Below are positions 1 to 64,000 of a stretch of 64,000 nt of DNA, in pieces. A program made the position numbers and the translations under genes. How positions within the stretch are numbered: the stretch's first letter is position 1; each line of letters starts with the position of its first letter. Source of the DNA: Eledone cirrhosa (lineage: Eukaryota); contig OZ024743.1 of NCBI GenBank assembly GCA_964016885.1, forward strand, positions 188,232,001-188,296,000. The letters run 5' to 3'. A model generated the notes under the pieces. That model was not told the origin of the DNA, searched no databases, and saw only the letters and a program-made list of their open reading frames with translations.

Positions 1-164
1 AGAGAGATATAAAATTGTATATAAATTTAGCAAAATGAATTAACATAAAAGAGAATTGAGTCAAGTCTCAGTAGAGTTGCCATTATAAAAGCTATAAACA
101 TTTTAATAGATAATCCATATTTTAAATTACATAAATTCATCTTGTGCTAAATAAGTTGGATTTT

Positions 165-530
165 TTAATGGTCCTAAATTATAGCCCCCATTTATCAAAT
201 TCATATCTATAAAATTTTGAAAATAAACTGGAATAAGAAGAAAAATACAAATAAGTATAATAGCATAAGCAAATTTACAATTTCAGATACATGATAGATA
301 TTCTAATTGCAATTGATAATATTGGATTCTAAAACAATTTACAAAGAAGTATATCCAACAGATTTAGTATTGAAACAACAATAAATTAGCCTATTTTTTA
401 GAAACAAATATCAATAAGAAACAAATAGAACAAATCATCAAGGAATTACATGATAAAAGAAATATTTGGTAATTGGATATGGGAATATCATAATTTAAGG
501 GTACTATAACTAGAAAAATATTTCATGTAA
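165..530 (+). pseudogene. Highly degraded Penelope-like reverse transcriptase fragment
   Basis: Broken-frame motifs in the expected order: G.N.AP..S..YL..FE (~170-225), FRY(I)D.IL-like (~281-305), EVYPTDLVLK (~346-375), HDKR (~449-460). Boundaries approximate. Confidence 0.45.
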
Positions 531-1399
531 TTTGGCTACGTCACTAGTGTGCAGAACAAAATCCTCTGAGTTAAAATCCTGCGGCAGTTAACTTTGCATT
601 TCATCCTTTTGGGGCCAATGTAATAAACTACCATTCCAGTACCAGAGTCAATTCTTCCTATATATCTATTTCTCACTTCTTTGTTCCCTCTGTCTACTTT
701 TCTGGAAAAAGTCAGATGCATTCCAACCTAGAGAAAGAGGACTTCAACCAGGTTTTAAATGCTCAAGCTGTGTCATGTATCAAAACTATGTCCCTATGAT
801 CCATTATGAGTTAAAGGCCCTTTACCATAAATTAGCTTACCATTTCTGGATTGGTCAAATTGTTACAGCATTGGACAAAGTGCCTTGTGGTGCTTGTTCC
901 AGCTCTTTGTATTCTGAGTTCTTGAGTGACTTTAAGTTCACTCTACTGCAAACATTCAAGTCAGGTCTCTTGTTTGAGGTTAATTCCCTCCTGTCATCCG
1001 ACCAGTCTTAGAGGCTCTGATAAATAAAAGACCATGAGTATGTCCCACTCTAAAGAAGAAGTAAAACCATGCACACATAATTTCTAATATTGGGGAAAAA
1101 CAAAATAAGAGGTTTCCAAAAATACTGTTTTGCAGAATTTTGAAAATAATATATTAATAAAGTTAAAAAGGACAGTATGGTCACAGATGGAATGTCTTTG
1201 ATCAACGGTGTTATCCTGGGGCTAAACAATAACGAAGATCCTGCATAAAACTATTATATATCAGAATATTTAAGTGTGTTCGTGTAGATCAAACTTTCGA
1301 TGATGAAACTCATGGCAGGTCACCATAAAGAACCTTGCTGGTAGTATGATTTTAACAGGAAATGTTGAACACTACCCATACCATCGTGGTGTAGGAAAC

Positions 1400-2540
1400 A
1401 TCAAGTCTCCCTGAGTGAGCGACACTGAGAATCAAGGACTCCAAACGATATAGCAAGTGTTGGAGGAAGTTTTATGCCTATGACACCTTTGATTCCTAAG
1501 ATGATTCACTGTGGATGTTGGTTATCCGTTCATCTTCAGTACATACATGAAGTGTGCAGTGTGAATGATCTGGTCTTCTATCTTGCTGCATTTACTCTGG
1601 ATACATGTAAGTTCATTTCTTATGTCCAGTTTTAGCACAAAGGGGTGAGGGCTGACATATAATACACAAACAGGTCTCTGCTGGCAGCTTTCCTATAGAA
1701 GTTGGTGCATATATTGCCTTCTTCTGTTATTCTAACTTGTAAGTCCAGCAGAGACAAGGAACCATTTTTATCAGGGTGTTCTATGGTGAATCTTATATTG
1801 TTATCTATGTTTGAGAATGTCATGGATATTATGTCAGCCTCTTCACAGGATGATGTGAGGATGAGTATATCATCTATGTATCAGGTGAAGAAGGCAGGTG
1901 TTGAGCACTGAACATTCCAGCTTGTTCTTCTAGATGGTGGCCAGTAGGCTTGGAAGACTAGATCCCATGGTTAGGCCTGTTGTTTGTTTGTTTTTATGTG
2001 TGGTGTTGGAAAGTGAAGTATGTATTAGCTATTATGACAGATAGAAGTTGATGTGTGTCTGGTTGAGTGAGGCTGAAGCAGTATATATTGTATAAAATGA
2101 TGCAGTCAGTCACTTGTCAGCTGGATGAGCGGGTACTGTCATGTAAAAAGAGATAAAATTGAGGCTGAAAGTATATCTACTGAGTTTAAGTTGGTTAGGT
2201 TGTAGTTGATGAAATCTTTGTATGACCTGTTCGATCCTGCTGACATGACTAGGAAAAGTAAAAAAGTATAGGTTTGAGGATCTGGGAGAGAAACCAGGAG
2301 ATTTTATAGAGTGGACCTTCTATACTACAGATTATAGGCCTAATCTGGAGATTAACACTGGCTTTGTGGGTTATAATGAGGTGGTAGAATGTTGGCAGTC
2401 TGCTGTTTCTGGTGGTGAAGTTGTTTTTATACTTGTTGGGAAGTTGTTTCCATCTACAGATATCTGTCCAAGTGGTGTTGATGTGGTCTTCAATTTGGTA
2501 TGCAGCTATGTCCATCCCTTTTGTATATAGTTCACCATTG
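1400..2540 (-). mobile_element. Degenerate Penelope-like element RT region
   Basis: ORF 2249-2515 has PTFYHLIITHK...IRPIICS (PLE RT N-terminus). GLTMGS at ~1960-1978, *YIDDILI at ~1860-1883. ORF 1632-1823 has FTIEHPDKNGSLSLLDL (thumb). Multiple stops and frameshifts. Confidence 0.75.
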
Positions 2541-4496
2541 CTAAGGTGTTTGTAAATGATAGTAAAAGTAAGGAGATAAAAATTTAACGTACATATATAT
2601 TCGAATTAGGTATTTACATATAACTAGGATAAATAGTTACATTTATGAGATGTGATATAACCAATGCTGAGCATGTTTTGCATGTGTTTAAAATGTACAA
2701 TATTTTTCTACAGTATTCAAATCAGGAAAGCCATTTATATTTCAAAATGAATAAAGTTTATTAAATAAAAGTCTGAAGAAGGTAATTTAGTAATATATGT
2801 AAACAGATTAAGAAATTGAAATGGACATTATAGTTTAAGGTCAAATTGATAAATTCAAATATTCTAGCAGGAAGTAAATGGTGGTCCAATATTGATGACT
2901 CCATTGCATGTTTATTGAGGATATATAAAGAAAGACTATAATTAGTGTAAATAACATGCACAATATACCTAAAGGTTACATACACATATATCTTCACATA
3001 CATACACATACCTACACATGCATTCACACACATACATTCTTTTATGTTATTTTACTGGTTTTACTCATGCGGGGCATCGCTTAAAAGAGATTTCATTGAT
3101 TATATCAACTCCAGTACTTAATTCTTTTTCAAGCTAGATATAAGGCCACACAAATTTGGTAGAAATTGCAACCAAATTTTCCTCAAATCAGTCACAATTA
3201 TCTTAGCAGCCTTGTATTGTAGCTAGAGTGAGGGCAGAGTGGGAGCATTTCTGGCATTTCTTATTTCTGCTGGCAAGAAAGGATTCTCTTTCTGAAGGAA
3301 AGGCAGACTATATGATGTTTATGTACAAACTGTGATGCTACATACTAACAAGATGTGAGCTTTGGAAGCAAGGGTTTTGCAATGACTGGAAAGAAATGAA
3401 GCCTATATGCTATGTTAGATGTGTAATGTTAGTGTACATCAAGGTTTCCCAAACTGGGAGATACCACCCACCAGTGAGTGATTTCAACTTTTGAGTGGTT
3501 GATGAGCAACTAAACAGAAAATGGTGAGCGATTGGAAATATTTGTGTACTAGGATATCCCCTAACACATTTAGGAGGGCAGTAACTCTGAATAAGAATTG
3601 ACTTGAACTGTAACAAAGACTTCAACGCATGCCAGCATTGGAGGCAGTTGTAAAAGCATTATGATAATATGTGTGTGTGTGCATGTGTGTGTGTGTATCT
3701 GTGCCTGTACATGCATGTGTGTGTGTCTGTGTGTATGTCTGTGTATACTTGTGCTTGCGTATGTATGTCTGTACCTGTGTATGTATGTGTGTGTGTACAA
3801 ATACACATATGCTTGCATGCATACATTCACACATGCATTTATACATATATATTTTATATAATAGCTTTGATCGATTCACTCTATTTTTATGTGTTGTATT
3901 CAATTAAAAATTGTTACTATATAACATAATATACGACAGGTTTTGAACCTTGAAGAAAATGTCAGAAACAGTCTCGTTTAATTTAAACGGTACATCAAAA
4001 TAAATTCCAGACAGATTAATTGCTCTTTTTATGTAAAAGTATCAAACTCAAAGACAAAGTATTAAAGCATTTTGAAGTTGTTACAATTCAGTATATTGTG
4101 AAATGGCTCTTTTAATCTGTAGATTTGAGAAGAAATCTGAACTTCTGACATGAACATATTTCAGTTTTTGCAGTAGGGCATGAGAATCATTTATGTAATT
4201 GGAAACCTTCTGTGCTTCATTTCTTTAGATGGTAACAGTGTGTGACTTTAGTCTCTTTAGATTTCCTTGTGAAAAAGAATGACATCCGTATAATACAACG
4301 TGATAAATCAGTACTATTAACTATTGTGTATATGTCACTTATAATTATGATGTAAATATAAAATCAATATCAAGATATTAGAAAGCGCCATGCACATAGA
4401 TCACTATTTCTGTGTCCAACATTTAATTCACATTTCCTGTCTATCTATCTATCTATCTATCTATCTGTCTGTCTGCCTGGCTATTTATGTCTCCCT

Positions 4497-4549
<53 letters not shown>

Positions 4550-5419
4550 CTGTCTGTCTATCTGTCTACCTATCTATCTATTTGTCTGCAGTTAATCTAT
4601 CTATCTACCAATCTTATGGTTTTATTACCATCATACAATATAGGCTTTGCCAAGAACTCTGATGTGACCCTTATTGAATATCCCTTTCCTTCAATCTCCA
4701 GATATAGGCTGAGGGTTGAGCCATGTTCCTTTTAACTGGATCACAAAATGAATGGTTGTGCATGTGGTACCATAGCTTGAATCTATTAGCTATTAAATCT
4801 ATATAAGCTTTATTAGTGACTGTGTTACTAAACCTACATTTATACACTATATTGCTAGTTAAACACTCCCTCTCGGGTGAACAATTCTTCCTATTTTTAC
4901 AATAATGAATTATCAGGAACTAAACAGTATCATTCATAGTCAGTCTAAACTGAAAGGGGTCTTTTTAATCTCTTAATGTTTTAGGAGCTGTGATGGGGAC
5001 TTGGATCTAGTATCAGCGCCATATAAAACACATCAAATATCACTAGCAAAGTTTGTGCAATCTACATAGACCAAGTCAATATTGAAGCAGGGCTATTGAC
5101 CTCTCAGATTGTCTCAGGAATCTGCATCTCACTTAAATACAACCTCATGTTCTAACAAATGCACAGTAGGGGTTGTCACAATTTGACACAACGGAAGGTT
5201 CCTTCCAACCCTTTGTCTGGCAAGCTTTCTATGGCTGAATGCCCTTCTTATCTCCAACCACTTTACAGCATGTACTGGGTGTGTTTATTGTGAAGATCAC
5301 TAGCACTAGGGAGGCTGTCATGTCCTTGACACATGAGGTATAATATCTGGAGATCTAGTAGTGATGGAAACCTTTCACTATTATTGAGTTTTACTGGAGT
5401 ATGCTGCCCAGTAATTTTA

Positions 5420-5573
5420 AAATTGTATGGTAAAGCTGATGACTTAGCTGTAGAAATATACTGAGTAAAGAGGGACAACAAAGGAAATAACATTAAATTG
5501 TATGGCAAAGCTGATGATTTAGTTGAAGGAATATACTGGGAAAAGAGAGATGACAAAGGAAATAACATCAAAT
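5420..5573. repeat. Diverged two-copy tandem duplication (~75-bp unit)
   Basis: aaattgtatgg.aaagctgatga.ttag...aaaggaaataacat.aaatt occurs twice in tandem. Confidence 0.7.
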
Positions 5574-6289
5574 TTTAATCATACAAATTGTCTGGTATTT
5601 AATTTTTAAAAACTGTGATAAAAGATTTCCATTCTTTTGATGAAAACAAATACAATATCCGGTGCATTGCAGGATAAATGAATTCACAAGTTTAACGACT
5701 GAAAGACAGTTTACTCCTAAACAAAAGACTTTTAATCTCATCTTTTAGAATTAGAAACACTCATAAAAATAATACTAACTATGAATAAAAAAAAATATTA
5801 AATTAAAGAGAATGTTATCAGTTTCTTAAATAGATGGTATTATAACTATTATTATCAGTACAACAACTATTATTGTCATCATGATCATCATCATGATCAT
5901 CATGATCATCATCATGATCATCATTATCATTATTATTTATTTATTTATAGTTTTAATTTTTTTTGTTTCTTGGTTATTGTTTTCTATTTATTTTTTTTCG
6001 TTTTTATTTCTTTAAATTTCCATTCATGCTAATTGGCTTCTATTTACTTTCATTAGCAGTTAAACATAATTTCATTCAAACAAGAACAAAACATAGTTTC
6101 GGATCTGATGAATCTTATCAAGGAAAAACAAATAGAGAAGAAGAAGATGATGAAAAAAAACAAAAGGAAATATCTTACAAATAACAACAACAATGGGGTA
6201 ACAACAAACCTTTTTAGTAAACAACAAAACAACAGCAGAAAAAATAACAATAGCTGCAGTAATAATATAATTAACAACAACAACAACAG

Positions 6290-6850
6290 CAATAATAATA
6301 ATAATAATAATTATTATTATTATTATTATTATCATTATTATTATTATTGTTCTTTGAGTCTCAGTCATTGATGTTAGTTAACTGGAAAGTTTGTTGAAAT
6401 GAATATCAAGCCACTACCTGCAACCTCAGATATTCAGGACATATCGGAGAGTTCTTGCTGTTCCCAGCAAGCATGCCTTTTGAAACGTTCCAAAAAGCGT
6501 GGTTGGGCCAATTTTCTTTAGCCATCCCTGGAAACTTTTTGAGATAGTACCTAGTGCACCTATGACAATCGGGATACTTTGACTTCATCGCAGTTCCAAA
6601 TCCTTTTTACCTCCCACTTTAAGTCCTGGTATCGGTTAATTTTCTCCCTCTCCTTCTCTTGCACTCTCGTGTCGAATGGGCAGGCCACATCCACAATCAG
6701 GCACGATCTTTTTTCTTTGTCCAAAACCACCAGGTCAGCTCTATTGTGTTCCAGTTTCTTGTCCGTCTGTATCCTAAAATCCCACAGCACCTTCACCTGA
6801 TCGTTTTCTATCACCGCCTCTGGCTTATGCTCATACCACTTCTCAGAATG
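6290..6850 (-). mobile_element. 5'-truncated 3' end of an R4/Dong-like non-LTR retrotransposon (restriction-like endonuclease)
   Basis: ORF 6560-6814 KVLWDFRIQTD..HNRADLVVLDK..CLIVDVACPFD..EKINRYQDL is the typical RLE signature. A simple-repeat (TAA-type) tail lies at ~6290-6348. Confidence 0.85.
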
Positions 6851-7020
6851 TGGTAAATTGTTTACTTTATTTTATTATTATTATTGTGTCGAATGTGGTA
6901 AATTGTTTACTTTATTTTATTATTATTATCGTGTCGAATGGGCAGGCCACATCCACAATCAGGCACAATCTTTTTTCCTTGTCCAAAACCACCAGGTCAG
7001 ATCTATTGTGTTCCAGTTTA

Positions 7021-7067
<47 letters not shown>

Positions 7068-7081
7068 TTTTTTTTTTTTTT

Positions 7082-7454
7082 TAAAGGAAAATCAGGGTAG
7101 AGAGGGAAGTGCTCTCTTCCCAGCTTTTTGTTGAAAGATGGGTGAGAGAAGCACGAATGGCCCGAGTGAATGGGCCTACTCTGAGTATATATCTGTAAAT
7201 TAAAGGTGGAAAACTGGGAGAGGGCACTTGCCTTGGTGGTCAGGGTCATTGTGGCTTTTTACTGGACTTTCTCCACAAATGTCCCTCCGAAGTCTCCCCC
7301 CTATTGGGGAATTTTTCATTGTTATTTCTTGTTACATCCTCTGTTTTTGTTTTTACACGCAGAAATGCCCATTTGTACCGTCCTGCATTGTCCTGCACTG
7401 TCCTTAATGTCTACTTTATGTAAACCCTTGTGGTTAATAAAGAAATCATTATTA

Positions 7455-7494
<40 letters not shown>

Positions 7495-7505
7495 TATTAT
7501 TATTA
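7082..7505 (+). mobile_element. 3' end of an L1/Tx1-like LINE (ORF2 C-terminus, 3' UTR, AATAAA, (ATT)n tail)
   Basis: Reads ...RVEREVLSSQLFVERW...IYL*, then a UTR with AATAAA at ~7436 and an ATT tail. An inverted homologous copy lies at 34168-34498. Clade assignment is inferred. Confidence 0.6.
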
Positions 7506-7821
7506 TTATTATCGTTGTTGTTGTTGTTGTTCTTCTTGTTGTCCTACTTCTTGTATATAATAAGAACAGTGGATTGGCAGAATAGTTAGATAACCGGACA
7601 AAATGCTTTGCAATATTTAGTTATAATTTTTACATTCTACGTTCAAATCCTGCTGTGGTCAACTAGACATTTCATCCAGCTAGACTTAATAAAATGAAGT
7701 ACCAACTAACTACTGGGGTTGTTATTATCGACTTACCCCTTCCCCACAAATCATTGGCTTTGTGCTTAAATTAAGGATTATTATTATTATGATTACTATA
7801 CCCCCCTCACCACTACCACCC

Positions 7822-8290
7822 TGCCAATGGACTCTAATTGATATTGTGATCCCTCAAGACCACAATGTTGCTGCAAAGAAATGGATAAATATGCAAATCT
7901 TGCAGGAGCACCATGTAGGGACACAAGCCATGTCAGTCATCATTGAGGCACTTTATCTTGGTTATGGTGTTGGTGGTTTTGTTGATGATGTTGGTGGTGG
8001 TTTTGTTGGTGATGGTGATGGCGTGGTGGTGGTTTTGTTGGTAATGATGATGGTGGTGGTGGTTTTGTTAGTGATGTTGGTGGTGGTGGCTTTGTTGTTG
8101 ATTATGGTGGTGGTGGTCTGTTGTTGATGGTGGTGGTGGTGGTTTTGTTGTTGATGGTGGTGGTGGTATGGTCCCTAAATTCCTTACATCTTTCATCAAA
8201 AGCTTTGGGATCCCCAACATCATAGGCAGTGCCTAAATTTCTACCATCACTAGCACTGCCAGAATCCTATGTGATATATTGAGCCCCTGA
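7822..8290 (+). pseudogene. RLE-domain 3' fragment of an R4-like LINE split by a (GGT/GTT/GAT)n tract
   Basis: TLIDIVIPQDHNV..., VIIEAL, then the repeat, then GMVPK...TARIL.DIL, which matches the RLE C-terminus. Confidence 0.6.
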
Positions 8291-9163
8291 GATCAGGAAC
8301 TGATCTGGGGTCAATTAACATGCATCACCTAGCAACTAATTCCTAGAGAAGCCTTATAAAAAAAAAATATATTATCATTATTATTATCTTTATGAAATCC
8401 ATATGGATTAAAGATGAAGCTAACCATGGCAGGATTTAAACTCAGAACGTAAAGGGCCGTAACTCTATGTTGCAAAGCTTGTTGTCCGATGTACTACTGA
8501 TTTTGCCAAACTACCATCCTATTTATAAATGTAACAATAGTAATGATAATAATAAAATTATTATTATTTTTATCATTATTATTATTACATTTATAAATGA
8601 TGTTGCTGATGATGATTATCGTAATATCAGTGATAACAAGAAAATATTGTCATTAATAATAGTAAGAAAAATACAACATAATTACAAAAATAAAGAAAAA
8701 GAAGAATTATATTGCAAATGTTTTATGCTCATCACTTGTGTACACTGTGTTGTTATGTGTATTCTAATTGCTACAATTCACAGTAGAATAACGATGATGC
8801 TAACAAAAAGACAAAAGAGAGAAAGAAAAAAGGAAAGGAATATAAAAGAAAGGAATTCCCTACATTTTTGTTGTTGTTTTTATATCTTATAAGGTTTGAT
8901 ACAATTTTCCAAAGTTGTATAAAGACAAACAATAAATATTATTACCAACAAACAATAAATATTATGTAACTACAAAAAAAAAACTGATCAGAGGATATCT
9001 TTATCTCTTGTTTGCTTTCTTGTGGCTTATAGCTTTTGTGGGAATGGTCAAATTACTTGGAATGTTTGTCTTAATGTTAGAAGATATCTTTATATATATA
9101 TATATATAAGATACAGAAGCAAAAACCAATCCAAACCAAACAGTGTCTTTTATTATTATTTCA

Positions 9164-9356
9164 GGGTGGTGAATTGGCAGTATCAGTAGAGGGTTGGACG
9201 CCATGCTTTCCAGCATAGTTACGTCCCTTTACAGTCTGAGTTCAAATCCCGTCGAGGTTAACTTTGCCTTTCATGCTTACGGGTTCGATAAAATAAAGTA
9301 CCAGTAATGTATTGGGTAATTGCTGGCCTTGTGCCAAAATTAGAAACAATTATTAT
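9164..9356 (+). mobile_element. tRNA-derived SINE with Meta/MESC-like core (family A)
   Basis: A-box-like TGGCAGTATC and B-box GAGTTCAAATCC, core TTGCCTTTCAT...CGATAAAATAAAGTACCAG, (ATT)n tail. Many copies in this window. Confidence 0.85.
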
Positions 9357-9495
9357 TTCAGGCAATATTATAACAACATGATCCTCCCCAAATATAACAA
9401 TATATATATTAAGACCCTCTTCCTGCTATTTCAAGCATTAACCTAATATATTCCTTCCATATACTGTACCGATTGTGTTGTTATTTCTGTTTTCC

Positions 9496-9588
<93 letters not shown>

Positions 9589-9819
9589 AAAGTAATAACA
9601 AAAAAAAACAAAAAAAACGGCACAGTACAAGGAAGAGAGTTTTAACATTTCAGCACTAGTCCTTCATCAGATGATAGAGTTAGAAATAGAAGATAAATAG
9701 AAAGTAAAGAGTGATGAGAAGAAGGAACGGGGAAAATGAGAAAAAGTTTGGGGAGGACAAAAACACACACATGCATATTCAGTCCGCCATATATCATCAT
9801 CATCATCGTCACCATTTAA

Positions 9820-10039
9820 CCCTTTAGCATTTAAACCGGCCGTATCCAGCCATAATCTCTCACCTCTGTTTGTTCAAACTGGCCGTAACTGGCTACTCAT
9901 ACTGACGTTAAGATATTGTTCTCAAAATAAATAACATCAAAATCTCATAGATTCGATATTATGTGAGATAATTATGTAAGATAAAGCCTTTACAATGAAA
10001 ATACAATAGTAAATATAGAGTAATGTAAATGCTAAAGAG
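9820..10039. mobile_element. piggyBac-type MITE
   Basis: TTAA|CCCTTTAGCATTTA ... TAAATGCTAAAGAG|TTAA: terminal inverted repeats with TTAA target duplications (9816-9819, 10040-10043). Confidence 0.75.
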
Positions 10040-10133
10040 TTAAAGTCTACCTTCCACACTAATATATATATAGTAAGATGTGCACTAGCAACCAAAGTGT
10101 ATGATGTAGTTATATTTGTATAAATACAAAGTT

Positions 10134-10181
10134 TGTATCGGAGGCCTATGTATCGGAGGCCTATGTATCGGAGACCTATGT
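10134..10181. repeat. 15-bp minisatellite, 3 copies
   Basis: tgtatcggag(g/a)ccta repeated three times. Confidence 0.85.
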
Positions 10182-10689
10182 ATATAAATAAATACACATA
10201 TCTAATATGTAGGCATGTGGACATGCCAGAAAATACAAATTTCTCATTGTAATCTGATTAGAAGACATGTGTATCATCTGATCAACCACAACGAAAAATG
10301 TATTTGATGGGTGTATATATATATACACCCAATCACTGTTAGTATTATTCTTAAAATGGACGCACTAATTTGCATATAATTAGTGCTTCTGGACAGGAGT
10401 AGCTATATAAGTAAAAGCAAAAACCAAAATGCCTCAGTGTGAGTGTGTCTGTGAAACATATACAAGTACATCAGGTCCGGACACAAAGGAAATAAACTTT
10501 TACTGTCACCACCTCCATTTTTCCTGCTCTCCCCATCTCTTACTATAGATGCTTGTGTTGGTAATTAATTAAGAAAGAAGTAAGAAATACATTAAGAAAT
10601 ATACTAGCAACTGAAGTGCTTGCTAAAGTTATATCTGCATAACTGTGTGTAACTCTGGCAGCACCAATGTGTATACATATAAAGTCTAA

Positions 10690-10960
10690 AGTCTGTCTTA
10701 AGCCAGAAGGCTCATTTGGCCGGTGCTTATCCCGGTTTCATGGTGTGAAGTGACTGAGAGTACAAGACTTGCCCCTGGACAGGACACCAGTCCATCGCAA
10801 GGTTAACCCATGCAGCTAATGCTGGTACTCATTTTCAGCTGAGTATACTGGAGCAATGTGAAATGAAGTGTTTTGCTCAAGAACACAGTACGCAAGCCAG
10901 GAATCGAACCCACAACAGTATGATCGCAAGTCCCACACCCTTATCGCGAGGCCATGTATC
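10690..10960 (-). mobile_element. tRNA-derived CORE-like SINE (family B)
   Basis: Minus strand has a tRNA-like head with GGTTCGATTCC, followed by TGTGTTCTTGAGCAAAACACTTCATTTCACATTGCTCC. Partial homologues at ~17015-17135 and ~38615-38712. Confidence 0.75.
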
Positions 10961-12727
10961 TCCATGTATATATATATGCACATATCTAATATGTAAGCCT
11001 GTCCATCTTCAGAATAATACTATGAGCAAATGGGAATATTTATCCATGTTTCCTTGTGGTTGATTGGATGATGTACATGTCTTCTGATAAGGGTCTAATA
11101 AGACCCCAAAATTAATTAAAGATGTTTATCATTTTTTCAATTTACAAAGTAATTTGTATTTTCTGGCATGCTCACATGCCTACATATTAGATATGTGTAT
11201 ATATTTATACATGTTAGTGCAGTCTTGGTTACACAATCTGTATTTTTACAGATATAACTTTGTTAATGTATATTTATATATATGTTTTACATCCAATTTT
11301 CCATTTTTGCATGAGCTAGGTTTTTTAAATACACCACCACCACCACCACCGCCACCGCCAGCACCACCACCACCAAAGTAATTGTTTATACAATTGGATG
11401 CTCATTTTTTTCTCTTGTTCATATTCAACTGTGATGACCAGTTTTATTAAACCAGTCAGGCACACTGAAGCAAGTAGAGTTGCATGCTTTGACAATGATC
11501 ACAGTACAATGATTGAAGTAGTAACCTTGTATTCAGTAGTCTGGCAGATTAGCCTTCACAGATAATGGACCATCAGCTTAATTAGATGTGTACTGTGTAA
11601 ATGTTTAAGGCTATGTCAGTGGAGGAAGTATAGCAGCATTCATGGTTCCAAGACTTTTAGGAGAAAAGAATGAGAGATTATTACTCATCATATAACATCA
11701 ATCCAAGGGGCATCTGCAGTATTTCTGTCTGTCCAATTTTTCTCACAAGGCTTCAATTGACACATGTTCAAGGAACCATGCAGTGAGATTAAAGTTGGAA
11801 CCATGTGACTGCAATGGAATCTACTTAATGTTACTTCTCTACCATGTAAATCTGAATAAGTTGATATAATGCTGATCTTTCAACTGACATTTCGTTTGTT
11901 TGTCTGTCCATCTTCTGTAACCTACTTTGTCAATTTCCAAAGCTTTTTAATCTAATAATCTAATTGAAAATGACATGCATTTACCAGGAAAAATCCCAGA
12001 TGCAAACAGTGGGGTATTTCACAATGAATTACTCAACTCTATATGATAATTGTAGATGATATTTAATAGTTAATTAGAAAAGAATGATATTTTACAGTTA
12101 ATTAGAAAACAAAATTGTGGCAAAGACATATATAGTATTCCAGAATAGTGTATCAGTTATTGAAGATCAATATTTCAAGCTGTATTGAAGATTTTGTTAG
12201 GTTCAGTACAACTTGTGATATATTCACTTACTTATATTGTAAAAAAGCTATATGGGTTGCTTATAGAAATCGTGTGTTAGTATAGAGTTGACTGTAAATA
12301 TAAATTATACCTTATGGCAAATCTTCCTGTATAAAATAAATGCATGTATGTTCCAAATTGTAGGCAATAGTTTTGCACTGAGGTAGCTGATAGGCTATGT
12401 AACATTTCATGAAATTTGTTCTTTTTAGTTCTAAACAGAAAAAACAAACAAAAGTGTGACCCTCAAGCTCTGCAGTAGACATTGGAAAAAGTTACTGATT
12501 AGAAAAACAATTAATTTAAAGCAATTAGGTATAGTACTTTGAAAAAAGCATGTTTTTCAAGAATATAAAAATTGGAAGCAGACAAACTTTATTTTATATT
12601 TTATATTTGTTATCTTATTTTGTTTGTGTGGAAGCTCAATGTGAACCAAGTTCTGGGTGGGTTTGATGATACAATTATGAGTGAAACTTCATTTCCAGGC
12701 AAATTGAAGTTTGTCAGCATCTTTTAA

Positions 12728-12951
12728 CTCTTTGATATCATAATGTCTAATGAAAAGCACTGTCTATGATTTTCAAATCATTTTGGAAATGATCAGGAAT
12801 TTCGAGGGATTTAGTAAAAAACATAATTAAGCTAATGTTTAGAACATGTTTTCAAACTCTGATGGAAGAGTTTTAGATATAAACACTCTAAAACAAACAA
12901 TTCCGTATTATAGAACCATGTATTGTTTCTGATATTTTGGTATCAAAAGAG
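12728..12951. mobile_element. piggyBac-type MITE (older)
   Basis: TTAA|CTCTTTGATATCA ... TGGTATCAAAAGAG|TTAA imperfect TIRs with TTAA flanks. Confidence 0.65.
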
Positions 12952-14411
12952 TTAAATAAAAATTAAGAAAACTATGATACATTTGTGTGGATATATTTAT
13001 TTTAGGTAGTTATAGACACAGGCATGGCTGGGTGTGACTACTAGTTAGTAAATAAAGAGACAGTTTTGCTGTATATACTTGTTCAGTAGAAACCAACACC
13101 ACCTCTGTTTCTTTTACTTAATGTACAGACTTTCAATCATTTGAATAACTATTAAAGAAAGTAATAGATTACATAAGTCAGAAACAGCACAAGAAGGATT
13201 TCTATGGAAATTAGAGTAACTTTAGATATTAATGATTTCAATTTTACTCCTGGCTTTGAAATATTTCCATTGCTATTTTGTATTGATAAATGCTTTTTTT
13301 TTTTTCAGTGTAGAGAAGGTGAACAATTAAGGTATAAATAAATTATCAGTAATATTTAAGGAGTTGCTGTTGTGATATGAAGCATCAATATATTTGTACA
13401 GACTGGCTCTTTGGTTTTGCTTCACACTTGACCAAGGAATCAGAAGACATCACAAGTGTGAGGTGTCAACGTGTGATTCAACAATGAAAAAATGTACTAA
13501 GAATTAATAAACGTTAAATACAATATCTAAAGCAAGAATTGAAACTGCTTTGAAAACAACATAGCAACATTCATAGCAACAGCTCCATTGCACAGAATAG
13601 ACAAATGAAATCAATAGACTGTAACAATTGCTCAGTTAGAATCAGAAATACAAGATAGAAGTGTTAGGTAAAAGAATAAAGAAAGAAAGAAATCAAAGTT
13701 TCAATTCATATATCAAACAACAGTGATTGATTCCTGAGGCTGGCTAACGGGTAAAAGTTTCTGAATAACAAGTGTTTGGTAAGGTTTGTGAAAACATCAA
13801 TCAAGTTAGACAGTAAGATATCAGGTGTACAAACATTCTAGTGTCTTCAGGGTATAATAAAGGAAGGGAAATGCTGTAACCAAATTTGTTGCTTCTAAAT
13901 CGTATTTTAAACATCAGCTAATGCAATGAGCTGGAAGAAACAGTAAAATGTTAAACTGAATACTCTACAGCATTTAGATCCAATACTATACAGAAATAAA
14001 TACTATAGAAATAAATAAAAAAGGTCAAATTGTTAAGGTCGATTTAGCCTTTTACTGAAACTCATGTAAAATGTCGATGGATACTAATAATATAATAGGG
14101 TTGTAGGTGACAAATTGGCAGAGTTTTAGGGTATCAGATTATATAACTCAATATTTGTTGTGGCTCACAGCAAAAGTTTAAATACTACTGTGGTCAACTT
14201 TGCTCTTCATCATTTCAAGTTCGAAAAAAGAAAAGGCCGATGCTTTGTAGTGTTTGTTAAGGCTTTGTGCATTCTGAGTTTAAATCCCACCTCCTCTCAC
14301 CAGAAAAATGGTGATGCATCCATCTGAAGTTATAACTAGTAGATAACATATACTAAGCTGGGCACTCTGGGAAGAGATGAGTCTCCTCAAATATCTACTG
14401 AATTATGTTCA

Positions 14412-14447
<36 letters not shown>

Positions 14448-14947
14448 CCATATATATATATGTGTGTGTGTGTGTATGAGTATATACTTACATCAATGTA
14501 TATCCATCAGTTCCAAAAATAAATGTTCTAGTTGTTTGATCAATGGATCAGATTTTATGTGAAATTAATGTGCAATTGGTTGGTCACTCCACGGATATTC
14601 TTAACATAATTATTTCCAAAGAGATTCAGCTTGGTACAATCTGGCCCTTCGCATTACTTGTATATTTCATCTACTGGGATTAAACTTTGTATGCTATGAT
14701 GGCAAAACAAACTTCTTAAACAGTTAGTCATGATGCATCCACATCAACATTAAAAACACACATCATTATCACCATTTGATGCTTGATTTCCTTGCTAGCA
14801 AAGGCTTGATGTGTCATCACAGACCAAGTCAAACATTATTAAAACATCAAGGGTCCCTCCCAACAAAGTTCTTTCTCTTCCTCTCCCTCTCTCTCCTCTA
14901 AACACAAACACACAGCCACCCATATGCACAGCAGCATCAGTGGACAA

Positions 14948-15140
14948 AATAAATGGCTACCTATCCGAACCTTTTCAGATCAAGTGCAGTCCATCAGGTA
15001 TGGTCTCTCTCTCTCTTCCCCTCAGTATAAGCTGACTCTTGAGATTTTACTGTGGAAACTGAAGCTGTTGCAGGGCATCCTACTTGAACTAGGTTGTGGA
15101 AGGGCTGTATCAGCATATGTAAATGACGTCACCATATAGG
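14948..15140 (+). pseudogene. L1/Tx1-type RT fragment
   Basis: INGYLSEPFQI, a degraded QG..LSP region, then VSAYVNDVTI (degraded YADD). Frameshifted. Confidence 0.65.
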
Positions 15141-15345
15141 TGTCGAAAACTTTGAGGTAGACTGGCCGCCTGGCATCTGGATTGTTGTCAAATACTCACA
15201 GACCTCTACCAATTGTGCAATGTGGTCAGAGGAATTTCACATTACTTTCCTATGTGACACAAATTATATCAAAATTAGCTTTTTAAACATGTGAAAATCA
15301 TTGAACTTACAAGAGCAAATCCTATCCTAGATGCACGCTTTATTT

Positions 15346-15765
15346 GCTGTGAATTGGCGGTATCGGTAGAGGGTTGGACATGCTTTCCAGCACAGTTACG
15401 TCCCTTACGGTCTGAGTTCAAATCCCGCCGAGGTTAACTTTGCCTTTCATCTTTACGGGGTCGATAAAATAAAGTACCAGTAATGCACTGGGTATTTGCT
15501 GGCCTTGTGCCTAAAGTAGAAACAATTATTATAGGGTGGTAGATTAAAGGTATTGGTAGAGCATCGGGCAACATGCTTTGCTGCATAGAGTTACGGCCCT
15601 TTACGTTTTGAATTCAAATCCCGCCATGGATAGCTTTGCCTTTCATCCTTCCGTGGTTGATAAAATAAAGCACCAGTAATGCTGTGGGCTCAATTTAATT
15701 GTCTTTCCCCTATCCCCAAATTGCTGGCCTTGTGCCTATAGTAGAAATAATAATAATAATTATTA
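15346..15765 (+). mobile_element. Two tandem family A SINE copies (~15346-15532 and ~15533-15765)
   Basis: Both carry the B-box and Meta-like core homologous to 9164-9356. Confidence 0.85.
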
Positions 15766-17321
15766 CTATTTTTGTTGTTGTTCTGAAAAATAATCTTTAT
15801 TTCACCCTGCAATATTTTTCGTTATCACAAGTCTTGTTTTGTCAGCAATTTTATTTAAAATCTAAAATTTTAATTTTAATTTCAATTTTAATTTTAAAGA
15901 ATTAAATAAAACTATTTCTGTATAGAAAAGATAAACCACAAACCACAAACCTTGTCATCACTGCAGCCCAAAATTAAAAAAAGGAAAATAGAAATTTACA
16001 AAAAACGACACTAACAAGAAATAATTTAAAAAAATCATGAAAAAATACCATTAAATTCAAATGAACAGAGATGATGAGTTTAAATTTTGCTCTTTATATT
16101 CAGTTATATTGTTTACAACGAATTTCCACAGGGATGTAGTTGGCTTTATACCCTTGTTTTATGGTTGGTGGGATACTGAACAGTGGTTGTGGGTTTTATT
16201 AATGTTTATTGAAATCCAAGAAGAGAAAGGAAGAGAAAACGGAAGAGAGGAAAGAGATAGAGAAAGAGTGAGAGGAATAGAAAGAGAAAGAATGGAAGAC
16301 AGAAAGGGAGATAAAATGAGAATGAGATAGATAGAGAAAGGGTGAGAACGTGTGAGAGTGACAGAATCAGAGAGAGGGTGTGTGTGTGTGTGTCGTCATA
16401 AGTGTGTGTATACATGTTTGTGCATAAAGAGACACATATTCATATATGTATATATGCACACATTCAAATAAATACAGACATACTTACACACAAAGATTCA
16501 GACAAATAAAGAGAAAGAGAGGGAAGGGGAAGAAAGAGAGAGAAGGTTGGATGAATGTGTTTGTGTTTATGACTATATCTAGGAGTATGTGGATGTAAGT
16601 GTGTGTCTGTGTTTTGGCAAAAGAAATAAGGAGCCTGTTTGCATGATTGCATTTTCTGTGTATTTGCATGTGTTAAGACATAGAGATAAAGAGAGAGATA
16701 ATATTTTTATAAGAGGTAGTATACAAACAAGAGAGAGAAAAGTGTAAAATAGAAACAATGCGTGATTAGTAATGTTTCAGTTTATTATACAGTTTTTGTA
16801 TTTTCTTATTAGTTCTTTGAGCCTAGTTTGGAACAGTAGAGATCTTAAATGTTTCAAAAGGCTTCACAGCTCAATCAATGGAATCAAAACAGTCACATTT
16901 TTTAAAAACAATCAACAAGATCCCAGACCACATTCGCTTGCTGAGTTGGGTGGACCTCATCAAATTGGACCAAGGAAACAATGTTTCCATTGGTCTTTCC
17001 AAATCTTTGGCAGAAAGAGGAGTGAAATAAAGTGTCTTGCTCAAGACACAACACATCATCTGGTCTGAGAATTGAACTCACAACCTCACAATTGTAAACC
17101 CAATTCTCTAACTACTGAGACATGCACCTTCACCTCCACAGTCATATTAATTGTGTTTAGACACTTTTAAGCATGTGACCAAAATGCCATTGGTATAACC
17201 CTTCTGATTCTGAGGATGGAGCAGTGAGAGCTTCATAATTTTAATATGCACATGAGATTAGGAACGCTACTATTCCAAATTTAGCAGAAAGAACTTATAG
17301 GGAAATACAAAAATTCGTCAC

Positions 17322-17655
17322 CATAATCGTTTTTATGTCCATTTATGCTTGCATAGTTTGGATGGGTCATTCTCAACACAGCATCTCACCACTCACCAGA
17401 TTTCTTCATCGCCTACTCTGTGAGTCTCACTACCTCTGTCCAGGTCTTTCTTGGTGTACCTGTGCAACTTTCTTCTGCTGGCATTTCCTTATCCATCGAT
17501 CATCATCCATGTTAATCACATGCCCATACCAATGTGTTCTTCTCTCTTGCACACCACCTCAGATTCTTCTTAAGCCCAAGTTCTCCCACAGCCTTTCTCT
17601 CACATTTACATTGCACATTCAATGTAGCATGGCTGCTTCATTTCTTTCCACTGTA
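17322..17655 (-). mobile_element. RTE LINE 3' fragment
   Basis: Homologous to the 3' end of the RTE at 46530-48875 and to 23315-23730 and 35450-36040. Confidence 0.7.
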
Positions 17656-17791
17656 TGTGCTGATTTGATTGCAATTAATACAACCATAAACTGGTTCAGC
17701 ACTTGATACAATGCTGTGATTTGAAGGTTCAGCCATGCTGACACAGTGGATGGAGAATGAAAGCTACTTAGTATCAAGTGAGATCCCAGAG

Positions 17792-18597
17792 ACTCTCATT
17801 TCATCATCTCATCTGTCCCATAATCTGGTAGACCATTGGGGCACCACAGATGATCTGGCAACCAGCTCCTACCATTCCTCTCACCTCTTCGTCACCTAGC
17901 TTCATGCCTGTCCATTCCAAGATATTGTCCTCCCATCTCTTTTTCTGTTGCCTCTCTCCCATCTTTGTACTGTTCCCTGCAGGATAGTCTTGGCAAGCCC
18001 TGAAGATCTTGTCACATACCCGTACCATATCAATTTGCATTTTTTTACAATGGTTAGTAGGTCTTTGTAGAGCCCGATGGATGCCAAATTCTGTTTCACA
18101 CCTCCTCATTGGAGATGCAGTCTCTGTGATTCCAAGGAGCTTTCTGAAGTATCTCATCTCCATAGATTGTATCCTTCTTTCCAGATCTGCTATTATTGTC
18201 CAAGATTCACAGGCATACAAGAATATGGACATGACCAGAGACTGCATCAGTCTGATCTTTGAGCTGAGGGCTATGTTTTTTGTCATTCCAGATGGTCTTA
18301 AGTTTTGTAAGTGCTTCTGTGGTCTGGGCAGATCTGGTGAGCAATTTGGGCCTAGATCCTTCATCTGAAATGAATGTCCCCAGGTATTTGAAAATGTTGA
18401 TGCACTCTAGTTTCTCACCATTAACCCTGATGTCAGTGCTGATGTCATTGGTGCTGTTGGTCATCACTTCGGTCTGTTTTGCACTTATTTGCATGCCATA
18501 GGTTGTAGAAGTCTTGTCAAGACATTCCACTAGGCTGGTTAGTTCCCTTTTCTTCCCTGCAAGTTCATAACAGTCCTGTTGCCAATGCTGACACCCA
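17792..18597 (-). mobile_element. RTE (BovB-like) LINE, 3' arm of a 5'-inverted insertion
   Basis: VSIGNRTVMNL...AGKKRELTSLV...FKYLG...SKIRLMQSLVMSIFLYACESWT...KTILQGTV...KKRWEDNI, ending in a (GATGA)-type tail. Confidence 0.9.
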
Positions 18598-19023
18598 CCC
18601 AAGCAAAGTAATTTTGAAGATCTTGCTAGACCCACTGAAACCACAAGTGGAAAAGATTATCACTGAAGAGCAAGCAGATTTCCGACCAGGGCAAAGCACA
18701 ACAGAGCAGATCTCCAAACTTAGAATAATATGCAAAAGGTACCTCCAGCATCAACAGGACCTCTACCACGTCTTTGTGGACTTCAAGAAGGCGTTCAACA
18801 GGGTTTGACCTGCAGCACTTTGGGCCACAATGAAGCTGTACAACATCAATGGCAACTTTATCAGAGTGATATGGAGCCTATATAACAAAGCCACCAGCGT
18901 AGTCTACTTAAACAACAGTGTTGGGGACTGGTTTAGAACCACATTCAGAGTAAGACAGGGCTGTTTGCTCTCTCCAACTCTCTTCAACATCTTCTTAGAG
19001 ATAATTATGACAAATGCATTGGG
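18594..19023 (+). mobile_element. RTE LINE RT segment, inverted 5' arm of the same insertion
   Basis: HPSKVILKI...EEQADFRPGQSTTEQI...FVDFKKAFNRV...VRQGCLLSPTLFNIFLE..MTNAL. Confidence 0.9.
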
Positions 19024-20100
19024 TCCCAGAGTATAGGTATAAAAAAAATAGAGTGACATATCAATTTAACATGTTTATTTTCATTCAATGTGTTTCACTT
19101 GTAATTCAGCTGTAGTGAATATTACTTAGTTCTTATACAATAATAGGGTTCTAATTTGAGAGTGTGTTTAACTGTTATTGTTTTTATTCATCTGAAAAAC
19201 CTGTCACGTTTTAGTCAAAACTTATCATTACATAAAAGATATGTAATTGTCAATGGTGTTGAACCAAATTATGAGTGAAACATATGTAACAAAAGTAAAC
19301 ATAAGTTAAGTTGATATCTCACTTAACTTCTACTTTCCTTGCTAGCAAATGTTTGACAAGTCTTCACAGACCAAGTCAGTGCTGAAGTGGGAATACTGAC
19401 CCCTCAGACAGGCTGGAGGTTCATACCTCACTTACATATGCTTCCATTTTCTACCGAGGGCACTTTATTGTAGCACCAGCACTAGAGAGGGTGTCATATC
19501 TTTTAAACAATTAAAGGGTTCATCCAGCTCTTTCTATGGCTGGATGCCCTTCCTATCATCAACCACTTTACAGCATGTACTGGATGCATTTATCATGTAG
19601 ATAACCAAACACTGAAGAGGTTGTTGCAACTGAAGGGTCAGCTCACATCTTTTGGTATGGTTTCTACATTGGGTTGCCCTTCCTATCCGGGTGATAGGAA
19701 CGGCATCAAGCCTTAGAAAACCTGCCAAATGGTTGGAAGGACTCTTTAGCTGTGTCAAAGACATGACAACCTTCTTAGTGCTGGTGTCACAATAAAATGT
19801 ACTCGGTAGGGCAGGGGATTGTATGCAAGCAAGGTGTGGGTCTCTGGACTATCAGAGCATGTCAAATGGAAAAATAGATGGAAAAAGATGATCACACACA
19901 CACACACACCCACATATATATATATTTATATATATATAAATAAAAGATCAGAATGGATGCAGTAAAACCTGTTAGACCATTACTCACCAGAGTACTTGAT
20001 TCTTGGGGTAGTAGAGTGTGGTAATATGAAGGAGTTGGAACCCCTACAGCTGAGCTCCTGCCATTTCAACTGCTAGTATATATATATATATATATATATA

Positions 20101-20380
20101 TCATCATCACCGTTTTACGTCTATTCTTCCACGCTAGCATGGGTTAGATGGGTTGTTCTGTTGTGGGCAATGCCAGGTCAAGTGTCCATGTCTTGCTCAT
20201 ACAGAACTGATCCTGGCTTGATTTCTACAGCTGGATGCCCTTCCTACCACCAACCTCTTTTACTGTGAGTACTGGGTGCTTTTTTACCATGGTGTCTACC
20301 CAACCATTTTACAGTGTGGACTGGGTGCTTTTTTGTCGTGACACCTACACAACCACTTTACAGTAGGGGCGGGGTGTACA
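20101..20380 (-). mobile_element. Short RTE-tailed non-autonomous element (family C)
   Basis: Carries the GGAAGGGCATCCAGC motif and the RTE-type 3' end CCCATGCTAGC...GATGATGA on the minus strand. Confidence 0.7.
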
Positions 20381-23314
20381 TGCTTCAGCTTGTACCTGTG
20401 GGAAGTCAAGTTTTGTATTATATATATATAAAGAGTGTGAGAAGGCAAAGAGACAAGAAATAGTGAAATAGTGGTTACATCTGTAATGAGTTTATTTTGA
20501 TTTTCTCCAGTATGTAATACCTACAACTATTGTAATGTTATACAGAAGGTGTCACTGCAAAATTTTCCCAAGTCAGAGAGATAAACAGAATGAAACAGAG
20601 AAAGACAAATACACACAGAAGATCCTTACGAGGTCAATAAAATAATGTACCAGTCTCGCACTTGGGTCAATTTAATCAACTTTCCCCTCCCTCCAAATTG
20701 CTGGCCTTGTACCTATAGTAGAAATCATTATGTTTTCTTTTTTAATTTGATTAACTGATTTAATTGGAGTTCACTTGTTTATTTGTTGTTTTGTTTTTAG
20801 ATTTCAAACTTTCCTTGAAGGAGATTTGTCAATTAATTGAATGGAGAATCTCAGTCAATCCATGTCTTTCTACTCACTATATTACATATGTGAAACTTTT
20901 ACTGTTTAGTATGCAGAACACACTTCTGAGGTATTTCCCTCCAGCCATTGTGTTAATACTCAGGCAGTGCATCCAAGAGACAATGAAATAAGTTACAACT
21001 ACTAGATGTACAGGTGATGAGGATGATTTATTAAGCAGTACACCTGTACATCTAGTAGTTGTCACTTATTTTATTGTCACTTGCACACATTACTTGAGTA
21101 TTAACACAAATGCCAAATGGTTAAAACGTTTGTTTTGCAATCACAGCATCCTGGGTTCTCTCCCACAGTGTAGCATCTTAGACAGGTGTTTTTACCGAGC
21201 ATCAGTTCAACACAAGTTTTGTTCAAAGAAGATACTTAATTACCGAGATCTGGCCGACTGCTTCCTCTTTGTACTGATCTCCATTGAGACCAATGGTGTC
21301 CTTGGTTCCTGTACTGCTGTCTTCCTCCATAAAATCAGAAAGACAATGAAGTGTGGTTGCAGTTATAGTGGATGCCTCTGAACTTTTTAATACCTTTGCC
21401 ATTTTTTTCTATGGAGCACAGGTGAAACACCTCCCAGACTGGAGTGTAGTGTCTGTTCCCTCTCTCCCTTTATTTCATTGCTTAATTTTTTTTTCTTCTT
21501 TTCTTTTCCTTTTTTTGTTACTTTTAATAGCCTGTTTTGTCTTTATATAAACAGCTTTGTAAATTAGAATATATAGATATTTGTTCTTATTAAGAAAAAA
21601 GTTTGTGAGTGAAATTGGATAGATGGAAATGTCATGGAAGCCCATTTCATAGACTGTACATGTTATTCAAAGAGCCAGCTTTGTAACACATTAACACACT
21701 CATTTCAATTCAGAATTATGTTAAACTATAGGTGACTGTTGTATAGTTGGTCTCTTACATGATAATTCACTGAGCAAACCTTTCATTTCATTGGTTGGGA
21801 TGTGGAGATTGACATAAAAAATTACACTAATGTTGAGAGGAGAGAAAAGGTTTGGGAAAACGAGAGAGAGAGGGGGGGGGGGGCAGGTGAGAAAGAGAAA
21901 TAGTAATGTATAGAGAGGAAGAAGAAGAATGATTTAAAGAACTTCTTGACAAGGGATGATAAACAGAAAGAAGTTAGGTAAAAGATAGAAAAAGAAAGGC
22001 AATAGCAAAACCTGAGGAGAGAACAAAAGTGGGAGAGAAATAGGCAGAAAGAGATAATGTACAAATCTAAAGAGAAACAGACAAGAAATGAAGGTAGAGA
22101 GCCAGGGATGGGGTGTTGATATCAAAATAGAATTAGATCAAAACAAAATCAGAACAAGTTAACATTATAATAATTTTGTTAAAATGCATGATTAAATGGG
22201 AATCATAAAACTGCCCACAATAAAACTCTGAAAAAATACATTTTGTTTGGTCTGACAAACCAAACAAATTTTATCTTTTTGCTATTAAATTTGGAATTTT
22301 TTTTATTAATATTGAAAAAACTAGTTATTTCATTTTCCCTCGTTTGATAGTGATGTTAGTTATAATGAAATCTAATTAGCTATCTTTGTCCTTTTAAATC
22401 TTGTTTCTTGCTTCTGCCTAATAACATGACTTAAATGAAATTAATGACACCAATGAATTACACCCTGTTTAGATGTACTTTGTGGTATCTCCTTCCTTTT
22501 GTAATTAGCCATAATAATTTGATTGTTATTATTAATAGTAGCCTTTATTATAATCACTGCATTTTGACTTTCAAAATTTGTAACTACCTCCTTCCTATCA
22601 TCAAAAATATTTCTGTTGGTAACACATCATTTATGGTTCCCCATGAAGTTGTTTGTCCCAAAATTTCTATAATATAATAAGTCCATTAATATTTTAAAAC
22701 ATGTTTCAACTATTGTGATTAGCAATGTTTCTGATAATTTTTTCAGATTTTTGTATTATTATTAAAATTTCTCAATATACATCTATATGATTAAACAACA
22801 TTCTAAAACAGTTAAGTGAACTTCTTTTTATTGCAATTATTGAAATTTATTTTATAAAATTACAACATTTTTTGTTTAACAACACTTCTTTCTGTTCTGT
22901 TGATTTCTAATATGTACCAATCATTATCCTGTTTTGTCATCATCCCTGTTACCCATCAATATTGTTGTGGCTGGAGGTAGTTTAACACATTTTTCTCCCA
23001 TGCTGAAACAATTTGGTTATGTTGGTTGTATGACATATCTCTATTCTTAAAGAATACCAAAATATATATATTTTAACTTTCTATTCCCGTCTATATGATG
23101 TCCTTTTAGAAGTCATGACCTTCAGATGAATGTATTAACATTCATCATTTCATTTTAGACTTTATTTGTTTCTCTATATTTCTAATACTTTAACCTAAAA
23201 TTAGCAGAGTTGTTATAGTATTAAATAGTGTGACTTGTGTTGGGAGTTCAAATCCTACTAAGGTCAATTTCATATTTCATTATTCAGGGTCAGTAAATTA
23301 AGTACCAGGCAAGA

Positions 23315-23730
23315 TATCATTATCATCATCATAGTGTTTACATTTGTTTTTCCAAGCTTGCATGGGTTGAACAGGTCCTTTTCGATGCAGCATAGCTCTG
23401 CTCATTGCATTCTTTTGTCATCTCCTCTGTGAATCACATCTATTTGAGATCAGCTTTTACCATCTCTAACCAGATCTTCTTAGGTTTACCTCTACTACAG
23501 CTTCCTTCTACTGGGATTTCCTGGCACTTCTTCACTCACCAATCATCACCCATGTGCATCACATGTATGTACCAATGCAGTCTTCTCTCTTGCACACCAC
23601 TTTGGATTCCTCTTAAACCCAGTTTCTCCCTCAGTTCATTCAAGCTCTGCCTTTCTCACATTTACATTGCACATCCAACGAAGCATGGTTGCTTCATTTC
23701 TCTCTAGTCTATTCATGTTCTCTACAGTCA
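23315..23730 (-). mobile_element. RTE LINE 3' fragment
   Basis: Homology to ~48480-48875, with a (CAT)n tail at the left end. Confidence 0.75.
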
Positions 23731-25148
23731 CTAATGGCAGTTCTTCTCTCTTTCTCTTTCTTCACCCACCCCCTTTCTTTCTCTCTGAAATAGCTACCTT
23801 GCACTGTGAAAAGGTTTGTGAGGAATAGTTGAGTGAGGGCCTAGCAATATCTTCTTTTGGAAAAAAATCATTGGCTACAGAAACCATCTAAGAAGAACCT
23901 GATGTGCAGCATAGCATAGAATGGTATACTAATAAATAGTCTGTTATTGAATTTAGATGTATTCCTTACAAGACAAACAAATATTATGTTCATAATCATT
24001 TGTTTATCACATTTATTGACAAACACAAAGTTGTTTACATTTCAGGCAATATCCAATCAAATGGTTGCTGACACAGATGAATGATTTCTTTTATAATTCT
24101 GCCAAGGGATAGAAAAAGAGATAGTGCAAATGACCTTTTTTTGGACCCCCTTAGCCAGATGAAATTGCTGTAGTTGATATTCAATTTGAGAAGGTGTAAA
24201 GCTAAAACAGCTGTATGAACTCATTACTGTGAAGCTGTCAGTTGCTGTGTTGAAACTGAATTATTTCATAATCAACATAACCATTATTGATGATAAATTT
24301 ATAGGTGTTGAATATGTGTGTACTCAGCAACAATGTTCATGTTTTTGTTAATGCACCTTGGTTACCTCTGATATAAGACATTCCAGCCAGTTATAATTCT
24401 GTTGTTTCAATTTTACATTAATACATGCATTCAGTGCTACTTGTCAATGTACGCTACTACAGTCTTTCACTTAATGAAATTTGTTTTATCCTGACCATTG
24501 ACATGATATTGTAGGTCAGTGAGCTTTTCACCATGAGGAGTTAGCAAGTGATCATCATGTTCTGTGGAAACCATTGGATGGATACACAAAGAGAAGTAGA
24601 AGGAAAAAAGTTATATAGATAGCCTGCTGGAAGATAATGGATTGGATAGTGAGGGAGAGGTCAGAATGCTGATTATTGATAGAGAGCTTTGGATGGCATG
24701 TGTAAAGACATTTGGACAACCTGGCATTCGCATAGTTATATAAATAGTGCTTTTATTCCTTGTATCATCATGTTGCTAAATGATGCATGGGAACTTGTTT
24801 GACAAGCATTATGAAAATTCCTTCAGAGAATACAAGTTACCTTCCTTTGGGTATTCCTGTCAAAATACTATCTTGTTACTTAAATGAAACCAAGGTTGCT
24901 ACGCATGCCAGGCCATTAAGAATGTACATACCCTGAACAAAAGGATTTTGTCCAATACTTCCACTTTCAAACAAGCTAAATGGAATTGGGCAGGGTAATG
25001 CAGCATTTTTTATGACATTACAATTTAAGAATATGTACTTTTAGAGTTATTACATTAAATAGAAATGTTGTTATTTAGTTATGTTTGTGTTCTACCCAGA
25101 AAAATATATTTTATTTCTCACCTATAAAACTATCAATCAATTTAGAAC

Positions 25149-25523
25149 TGTAGCGGTTGTCTCCCTTGTTTTGATTAGGATCTAGACGGGAAGTGGAACC
25201 CTTTCTGCAACTTCCGGTCAGAGCCCTATAAAACTAACAACTTTAAGCTTCCTTTCTCTCTTTGCCTTTTCGGCACCAGGTCAAGAGCCTCTCATTGGGC
25301 TCCGCCATTAATTTGGCCAACAGGCGCCTGGCCTTAGCCAGGCGTCCTCTGCCAGCCGCGTTTGCCTGGCAATCAAAACGGTAACTACTAACTTTGCTTC
25401 ATTCTAACAACATCCTCATCTTTGACATGTCAAGTATACTATCTACCATTGTTAATTAAATATTATACACACAAACCATGTCTCGTTTTGTTACATTCAT
25501 ACAACCTCAGTAATCTCGCTATA
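25149..25523 (+). repeat. 5' LTR
   Basis: TGTAGCG...CGCTATA, with TATAAAA at ~25227. Direct repeat of 26919-27293. Confidence 0.95.
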
Positions 25524-25524
25524 T

Positions 25525-25556
25525 TGGTAACCCTGACGTGATACGAACACGCAGCC
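25525..25556 (+). promoter_or_regulatory. Extended primer-binding site complementary to the tRNA-Trp 3' end
   Basis: TGGTAACCCTGACGTGATACGAACACGCAGCC compared with the recalled reverse complement of metazoan tRNA-Trp(CCA), TGGTGACCCCGACGTGATTCGAACACGCAGCC. Confidence 0.85.
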
Positions 25557-26918
25557 GTTCATCGCTATAAGTGGTCACCCCCCCAAAAAAAAGAAAAAAA
25601 TAGCACATCTGGTTTTGTGAGTAACATTACGAATACACAGCAAATTTAGCGACAAACTATGAAAATACTCAAGGACACGCACACACGCACATGTGGAATT
25701 CGCACAGACAGACTTTTTCTCTCACGCATCAATTAACTGTCGCATTTCACCAATATATATATATATATGTTTCTCGTTTCTTACAACGAACACTTTCAAA
25801 ACAAAACAAAAAAAACAAAACATTTCACGATATATATACATGTTTCTCGTTTCTTACAACGAACTCTTTCAAAACAAAAAAAAAAAAAAAAAGAAATTCG
25901 ATATTCTTTAAAAAAAACATTTCAACAGGAACATATATTTTCGATGAACCATTGCCTTTTTTTTCATCGTTTTCTTCATCGTTCAAGTTTTTTTGTTTTT
26001 TTTCCCAAAGTTCACACCAATAATTATGCTGAGTGAAGCCTTTCTTTTTCATCATTGTCAATTTCAAAATTGTACTATCATTTTCTCGCGCGTTAGAAAT
26101 ATTATTTTTTTCAACCTTGTATTGGCACGTGTAGGCAGCACAAATTCTCGATTCACAGAGATGTCTCTACTCACAGACAGCCGCACGCCAGAGATAACAT
26201 TTCTCACCAGGGATTCTTCAGCCTTAAGCTATATTCTTCTATTTGCCGGTTTATAAATTTACTATGTAAATTTACCGTGGATAACCGCGCATTTATTAAG
26301 AATGCTTATTTCTCTGGTCGCTGGCCTCTTGACCCTTCCAGATCAACGCATTCTCAACATCGACCATCAACTTCGGCTGCTATTTCTAGCACTTTGCGCA
26401 ACTCATTTTTTCTAAAGAAAATTTTTTTACTGTGAATTTAAACACCGAATACGCTCACTCAGCGAGACAACAGCAGCAGCAACAGCAATATAACAGCAAC
26501 AGCAATACATCAATACAGCTTCACCAAAGCCAGAGAATTCATTTTTGCAGCACTCTTCCTGTGAGAAAATCCATTCGGAGGTTGGAAATTTCACGATATA
26601 CCACAGAACAGAAACCACCTGCATTCATTCTCTGGAGCACACTTTCTTTTCTGCTGTCATGTGATTGCACACCTGTGAACTATATTTTGAACTTTGAGCT
26701 CTTCTATTACTTTTACTTTATTACATTGTATCTTTGGGTGATGGATAGATGGATGTCCAGTCGTTCTCTGGCCAAGAGCGGTTGGCTACCTTGATATCTA
26801 TCATTGATTTTTCCAAACATTCTTTTGTCGTAATTTTCATGCCTGTTACAACATTCTCGCCAACTTGCTACATATTTTCATTTCGATTTTTATACACTAA
26901 AATTCTGGCGGGAGGTTA

Positions 26919-27293
26919 TGTAGCGGTTGTCTCCCTTGTTTTGATTAGGATCTAGACGGGAAGTGGAACCCTTTCTGCAACTTCCGGTCAGAGCACTATA
27001 AAACTAACAACTTTAAGCTTCCTTTCGCTCTTTGCCTTTTCGGCACCAGGTCAAGAGCCTCTCATTGGGCTCCGCCATTAATTTGGCCAACAGGCGCCTG
27101 GCTAAGGCCAGGCGTCCTCTGCCAGCCGCGTTTGCCTGGCAATCAAAACGGTAACTACTAACTTTGCTTCATTCTAACAACATCCTCATCTTTGACATGT
27201 CAAGTATACTATCTACCATTGTTAATTAAATATTATACACACAAACCATGTCTCGTTTTGTTACATTCATACAACCTCAGTAATCTCGCTATA
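26919..27293 (+). repeat. 3' LTR
   Basis: By eye it differs from the 5' LTR by two substitutions and one 4-nt loop inversion. Confidence 0.95.
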
Positions 27294-28104
27294 GAACTAA
27301 ACACTGGATTTTAAATTCTTGTGGTGTGGACACACAACAATGTCTCATATAATCAGTGATAAGCATAAATATGTTAACAATATTCAACAAAATTCAATAT
27401 TTTAAATGAAATGACATAGTAAAACAATATTGCTTTCAATTTAACAATCAAAATTTAGTCTGTTTATCATAATATATATTTATCTCCATTAGACGTTCAG
27501 GGCCCATGAATTCATTAATTGTATTTTAACATTAACTTAACTATTATTTTTAATATACTTTTATCGCTCCATATTCAATGCACTGAAAGAAATTTTAATC
27601 CTGAATATATTTACTTTATTTAAATTCTATCCAATTGTTAATTGTCAACAACACAGGTTATTCAGTATCTGAAATATATATTTTATTTACTCAAATTTCT
27701 ACTAGAATTATATTAAAGCCAGCCATTTATAAAACCCCATCAGCAAGACTCATTTAGTCTTGTATGTAATAGGCTGAATTTCCATATATACAAAGCTATC
27801 AATGTTTTCTTTCAATTTCACAGTTATATATTTTTTCTTCAGGGAAACAAAGAATGAGGAAGAAAAACACTAAAAATTTGTTTCAAAGAAAAACGATTAA
27901 CTGCAATATTTTATTGTTTGTTTCTTTTATGTGTTCTTTTTTAAAACTTGTTTTGTTTACATTCTCATAACAATTTGGTAGAAAGTTAATAATACAATTT
28001 CAATGATTCTTCTCTATTCTTAGCATTATTTTGGACTTGTGGGTTTTTTATTTATATATCTACACATGCACACATATAATAATTCACTTATAACACACAC
28101 ACAA

Positions 28105-28150
<46 letters not shown>

Positions 28151-28249
28151 ATTTATATATTTATATATATTTATATATTTATATATTTATATATATTTAT
28201 ATATATATATATTTATATATATTTATATATATATATATATATTTATGTA

Positions 28250-28338
<89 letters not shown>

Positions 28339-28362
28339 TTATATATATATATATATATATTA

Positions 28363-28731
28363 TGTAGGCGTCATGACAAAAAACACACAGTCCACACTGT
28401 AATGTGGCCGTGTAGGTAACACGGTAAAAACCTCCCAGTACACACTGTAAACGTGGTTGGTGTTGGGAAGGGCACCCAGCCGTAGAAAACTCGCCAGACG
28501 TGTAGGTGTCACGACAATAAAACACACAGTCCACGCTGTAATGTGGCCGTGTAGGTAACACGGTCAAAGCCTCCCAGTCCACACTGTAAACGTGGTTGGT
28601 GTTAGGAAGGGCATCCAGCCGTAGAAAACCCGCCAGACCGTCCTGAGCAAGACAACCGATCTTGCCTCAAGTGGGACAATTCCCGTCCAGACCCATGCTA
28701 GCGTGGAAAATAGACGTTAAACGATGATGAT
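28363..28731 (+). mobile_element. Family C RTE-tailed short element with internal tandem duplication
   Basis: A ~138-bp block (tgtagg..acacacagtcc..GGAAGGGCA.CCAGCCGTAGAAAAC) is present twice, then CCCATGCTAGCGTGGAAAATAGACGTTAAACGATGATGA. Flanked by (TA)n. Confidence 0.75.
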
Positions 28732-28757
28732 ATATATATACATATATATATTCTATA

Positions 28758-28819
<62 letters not shown>

Positions 28820-28976
28820 TGGAATAAATGCTCTGAAATAGCGATATATATGTGAATATAGACATAGAATATTCGAAAATATTCTGTATGTTTATAATAA
28901 ACATTTTGAAGACCTAATCGCTATAGAATAGAATACGTCACGTATTACAATTAGATTCTCGATAAAAGCAAGGGAA

Positions 28977-29019
28977 GTAATCTACGCGTTTCATTCTTGT
29001 TAGAAATCTTCAGGACTAC
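28977..29019 (-). ncRNA. Minimal type I hammerhead ribozyme motif (array copy 1)
   Basis: Reverse complement reads gtagtc-CTGAAGA-tttctaacaagaat-GAAA-cgcg-TA-gattac. Confidence 0.8.
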
Positions 29020-29286
29020 ATATCCAGTGCTTTTATCGAGAATGACACAGCTAGAGACTTATAGAATACTTAGCTGTGTACAGGAACTGGTTTGAAAGAG
29101 CGGTTGCCGGTCCGGCAGAAATTAGAAATTGGAATAAATGCTCTGAAATAGCGATATATATGTGAATATAGACATAGAATATTCGAAAATATTCTGTATG
29201 TTTATAATAAACATTTTGAAGACCTAATCGCTATAGAATAGAATACGTCACGTATTACAATTAGATTCTCGATAAAAGCAAGGGAA

Positions 29287-29329
29287 GTAATCTACGCGTT
29301 TCATTCTTGTTAGAAATCTTCAGGACTAC
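29287..29329 (-). ncRNA. Minimal type I hammerhead ribozyme motif (array copy 2)
   Basis: Identical to copy 1, 310 bp further on. Confidence 0.8.
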
Positions 29330-29596
29330 ATATCCAGTGCTTTTATCGAGAATGACACAGCTAGAGACTTATAGAATACTTAGCTGTGTACAGGAACTGG
29401 TTTGAAAGAGCGGTTGCCGGTCCGGCAGAAATTAGAAATTGGAATAAATGCTCTGAAATAGCGATATATATGTGAATATAGACATAGAATATTCGAAAAT
29501 ATTCTGTATGTTTATAATAAACATTTTGAAGACCTAATCGCTATAGAATAGAATACGTCACGTATTACAATTAGATTCTCGATAAAAGCAAGGGAA

Positions 29597-29639
29597 GTAA
29601 TCTACGCGTTTCATTCTTGTTAGAAATCTTCAGGACTAC
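29597..29639 (-). ncRNA. Minimal type I hammerhead ribozyme motif (array copy 3)
   Basis: Identical to copy 1, 620 bp further on. Confidence 0.8.
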
Positions 29640-30071
29640 ATATCCAGTGCTTTTATCGAGAATGACACAGCTAGAGACTTATAGAATACTTAGCTGTGTA
29701 CAGGAACTGGTTTGAAAGAGCGGTTGCCGGTCCGGCAGAAATTAGAAATTGGAATAAATGCTCTGAAATAGCGATATATATGTGAATATAGACATAGAAT
29801 ATTCGAAAATATTCTGTATGTTTATAATAATTGTAATACGTGACGTATTCTATCCTATAGCGATTAGGTCTTCAAAATGTTTATTATAAACATACAGAAT
29901 ATTTTCGAATATTCTATGTCTATATTCACATATATATCGCTATTTCAGAGCATTTATTCCAATTTCTAATTTCTGCCGGACCGGCAACCGCTCTTTCAAA
30001 CCAGTTCCTGTACACAGCTAAGTATTCTATAAGTCTCTAGCTGTGTCATTCTCGATAAAAGCACTGGATAT

Positions 30072-30114
30072 GTAGTCCTGAAGATTTCTAACAAGAATGA
30101 AACGCGTAGATTAC
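30072..30114 (+). ncRNA. Minimal type I hammerhead ribozyme motif (array copy 4)
   Basis: Stem I GUAGUC/GAUUAC, core CUGAAGA at 30078-30084, stem II UUCU/AGAA, GAAA at 30099-30102, palindromic ACGCGU stem III. Predicted cleavage after GUA at 30108. Confidence 0.8.
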
Positions 30115-30381
30115 TTCCCTTGCTTTTATCGAGAATCTAATTGTAATACGTGACGTATTCTATTCTATAGCGATTAGGTCTTCAAAATGTTTATTATAAA
30201 CATACAGAATATTTTCGAATATTCTATGTCTATATTCACATATATATCGCTATTTCAGAGCATTTATTCCAATTTCTAATTTCTGCCGGACCGGCAACCG
30301 CTCTTTCAAACCAGTTCCTGTACACAGCTAAGTATTCTATAAGTCTCTAGCTGTGTCATTCTCGATAAAAGCACTGGATAT

Positions 30382-30424
30382 GTAGTCCTGAAGATTTCTA
30401 ACAAGAATGAAACGCGTAGATTAC
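30382..30424 (+). ncRNA. Minimal type I hammerhead ribozyme motif (array copy 5)
   Basis: Identical to copy 4, 310 bp further on. Confidence 0.8.
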
Positions 30425-30546
30425 TTCCCTTGCTTTTATCGAGAATCTAATTGTAATACGTGACGTATTCTATTCTATAGCGATTAGGTATTCAAAATGT
30501 TTATTATAAACATACAGAATATTTTCGAATATTCTATGTCTATATT

Positions 30547-30578
<32 letters not shown>

Positions 30579-31155
30579 CTAGTAGAGTAGCACATCGTTG
30601 CCGGGCAATTTTCACCACAGAATGACTTTCTTTCGATTTTTTTTTCATTCCATGTCAGACAATGTCACTCCTCTGCATACTCTCCTGTTACTTATTTTCT
30701 TTTGCTTGTCCCCATGAATCGTCAATAGTCCCCAAGATCGTTTCTAAGGAAATTTATACTGTCAAAGTGGTATAAGTGGTTTGTTGTGTACTTTAATGAA
30801 CATCCTCACGTAAACATCAGGTGACCACTGTGAGGACAACTTTCTGCCTCACAGATAAAATCAATGTCTCTTGTTGACAGCATGGAAGCATGGAATAATA
30901 AGGTCACATCCAAGAAAAGCATGAAATGATAAATAAATGTCAGACTACTTAAATTACAGTAACAGTAATTGATAGTTTTACTATTTTCTTTTTTTTTCTT
31001 TAATTCTTTTTATTTTTCTCTAGGACACACAGTTTTGGTAACTTTTGGTGACATACACACATACATAAAACACGCTTACACACATGCACTCTCAAATATA
31101 TTGTGTGTGTATATATATATATATATAGAATTAAAGTGTATTTTGTATACTTAAT

Positions 31156-31330
31156 TCTTTCTACTTTAGGCACAAGGCCAGCAATTACCCAGTGCATTAC
31201 TGGTACTTTATTTTATCGACCCCGTAAGGATGAAAGGCAAAGTCAACCTCGGCGGGATTTGAACTCAGATCATAAAATAACGTAACTATGCTGGAAAGCA
31301 TGGCGTCAAACCCTCTACCGATACTGCCAA
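31156..31330 (-). mobile_element. Family A SINE with 17-bp TSD
   Basis: Reverse complement of the 9164 family. TATTTTGTATACTTAAT is duplicated at 31139-31155 and 31331-31347. Confidence 0.9.
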
Positions 31331-33552
31331 TATTTTGTATACTTAATGATACGTGATATGTTTATGAATAAACATTTGAAAGCCTTTCGCTATGAACTTT
31401 AGAACCTGGTGGCCTACAGCTCCATGTGCAAATGAGGCTAATCAGCCCATGTACAGAGGTGTCAAAACTATATGTGTGCCTATATTGAGTTCCAGCAGAA
31501 AGCAAGGTAAAGGGGAGCATTACCTTGATAATGACCATCAGTCAGAAATGGTCATCTATAAATTCCTCCTTGCTGTTATTTCCCACCTTGCGGTAATTGC
31601 CTCCTAATTGTTATTTCCCTCACAGTATGACATGTCCTTATATTTAATAAGTAATCAAGGATCTCCTAGAGGAAATCTGCTTGGGAAATTACTTTAACCA
31701 CCATGTTTTTCCAATCCTGCTCCATCTGGTTATCATTTTTTAAACTAAACCACACAAGAGTATTTTGATAGCCTTTGACTAATATCAAGGAATAAAGTTG
31801 AAAAATGATTTTGTCTTCTATTTCACATCAAAACTTAAGTAATTTTATAAACATGACATTTATAATCTTGTTGACAGATACGATAAGGTTATCAGAAACA
31901 ATGGAGAATATATTGATGATTATATTGATTTGCAAAATACTTGTTAAAATCAGAGGGAACTTTCATTCAAACTTGATATACATATGTGTTTTATATTTGT
32001 GTGTGTATGTTGTGTGTGAGCATGCATGTATGTGTATGTGTGCATATGTATGTAAGTATATATCATCATCATCATCAACGTTGTTTTAACGTCAACTTTC
32101 CCTGTTAGCAAGGGATGGACAGGTCCACACAGATCAAGTCAGTACTGAAGTGGAGCCACTCAGCTCTATCTTGTTTATCTTCTGTCTCACATTCCATATA
32201 GTGCACAGGAGAGGTTGTCATGTCTTAGATACAACAGAAGGTCCTCCCAACACATTGCTTGGCAAAATGTCTATGGCTGGATGCCTTTCCTATCAGCAAC
32301 CACTTAAAAGCATATACTGGGTGCATTTATATATATATGTTATGATAAACAGACAAGGTGTGATTAGAAAAACTTATTTAACTATACATTCTAACAGATG
32401 TTTCATCATTGAGGTACGTCACAGGGTCTACAAAAGCTGTTTAGATATATTAACTGCTCTAATCATTTCCTCACATTCAATCATTACTCAGAGAATATAA
32501 ATAAAATACTTAGAATTTCTAGTGATATCAGCAGAGATGATAGATGAATACTGGAATGAACTAAAATGATAATTCAGTACTATATGAAAATGCCAAACTA
32601 AAGCATGGTAAAATAGACAACATAAAAGTTAAAATAATATCTAAACATAGGAATGATTTGACACTTAGACAAATTAGGGAGGCTACAGAATTAGACTTAA
32701 GGAAACCTAGGCTGAACAGAAAACATACACTAACACACACTAGTGATCGAAAATAGAATATAAATATATACAGATGCAATAACAACACCCTCACACAATC
32801 ACACACTAGTGACCAAAGATAGAGTATAAACACATAAACACATGCAGACTCGATCACAAACATATGGGCACACATCAAACAGAATGCATGCACTGAAATG
32901 CATGTGCTAAGAGAGACAACTATCACAACAACCGAGTGAGTGCTGTTGTTGTTGTGCAGTCACTAGATTGGTGTCATTTTACTGACTTATTTGAGGGTGT
33001 GCATGAATAGCTTTGGTGTTGAGTGTGCTGATTGGGTTGGATTGGTATATAGATGTCTGTATGTGTGCATGCAAGAATAAGCGTATTTCTATAGTGCTAT
33101 GTAATGGTGTGTGTGTGTCCTAATGTGCTCGGGTGTGTGTGCATGCACATGTGCAGGATGTCTGTCTGGGAACTGATTCTGGATGAGATTTTCTGAAATC
33201 TGTTAGTGGGTTTTAGGTAAAGTTGTGGCTGTGTGTACATAAGTCTGTGCACACCTAGGGATGTATGTGCTGGTGTGGGTGTGCGTACTAAATGCCAGGA
33301 AATAGTCTCACCCTCCTGAATTGTGTAAGGGGTCTAAGATTAAAGTAGGTCCGGTAAGTCTGGTGTTTGCCCTTTGTACTAAGTAACTGTACGTTAATGA
33401 ATAGAATTTGGAGTCTTTTCAGAACATAGATTATTGGCCCAGCTCAGCTGTTGGACCCCGACCCTGTAATATATTTATCCCAAGTATTGTGTTTTTTGCT
33501 GAATAATGGTCTCATTTGTTTAAAACAGGTAAAATCGTGATTTCTAACCCCC

Positions 33553-33610
<58 letters not shown>

Positions 33611-33658
33611 ATATATATATATAAATAGATATAGATATATATACATACAAAAATACAC

Positions 33659-33690
<32 letters not shown>

Positions 33691-34115
33691 ATTTCTATGT
33701 ATGTACATCGTATTTCATTTTTTTCCCCAAAATATTACTAAATCCAAATAGGAAGAAATGTTATCTATTTCAATCTCCTTTGAATTTTATTTTTCATTCA
33801 ACAACACACATGATAACAACATTGTTTGCTTTATAAATTAGAATTTTGATTATCAATACTGAGCTAAACAAATCAAAAACAAGAAAACAAGAATAAAAAA
33901 AACACAAACGTTTTTTTGTGTGTACGTACACATGTTGCAAGCAAGTGATAAGTTTAAATAGTTTATTTCAGAACACCATAAAAATAGTTTTAGGGCATTG
34001 GAGGTGTCTTTTAGATATTTAAATGTAAAAGTCTAAGTCAATACCTTGAAGAGAAAGCTTAAGGAAAGGATATTACATCTTATGCACACGTGAATTTTAC
34101 ATGGAATAATGATGA

Positions 34116-34678
34116 TATAATAATATTATTAATATTTGATTCATTTGCAAGCAAACAGGCTAATAATGCTTTCTTTATTAACCACAAGGGTTTACACAAA
34201 GTAGACATTAAGGACAGTTCAGGACAATACAGGACGGTACAAAAGGGCATTTCTGCGTGTAAAAAACAAAAAAACAGAGGATGTAATAATAGAACAATGA
34301 AAAAATTCCCCAATAGGGAGGAGACTTCCGAGGGCCATCGTGGAGAAAGCCCATTAAAAAAGCCACGGTGACCCTGACCACCAGGGCAATTGTCCTCTCC
34401 CAGTTTTCCACCTTCAATTTACAGGCATATACTCAGAGTAGGTCCACTCACTTGGGCCATCCTTGCCTCTCTCACCCATATTTCAACAAAAAGCTTCCCA
34501 AACAGGCTAATAATAGTATGTGTTTTAGATGACTATTTTCAACCTATTGTTCTAGCAATAACAGAGAGAAACAATTGACAATTGTTTCAAAGTTATTGCC
34601 CCTAGTCAAGATTGTGTATCTCTCCTTTTTCTGAGGCTGTTTGCTTGCAAACAAATCGAATATTAATAATATTATTAT
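34116..34678. mobile_element. Putative MITE with ~42-bp imperfect TIRs (hosts a nested LINE fragment)
   Basis: ataatattattaatatttgattcatttgcaagcaaacag (~34117-34158) is nearly the reverse complement of 34637-34678. Confidence 0.5.
34168..34498 (-). mobile_element. L1/Tx1-like 3'-end fragment with 16-bp TSD
   Basis: Reverse-complement homology to 7120-7447. CAAACAGGCTAATAAT occurs at 34152-34167 and 34499-34514. Confidence 0.8.
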
Positions 34679-34839
34679 TATATTATTATTATTTGATATA
34701 AAACTCACTAATGCATTTACCTATGTGCTGTGTTAGAGCAAAAACAAATTTTCTTTTTTCTTTTTAGCCAAGCCAACCATAAAACTACTTGGTATGCAAA
34801 TTAGGCTAATCAGCCAATATATACTTTAGAGAATACTAT

Positions 34840-35340
34840 ATATTTTCAAGTGTTCTAGTGCGTAGCATCTTTCGAAACATATTTGCTTCCTTTCTCTCCA
34901 TCCTTTGCATAACCTCTACATTCACCATCTCAATACGTTAACAAGCATCATAAAGCCAACTTTTATTTCATTGGGAGAAACCTTTTGCTGTCAACAGAGG
35001 TAGTAGCTCTCTGAACATTTTCCACCCTGTTTTTATTATAGCAAGCTACAAAATTTAGTAGAGCATCCTCTTTGACTAATTCTATCACCTAGGTAACAGA
35101 AGCTATCAACAACATCTATGGAGTTTTCCTGGGGTTGGAAAACATTTATTTTATTGATGCTCTAGCAACTAACTTTCCATGAGTGCCTGCCACACACAGT
35201 TCAACTTTTATGTCTACAGAGGATTGCAGCATCTCACCAACTATTTTTGATGGTCCTGCGGCTTTACCAATTTTCACCTTCTTGACCTGTCCATTTGGAT
35301 AGCTTGACCTCTATTGTGTAGTTGGGGGCAGTTTATTCTT
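34840..35340 (-). mobile_element. Degraded RTE LINE fragments
   Basis: Homology to ~35860-36020 and ~48260-48460 (VDSFCYLGD region). Confidence 0.6.
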
Positions 35341-35444
35341 TACCTGATTTTCTAAATTGATATGTATAGCAATCAAGTGTGTTCACAGTTATTTTTCTGT
35401 ATTCGAGATTTTATACATTTCATCATAATTTATATATATATATA

Positions 35445-36040
35445 TCATCAACATCATCATCATTATCATGATTTTATGTCTGCTTTTCCTCTAGTCATCA
35501 TGGGCCTTCGTCATGTCATCTATAAGCTTCAGCGATATCAGTTCAGCTCTCACCACCTACACCCATGATTTTTGTGTTCTACTGGGATTTCTTGGCATTT
35601 CTTTACCCAGCGGTCATTCTCCATGTGCATCACATGTCCATATCAACCCAATCTTCTCTCCCGCACACTACAGTTTATCCCTCTTATACACAGCTTCACT
35701 CTTAAATCATCTATGCCTGTTTTTTCACACACATTGACATTGCACATCCATTGGAGCATGCTTGCCTCATTTCTCTCCAGCCGTCGCATATATTCTGCAG
35801 TTGTTGACCATGTCTCACTGCCATGCAGCATCATGCATCTCACACAGGCATCACATAACCAGCCTTTTGTTCATAGGGTGAAAACCTACACTGTCAACAG
35901 AGGAAGCAGCTCCCTAAACTTCTTCCAGCCCATCCTTATTCTAGATACTATGGCCTCAGAACACCCTTCTCCCTTGCTAATCTGATCACCTAGGTATTGG
36001 AAGCTATCAATCACCTCTATAGATCCTACCTGCATTTGAA
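35445..36040 (-). mobile_element. RTE LINE 3' fragment
   Basis: ORF 35643-35843 MMLHGSETW...RRLERNEASMLQWMC...VRERRLG, with a (CAT)n tail. Confidence 0.85.
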
Positions 36041-36154
36041 AAATGTGTCTATCACATATGTATCAAAGTAGTTTCACAACAGTTAATTAACTGGAACTAC
36101 TTCTACCAAATTCGTCCAATGGAGTGAGTGGTCTACTACTGTGGATATAACCTA

Positions 36155-36455
36155 CCTGGTGTTAGGAAAGGCATCCATCTGTAGAAAGCAAGCCAAAATC
36201 AGTTCTGTATGAGCAAGACATGGTCACCTGACCTGGCATTGCCCACAACACGACAACTCATCTAACCCATGCTAGCATGGAAGAATGGATGTAAAATGGT
36301 GATGACGATATATATATATATATATATATATACTCACTGTAAATGAGGTTGGTGTTAGGAAGGGCATCCAGCTGTAGAAATCAAGCCAGAATCAGTTCCC
36401 GTCCCACCCTTGCAAGCAGAGAAAAGCAGACGTAAAAATGATGATGATGATGATA
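36155..36455 (+). mobile_element. Two family C RTE-tailed short elements
   Basis: GTTAGGAA(A/G)GGCATCCA motif and (GAT)n tail, each present twice and separated by (TA)n. Confidence 0.7.
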
Positions 36456-36749
36456 TATACATACACACACACAATTTATATTGAAAATATGATGCCTTTC
36501 AATATCGATATTCATTTAAATTTATAGTTCAAAACTTGATATAAAGGACCAATAAAGAAACATGAAGTATCTTTAATGAAAAAGATCAAACCCGAATACA
36601 GAAATACAGTCATGTTTTCAATATAACATGTTTGAAGGGATAAGCTGCTTCCAATATATCAAAGTCTCTCTCTCTCTCTCTCTCACTCTCTCTCTCTCTC
36701 TCTCTGTATATATATATATACAATATGATCAACATTCCAAGATAATGCT

Positions 36750-37790
36750 AAAACCATGGGTAAGATACTGCAGAAATAATACTGCTGTTTTCAGCAATCC
36801 TGATATGGCTGATCTGGGCTGTATCAGTGATGTTAATCCCTAACACTCTATATCAGATGGATATAATGCTTGGTGCTCCTGTTGTCTTAGTGGCAATAAA
36901 AGAAACTAAACACAATTCAGCAGTTGGCCCCAATAGGTTCCCTGCTTGTGTCCTGAAGGTGTGTCGACACCAACTTGCATCTCCTCTTGCTAATCTGTGG
37001 GGGAGCTCACTGGATGCTGGATATATACCAGAAAACATACTATCCCAGTCTGTTGTCCCAGGTTTCAAAAAGGGGAACAAATCCCTTGCCATGAATTACC
37101 GTCCAATTTCATTGACCTCTCATATCAGTAAGGTATTTGAGAGGGTGATGTGATCATGAATAACTCACTTTCTTGAAAGCAACAATCTGCTAAACTCCAG
37201 CCAACATGGATTTCGTAATGGAAGGGATTGCCTACTTTGATTTCAACAAGGTCTTTGACAGGGTTGAACACAACATTCTAATAAGAAAACTATCCAACAT
37301 TGGTGTCACTGGAAAGTTGCTGCAGTGGATGAAGTGTTTCCTGTCAAACAGAACCCAACATGTTGTATTCAAAGGAGTAAAATCCAGCCCAGCCAAAGTC
37401 AGTAGTGGTATACCACAAGGCACAGTGTTGGGCCCACTTCTTTTCATTATCTATATTAATGACATTACTGACATCATCAAGTGCAGCAGCATAAGAATCT
37501 TCGCAGATGATTCCAAGCTCCAGAAGGTCATCAATGGCGGTGGTGATTGGATATGCCTCCAATCAGATCTACTGGTTGTTATTCAATGGGCAGAAAAGAA
37601 CAATATGCTACTGAACGAGGATAAATTTGAGTTAATCCACTCTGGAAAAGAGGATGCCCTGAAACTCCCATACTCCCTTCCTTCAGGTGAAACCTTCATG
37701 GCATCCAACATGAGAGACTTGAGAGTAATTGTGGACAACAGCATAAGCTAGGCCACTCATATAAACAGTAAAGTTGACATGGCCTGCAGA
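36750..37790 (+). mobile_element. CR1/L2-group LINE RT fragment (pseudogenised, internal deletion)
   Basis: SAVGPNRFP...NYRPISLTSHISKVFERV, QHGFR, YFDFNKVFDRV, SGIPQGTVLGPLLF, IFADDSKL. Confidence 0.9.
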
Positions 37791-38369
37791 AACACTAAAC
37801 TGATTTTGTTTACTATAAGTATATATATATATACTCAAGAAAAACGGTAAACAGAAATAAATAGACGGGGGAATGTAGTATGTCTGAATGGCTCCTGAAA
37901 CTGGAGATAGTGGGGTTATGGGGTGCATCTAGGAGGAATGATAGTAAGAATACTAATAAAAAGCAAAATAAAAATAAAAATGAAAAATGAATATAAAATT
38001 AATCATAAGGAGAAGAGGTGGGGAAAAGTTGAAGTACTTAGGGGAATGTTCACTAATGGCAGTGGTTGTTTTGATGGAGTTGTGCCTGTGCCTGCACATG
38101 CACTTCTTCCCCATTCCATCCCACATTGACAATTCTAGGGCCATAAATATCATGTGTTGTCTAGTGCTGTCAAAAACGAATTGGGTGTAGGTAATGCTGA
38201 TAGTGTGTGGGTCTCTGCATATGAAGAGGGGTGCTATGTGGAGGCAATTACAATCTAATTTTATGACAGGGTAGTGTCTTTATTGGTCTGTGTAGCCCAC
38301 CTTGAAGAATAAGAATAACAATACATGCACACACAGACCCATATATATACATATATATATATATATATG

Positions 38370-38418
<49 letters not shown>

Positions 38419-38710
38419 ATATATCATCATGCATCAACATTTCATTTTATCCTGCTTGCAAGGGTGGGACGGGAACTGATTCTGGGTTGATTTCTACAGC
38501 TGGATGCCCTTTCTAACACCAACCTCATTTACAGTGAGTGCTGGTTGCTTTTTTTTCTGTGGCACCTACACGACCACTTTGCAGTGGAATGATAGGGACC
38601 CCAGTCCCTAGCATCTCATTTCTACAGCTGAGTAAACTGGAGCAATGTGAAATAAAGTGTCTTGCTCAAGGAAACAACACATCACCCGGTCTGAGAATTG
38701 AACTCACGTG

Positions 38711-38808
<98 letters not shown>

Positions 38809-38816
38809 TATGTATG

Positions 38817-38954
<138 letters not shown>

Positions 38955-39163
38955 GTAACCATACAATCCAATCAAGAAGGAGAGATTAGAGATTAGTTTG
39001 GGAGATTTACTAGCCAGTAATGAAGAGGACAGTGTGCTCAATGCGTATAAGATGCAAGACAATCATGCAGTGAAAGCAAGCAAGAGAAATAAAATCATGC
39101 AATAAGAAGTTTGATTTTAAAATCACCTAGGCCTATTGATTCGTATACTGATAAGTCTCATTC

Positions 39164-40455
39164 TTTTTTTTTTTTAAATATATACACAGGTTTATTTACA
39201 ATAGTTTATAACTTTGCCTATTAATCCGTATATTGAGCAAATGGGGTCCCACATGCTGGCCTCCCCCCCAGCCCCAGCGGACTGGATAGAGAAGGTGTTT
39301 CCCCGGAGGATGGTAAGGGAGATGCGCTGGAAGAGCCATTCCAATTCGCGAGGCTCACATCTGCGGCTGGCCATCTCGGTGCTTATGGTGGTGAATAGGG
39401 AGGTAGCCCTAGGGCCAAAGACACTAGAAGTCTCCACTGCCAAGGGCATGACCGCGAACCTATCAGAGAGCGACCGGTACTCGGAGAGTTTGGCCTCCTC
39501 AGCCCGACATGCTGCAGTATCTGGGTTAGTCACAGACTGCACCAGGTTGCAGCTGGAAAAAGTGTTGCTGCAAGTGGCATCCCAGATGAGGGGTTTGCCA
39601 CTGCGGAACGGAAAGATGGTCACACCGTCTGGCCTTTTCCCATCCCCTCGATCCAGCCCCACCGGCTCGAGCTGGGAGGGGAATCCTTCAGCATCCAAGC
39701 CATGCTTAATGACCTTGTTGAGGGCAGCATAGCATGGAAGGCGGCCGGCACTGTGGCGACAGGAATGCGGGTGGAGGCCGAAAGAGTCCAAAGTGGATCC
39801 ACAGCGACATTTATGTGGCTCAAGGAAATGCCAATGTGCAGGCTATTGTTATCCAGCTGCGTGCCAGTGGAGAAGGGGCACAAGGCATGGAGCCAGGCAC
39901 CACTGTCGAGCTTGGAGACCATGCGAAAACAGGCAAGGCAGTGCTGGTCGAGCTGGCACATGAGCCTGTCTGAGGCCAGCCTGCACTGGATGGTATCCCA
40001 TATGCTTTGAAGGGACTTGACGTCAGCAGGGGAAGAAAGAGGAGGGAGGTCTGCCGCGACCTCACGTTCCCTGAACACAGAGGGTTATATTGTGTTTTGG
40101 AGAACCCTGCTGACAAGGACGCGGCATGAGGTTACCGATGAAAGATACACTGGCAAAGCCAGTGAGATCGGGGTCTGGAGGCCAAGGCCGCCATATCTAA
40201 CAGGTAAAGTGGCCTGTTGCCATATAATGTCATCAAACCTGATGTTGCATATCTCCTTAGCTGCTGCTTGGATACAAGTATCAAGGTCAGCGAGGAGAGA
40301 TGCGTGGCTGTAGCATGGAGTGCTGCGAAGGGTGTAGAGGAGCTTCGGCATGGCGAAGCAGTTCCTCAACAGGAAGAGAGCTGGGTGGCCGTCGATCAAG
40401 CCCAGTCGACTCGTGAGGGTCTGGAGTTGTTGGAGCCTAGACCTGATGGTGTTTA
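39164..40455 (-). mobile_element. 5'-truncated CRE-clade non-LTR retrotransposon (thumb, CCHC knuckle, RLE)
   Basis: LFLLRNCFAMPKLLYTLR, QATLPVRYGGLGL, SGAWLHA, CRC...HPHSC, EPVGLDRGDGKRPDG...LIWDATC...LAVET...FQRIS..ILRGN. Poly(A) on the minus strand at ~39164-39175. Confidence 0.85.
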
Positions 40456-40711
40456 TTTTCCTTCTGTAATTTTTATATATATATATGCACACATAAACAC
40501 ACAGATATATGTGTAAGAACATTAACAATATATTATGAACCGATGGAATTCTACTTAAGATTCAAACTAGATTTTCAGCTTTGATAGTCAAGACAATAAG
40601 CCACTCAAAAAATATAAGATAACATGAACTTCTGTTATTTAATTTCTCCTCCTGTATTTGTTTTTTTCTTAACATACATCATTAATCTCTCTCTCTCTCT
40701 CTCTCTCTTTC

Positions 40712-40768
<57 letters not shown>

Positions 40769-41089
40769 CAAAGAAGGTGTGGTAAGATACCAGGTGGACT
40801 ATAATGCACCAGAGCACTTGATACATAGTTCGGATCTAGCTGTCGAAATGGCCGGAGCTCAGCCATCGGAGTCCTGACTCTTTTCCTATATATATGCAAG
40901 CAGGGAAAAGCGAACGTAAAATGATGATGATGATGATGAAAGAGAGTATAATATATCGTCCCTTGAGCTGATTGATGCAACACTGACACTTTGTTCCTTT
41001 ATTCTTATACTATTATACTCTACTCTGACCGAGCATCAAATGCTCACCGAGCATACTGCCTACGGACGCAATTTTCTTGCACCTATACG

Positions 41090-41147
<58 letters not shown>

Positions 41148-41255
41148 TATATAGGTATTGAAATTTCCGTTAGAAACAGAAAAGGTCATAGAAATGAAGA
41201 GTGCTCTATGTAAGTATCAGAGCAAAATTTAATGTATAAAAATCAATACAATATA

Positions 41256-41333
41256 ATTACCTCATTACCAGAGGTTTCCCGAATGAGGCGAATACGAAAT
41301 AAACGACTTCATTCGTTCGTCAGACGAGGCAAT
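41256..41333 (-). ncRNA. Type I hammerhead ribozyme motif in the inverted pLTR
   Basis: Reverse complement of 43519-43596. Confidence 0.75.
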
Positions 41334-41790
41334 ATAAAACATGGGCAAATACTTAGAAAAACACATCAAGAAAATCAAAAAAAGATATAGATAAATGAAA
41401 TAGAAATTGAAATATATAAAAATCTATCAAGAAGTATAGTTAGGTGTGTGTATATGTATGTATATACGCCCACAGATGTGCATATATGTATATGTGCACA
41501 TGTAAATGTATAGTGAGAAAGTGTGCGTAATTCTAAAATATGTATCTATATGTCTGTATTATACAGACAGAAATGGTTACATCGTAAATATATGAATATG
41601 AAAATGAAAGCGCGCGCATAAAACGCCTGGACACTCGTACGCTTAGATGCCGAAAGAAAGGAGGTAAAGGGAGTGTAATAATTAAAAGAAAAGTATCAGT
41701 CTCGATATATTTATAAAAATATAATAACGATAAATTAGAAAGAAAAGATATTAGAAAGAAAAAATTAAAGAAAACAAGAGAAAATCAAAC

Positions 41791-42291
41791 TTGAAAACAA
41801 GAGAAAATCAAACTTGCTCCTGTAGAATCAAAAGTGAATGCCCATTACAAGGTAAATGCAACACCAAAGCCATTGTATATGCGGTTAAAGTGACAACCAT
41901 CAGCAACAACCATCCAGCCACCAGTGAACGATATGTGGGTATGACGCAAGACAGATTCAAAACGCGTTATTACTCACATGTCGCATCCTTTCGACATCCA
42001 GAAAAAAGATTTACAACAGCTCTGGCTAGCAGAATTTGGGATTTGAAAGACCAAGGCATCCAATATAAACTAGATTGGTCAATTTTGAACCAATCTAAAA
42101 AATATGCTAGAGGAACAAGAAAATGCACGCTCTGCATAAATGAAAAATTTTGGATATTGCAAAATCTTAAATCACCAAAGACCTGCCTGAACACAAAGAC
42201 GGAAATTTTCACCAGTTGCCCACACATGAAATCACACCTGCTTTCCAGCTCATATAAACTTAACACACTTTCAGATACTTATCCTCCATAA
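41791..42291 (+). CDS. GIY-YIG endonuclease domain (C-terminus of the PLE ORF, 5'-truncated, no ATG start)
   Basis: CSC...CPLQGKC...IVY...YVGMT..RFKTRYYSH..SF...CTLCINEK...LNTKTEI..CPH is the Penelope/Poseidon-type EN pattern. Frame uninterrupted. Confidence 0.85.
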   Translation: MKTRENQTCSCRIKSECPLQGKCNTKAIVYAVKVTTISNNHPATSERYVGMTQDRFKTRYYSHVASFRHPEKRFTTALASRIWDLKDQGIQYKLDWSILNQSKKYARGTRKCTLCINEKFWILQNLKSPKTCLNTKTEIFTSCPHMKSHLLSSSYKLNTLSDTYPP

Positions 42292-42677
42292 ACTCTTATT
42301 ATTCTCTTTTTAATTACCCTTTCTGACTTACTTTCATTTTTATCCTTGTCAATAATTTCATTTATTTTCACTTTTATTTATTTTTACTTCACCCCCCCCC
42401 CTTTATTCTCCGATCCATTTCCTATTTTCTATTTTTTACTTCCCCTTCTTTTACTTCCCTTTTTCCTCCACTAACTGATTACACTTGTCTTTTGTGTTTT
42501 TCAATCCAGATATATTTTTCATTTTTATTTTTATTTTATTTTTGCGCAGCCTATCTTACAATTTTATATTTGTACTTATTTATCCACATTTCAATATGGC
42601 TGAACGCCTTAATGTGTGTATACTTTTTTTATATATGTACATGAGTGACTACGTATGTGCGCGCGCGTGCGTGTATG

Positions 42678-42740
<63 letters not shown>

Positions 42741-43518
42741 ATGTATATGTGTGTGTACAGGTGTTTGTGTGTGTGTGTATGTATATATTATGCGTATGTG
42801 TACATGTCTTTATATCCGTGTTTTTGACACCTCGGTTTTATGTTTTGTTCCTTTTTTCTTCTCCCCCCCTTCCCTCTTTTTTTACTTACTCAGTTTCATA
42901 CGAGGGCATGCAAACAGGTTTATATGCGTGAGCATAAGTATGTGTGTGTGTGTGTGTGTGTATGTACGTATCGAACGTATGGAAGTGTAAGTGCGCGTGT
43001 GTATATAAGCATAATTATTTTTATATTTCTTTTGTGAGACACGCGTGTCTGTGTATGTATGTACCCCCCTTTTTTTGTTTTCTTTAATTTTTTCTTTCTA
43101 ATATCTTTTCTTTCTAATTTATCGTTATTATATTTTTATAAATATATCGAGACTGATACTTTTCTTTTAATTATTACACTCCCTTTACCTCCTTTCTTTC
43201 CGCATCTAAGCGTACGAGTGTCCAGGCGTTTTATGCGCGCGCTTTCATTTTCATATTCATATATTTACGATGTAACCATTTCTGTCTGTATAATACAGAC
43301 ATATAGATACATATTTTAGAATTACGCACACTTTCTCACTATACATTTACATGTGCACATATACATATATGCACATCTGTGGGCGTATATACATATATAT
43401 ACACACACCTAACTATACTTCTTGATAGATTTTTATATATTTCAATTTCTATTTCATTTATCTATATCTTTTTTTGATTTTCTTGATGTGTTTTTCTAAG
43501 TATTTGCCCATGTTTTAT

Positions 43519-43596
43519 ATTGCCTCGTCTGACGAACGAATGAAGTCGTTTATTTCGTATTCGCCTCATTCGGGAAACCTCTGGTAATGAGGTAAT
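43519..43596 (+). ncRNA. Type I hammerhead ribozyme motif in the pLTR
   Basis: 10-bp stem I AUUGCCUCGU/AUGAGGUAAU, CUGACGA at 43529-43535, stem II CGAAUGA/UCAUUCG, GAAA at 43574-43577, stem III ACC/GGU, cleavage triplet GUA. Confidence 0.8.
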
Positions 43597-45249
43597 TATA
43601 TTGTATTGATTTTTATACATTATATATATATATATATATATTTATTTATTTATAAAGTGTATATATATTTATATATATATATATTTCTTTTTGATTTTAT
43701 TTTGAGTTAAGATCGTATTGGGTTTTTTTCCCCAGCTTACACAAAGTCTGAAGATAAAATTTTTCTTCTTGACTTGTTTTGAATTAAGATTGAATTATTT
43801 ATCCCATATCTTACGTTAAAAATGTTTCATCTTGATGTTATAGTCACTTATATGTCTGAATTATTGTCGGCTTTCTGCTTACATTAATTTCTCTATTTTC
43901 ATTTGTTTATATATATATATATATATATATATAGTGTTGTAGTGAAATGTCAGAAGGATGCATCCAAAGATGGTAGAGCAATCAGCCAAAAGGACATGTT
44001 CGATATAGAGTTAGTTCTACAACAGATTATCAAACCATACTTCAGGACACACATTTCACCTAAAAAAGATTTTCAACTCATATATGGTTATGGCATGAAA
44101 GGAAATGATGACATTTAACTTAGATATATAAACATATTGCATACATACATACATACATTCATAACTAAAACTGGATATATAAAGATTATATACACTAATA
44201 TATATGTACATACACAGATACATACATACCTTTATACATACATACTTACATATATACATATATACATAAATACATTTCAGTGTGTGAATAGGAGATAGTG
44301 TACTCAGCATATTTAACATTCTTTTATGACTGATGTCTTGACTCAGATTTTTTATCTGGATCATGGTTGCCTAATTCAGTAAAAAAGAAATTAGACTTTC
44401 ACTAAAATTGTGAAAGTCTTAGAGTAATGATAAAATGAATCATTAAATCTAAAATATCAGTATCCATGAAATTAATTCCTTCAAATTCCTGGAGTAATCC
44501 CTAGCCATAAAAACAGTTTCTGTTATCTCAGGGAATGGATATACACAGCAGGTGAAGTGTGTATTCCAAAATCAACTAGCCAGTGCAAGAAAAGGTGAAC
44601 ACTTTTCAGGGAGTTATTATCTATTCTGTTAGAAAAATGTTTCTTGTGCTAAGTGAAGGGCAGTTTGCATTATGTTTGTGAGAAAATATGACATCACATT
44701 GTAGAAAAACAAGGGCATTAAATGAGCCTATGCAAAAGCTGGAATGAAAGGAGGCAACTATGTTCATGATGTGCAATAAATAAATTGGCTCATATTTTCT
44801 GAGAAAAAAAGAAGGCATAAGAAGAATTGTTTGTAGTGTGTGAAATATGAGATAAATTGGGAAAAGGAGTGCCAAGTGTTCCATATAAAAAGAAACTGAA
44901 GAAAAGGGAATCTATGAAAAACTTAGTAACCCATTGATGAAGGCTGATTTTATGATGGTGAACCTCATAAAGATGACAAGGGACAACACTAAGTGGGGAG
45001 ATGATGTGCAGGAGAAAAATCATTCTAACAAAAATAGCACAAAATAATGATGACCATACATATATATATAATAAAAATGACAAACACTGAGATACAAAAA
45101 TAATTAGCGTCACACTTTGGATGAAAGAGAGATAAAAGTTCAATGTATTTGACATTAGTCCTTCATCAGGAGAATACAGTAGTTCAGAGATTAGAAAATA
45201 ACAATAGAAAAAGGAGGATATGTAAGTGTATCTGTGTTATTTTTAATTT

Positions 45250-45690
45250 TTGTGTGTATAGGTGGCAAAGAAAACATTTTGTTTGAGCATGATGGGGGAT
45301 GACTTGGGTGAAAGTTGAGAAAAGCAACACAATTAAATATATAGTATACGTTTTTATGCTGATTGCTTCATCTTGTTAGGTGATAGCCATCTAAATATCA
45401 TCTCAATCATTTCTTTAAAGAATGTTGAAGGAGGAGTGTCTCTCTATTTACAACCATTGTCTAGAGATATTTGTTCTGAGAGCTTTCCATTAAATGCTAC
45501 TCTGGCTTTCATGAACCAATGTACTTCATGGAAAATGTGCCAAACATTTCTGTGGACAGGCTAAATGAAAAGGAAAGGCTTCACTATTTCCTATATCAAT
45601 GCCTTAGTCAAGTCGATAAAACCTTGGTACAAAGGCATGTGCTGGTCTGAATATTTCTCCCAAAGCTTACTAGTGGTGAAGATCCTATTC
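45250..45690 (-). pseudogene. RTE-type RT fragment
   Basis: Minus strand reads IFT..KL.EK...[12 protein letters not shown], later NGCK.RD..PSTFF-like. Frameshifted. Confidence 0.6.
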
Positions 45691-45733
45691 TCATATATGT
45701 ATATATATTTATATGTATATATGTATATTTATA

Positions 45734-45808
<75 letters not shown>

Positions 45809-45877
45809 AAAAAGAGGTGAAATCGAAAATGCAACTGGAGTCTTATTTTTTTTAAAAATATATATATTTATTTGGTT

Positions 45878-45915
45878 CCTTTACCGGTTTCACAGTTCTT
45901 CTGCTTTTCAAAAGG
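45878..45915 (-). ncRNA. Minimal hammerhead variant (U3-A8)
   Basis: Reverse complement reads cctt-TTGAAAA-gcag-aagaa-ctgt-GAAA-ccgg-TA-aagg. Confidence 0.6.
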
Positions 45916-45983
45916 TGAGTTGAGGTGGAGGGTCTGTGGTTTTTCTCATGTGAGAAAAACCACAGACCCTCCATCTCAACTCA

Positions 45984-46021
45984 ACTTTTGAAAAGCAGAA
46001 GAACTGTGAAACCGGTAAAGG
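45984..46021 (+). ncRNA. Minimal hammerhead variant (U3-A8), mirror copy
   Basis: actt-TTGAAAA-gcag-aagaa-ctgt-GAAA-ccgg-TA-aagg. Confidence 0.55.
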
Positions 46022-46152
46022 AACCAAATAAATATATATATTTAAAAAAAAAATAAGACTCCAGTTGCATTTTCGATTTCACCTCTTTTTCTTTATACTT
46101 TCACTCGTGTAGGACACCTCGGTTATTTTTCATTTTGTAAAAAAAACCTCAC

Positions 46153-46189
<37 letters not shown>

Positions 46190-46529
46190 ATAACAAAGAT
46201 GGTTTGGTAAGATACCAGGGGGATCATAACGCACCAGAGTACTCAATACTTAGGGTAGTAGAGTGGGCAATAGGAAAAGAGTCAGGATCCTGATGGCTGA
46301 GCTCCGGCCATTCTCAGCCGTCGGGGTCCTGACTCTTTTCCTATATATATAATATGTATATATTTTTATTTATGTGTGTGTATGTATATGTATTTATATA
46401 TATAATGTATATGTACATATATATATAACATATGTATATATATATTATATACATATATGTATATTCATTACTTACTCATAAGACATGATAAATGGACGAA
46501 TTGATTACTTACTTGTAAGACAATGAGAT

Positions 46530-48875
46530 AAATGGACTCTAATAAATACTAAGGCCTTCCTGGGAAGAATGTACTACCCAACACAAGTTAATTATTAGCA
46601 ATATCAAAATAAACATATGACAGAACAGATATGCAGGAAAATATGGAGAAGTACAGTGTGGAAACTAAAGGAACTTTCCATTAAATATAAGTTTAGAAAG
46701 GCCCTACTGGATGCAGTAAATGAGAGGGAAGACAAGCTAGGTACATGTAACATAGAGGACAAATTGAAATTCGTACATGACAACCTTTTGCAAACTACTT
46801 AGACTTTTGGCTGGAGTAAAGTGCCACCCAGACAGAGGGTGACCTAGTGGTTGAACAGCACAATGGATAGAGTCAGTAAAGTCAAGAGACAGGCATGGAA
46901 AGATAAGAGAAATAGGGGTAGCAGAGATCGGCACCGGGTAGCTTAGAAAGGAGCTAGACAACAGATATACACAGCTCAGTGAAAGGCTGAAGAAAGTAAA
47001 TTTGTCAATCTCTTGAGACATGAGGACCAGAGAATGAAGTGTTTCATATTGCAAGGTAGTGTGTCAGTGGGATTCGAGATGATGTTGGAGAAAAATGTGT
47101 TAGAAATGATGCTGGTACACTTAGCACCACTGGTGCCCAAAAGAAAGTAGCCTGAAAATGTTACTATGAGAGATTGATGAATATAGAGAATGAAGGGAAG
47201 GAAGAGAAACTACATCCAACTTAGCCAAATGAACGACCAGCTATTGAAATTGACAGTGATAGGTAGCAACCAAAGAGATGAAAAATGGTAACATTGTGGG
47301 GGCATCAGTGATAGTTGCTAAGATACTAGAAGCATCAGGAGAAGTATGAGTCAAACTAGTAACCCAGATCATCAATTAGGTAATACAAGATGGAGTCAAA
47401 CCCAATGACTGGTGCAGCATTACAATCATAAATTGCTACAAGGGCAAAGTTGAAGCTCTAGAAAGGAGCAACTATAGAGGAATAAAACTAATGGACCTAG
47501 TTATAAAAGTGGATGAGGATGATGATGATGGAAAGAGTTATAGCACAGCTAATTATGAAAAGAATCACATTAGATGAGGCAATTACAAAAGAAGTTCCTA
47601 GCCAAGAATAAGCTCCTATATTTAATATTTGTTGATCTAGAAAAGGCCTTTCATTGAGTACCCGATCTATTATCCAGTGGTCCCTCGAGAAATTAGGTGT
47701 AAATGAATGGCTTAAGAGCAGTGCAAGCCATGTACAGAGGAGCTGTCAGGAAAGTGAGATTAGGATGTGAGTTTAATGAGAAATTCAAGGTACATGTAGG
47801 AGATCATCAAGGTTTGGTTCTTAGCCCACTGTTATTTATCATAGTTCTCCAGAATCATAACAGAGGAGTTTAAAACTAGCTGTCCATGAGAACTCCCCTA
47901 TGCAGATGATTTGATCCTTATAGCTGAATCAATAAAAGTACTAGAAAACAAGTGACTTTGCAAACGGAAGTTGGAATCAAAGGGTCTGAGAATAAACTTA
48001 ACCGAAACGAAATTGCGAGTGAGAAGGGAAGAAGTTAAGACTCTGATCCCTTCAGTGTAGTGGCCCGGCTCAATATGTAGAAAAGATTAGGCATAAACTC
48101 CATATGGTGCACACAATGTAAATCTTGGGTGCACAGGAGATGCAGTGGGAAAATGGTTCCACTAACAGAAAAGGATGACTTTCTATGTAGAAATGCACAA
48201 GAGTAATCAAGGAAAAGAGTATCAGTGATCTAAGCCTTTTCAAGTCCCATGAAGGGTCCATAGATGTGGTTGATAGCTTCTGCTATCTAGGTGTCTTAAT
48301 TAGCAGCAGAGGAGTGTGCTCTCAGAGCATAATAATTGGATGGAAGAAGTTTACAGAACTACTCCCACTAATGACAACAAATGGTTTCTCCTGACATACA
48401 AAAGGATGACTGCATGATAACTGTGTGTGAAGTACGATGCTGCACGTTAGTGAAACATGGGCAGTAACTGCAGAAGTCATGTGTAGAGTGGAGAGAAATG
48501 AAGCAACCCTGCTCCTTTAGATGTGCAATGTAAATGTGAGAGAAAGGCAAAGCTGGGATAAGCTGAGAGAGGAACTGGTTTTAAGAGGAATCTGAGCTAA
48601 GGTACAGGAGTAAAGACTGCAATGATACAGGCATGTGATGTGCATGGATGATAATTGATGGGTGAAGAAGTACCAAGAAATGCCAGTAGAAGGGAGCTGC
48701 AGTAGAGGTAGACCAAGAAAGACTTGGACAGAAAAGGTGAGAGCAGAGCTCAAATCACTGTGACTCATGAAGAAACGCAGCGAATAGAGAGATGCGATGC
48801 TGAGAATGACCCATCCAACCCATGCAAGCATGGAAAAACTGACATTAAAAACAATGATGATGATCATAATCATCA
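46530..48875 (+). mobile_element. Long degraded RTE LINE (linker, RT, C-terminus, (GAT)n tail)
   Basis: NYRGIKLM (~47470), FVDLEKAF (~47628), VG.HQG.VLSPLLF (~47796), YADDL (~47899), VDSFCYLG (~48270), and 3' end CCCATGCAAGCATGGAAAA..GATGATGAT. Confidence 0.9.
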
Positions 48876-48884
48876 TGATACATA

Positions 48885-48921
<37 letters not shown>

Positions 48922-49314
48922 TGATAGATAGATAGAGATGATAGAGAGAGAGAAACAGAGATAGTGAGAGAAGAGAAATAAAATGAGAGGGAGAAAGAGA
49001 CATAGGTAGTTAGACCCAGAACGTATGAGAGAGAAAGAGAGGTTCATACAGAATATGGTTGTGAACAATATATTTGCTAGCCAGCAGAACCAAACCAAAA
49101 ATAGCTGTTAGCTTTACGATAATAACACGGCAAATTTTTTACATGAACAGTTTAGCCAAAGATGAAAGGCTCCTCAGAATACAAAATGAATAGAAGAAAA
49201 AAAGAATAAGCAATATTTACAGCAGCATAAAGCATTATGCTTTCCATTCATAAACTATTTACTAATATGTATCTATACATACATATGTGTTATACATACC
49301 TACATATTCAACAT

Positions 49315-51890
<2,576 letters not shown>

Positions 51891-52494
51891 TAATGTTTAT
51901 GCGTTTTATGTTAACAATATGTTGTGTTTGGAATATATCCATATAGAGATAACTTTATTTAGTTCAGGTATAATTGTGTGGTTGAGTAAGCCTATGTTAT
52001 TTCCTTGTAGTTTATTGCAAACACACATTTGTAAATCCTCATTATCCTATTTATTTATTTTTCAATATTTTTTATCCCCTTTATTCTTGGATGCTAGAAT
52101 AACCATTGAAATAGCTGAGCCATTTTTGATGCCTTATTTATTTTTCTTGATCTAATAATCTATGACTTTGTGTTGATTAGTAATTATTCAGAGTTCAAAT
52201 ACCTTTTAACCAAATGTATGCATGTGTGTTTGTGTGTGTATGCATACATGCAGATGCTCATATGTATGTGTGTATGTATCTATATATATATATATATATA
52301 TCATCATTATCATCATCATAGTTCAACATCTATTTTCCATGCTAAAATGGTTTCGGCAGTGTTTATATATATATACATATATGTAGATTCAGAGCATATA
52401 TACATACTTATATGTAGATGAGGGCGTATTCCTGATGATTTCATACGGATGAAACAATTCTAGTCTTGTAAAAGCCATTTGTATATTAAATAAT

Positions 52495-52679
52495 TGTTTC
52501 TACTTTTGGCACAAGGCCAGCAATTATCCCAGTGTATTACTGGTTCTTTATTTTATCGACCCTGTAAGGATGAAAGGCAAAGTTAACCTCGGCGGGATTT
52601 GAACTCAGACCATAAAAGGCCGTAACTCTTTGCTGCAAAGCATGGCGATTCCCTCTACCGATACTGCCAATCCACCGCC
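52495..52679 (-). mobile_element. Family A SINE with ~21-bp TSD
   Basis: GCCATTTGTATATTAAATAAT occurs at 52474-52494 and 52677-52697. Confidence 0.9.
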
Positions 52680-54329
52680 ATTTGTATATTAAATAATGAT
52701 ATATTTATATATATGTATATATATGTAAATGTCAGTTTTGGAAGCCTCTACAATGCTAATGCATTTATCTCCGGACAACAAAATCAGATGGCAGTTGGAA
52801 GAATGCGAATAAGGAAGGAGGGGAGAGCATAGGGAAAAGAAATGTAAAATGAAATGAAAATCAAAGATGAAGTTACCCTGGAATCGATTTATTAGTCCCT
52901 ATATTTTGGATTTCACATCCGTCATCAAGGGGACTTTGGAGATTGACAGAGAGGAATTCACGTGGCTGAGTGTTGCTAATGTCAGTGTCAGGCTGACTGA
53001 AATACGCAAAAGAACATTTCCTATTGGGCGCATGCATGCAGAATCAGCGCGGTCATTCAAAGGATCTCAAGGTTAGCAGTCAACACTAAAGTGAGGGATG
53101 GGTGTGGTATGGCAGGGTCCACATGCATGTGTGAGTGTTATTGTTTCCTTGCATTCTGGTAGTGGCTCTGGTTTACATGGTAAGTAGGTGGTGGGTAAAA
53201 TATTAGTGGCAGGCATAGCAAAGCAACAGAGTCTGTCCATCTGTTTGTATACAGGCAGGCGGGTGAAATGTACATTAATATTCACTCATTCACTGTCATT
53301 GTGTGTGTGTCTCATCGTTAGACCAGCCACCACATTTCACTTTTTGGATCTGTTGTTGATTGATGGTTCCAGTCGTTTGATCAAAAGTGCTTCCTTGATT
53401 CTTAGAGCCCCAATGCTGCATTATGTTGCTAGCGCTGTGACAATGAGTGTTCTGTCCTTGTTTCCACATTTAGTGATATATTTCCAAAAGGATGGAGCTC
53501 TAGTGCTGTCATGCCCCTTGATCTGTATCTGCAGCTGTTGAATGGTGCTACCGATATTGTAATTAATGCACTTGTCATACTCGATCTTCTAAACTATGTA
53601 GGGGTGCAGGCAACAATCTGTGTGATGTATCTGGCAATTGTTGAGGAGCACATATTATCTACATTGTGTTGCTTCTTGGAAAAGCATCTCCATAAGAGGG
53701 TTCCGTGTATGCCAATTGAATGTCGAAACACTCCCTTTGTATGGCTCTATGATTAATGCTAGTGGTTCTTTCACACAGGTGTGAAATTTTGAGGAAGTAC
53801 TTATCAGTCAGGTTTTTCTGCCTCCTGTGTCTGAGGTTCGTTATTATGTTTTTTTCCACTCTTTATCATTCTATACATCTGTTAACTCATTTTCTTTCTT
53901 CCTCCCAACTCACCTGGTGTTGAATGGGCAGACTGCAACTATTATGCTGAAAATTCTATACCTTTCTCTCGTAAAACCACATCTGGTCTTTGGTGTTCTA
54001 ATTACTTATATGTTTGGGTTTGCATTTCCTCTAAGAATTTTCCTTGTTCATTTCGATATAATTTGCTGGACAATGTTCATGTCACATTCCTGGTTTTCTA
54101 TATTGTTTATTTTACAATTGCCAGTGTTTAATCATATCAGTTTTCTCATGTATCTAGTTCTTGTACTATTTCTATACCATGTTCCTACACTATCATAGTA
54201 AGTAGGCTACTGTTATTGTTTTTGCCACATAATTAGCATAGGGGTGATTATTGTTGTTTTTACTATTATTATTATTAGACTTGTTTTTATTGCATGCTAT
54301 CACTTTATTACTGAATACACCTCCATGTT

Positions 54330-56330
54330 GGCCTGTTCATGGTTGTTTCTATTGTATTGAAGAAAATCTTCATAATATGTGTTAAGTAGTGCTATTTTCT
54401 GTCTGGTGCATATATGTTCTGCGATTTCTGTTATGTATCTATGTATTTTTTATCATTCCTAGAACACCTATTATTATAGGAGTTATTTAGGTTTTCATTA
54501 TCCACAATTCCTCTTCTTATATTGACCATCCATAAGAGTTTATTTCCTGCATACAAGTTTGTTTTCCACAAAATAATGCTAGACACCATTACATTAATAA
54601 CAGTCTGCTATCCCAAGCATTCTCAAACATTTCTATACTCATGAAGGTGGGACGCTGTCAAAGGTTTTCTTAAAGTCTATCCAAACCATGTATAAATTCT
54701 CGACATGTAGCATCTCATTCTGAAGCAAGTGATCATACACTTTTGCAGCAAAGATGCCAATCAAAAGCTTCAAAAGCAAATTGAAGGAGTAATCAGCATG
54801 AAGTTTCCAACCTACAGACCTTTCCTTTTATCCTTCATTATCAAGGTTGTTTTTTCTTCTACCATTTAACTTGGAACTTCTTGCTCTAAACAATGATTTA
54901 GGTGCTTCCCTAGCCTTGAATGAATACTGTTACATCTTTTCAACCAGAATACTAGGATCCCATTTGGTCCAGGAGAATTCCAGTTTGGCATATTCCTAAA
55001 TGTTTTTGAACGTCTTTCTTTGAAGTACTCTCCCATCCCTGTTTTGGTTCATCAGATAACTTATGCTCAGCTTCATTTATCCAACTTACATCTTTGTTAT
55101 GCTCTTTTGCAATTCCCCATAGATGTAACCAAAACTGTGTGGTTTCTTCAGAATAAAGTGCAACTTCTGCACCATTTTCCCTGCACCATTTTCCCCTAAA
55201 TAACATTTTCCGATTTGCTGAGAACAATCTGTTCTGATCGTATTGTTATTGTGTATTTCGCTGCTTCACTTCTTCCATTACGAAATTCGAACCTTTTAAA
55301 TTTACTTTATACCTCATACATATTCCTCGTTTCTTCTCCCCCTAGGCCTTCTACCATTTTCCTCTATGCTATGCAGTCATTTTACCTAGATCTATTCTGA
55401 GCTGAGTTATATCCCCTTCTAATCATATTGTCCACCAGGGTTCCTTATATTTCTTCATTTCAGTTTGCTTAATACCTACTTGCTCACCCACCAGAAACCC
55501 TGCAGTGCTAATTCACTTTTTAGACCATGCAATGACGTACTGATGTACATAGAAACCATTGGTTTCTGTGTACATCATTGCATGGTTTACTTTGGGTGTT
55601 TCAGTTGTTAAATGACTTCTTTCTATATTCCGAAGATTCAGTGGCATCTTATTGAATCCGTGATCATTAAACAATTCTCTCTATCTTTTGATAATCAATC
55701 TTATTTTTTGCTTTTCTTCATTTTCATTTTCACTTTCAATAGCTACATCATCAGTCACTTCATTTTTCCACTCTCTCTACATTTAGTAGTTCATCGTTTT
55801 TCCCTTATCAGTATTTTGGTGGGCTAATTTTTGCTTAGTTGATTCATTTTCTATGCCTCCCGCATTCACAACATCTAGGTTACATTCAGCATTAACATTC
55901 ATGCTTTGAACTTCAACTGCCAAGGCCTCTAATTCAACTCTTAGTGAGCCAATTACTCAACCAAATTTTCCCCTTATCTGTCCGATCAGATTGTTCACTT
56001 ATTTCAAACATTTCAAACCTTTTCCAATGTTGAAGCATCCATTCATCCACACCACGTCCTTCTCCTTCTTTTGCAAGAATGTGACACTTGATTGCTATTT
56101 TATTATTTCCTTTTCTGCATTTCCTTCTGTCTCCAGTTTCATTGTGTCATTTTACTTTTCTGTGGTTATAAATGTGTGGTTTATTTTGTGGTACAGCTGC
56201 ACGATGAAAATATGTGGACGTCTGTATCATCTGAGTTGAACTGTTAACTATTCCACTCCTGTCATAATTGTTCTGCCTGATGACTTCACCTCTGATTGTC
56301 TCCAAGGGACTCCCAACAATAGCAGTTTGA
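54330..56330 (-). mobile_element. Degraded R4/Dong-like non-LTR retrotransposon (N-terminal and RT part)
   Basis: QFWLHLWG..KEHN..SWI, MPNWNSPGPNG..WLKR (~54940-54993), NLYMVWIDFKKTFDSVP (~54645-54700). Boundaries approximate. Confidence 0.75.
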
Positions 56331-56369
56331 ATTCATATTTTTTTCATCATTATTTTCTTAAGATTTGAG

Positions 56370-56563
56370 GGTGGTGGATTGGCAGTATCGGTAAAGGGTT
56401 GGATGCCATGCTTTGATGCGTAGAGTTACGGCCCTTGCCATTCTGAGTTCAAATCCCACCGAGGTTAACTTTGCCTTTCATCCTTTATGGGGTCGATAAA
56501 ATAAAGAACCAGTAATACACTGGATAATTGCTAGCCTTGTGCCAAAAGCAGAAACAATTATTA
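56370..56563 (+). mobile_element. Family A SINE
   Basis: Full-length homologue of 58924-59117. Confidence 0.9.
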
Positions 56564-57789
56564 TGTCATCATCATCATCAACCCCACCACCATCATCATT
56601 ATCATCAGTATTATTAACACAGAAATATTGAGACATGAGATACTGTGAAGTTGTTATGTTTTCTAGCTTTTAGTTAGAAAGTTTTAACTTATATAAAACA
56701 TACATTTCCACTCAATCTTAGATTAGCCATTTGATAGATTTAATTCTATAGGTTTTAGCATCACCCACTTAACAAATATATTTTTACCTCACTAAAGTGA
56801 AATATATCGTAAACAAGAATCATTCCAAATTGAATCAGTTTAAAGTGTCTTTTTGTTTAGTTTTTCTTCTTGCAGTTTATTAATATTTTTCGTTTTTATG
56901 TATCTTTTATGAAATGTTCATATTTCAATTTTGGGATTTATATTTAGAATAGAATTCTGATTTGATGGCTACAATAAATTAATTGAACACCCTTAGGTAC
57001 ATCAGAGATTTTGAAGTCACACATACACGCACGCACAAAACAAAAATTAGATGTTGGAAGATTTTTGTGAGAAACTACCCTTAGGTTATACAAGAAGACT
57101 GAAGTAAAAATGTGATTAAAACCTTTTGTTGTTGGAGAAAAAAATTGTTTGAAGCAAAAATCTGAGACAAATGCCAGTCAAATTTGTGTAGTACATTACA
57201 GTACCTTGAAGAAGGAAAATCAAGTTCACTTGTTATTCAAGTACACTTGTTATTTTCTGTTATTTACTCCTTTGCTTTAGATGTCAATCACATCAAGTTT
57301 CCTTTTCTTTGATACATATTGAAATCTAATCTATTGTCTTCACAGTGCTGTGTTCCAACTTTTCTGACTATAAATATTTACAGAGCTTTGTGAGCTTCTC
57401 TTATATTTTATTTTATTCTATTTTGGGTATTTCATTTACTCCTGTGTTCAGCTAAGTTCTTTAAAATATCATTATGGTGTAAACATGATAAGAACTTTTG
57501 CAAAATCCAGTTTATTTTTTCTATCTATACTTTGAACATACTAGTATAAAGTATCTATGTATATATAACGGTTTCTCCTGTTTACTCTCTTTATTTCCGT
57601 TTTTTTTCTATTTGGACTAGCTTCTATTTTCTGTATCTATTCTTTGTGATCCTGTCTCTATTTTTGTACTCCTGAAGAAGGGCTAAAACTCAACACGTCA
57701 AACTTTCTCCCCCATTTTCCATATAAAGCATGAAACTAATAAGACTGTTTGTACCTCAGTTATGTCATCTCCTTGAACTATAAATATAT

Positions 57790-57822
<33 letters not shown>

Positions 57823-58923
57823 TTATATATATATATATCCCATTCTAGCATGGAAGATGGACATTAAACGATGATGATGATACATACAGGTTTGGGCACA
57901 AATGGTAGAAAAGTAATCAGTATAAAGTGGAATTTGAGAATATTTATTTTAACAGTTTGACACATTTGAAAGTTTCTTGTTTTTAAGCATCGTCCTTATT
58001 ATCTCATGTAACTATAATGTCAAATTACACATCATTCTAGTATTTCATCAACACTAGAGACGTTATATTCTTGACACATTGAAGAGTCCCCTCACCAACC
58101 TTTTGCATCGTTTCTACAGCTAGAAGCCCTTACCACTATCAACTGCTTTACAGGGTGTACAGGGTGTACTTTCTGTTGCTCCAGCACTATAAAGATTGTC
58201 GTTCATAAACTCTACTGAAATGCCCTCTCTACAATATGGGGGTGGGGTCAGTAAGATGAGAATAGGATAGGGAACGTAAGAAGTATATCATGGGTAATTG
58301 ATAAGAGGTGGGGAGGAGTGGCAGTTTGGATGTCAGGGTTCAATTAGAAATTTGGTGAGAGAGAGGGAGTTTAGAAAATATGGTATGTGTGTAAGACATG
58401 TTGATGAGAAGGTGAGGAGGGATGGGAGTGATCCTGGCTAGAATGGTTGGTGTAGTGATGATGGGGGTAGCGTTTAAGTAACAATGATTCTAAGTCTTTC
58501 TTCCATGCCTGGAATTTTGCCTCTAACTTTTTCATGGATTCAGCCATAAGGACTCGATCGACAGTAAACTACCACTTATCATTTGGTTGTTTTTATATTT
58601 CTCTATAATTGTTTTCCTGCCTTTTTTTCTTAGTTGGTTTGACTGGCTATCTCTCTATCATTATGTATTTATTTCAGTTTTTTTCTTCAGAATTTAAAAG
58701 GAAGTCACAGAAAAAAAGTCAGAAGAAAAATGTTACAGAAAGAATTTCAGGGAAACTTCAACAAATTATTGATTTAATGGTATGTTTGTTCATTCAATAT
58801 GTCATTGAAGATATTGAATAAAATGTGTAATATACTTGTAGAAATCGTGTTGTCAAGTCATAGATTTTCAGTTGATAAGTGACTTGAAATATTATTTGTT
58901 TAATTACTTTCATTATTTGTATT

Positions 58924-59117
58924 GGGCGGTGGATTGGCAGTATCGGTAGAGGGTCGGATGCCATGCTTTGACGTATAGAGTTACGGCCCTTGCCGTTCTG
59001 AGTTCAAATCCCGCCGAGGTTAACTTTGCCTTTCATCCTTACGGGGTCGATAAAATAAAGTACCAGTAATACACTGGGTAATTGCTGGCCTTGTGCCTAA
59101 AGTAGAAACAATTATTT
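58924..59117 (+). mobile_element. Family A SINE (CpG-intact, young)
   Basis: GGCGGTGGATTGGCAGTATCGGTAGAG...GAGTTCAAATCC...core. ATTATTTGTATT flanks both sides. Confidence 0.9.
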
Positions 59118-60299
59118 GTATTTGATGAAGTGTGAATTTTTGCAAGTGAAAAAATTGTGACTTTTTTCTGTCATTTTATTTCCATTCGCTGTATTTTATC
59201 ATTTCTAGTTCATCATATTCTTCTATTCCTTTTTTTATTAATGTGGTACATATACTGGTTCACCAAGATGAAGTCCTGCGGAGGACCAAGTTGCATAGCC
59301 TGCAGAAAATTGTGGCAAAACAAAGAGTGAGACTTGCAGAACATGTCTTTTGAATGCCAAATTTGAGTGACAAATAGCCAGACCAGCAATGATATGATTT
59401 CTACCAGAGTGGTGAAACAAAGGAGAAATAAAAAAGCAAAGAAGTTGATACTTTCAAAGAAGACTTAAAAGAGCTTATCATTACATGGGAACAGATGAGC
59501 CTCTAAGTACAGAACCAGAATGATTGATGACTTCTTGCTCCCTGATATACAAGATGACTGGAAAGAACTAAGTATTCGGTAAGAATAACATATGTTGGAT
59601 ATCAGATAATGTTGTTATGCATTTGTATTTCAAGTATGGGGGAAAATTAGGTGAGGAAATATATTAGCACTCATCCAACCATATTCAATAAATGAAATAA
59701 TAGTGGTTTAATTGTTGTTATTCTTGAGTAGCCTCTGTAATAACTGTTTCTAGCATTGGTATAAGGTCAGCAGTTTTTTGTGGGATAGAGAAATTGGTTT
59801 ATATCGACCTCAATGCCTGAGTGGTAAAAAAAATGTTCTTTACCTGGGTAAGATAAAGGTAAAATATTTGAATTCAGAAATTAAAGTACCAGACAAAATA
59901 CCTTAAATCATTTTTCATACACTCTGTTAATCCACTACCTGATAGCTTCTCTAATAATTCTTTCTAGCATTTGCACAAGACCAGCAATTTGGTAGAAGAG
60001 AAAGTTGATTATATCTACCAAAGTATTTAACTGGTACATTATTTTAAACAATTGGGAAATATGAATTTGAATTGGATGGAATTGCTTTACAAATACAATA
60101 TACAATTTGTTATGTAACAACATAGAAATAAATGAATAATTTCAAACTCCACACTGCTATAACCACTACCATCAACACAAAAGATATGAATTCAGATAGG
60201 AAAGAGTTGGAAAAAATACTACAAATCATTTTGTCCAATGCTCTAGCGATTTTTTCAGTTAATTTAAAATTTGTTTGATGACCATTCTTGCTTATATGA

Positions 60300-60725
60300 T
60301 TACCATGATATGTTTATGCAGGTGCAAAACGTAGAGTGCAAAGAACTGTAAAGCAAACCAATTAGATGCTTTTGACACCAAATGCCTATGCAAAATCCTG
60401 GGTATGAGATAGGATGATTTTATCACCAACAAAGAAGTCTGTCAACGAACCTAACAACATGTGTCTAACATCATATGCAATCAGCAACTTGGCAAGTTGG
60501 GACATGTTACATGGCTCCCAAGTGAGAGACATGCTAATCAGGTCCTGCATTGGTAACCTAATAGAAAAATACAAAGAGGATGTCCTAACATAAACTGGTG
60601 GCAGACAAGGGACTTGAAACTCGTCAGCAAAAATTGGAATGATATATTGACTTTGGTCATTGGAGCGCTTTGGCTGCCTAATGCATCTCAAGACACAGGA
60701 GCTTCTAAGTCTTAAAGCATGTTTA
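60300..60725 (+). pseudogene. RTE LINE C-terminal fragment
   Basis: LDAFDTKCLCKILG.R.DDFITNKEV...LGHV pattern with stops. Confidence 0.6.
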
Positions 60726-61574
60726 TTGTTGGACATATAATACTATTCATGTGTGAGTCTTATCAAACACTGAGTCTCTATTTTTAAAATGGCAAGCAGC
60801 TTCTTGGAGTAAATTCAAGAAATGATGATGAGGATGATGATGATATTTATAATGTTGGTGATAGGATTGATGAGGATGATAATGATGATAATGATAACAA
60901 TGATGATGATGATGATGATGATGATGAAAGATAGTAGCAATGTGTAATGTTTGAAGTTTCAGTTTTCATCACAATGTTGTTGTTGAGTTCAAATTCCATA
61001 TTGGATTTGTCATGCAAGTTTAATCCAAATTGGATTTCACAAATTAAATTTTAGTGACTAGTTTATAATTGATTTGAGAAGAAAGTCTGTTATAAGTGAC
61101 ATAGAAACAATCCTGTCACATCATCACCACGGAGACATGTACACTTGTTAGGTACCATGGTAACAGTCTTCTGATATTATAAATTTCACTATAACATGAT
61201 CTCTTCAAACAAAGACAGATTTGTTTAAGTGCTACCTTTTATCGATTGATTTAATGTTGTTTCTTTCAACCAGCAGTGAAAGGAGGGACACCGTTTGATG
61301 TTTCTTACTTCGAGGTTTGTTAGAAAATTATTCATTTCTAACTCAGTCTCAAAATTGATTTACAATTGCTATGGTTTCAGAAAGTTCTGTTGAAAATATT
61401 ATGAACTTGATGAGCTGTACGAGTGCTTCCACCCATTGAGAGACTTATTGTAGTATAAGAAATCCCTTTGTGGTTGATAAAAGCTCATGACCATTCTGTA
61501 CTTAAAAGGAAAATAATTATTAAAATTTAGAGATAAAATATGAAATACACACATGCACTCACAAATACATGTAG

Positions 61575-61605
<31 letters not shown>

Positions 61606-61790
61606 TAGTGTCCATTTTCCCAACTAACAAAGATAGAACAGGTTGTCATGGTTTGAGACTAACTGGTTGGAGAATCACCTCATGCCCATACATTCCATAT
61701 TTTGGCATGGCTTCTACTGCTGGCAACCCTTCCTAACATCAACCACTTTACAGAGTATACTTAATGCTTTTATTGTGGCATTAGCACTAC
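61575..61790 (-). mobile_element. Degraded family C element
   Basis: (CAT)n at the left end and a cccttcctaacatcaaccactttacag motif. Confidence 0.6.
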
Positions 61791-62662
61791 AAGTAACAAT
61801 TATTATTTTTAAAGTAGAAAAAAAAAGGAGAAACAATTATTTGGGGCATTTTATTATGGTACCTGCACGAGAGAGTTTATCATATTTTCATCAAACTAAC
61901 GAATCATCTCTACTCCAATTGTCTCCATTTGATTGCCAACCACTTTTTTAGTGACACCAACACAAGAGAGGTTCTCAGAAACTACAGAGGGTTCTTTATA
62001 CTCTATTTGTCATTTCAGAAAGGCTTCCTTCACATTTACTTTTAGCATTGCAGTGATTGTACTTGTGGGTGGGTCTTTTGTATTATGGCATATCGTTAGT
62101 CAGCTTGTGTTGTCCTGTTGGTTAAAACATAACCACAAAAACAAAAGTTACATTTTTTTAAAGAGACAGCAGAGTCAATTTTACTGTATTCCCGTGAATC
62201 ATGGTCAGTGATAATACCTATTACCAATGTTTTAGATGGTTGCTATACATAAATGCTAAGAAGGATAAAGAAACATCAATACTCTCAGCTGTGTTACAAA
62301 CAGAATTCTTTATGGCAACCTCACATCCATTAGCCATACCATCTCTATTAGCCATTTCCAACTTGCAGGTCATGACATGTGAGGCAACGAACCTGCTTCA
62401 AAACGTTTCTATGGGAGCTCACTGATGTGAAACACAATCATGGAAGACCTCTAAAGACATTAAAAAGTATCATTGTAGAAGAGACAGACTTGTCCTGTGA
62501 ATAACTGAAGCAGCTAAGGTTGAATCCTGTGAGATGAAATGGTTTAAATATGTCACCAAAAAGAAGTGGATGAATTTAGTAATTGTAATATATGTAGTGC
62601 ATGCTTTGCCAACATTTTATAATTTTCTGACAAGCCATTTAATTTGTTGATATGCTATAGAT

Positions 62663-62966
62663 CAGAGGCTCTCAACCGCCCCCCCCCCCCCCCTCATAGC
62701 CACATAATACCCTAAGCGCCTCCCAACCCTATTTCCAGACAGACCTACTTACACGCAAATTGTAAATAATATATAATAAATAAAATCATTAATTTATATA
62801 TAATGAATAATATAATATAGACTATAAATAAATATTGTACTTTTTAAAAATATAATATTAAATCATTTCTATCGCCCCACCAGCCCCTTAGGCCCCGGCG
62901 TGCCTTGGACGTTCTCAAAGCCCCGATGGGTAGGTAGGGTGCTAGTGCCCACTTTTAGAATCTCTA
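62663..62966. mobile_element. hAT (Charlie-like) MITE
   Basis: CAGAGGCTCTCAA ... TTTAGAATCTCTA imperfect TIRs. Exact 8-bp TSD CTATAGAT at 62655-62662 and 62967-62974. Confidence 0.75.
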
Positions 62967-63870
62967 CTATAGATTGATAGGGCTATAAAAAGAAGAGTCA
63001 CAACTCACAGCACTTTATATACTTTTTCTTATATGTCAAATATTTACTTGTTTTTAAGTTCTAAAATGTCATCACTGTTTTATCTTTACCTTTTTCCTGA
63101 TTTGGAAAATTACGATAAAGTTTGGAAAGTTAAGCATGAGTAAATTTAAATCTATGTCCTAAGTGAAAATGGAAACATTCTTACAATTGTATAATCTCTC
63201 CACACTGAAGAAACTGTAATAAATGAAAAACGATTGATCTTAAAATACTACTTGATGTGATTAAAGGACTATTAGCTAGTAGTGTATTGTTGTCATGATA
63301 CCCTACATGTTATTCAATAGTTTTTGTCTGTTCCATATCTGAATACTTATACTACTGAAATAAATGATCAAAGAACCATTTCAGTGGAAATCTTGTTCAC
63401 TAATGTTTGAAATTCTACTTTTATAATAACCATCTCTTTTGAAAAGAAAATCAAAGCATTATTTTCTCGGGATAAGTAAAGCTAACTTCTTTCTTTGCAC
63501 GAAATATAAACAGTAATGCATAATCTAATCAGCACAAATTCCCACCACAGCTGCAGATACAGAAAATATGTAAAAAAAAAAACAACAGTTAAAAAATGGT
63601 ACATGATAATATGGCATAAATTCTATTTTATATACATGTATGTAATAATAGCAACACTGTTATTATTATAAAATTTATATATATATATATATGTGTGTGT
63701 GTGTGCGTGTACATATATCATCAAAAGAGACATTAAGTGATGATGGTGATGGTTATATATATATATATATATATAGTAACAATAATAAATGCAAAGACTA
63801 CCCATTAAGGGTGAAAGCAGCGATTCTTTGCTTAAACTTTAATCTGTTATTTTAATTAATATATATATAT

Positions 63871-63919
<49 letters not shown>

Positions 63920-64000
63920 GGGGTAGAGAGAGAATATTTATTAAAATAACAGAATTTGAATTAAGCTTGTACATATCAAAAGTATGCTGCTTCCTCTCCT

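What the first reader, a model, noticed from the sequence alone, without database searches (positions are those of the whole stretch)
25525..25560. LTR primer-binding site reads ~32 nt into tRNA-Trp, with a mismatch exactly opposite m1A58
Seen: TGGTAACCCTGACGTGAT-A-CGAACACGCAGCC starts 1 nt after the 5' LTR. Established: a PBS is normally 18 nt or less because plus-strand synthesis stops at m1A58, and RTs that bypass m1A misincorporate there. Against the tRNA-Trp sequence as I recall it, complementarity continues through the T-loop and T-stem to position 32. Position 19 (25543), opposite A58, is A instead of T. The other two mismatches are transitions, one at a CpG. Inference: a genomic fossil of RT read-through of a tRNA modification.
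Basis: partly seen in the sequence, partly recalled or inferred. Interest (0 to 1): 0.8.

Follow-up and report, generated by a model that had tools for sequence, protein, structure and literature searches.

The report
Retrotransposon fossil of over-read tRNA primer
A jumping gene with about 500 copies carries 32 letters matching its tryptophan-tRNA primer instead of the usual 18, and many unrelated elements in the same genome show similar overruns with errors at the same two tRNA positions, which likely records reverse transcriptase stumbling over chemically modified tRNA bases.

Summary
Observation confirmed. A 2,145-bp non-coding LTR element (25149-27293) has a PBS matching host tRNA-Trp(CCA) at 29 of 32 positions, with A opposite A58. 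In this family A19 is nearly fixed (491 A, 7 G, 0 T), so the window records one founder event.

Over-reading recurs elsewhere in the genome. 27 PBSs behind 16 different upstream sequences extend past position 35. Position 19 is wrong in 8 of 27 (transversions 8/27 against 6/216 nearby). Ends pile up around G37 (21 of 27), and 4 of 9 longer copies err opposite G37.

Against: most events have the correct T19. One host tRNA gene has T58 and could explain some A19 cases, though not the window's. No modification was measured here.

Read-through past m1A58 is known in HIV as minor products called dead ends. A genomic record of integrated and amplified products was not found in the papers searched.

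The parts
25145..25148 (+). Left 4-bp target-site duplication (GAAC)
25149..25523 (+). 5' LTR, 375 bp, TG...TA ends
   Evidence: 369 of 375 positions identical to the 3' LTR; 4 of the 6 differences form one micro-inversion
25525..25542 (+). Canonical 18-nt PBS for tRNA-Trp(CCA), with family mismatches at n5 and n10
25543..25543 (+). PBS position 19: A opposite tRNA A58 (T expected)
   Evidence: family counts 491 A, 7 G, 0 T; 8 G in a second, family-specific pattern
25544..25556 (+). Over-extension, complement of tRNA positions 57 to 45 (13 of 13 match)
25557..25571 (+). Second copy of the LTR (U5) end plus a 2-nt spacer; repeat unit 46 nt
   Evidence: 8-nt match to the element's own LTR end; 12 of 13 to the LTR end of copy L062; serves as the 3' end of the element in L204 and is triplicated in L204, L205, L129
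25572..25584 (+). Decayed second PBS followed by an expanded C run
   Evidence: older copies L069, L179, L203, L206 keep 12 tRNA-matching bases here
25585..26906 (+). Non-coding internal region
   Evidence: no ORF of 150 aa or more overlaps it; no blastn similarity to six coding relatives beyond the PBS and one 29-nt hit
26907..26918 (+). Polypurine tract and spacer
   Evidence: sequence
26919..27293 (+). 3' LTR
27294..27297 (+). Right target-site duplication (GAAC)

Best explanation
The 32-nt site is a fixed family feature of a non-coding LTR retrotransposon, and it likely arose once, when a Ty3/Gypsy reverse transcriptase making plus-strand strong-stop DNA ran past tRNA-Trp position 58 (predicted to be m1A), likely put A opposite it, and copied on to position 45. 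Inferred steps: bases 1-18 annealed to the minus-strand PBS. The unpaired tail then slipped back onto the freshly copied U5 end and re-copied the LTR end and PBS. This gave LTR, long PBS, LTR end, second PBS. The molecule integrated and was amplified to about 500 copies by a helper element (partner not identified). Today synthesis mostly stops at 18, because n5 and n10 revert to the tRNA letters again and again while n19 never becomes T. Shown: the sequence anatomy, the family counts, the many other overruns, and their error and end-point clustering. Inferred: the modifications themselves, the slippage step, and the cause of this particular A.
For: (1) Recurrence. 27 PBSs extend past n35 (the pattern sees about 3 in 4 sites), behind 16 upstream sequence clusters. 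In one LTR family 3 of 9 PBSs extend clearly and the rest stop near n18, so a long PBS is not the family's normal state. L142 and L143 have LTR pairs and Gypsy pol domains. (2) Position 19 is an error hotspot: 19 T, 5 A, 3 G. Mismatches 8/27 against 20/216 at free positions n25-32 (p=0.006); transversions 8/27 against 6/216 (p=2e-5); after collapsing same-junction copies 6/22 against 4/176 (p=1.5e-4). (3) A second signature opposite G37 (n40). 21 of 27 copies end at n36-42, none at n43-47, 6 at n48-52. 4 of 9 copies that read on err at n40, against 4/72 at n25-32 (p=0.004). In one search alone it is 3 of 6. The bases seen at n40 (C, G, A) match the G/C/T read mixture reported for m1G37 (PMC11770116, passages). 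L116 skips five bases across this site. (4) A19 with C20, the window's combination, recurs separately: 2 of 5 copies of one coding family (L109, L117), and L230. (5) Return to the element's own LTR end after the tRNA copy is seen in L104 (16 nt), L088 (12 nt) and the window (8 nt); fold-backs in L102 and L118. A young coding family has the same doubled LTR-end/PBS layout after A19 plus 3 matching bases. (6) tRNA-type n5/n10 copies lie scattered among family-type copies in the tree.
Against: 19 of 27 long read-throughs have the correct T, so many may come from tRNA lacking m1A58 and not from bypass. One host gene copy has A57/T58 (L165) and could template the A19/T20 cases (3 of the 5 A). With those removed, total mismatches at n19 are no longer significant (3/19 against 14/152, p=0.29; transversions p=0.019). 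For G57 events only, keeping the T copy of the mixed family, it is 1/15 (p=0.74). G19 fits the in vitro patterns poorly: m1A followed by A gives a low C signal (PMC4787781, section 27), and m1A58 reads as T/G (PMC11770116); C19 was never seen here. No known blocking modification sits at the window's end point (n32). A coding family also ends at n32, with T19, so the window's extension may be inherited and its A19 added later. The n48-52 ends may be fold-back of the anticodon stem, not a modification stop (L118). Only 3 of the 35 loci tested that I name (L104, L088, window) show a clear return to the LTR end; most do not. m1G37 in this tRNA is recalled from vertebrate tRNA-Trp and was not tested. 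Several long copies show no 3' LTR within 9 kb, so they are LTR-plus-tail fragments, not whole elements.
Confidence: 0.75

Rival explanations
1. The extension came from read-through of an unmodified A58 (correct T19), perhaps inherited from the coding lineage that also ends at n32. The A is an ordinary mutation fixed in the founder.
For: T19 is the majority outcome (19 of 27). A coding family has a 32-nt match with T19 and a similar LTR end. The G57-only test is not significant.
Against: Background transversions are 6/216 per site, while A19/C20 appears separately in L109/L117 and L230. No T19 copy survives in about 500 family members, old ones included.
Confidence: 0.15
2. A variant tRNA-Trp with U58 was the primer. 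It has no m1A stop, so RT read on without error.
For: One host gene with T58 exists in the tRNA cluster (L165). A19/T20 is common among long copies.
Against: That gene has A57 and would give T20, whereas the window has C20. No full G57/T58 gene was found (the one G57/T58 hit, L230, is itself a CCA-ended copy joined to an LTR end). It cannot give G19 or the n40 errors.
Confidence: 0.06
3. Whatever its origin, the extension is kept by selection: a long primer over-extension sequence that lets over-read plus strands transfer in register, or a 32-bp primer duplex. This is compatible with the best explanation for the origin and differs on present function.
For: A22, A23 and A25 show 0 variants where about 5.6 each are expected, while n19 shows 7-8 G that arise 6 times on the tree. 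All 6 family copies with n30-A carry a tRNA-type PBS. At least three multi-copy families fixed an extension.
Against: n25-32 differ in 3 of 240 cells, the same as the internal rate of about 1.1%. 7 G19 against 3.5 expected is not significant (p=0.07). Re-copying should sometimes give T19, and none is seen. One copy lacks n21-32 and has 99.7% identical LTRs (L219). The n30-A copies may be related by descent.
Confidence: 0.25
4. DNA-level capture: gene conversion with a tRNA gene, or a LINE-made tRNA retrocopy landing at the LTR edge.
For: Many tRNA-Trp genes are available. Many long copies lack an internal region.
Against: All copies carry the CCA end and begin at the PBS position behind LTR-end-like sequence. 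DNA templates would not give error peaks at n19 and n40 or ends clustered at G37.
Confidence: 0.04

Closest known systems
Minor HIV-1 plus-strand strong-stop products ending at psi55, m5U54 or ms2t6A37 (PMC13191261 section 10 read; PMC8599865 passages and Discussion read)
   Same: RT passes m1A58 at low frequency and stops again at position 37 of the primer tRNA.
   Different: Those papers say products longer than position 54 cannot complete transfer or integrate. Here such products sit in the genome, and one founded a family of about 500 copies.
Primer over-extension sequence of lentiviruses and spumaviruses (as described in PMC13191261 section 10 and PMC8599865 Fig. 6 legend; original paper not seen)
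   Same: Genome complementarity to the primer continues past the 18-nt PBS.
   Different: That stretch reaches only to about position 55; this one reaches 45, and others in the genome reach 25-29. Function and selection are not shown here.
CsRn1-clade Ty3/Gypsy elements (PMC2582038, passages read)
   Same: tRNA-Trp PBS and 4-bp target duplication; coding elements with extended PBSs in this genome have the CHCC Gag motif and RT-RNase H-integrase order.
   Different: The window element encodes nothing and its helper is unidentified. The passages seen mention no extended PBS; the paper's PBS figure is an image supplement that I could not see.
Mouse ETn/MusD PBS mismatches and reversion (PMC7472051 section 13 read)
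   Same: The commonest PBS has two mismatches to the primer, with scattered reversion to the perfect PBS.
   Different: That review found no PBS changes at known tRNA modification sites; here the errors lie beyond the PBS, at 58 and 37.
Cloned MLV circle with tRNA sequence between the LTRs (Colicelli and Goff 1986) and over-long Ty1 strong-stop ends (recalled; look-ups not held)
   Same: As recalled, single molecules that captured primer tRNA sequence beyond the PBS.
   Different: Laboratory intermediates, not amplified genomic families. Content not checked here.

Membership tests
LTR retrotransposon (non-autonomous) | Two LTRs with TG...CA-like ends, target duplication, PBS, polypurine tract | tested here: met
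   26 of 30 sampled copies have LTR pairs, median 98.9% identical, many with 4-bp duplications
LTR retrotransposon (non-autonomous) | No coding capacity, many copies | tested here: met
   about 500 PBS pattern matches
CsRn1 clade of Ty3/Gypsy | tRNA-Trp PBS | tested here: met
CsRn1 clade of Ty3/Gypsy | 4-bp target-site duplication | tested here: met
CsRn1 clade of Ty3/Gypsy | CHCC Gag motif | tested here: inconclusive
   The window element has no gag. The motif is present in 6 of 8 coding loci scanned, but none is shown to be its helper.
CsRn1 clade of Ty3/Gypsy | RT phylogeny with CsRn1 | not tested
   No reference RT sequences were at hand.
Primer over-extension sequence | Complementarity to the primer directly downstream of the PBS | tested here: met
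Primer over-extension sequence | Conserved, and aids plus-strand transfer | tested here: inconclusive
   A22, A23, A25 invariant, but n25-32 at the background rate; function not testable here.
RT signature of m1A58 / m1G37 | Arrest plus misincorporation at the modified base | tested here: met
   Many junctions stop at n18; errors at n19 and n40, ends near n39-40. Weakens after conservative filtering.
RT signature of m1A58 / m1G37 | The tRNA really carries the modification | not testable with these tools
   No RNA run listed.
tRNA gene or tRNA-derived SINE | Full tRNA or A/B-box head in sense orientation | tested here: not met
   ARAGORN finds none in the window; only the 3' 32 nt, antisense, with CCA.

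The most novel reading that the evidence does not exclude
Genomes rich in tRNA-Trp-primed Gypsy elements hold a fossil tRNA-seq: integrated over-read strong-stop DNAs record in vivo RT stops and errors at m1A58 and G37. Over-read strands are rescued by slipping back to the U5 end, which builds doubled LTR-end/PBS units, and the long PBS may then serve as a landing pad that tolerates further read-through.
Probability: 0.5. Interest if true: 0.7.

Novelty: new variant of a known kind. Interest (0 to 1): 0.55.

Why it matters
Whether m1A58 is the true plus-strand stop was long debated and has been tested mainly in HIV and in vitro (PMC8599865). Over-read products are described as dead ends. Here natural retrotransposons have left dozens of integrated over-read products, and one became a family of about 500 copies. 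If the reading holds, tRNA modification sites and the error pattern of natural RTs can be read from genome assemblies alone. It would also give a simple origin for doubled LTR-end/PBS junctions and for primer over-extension sequences.

Tried and rejected
Recurrent read-through inside the window's family, judged from G19: the 6 G19 copies in the tree are scattered (50 rows, 6 dropped for short internal alignment and L063 left out), but 7 against 3.5 expected is not significant. Left open.

Reading 25557-25563 as an error-ridden tRNA copy to n40: needs two indels. The LTR-end match is simpler (12 of 13 to L062).

Private CpG decay for n10: rejected, it is a family-wide state. A tRNA gene carrying both the n5 and n10 changes: none among 3 hits.

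Helper element: no similarity to six coding loci outside the PBS by blastn; the tblastx line returned nothing.

Expression: no RNA holder listed; no evidence either way.

Papers: ten searches. The listings showed no report of a genomic record of such read-through; three older papers were not held, and subscription journals are largely missing, so absence from print is not shown.

Earlier scan notes: nothing by sequence or by the first word search.

Full report
1. The element. The finding lies in a 2,145-bp LTR element at 25149-27293. Its 375-bp LTRs agree at 369 positions, it has a 4-bp target duplication and a polypurine tract, and it has no long ORF. Of 30 copies fetched from the position-ordered list (the first 30 not skipped as already held, of 491), 26 have LTR pairs with median identity 98.9%. 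The family is young and non-autonomous. PBS positions are written n1, n2 and so on; n pairs with tRNA position 77-n down to the D-arm.

2. The observation. The genome has many tRNA-Trp(CCA) genes (60 matches; ARAGORN). Against gene L033 plus CCA, the window matches 29 of 32 bases, with mismatches at n5, n10 and n19. All 13 bases n20-32 match, chance 1.5e-8. n19 (25543) is opposite A58.

3. The family. A pattern anchored on the LTR end finds 491 copies with A19 and 9 with another base. Seven of the 9 are family copies with G; the 2 with T belong to a different, coding family. So the window's A19 is one fixed founder state. n5 and n10 behave differently: among the first 100 listed copies 75 have both family changes, 13 are tRNA-like, 11 and 1 are mixed (counted by eye), and tRNA-like copies are scattered through the tree. 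This is what primer copying of n1-18 in each cycle would give, as discussed for ETn (PMC7472051, section 13 read). As n19 never returns to T, copying now mostly stops at n18.

4. What follows the tRNA copy. At 25557-25584 there is a second LTR end, a spacer and a decayed PBS, 46 nt after the first. Older copies keep 12 tRNA-matching bases in the second PBS; L204, L205 and L129 have the unit three times; and in L204 the 3' LTR carries the unit and ends at the second LTR end. I infer that an over-read plus strand annealed by n1-18, and that its loose tail slipped back onto the U5 end. The same return to the element's own LTR end appears in L104 and L088, and fold-backs appear in L102 and L118; most of the 35 loci tested show neither. 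A young coding family has the same doubled layout after A19 and three matching bases; three bases could be chance.

5. Independent events. A pattern with n19 left free finds 27 PBSs that extend past n35 (a trailing letter limits it to about 3 in 4 sites). Their upstream sequences fall in 16 clusters. For two of the 20 regions extended, L142 and L143, long extensions sit in elements with LTR pairs and Gypsy pol; many others have no 3' LTR within 9 kb. In one LTR family 3 of 9 PBSs extend and the others stop near n18; a looser pattern gives about 5 of 27 (by eye). At n19 the 27 show 19 T, 5 A, 3 G. That is 8/27 against 20/216 at free positions (p=0.006), and for transversions 8/27 against 6/216 (p=2e-5). 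After dropping 5 same-junction rows it is 6/22 against 4/176 (p=1.5e-4). Ends fall at n36-42 in 21 cases, never at n43-47, and at n48-52 in 6. n40 is opposite G37. Of 9 copies that read beyond it and were found with n40 free, 4 err there, against 4/72 at n25-32 (p=0.004); L230 was left out because its pattern fixed n40. The n19 count (6 of 9) is not used, because two rows were selected for non-T. The n40 bases fit the read mixture reported for m1G37 (PMC11770116, passages). That this tRNA has m1G37 is recalled from vertebrate tRNA-Trp; the data here predict it but do not show it.

6. Results against. One host gene has A57/T58 (L165). It could template A19/T20 copies. Without them the n19 excess is 3/19 against 14/152 (p=0.29; transversions p=0.019), and for G57 events alone 1/15. 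It cannot template the window (C20), and no full G57/T58 gene was found. A19/C20 does recur in L109/L117 and in L230. In vitro, m1A followed by A gives little dG (PMC4787781, section 27 read), and m1A58 reads as T/G (PMC11770116), so A19 fits, G19 fits badly, and the expected C19 is missing. The majority T19 may reflect tRNA without the methyl group. A coding family also ends at n32 with T19, and so does L098, so n31-33 may be a structural stop before the anticodon stem (inference), and the window's extension may be older than its A19.

7. Is the extension in use? Unresolved. A22, A23 and A25 have no variants against about 5.6 expected each, n19 has 7-8 G with 6 origins on the tree, and all 6 copies with n30-A have a tRNA-type PBS. 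But n25-32 differ at the background rate (3 of 240), G19 is not above the internal rate (p=0.07), and no T19 appears.

8. Comparison. Read-through past m1A58 with further stops at 55, 54 and 37 is known for HIV-1, and lentiviruses carry a short primer over-extension sequence (PMC13191261, section 10 read; PMC8599865, passages and Discussion read). Both papers treat longer products as unable to proceed. The window element shares the tRNA-Trp PBS and 4-bp duplication of CsRn1-clade elements (PMC2582038, passages), and coding elements here have the CHCC motif, but its helper is unknown, so membership is not shown. Ten searches (listings only, apart from the seven papers opened, the seventh being PMC6380271, passages) showed no genomic record of this kind. 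Older primary papers were not held.

9. Verdict. Real, and more general than first described. RNA-templated over-reading as the source of the extension: about 0.9. m1A58 as the cause of this A: about 0.8. New variant of a known kind; interest 0.55.

Noticed in passing
window 25333-25336 vs 27103-27106 (approximate): The two LTRs differ by a micro-inversion in the loop of a GC-rich hairpin; it accounts for 4 of their 6 differences.
   Followed up: no
window 25508-25516 (approximate) and family copies L172-L201: The U5 stretch about 8-15 nt before the LTR end is unusually variable between copies whose LTR pairs are 98-99% identical.
   Followed up: no
G000:C1:204387549, C1:204429083, C2:283227968 and others: Head-to-head junctions: an 18-nt PBS joined to the reverse complement of this family's LTR end and long PBS, always at the same point just behind n36.
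   Followed up: partly
G000:C1:74761445, C1:303498668, C3:83018561: Three copies of the coding T19 family have an extra G inserted between n18 and n19, as a non-templated addition at the strong-stop end would give.
   Followed up: no
L212-L216: Young coding Gypsy family (ORFs up to 888 aa, CHCC Gag) with a doubled LTR-end/PBS layout 43 nt apart.
   Followed up: partly
L165 (G000:C4:353469754): One copy in a tandem tRNA-Trp gene array has T at position 58 and a D-stem change.
   Followed up: partly
L063, L210, L219: Deleted family copies: long PBS joined almost directly to the polypurine tract (L063); 18-nt PBS joined to the equivalent of window 26134 at a short shared word (L210); n21-32 lost (L219).
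   Followed up: partly
window 28813-30557: Tandem array of near-identical 310-bp units. Earlier scan notes describe 310-bp hammerhead arrays in this genome (e1-8665251, e1-8668356); not checked here.
   Followed up: no
several events with C20 and A30 (L117, L119, coding family): They imply a G57/T47 tRNA-Trp that was not among the 60 matches.
   Followed up: no

What the first reader, a model, noticed from the sequence alone, without database searches (positions are those of the whole stretch)
28816..30551. Fold-back concatemer of a 310-nt hammerhead-ribozyme unit: candidate cephalopod retrozyme copied from a circular RNA
Seen: ~3.3 direct units are joined through a 3-nt microhomology (TAA, 29828-29830) to ~2.3 inverted units. 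The units are almost identical (I saw only two substitutions), non-coding, and sit inside (TA)n. Every full unit carries a type I hammerhead (CUGAAGA...GAAA-CGCG-UA) with a palindromic ACGCGU stem III. The two arms start and end at different phases of the unit, none at the predicted cleavage site. Established: minimal hammerheads with palindromic stem III act as dimers in tandem transcripts, and metazoan non-LTR retrozymes are tandem units of a few hundred nt that give circular RNAs and are thought to use PLE machinery. Inference: a PLE RT went several times round a 310-nt circular RNA from both target ends. Caveat: the core-proximal stem II pair is U-U.
Basis: partly seen in the sequence, partly recalled or inferred. 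Interest (0 to 1): 0.9.

Follow-up and report, generated by a model that had tools for sequence, protein, structure and literature searches.

The report
Hammerhead retrozyme copied from both ends
This is one of at least about a thousand near-identical insertions of a 310-base non-coding repeat carrying a hammerhead-ribozyme motif; across the family the two back-to-back arms end at two fixed sites, the hallmark of Penelope-type jumping genes, which suggests that such an enzyme likely copied a small RNA circle several times round from both sides of the cut chromosome.

Summary
Confirmed: 3.27 antisense plus 2.35 sense copies of a 310-nt unit, joined through TAA inside (TA)n, with five type I hammerhead motifs. 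It belongs to a young family: 11,838 exact ribozyme-core matches, and 997 exact ends at one site.

Among 116 loci, 97 are head-to-head fold-backs. All 90 classifiable ones have one end at unit position 123-141 and the other at 159-172, the Penelope-like element (PLE) "tail". Inner ends do not pile up at the ribozyme cut (3 of 171; 5.5 expected). 633 passes over the cut show no sporadic indel. Array-specific haplotypes are shared by both arms (44 of 47 calls). Stem I covaries between subfamilies.

Best reading: a non-LTR retrozyme copied by a PLE enzyme primed on both target strands, probably rolling round a monomer circle.

Not shown: cleavage (the 10.1-11.1 pair is U·U; Rfam match below threshold), circular RNA, or the partner PLE. 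Retrozymes and PLE tails are known separately; I found no paper joining them. The scan's index held no look-alike.

The parts
28816..29830 (-). Left arm: 3.27 units, unit positions 167 (outer end) to 83 (inner end); carries the 'long' (L) end
29828..30557 (+). Right arm: 2.35 units, positions 30 (inner) to 139 (outer, 'short' S end; 130-139 is ambiguous against the TA run); substitutions at 29854 and 30490
29828..29830 (.). Inversion junction, 3-nt microhomology TAA
   Evidence: overlaps of 0-3 nt in 46 of 77 family junctions
28816..28843 (-). 28-nt tail (unit positions 140-167), present at only one of the two outer ends; includes a hairpin motif conserved in subfamilies A, B and C
   Evidence: PLE tail as described in PMC11167929 and PMC8557442
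30049..30135 (+). Type I hammerhead motif: 15-bp distal stem, internal loop, 6-bp stem I, CUGAAGA core at 30078, U·U-closed stem II, palindromic ACGCGU stem III, predicted cut after 30108
30359..30445 (+). Second sense hammerhead motif, predicted cut after 30418 (310 nt after the first)
28956..29042 (-). Hammerhead motif in left arm (H17 at 28983)
29266..29352 (-). Hammerhead motif in left arm (H17 at 29293)
29576..29662 (-). Hammerhead motif in left arm (H17 at 29603)
28730..28815 (.). (TA)n target, left part
30558..30578 (.). (TA)n target, right part (a target duplication cannot be read in pure TA)

Best explanation
This is a recent insertion of a non-coding 310-nt hammerhead-motif repeat family whose copies sit head-to-head in (TA)n with two fixed outer ends, and it was likely made by a Penelope-like reverse transcriptase-endonuclease that primed on both cut target strands and probably copied a circular one-unit RNA several times round. 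Steps: (1) Inferred: an array is transcribed; paired hammerheads cut every 310 nt and a host ligase closes the monomer. (2) Inferred: a PLE protein, probably a dimer, binds near unit positions 130-190 and nicks both strands of AT-rich DNA a few bases apart. (3) Inferred from the shown end pattern: one DNA end starts copying at position about 165 and the other at about 130-139, always one each. (4) Inferred: each enzyme runs on through the ligated cut site for a random distance (shown arm lengths: median 2.5 units, up to 27). (5) Inferred from the shown junctions: the two cDNA ends are joined by 0-3-nt microhomology or short fill-in.
For: Architecture: 78 of 96 loci are antisense-then-sense and none is the reverse; 19 of 20 further position-ordered loci are too. 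Of 76 fold-backs with readable ends, 71 have one S and one L end, none SS or LL, 5 atypical; 19 of 19. End classes were set on the first 38 loci, so the out-of-sample counts are 28/28, 14/14 and 19/19. The 25%-diverged subfamily C mostly ends at the same two sites. PLE RT starts at two internal sites bounding a 30-40-nt tail and extends both strands (PMC11167929). 149 of 171 outer ends have TA-rich flanks; L187 and L041 show short target duplications. Template: 3 of 171 inner ends lie within 5 nt of the cut (5.5 expected). The L arm stops at the S site in 8 of 70 (7 expected). Both arms exceed one unit in 54 of 70. 633 passes over the cut show 11 sporadic substitutions and no sporadic indel. 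Array-fixed variants are shared by both arms in 21 of 21 (A; permuted mean 2.1, max 10) and 23 of 26 (B; mean 3.2, max 11) calls, and in 12 of 14 arrays. They include a private 2-nt deletion fixed across both arms of L190b. Ribozyme fold: 10 of 21 stem I pairs change on both sides between A/B and C, with 99.7% of cells paired against 39-48% when slid. Haplotypes with a Watson-Crick A10.1-U11.1 pair exist. Contrast: family D, with a TATA box and Inr-like site just upstream of its hammerhead, gives fold-backs centred within about 10 nt of that site (7 read on both strands), as a linear template should.
Against: No RNA evidence either way, and no cleavage assay. The window haplotype has U·U at 10.1-11.1, where G-C is described as highly conserved (PMC4209133). 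Stem II pairs have probability only 0.15-0.18. The Rfam match is far below threshold. In PMC11167929 uncleaved RNA was the dominant substrate in vitro and hammerhead mutants still inserted. In bioRxiv 2026.07.22.740005, 8 of 9 Xenopus dimers did not cleave. No partner PLE was found: five coding PLE families share no significant tail similarity (p 0.26-0.83). Not every insertion fits one molecule: L299 switches haplotype within one arm, L136 differs between arms, and 3 of 26 B calls are discordant. L031, L045, L046 and L049 carry variants with 2-6-unit periods, so some array length comes from later DNA-level duplication or multimeric templates. Inner-end phases are not fully uniform (10-bin chi-square p = 0.006), though no 11-nt window is enriched (p = 0.14). 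The covariation is essentially one A/B-versus-C split, not many independent events.
Confidence: 0.7

Rival explanations
1. Same PLE two-ended priming, but the template is a long uncleaved multimeric transcript of a parent array; no circle is needed and the ribozyme may be weak or idle.
For: Uncleaved RNA is the dominant PAc substrate in vitro. The 10.1-11.1 pair is U·U. A homogeneous parent array gives a homogeneous daughter. Multi-unit periodic variants occur in 4 of 38 A loci, and L299 is mixed.
Against: Many different haplotypes, including indels, are each fixed across all units of both arms, while partial variants are mostly singletons. A new variant needs a one-unit bottleneck to reach that state. 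No arm was seen to run through a parent's inversion junction: only L193 of 96 has more than one inversion, and it repeats its own junction. Stem I variants keep pairing.
Confidence: 0.18
2. The template is the cleaved linear monomer, and multimers arise by the enzyme jumping from the 5' end of one monomer to the 3' end of the same or another.
For: It gives the same one-unit bottleneck. Template switches between haplotypes do seem to occur (L299; A/B mosaic haplotypes in L291 and L304).
Against: It predicts stops and ragged joins at the cut site. Seen: 3 of 171 inner ends within 5 nt (5.5 expected) and no sporadic indel in 633 passes. Family D shows that arms can pile up at a fixed site.
Confidence: 0.05
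3. A DNA-level satellite: units amplify locally by slippage or unequal exchange, and the inversion comes from self-priming on a palindrome or a replication template switch (self-priming was proposed for PLE inversions in PMC3846280; local amplification in bioRxiv 2026.07.22.740005).
For: Some arrays show multi-unit duplications. A few junctions use internal inverted repeats, with overlaps of 16-17 nt.
Against: It cannot give a strict one-S/one-L rule at about 1000 dispersed sites. The two inner ends are unrelated (median circular distance 77 nt; 11 of 77 within 15 nt, 7.7 expected), so most junctions are not hairpin turns.
Confidence: 0.04
4. Fold-back read or assembly artefact.
For: No contig in four public runs bridges this window's own junction; that absence is not evidence by itself.
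Against: An artefact would mirror at one phase with mirrored flanks. Here the flanks are unique, the arms differ by two substitutions, and the same end rule holds in 90 of 90 loci. Run X1 holds up to 12 contigs joining antisense to sense at other phases (depth 3-27, short sides of 20-29 nt).
Confidence: 0.02

Closest known systems
Metazoan non-LTR retrozymes (Cervera and de la Pena 2020, PMC7229834; Li et al., bioRxiv 10.64898/2026.07.22.740005)
   Same: Non-coding, low-GC tandem units of 150-450 bp, each with a type I hammerhead with a weak palindromic helix III; dispersed dimers to multimers; PLEs proposed as the mobilising partner.
   Different: In what I read, neither paper reports inverted arms, fixed ends or a tail ('inverted' and 'tail' occur 0 times in PMC7229834; 'tail' 0 times and 'inverted' only in a reference title in the preprint). 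PMC7761336 says the repeats show no motif pointing to a partner. RNA circles were shown there and are untested here. The 10.1-11.1 pair is U·U.
Endonuclease-bearing Penelope-like elements: PAc/Poseidon (PMC11167929), Naiad/Neptune/Hydra (PMC8557442), Adineta Penelope (PMC3846280)
   Same: Head-to-head inverted 5'-truncated copy, a tail of about 30-40 nt at one end only, AT-rich or (TA)n target, short target duplication, hammerhead upstream of the start sites. Host PLE families here also show two end classes.
   Different: No RT/GIY-YIG frame. Arms are multimers of one small unit, up to 27 turns. No sequence similarity to five host PLE tails. The papers call the tail optional or 'often' at one end; here it is at exactly one end in 90 of 90.
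L1 twin priming (recalled, from no call)
   Same: Both target strands prime on the RNA, giving an inversion joined by microhomology.
   Different: In L1 the second primer site is variable and the first cDNA stops near it. Here both sites are fixed and the L arm stops at the S site no more than by chance (8 of 70).
Rfam Hammerhead_HH9 (RF02275)
   Same: Best of 4227 models on the 131-nt region; core and stem I align.
   Different: 16.5 bits against a gathering score of 52; stem III is reduced to a palindrome and the 10.1-11.1 pair is non-standard.

Membership tests
non-LTR retrozyme | Tandem units of 150-450 bp, dispersed as dimers to multimers | tested here: met
   310 nt; arrays on many contigs
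non-LTR retrozyme | Type I hammerhead motif in every unit | tested here: met
   All core nucleotides present in 5 of 5 full motifs; stem I covariation; Rfam below threshold
non-LTR retrozyme | Non-coding, GC below 50% | tested here: met
   Longest stop-free run 59 codons; GC 34%
non-LTR retrozyme | Target duplication longer than 4 bp when present | tested here: inconclusive
   Unreadable in pure TA; about 11 bp in L187 and about 7-11 bp in L041, among 42 loci with impure flanks printed
non-LTR retrozyme | No LTR, primer-binding site or polypurine tract | not tested
   No LTR-like flanking repeat was seen in the loci mapped, but no PBS/PPT search was run
non-LTR retrozyme | Self-cleavage of the transcript | not testable with these tools
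   Needs in vitro transcription
non-LTR retrozyme | Expressed as linear and circular monomer RNA | not testable with these tools
   Only contigs of runs of unrecorded kind were available
canonical type I hammerhead | G10.1-C11.1 (or at least a Watson-Crick pair) closing stem II | tested here: not met
   U·U in the window haplotype; A-U in some A haplotypes (7% of depth in run X1) and in subfamily C; U·U also in families D and E
PLE-type insertion product | Head-to-head inverted 5'-truncated copy | tested here: met
   97 of 116 loci; none in the opposite arrangement
PLE-type insertion product | Tail of about 30-40 nt at one end (two fixed start sites) | tested here: met
   26-35 nt; one S and one L end in 90 of 90 classifiable fold-backs, 5 atypical
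PLE-type insertion product | AT-rich or (TA)n target | tested here: met
   149 of 171 outer ends
autonomous PLE | RT plus GIY-YIG open reading frame | tested here: not met
   None in the unit, and none seen joined directly to an arm in the loci checked
derivative of a host PLE pLTR | Sequence similarity to the pLTR or tail of a coding PLE in the same genome | tested here: inconclusive
   None to five families sampled; the genome has more families than were sampled

The most novel reading that the evidence does not exclude
An asymmetric Penelope-like dimer loads on a ribozyme-made 310-nt RNA circle, one subunit at each of two fixed start sites, and both roll round the circle from opposite chromosome ends. 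Each of over a thousand insertions is then a record of one circular RNA variant, and the genome preserves a viroid-like RNA lineage (subfamilies A, B, C and the related E) evolving under selection for its fold.
Probability: 0.5. Interest if true: 0.82.

Novelty: new variant of a known kind. Interest (0 to 1): 0.64.

Why it matters
Two questions are stated as open in the papers read. Which enzyme moves animal retrozymes, and is the circle the template (PMC7229834, PMC7761336)? How do PLE tails and inverted copies form (PMC8557442, PMC11167929)? This family gives a physical signature for the first. For the second it gives a sharp rule: one subunit per start site, with no SS or LL insertions. Because the template is only 310 nt and the two start sites are known to the base, both can be tested directly with in vitro target-primed assays on circular versus linear RNA. 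If it holds, it is a natural rolling-circle, DNA-primed reverse transcription system that writes tandem copies of a small circle into TA repeats.

Tried and rejected
RNA evidence: no RNA holder was listed. Only contigs could be laid. Runs X2, X3 and X6 each gave one 340-nt contig (310 + 30), which fits a closed repeat but cannot tell RNA circle from tandem DNA, and the kind of run is not recorded. No contig bridged the window's own junction. None of this is used as evidence on expression.

Partner search: protein and family searches of the genome and inspection of tails found several young PLE families but none sharing the tail. The 905-aa family has a similar cut-to-long-end distance (about 165 nt), which I treat as a lead only. 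Its 14-nt resemblance to unit A is not kept in subfamily C and is not significant (p 0.26). Retrozyme arrays beside PLE frames (L102, L110, L236, L037) are separated from them by TA runs, so I read them as nested insertions.

Rfam on 4.5 kb gave only low-complexity miRNA hits; on subfamily C there was no hammerhead hit among 19 matches. Nested folding cannot model the stem III kissing dimer (probability 0), so it is uninformative; the isolated palindrome duplex is -9.5 kcal/mol. MAFFT misplaced the core gap in alignment A1, so only stem I was counted. The 'gap -13' joints were an artefact of my script, fixed. The A-versus-E tail score is driven by TA-rich sequence and was discarded.

Rows dropped: L134 (same junction and flank as L117), L066 and L139 (N at an end) and L193 (for the inner-end counts). 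Lunse et al. 2017 is not held. The supplement of PMC7229834 could not be read.

Full report
Observation. The structure is as described. Position 1 is set at window 30109, the base after the predicted cut. The left arm (28816-29830) is antisense from unit position 167 to 83 with no mismatch. The right arm (29828-30557) is sense from 30 to 139 with two substitutions. They overlap by TAA and lie in (TA)n. Both RNA 3' ends therefore point outwards. The unit is 34% GC, has no stop-free run over 59 codons, and folds better than dinucleotide shuffles as a circle (z = -4.8; the antisense strand scores -4.6, so this does not pick a strand).

Ribozyme motif. Five full copies carry CUGAAGA, a stem II closed by U·U, GAAA, CGCG, UA, a 6-bp stem I and, after an internal loop, a 15-bp extension. 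Rfam's best match is Hammerhead_HH9 at 16.5 bits, far below its gathering score of 52. Comparative support is better. Subfamily B (312 nt, 95% identical) and subfamily C (317 nt, about 75%) turned up in the same genome. Across 17 haplotypes, 10 of 21 stem I pairs change on both sides and 99.7% of cells pair, against 39-48% for slid registers; this is mostly one deep split. The canonical CUGAUGA is the majority form (84% of depth in run X1), so the window's haplotype is a minor one. Some arrays have A-U at 10.1-11.1. PMC4209133 (passages) describes a small palindromic helix III as needing a second copy to work and calls G10.1-C11.1 highly conserved. Activity of the U·U form is therefore a real doubt.

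Family size and age. An exact 27-nt core pattern has 11,838 matches, a tail pattern 20,193, and the exact long end joined to TA 997; reversed controls give 0. Units within an arm differ at 0.07% (A) and 0.31% (B) of positions.

Sampling. 38 A loci came from a search that scored 39 of 187 candidates by similarity. 39 B loci came from one that scored 39 of 532, plus two chance finds, after dropping one duplicate. 19 insertions were taken in order of position on contig C1 from the first listed matches (14 and 5). 20 more were taken from the long-end list: three early entries not yet held and the next 17 in order.

End rule. Of 96 loci, 78 are antisense-then-sense, none the reverse, and 18 single-armed. 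Of 76 fold-backs with both ends readable, 71 have one end at 123-141 and one at 159-172, none has two of a kind, and 5 have an atypical end. In the last 20 loci, 19 are fold-backs and all 19 have the short end opposite the long one. Subfamily C mostly ends at the same two aligned sites (read by eye, not counted). PMC11167929 (parts 1-2 of 4 read) shows a purified PLE protein cutting and extending both strands of AT-rich DNA and starting at two internal RNA sites that bound the genomic 30-40-bp tail. It predicts a dimer. PMC8557442 and PMC3846280 (passages) describe the inverted truncated copy, the tail at one end and 8-10-bp duplications. Coding PLE families in this genome also show two end classes. 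I infer PLE priming from both target ends, with one subunit per site.

Template. Inner ends do not collect at the cut (3 of 171 within 5 nt; 5.5 expected) or in any 11-nt window (p = 0.14), though ten bins are uneven (p = 0.006). The long arm does not stop at the short site (8 of 70). Both arms exceed a unit in 54 of 70, and their lengths are uncorrelated. 633 readable passes over the cut show 11 sporadic substitutions and no sporadic indel; a control stretch shows 13 variants in 656. Arrays differ from each other, yet array-fixed variants are shared by both arms: 21 of 21 calls in 42 A-type loci and 23 of 26 in 33 B-type loci, against permuted means of 2-3. The same holds in 12 of 14 arrays with full units on both sides. 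A new variant, such as the 2-nt deletion of L190b, reaches every unit only through a one-unit bottleneck followed by re-amplification. A circle supplies that without a stop at the cut. Family D, a different element with a TATA box and Inr-like site before its hammerhead, forms fold-backs whose centre lies at that site and which were not seen as multimers. That is what a linear template with a fixed 5' end should give, although the start site is inferred.

Against a simple one-circle story. L299 changes haplotype after four turns of one arm. L136 and three B calls are discordant. Four A arrays repeat variants at 2-6-unit periods. A homogeneous parent array copied as uncut linear RNA remains possible (18%), and concordance could partly reflect one haplotype dominating at a given time.

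Reality of the junction. The rule across 90 loci with unique flanks excludes a one-off artefact. Run X1 holds up to 12 short contigs joining the two strands at other phases.

Partner. At least six PLE families were sampled. Two 892-905-aa frames match Pfam RVT_1 and GIY-YIG; a 719-aa frame matched nothing in Pfam. Copies are 95-100% identical. None of the five tested shares the tail.

Comparison with the literature. The element works like a non-LTR retrozyme and meets the sequence criteria of PMC7229834 (abstract, first third of Results, Discussion and a term search read). Cleavage and circles are untested. bioRxiv 2026.07.22.740005 (parts 1 and 3 of 5, plus passages) argues PLE origin from co-occurrence and pLTR phylogeny only. 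Eight searches of the open library showed no paper reporting tails or inverted arms in retrozymes, or this family. Subscription papers, bioRxiv supplements and the supplement of PMC7229834 were not visible and could contain either. PMC2837043 and PMC544870 (passages) did not settle the U·U question. The scan's index had no look-alike by sequence. One note on tandem hammerheads in a rotifer element did not bear on the reading.

Verdict. Real, a young retrozyme family, and a new variant of a known kind. My odds are about 0.92 for the retrozyme assignment, 0.85 for PLE two-ended priming and 0.7 for the whole mechanism including the circle. Interest 0.64.

Noticed in passing
L284:6495-6740; L110:26-164; L189:8520-8736 and others: Family D: an abundant non-coding PLE-like end with a TATA box about 28 nt before an Inr-like site that begins its hammerhead. 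It forms short fold-backs centred on that site, some with an extra G that could be a copied cap; its two outer ends lie about 68 nt apart. Its coding parent was not found.
   Followed up: partly
window 30015-30103 (unit positions 217-305) versus L279:4690-4830: The A/B hammerhead region aligns across the centre of a family D fold-back, including its antisense arm (segment score 33, 0 of 2000 shuffles; whole-unit control 3 of 500). A/B may have taken this part from a D fold-back.
   Followed up: partly
L101:570-1000 region (minus strand), L184, L065, L044 and others: Family E: another tandem hammerhead repeat of roughly 400 nt or more in (TA)n, with U·U at 10.1-11.1, a palindromic ACUAGU stem III, an octamer-like motif, and weak colinear similarity to A (score 53 against a shuffled maximum of 46 in 300). 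U·U thus recurs in three families.
   Followed up: partly
L173:1150-1790: One insertion appears to begin on family E at one end and continue on subfamily C to a long end: a possible switch between two RNA species, or an insertion with deletion.
   Followed up: no
L048:5690-6010; L291; L304: Mosaic A/B haplotypes, in L291 and L304 fixed across whole arrays, suggest recombination between unit variants before amplification.
   Followed up: no
window 28363-28729: Two 139-nt tandem copies followed by about 90 nt ending in a short ATG repeat, lying between TA runs just left of the insertion; it looks like a SINE or LINE 3' end (recalled resemblance, untested).
   Followed up: no
window 41755-42291 (+) and 2249-2605 (-): Fragments of two PLE families: a young endonuclease end (95-100% identical to the 150 best-scoring copies) and an older RT fragment.
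   Followed up: partly
L117 and L134 (C1, about 470 kb apart): The same retrozyme junction and flank occur twice, probably a segmental duplication after insertion.
   Followed up: no
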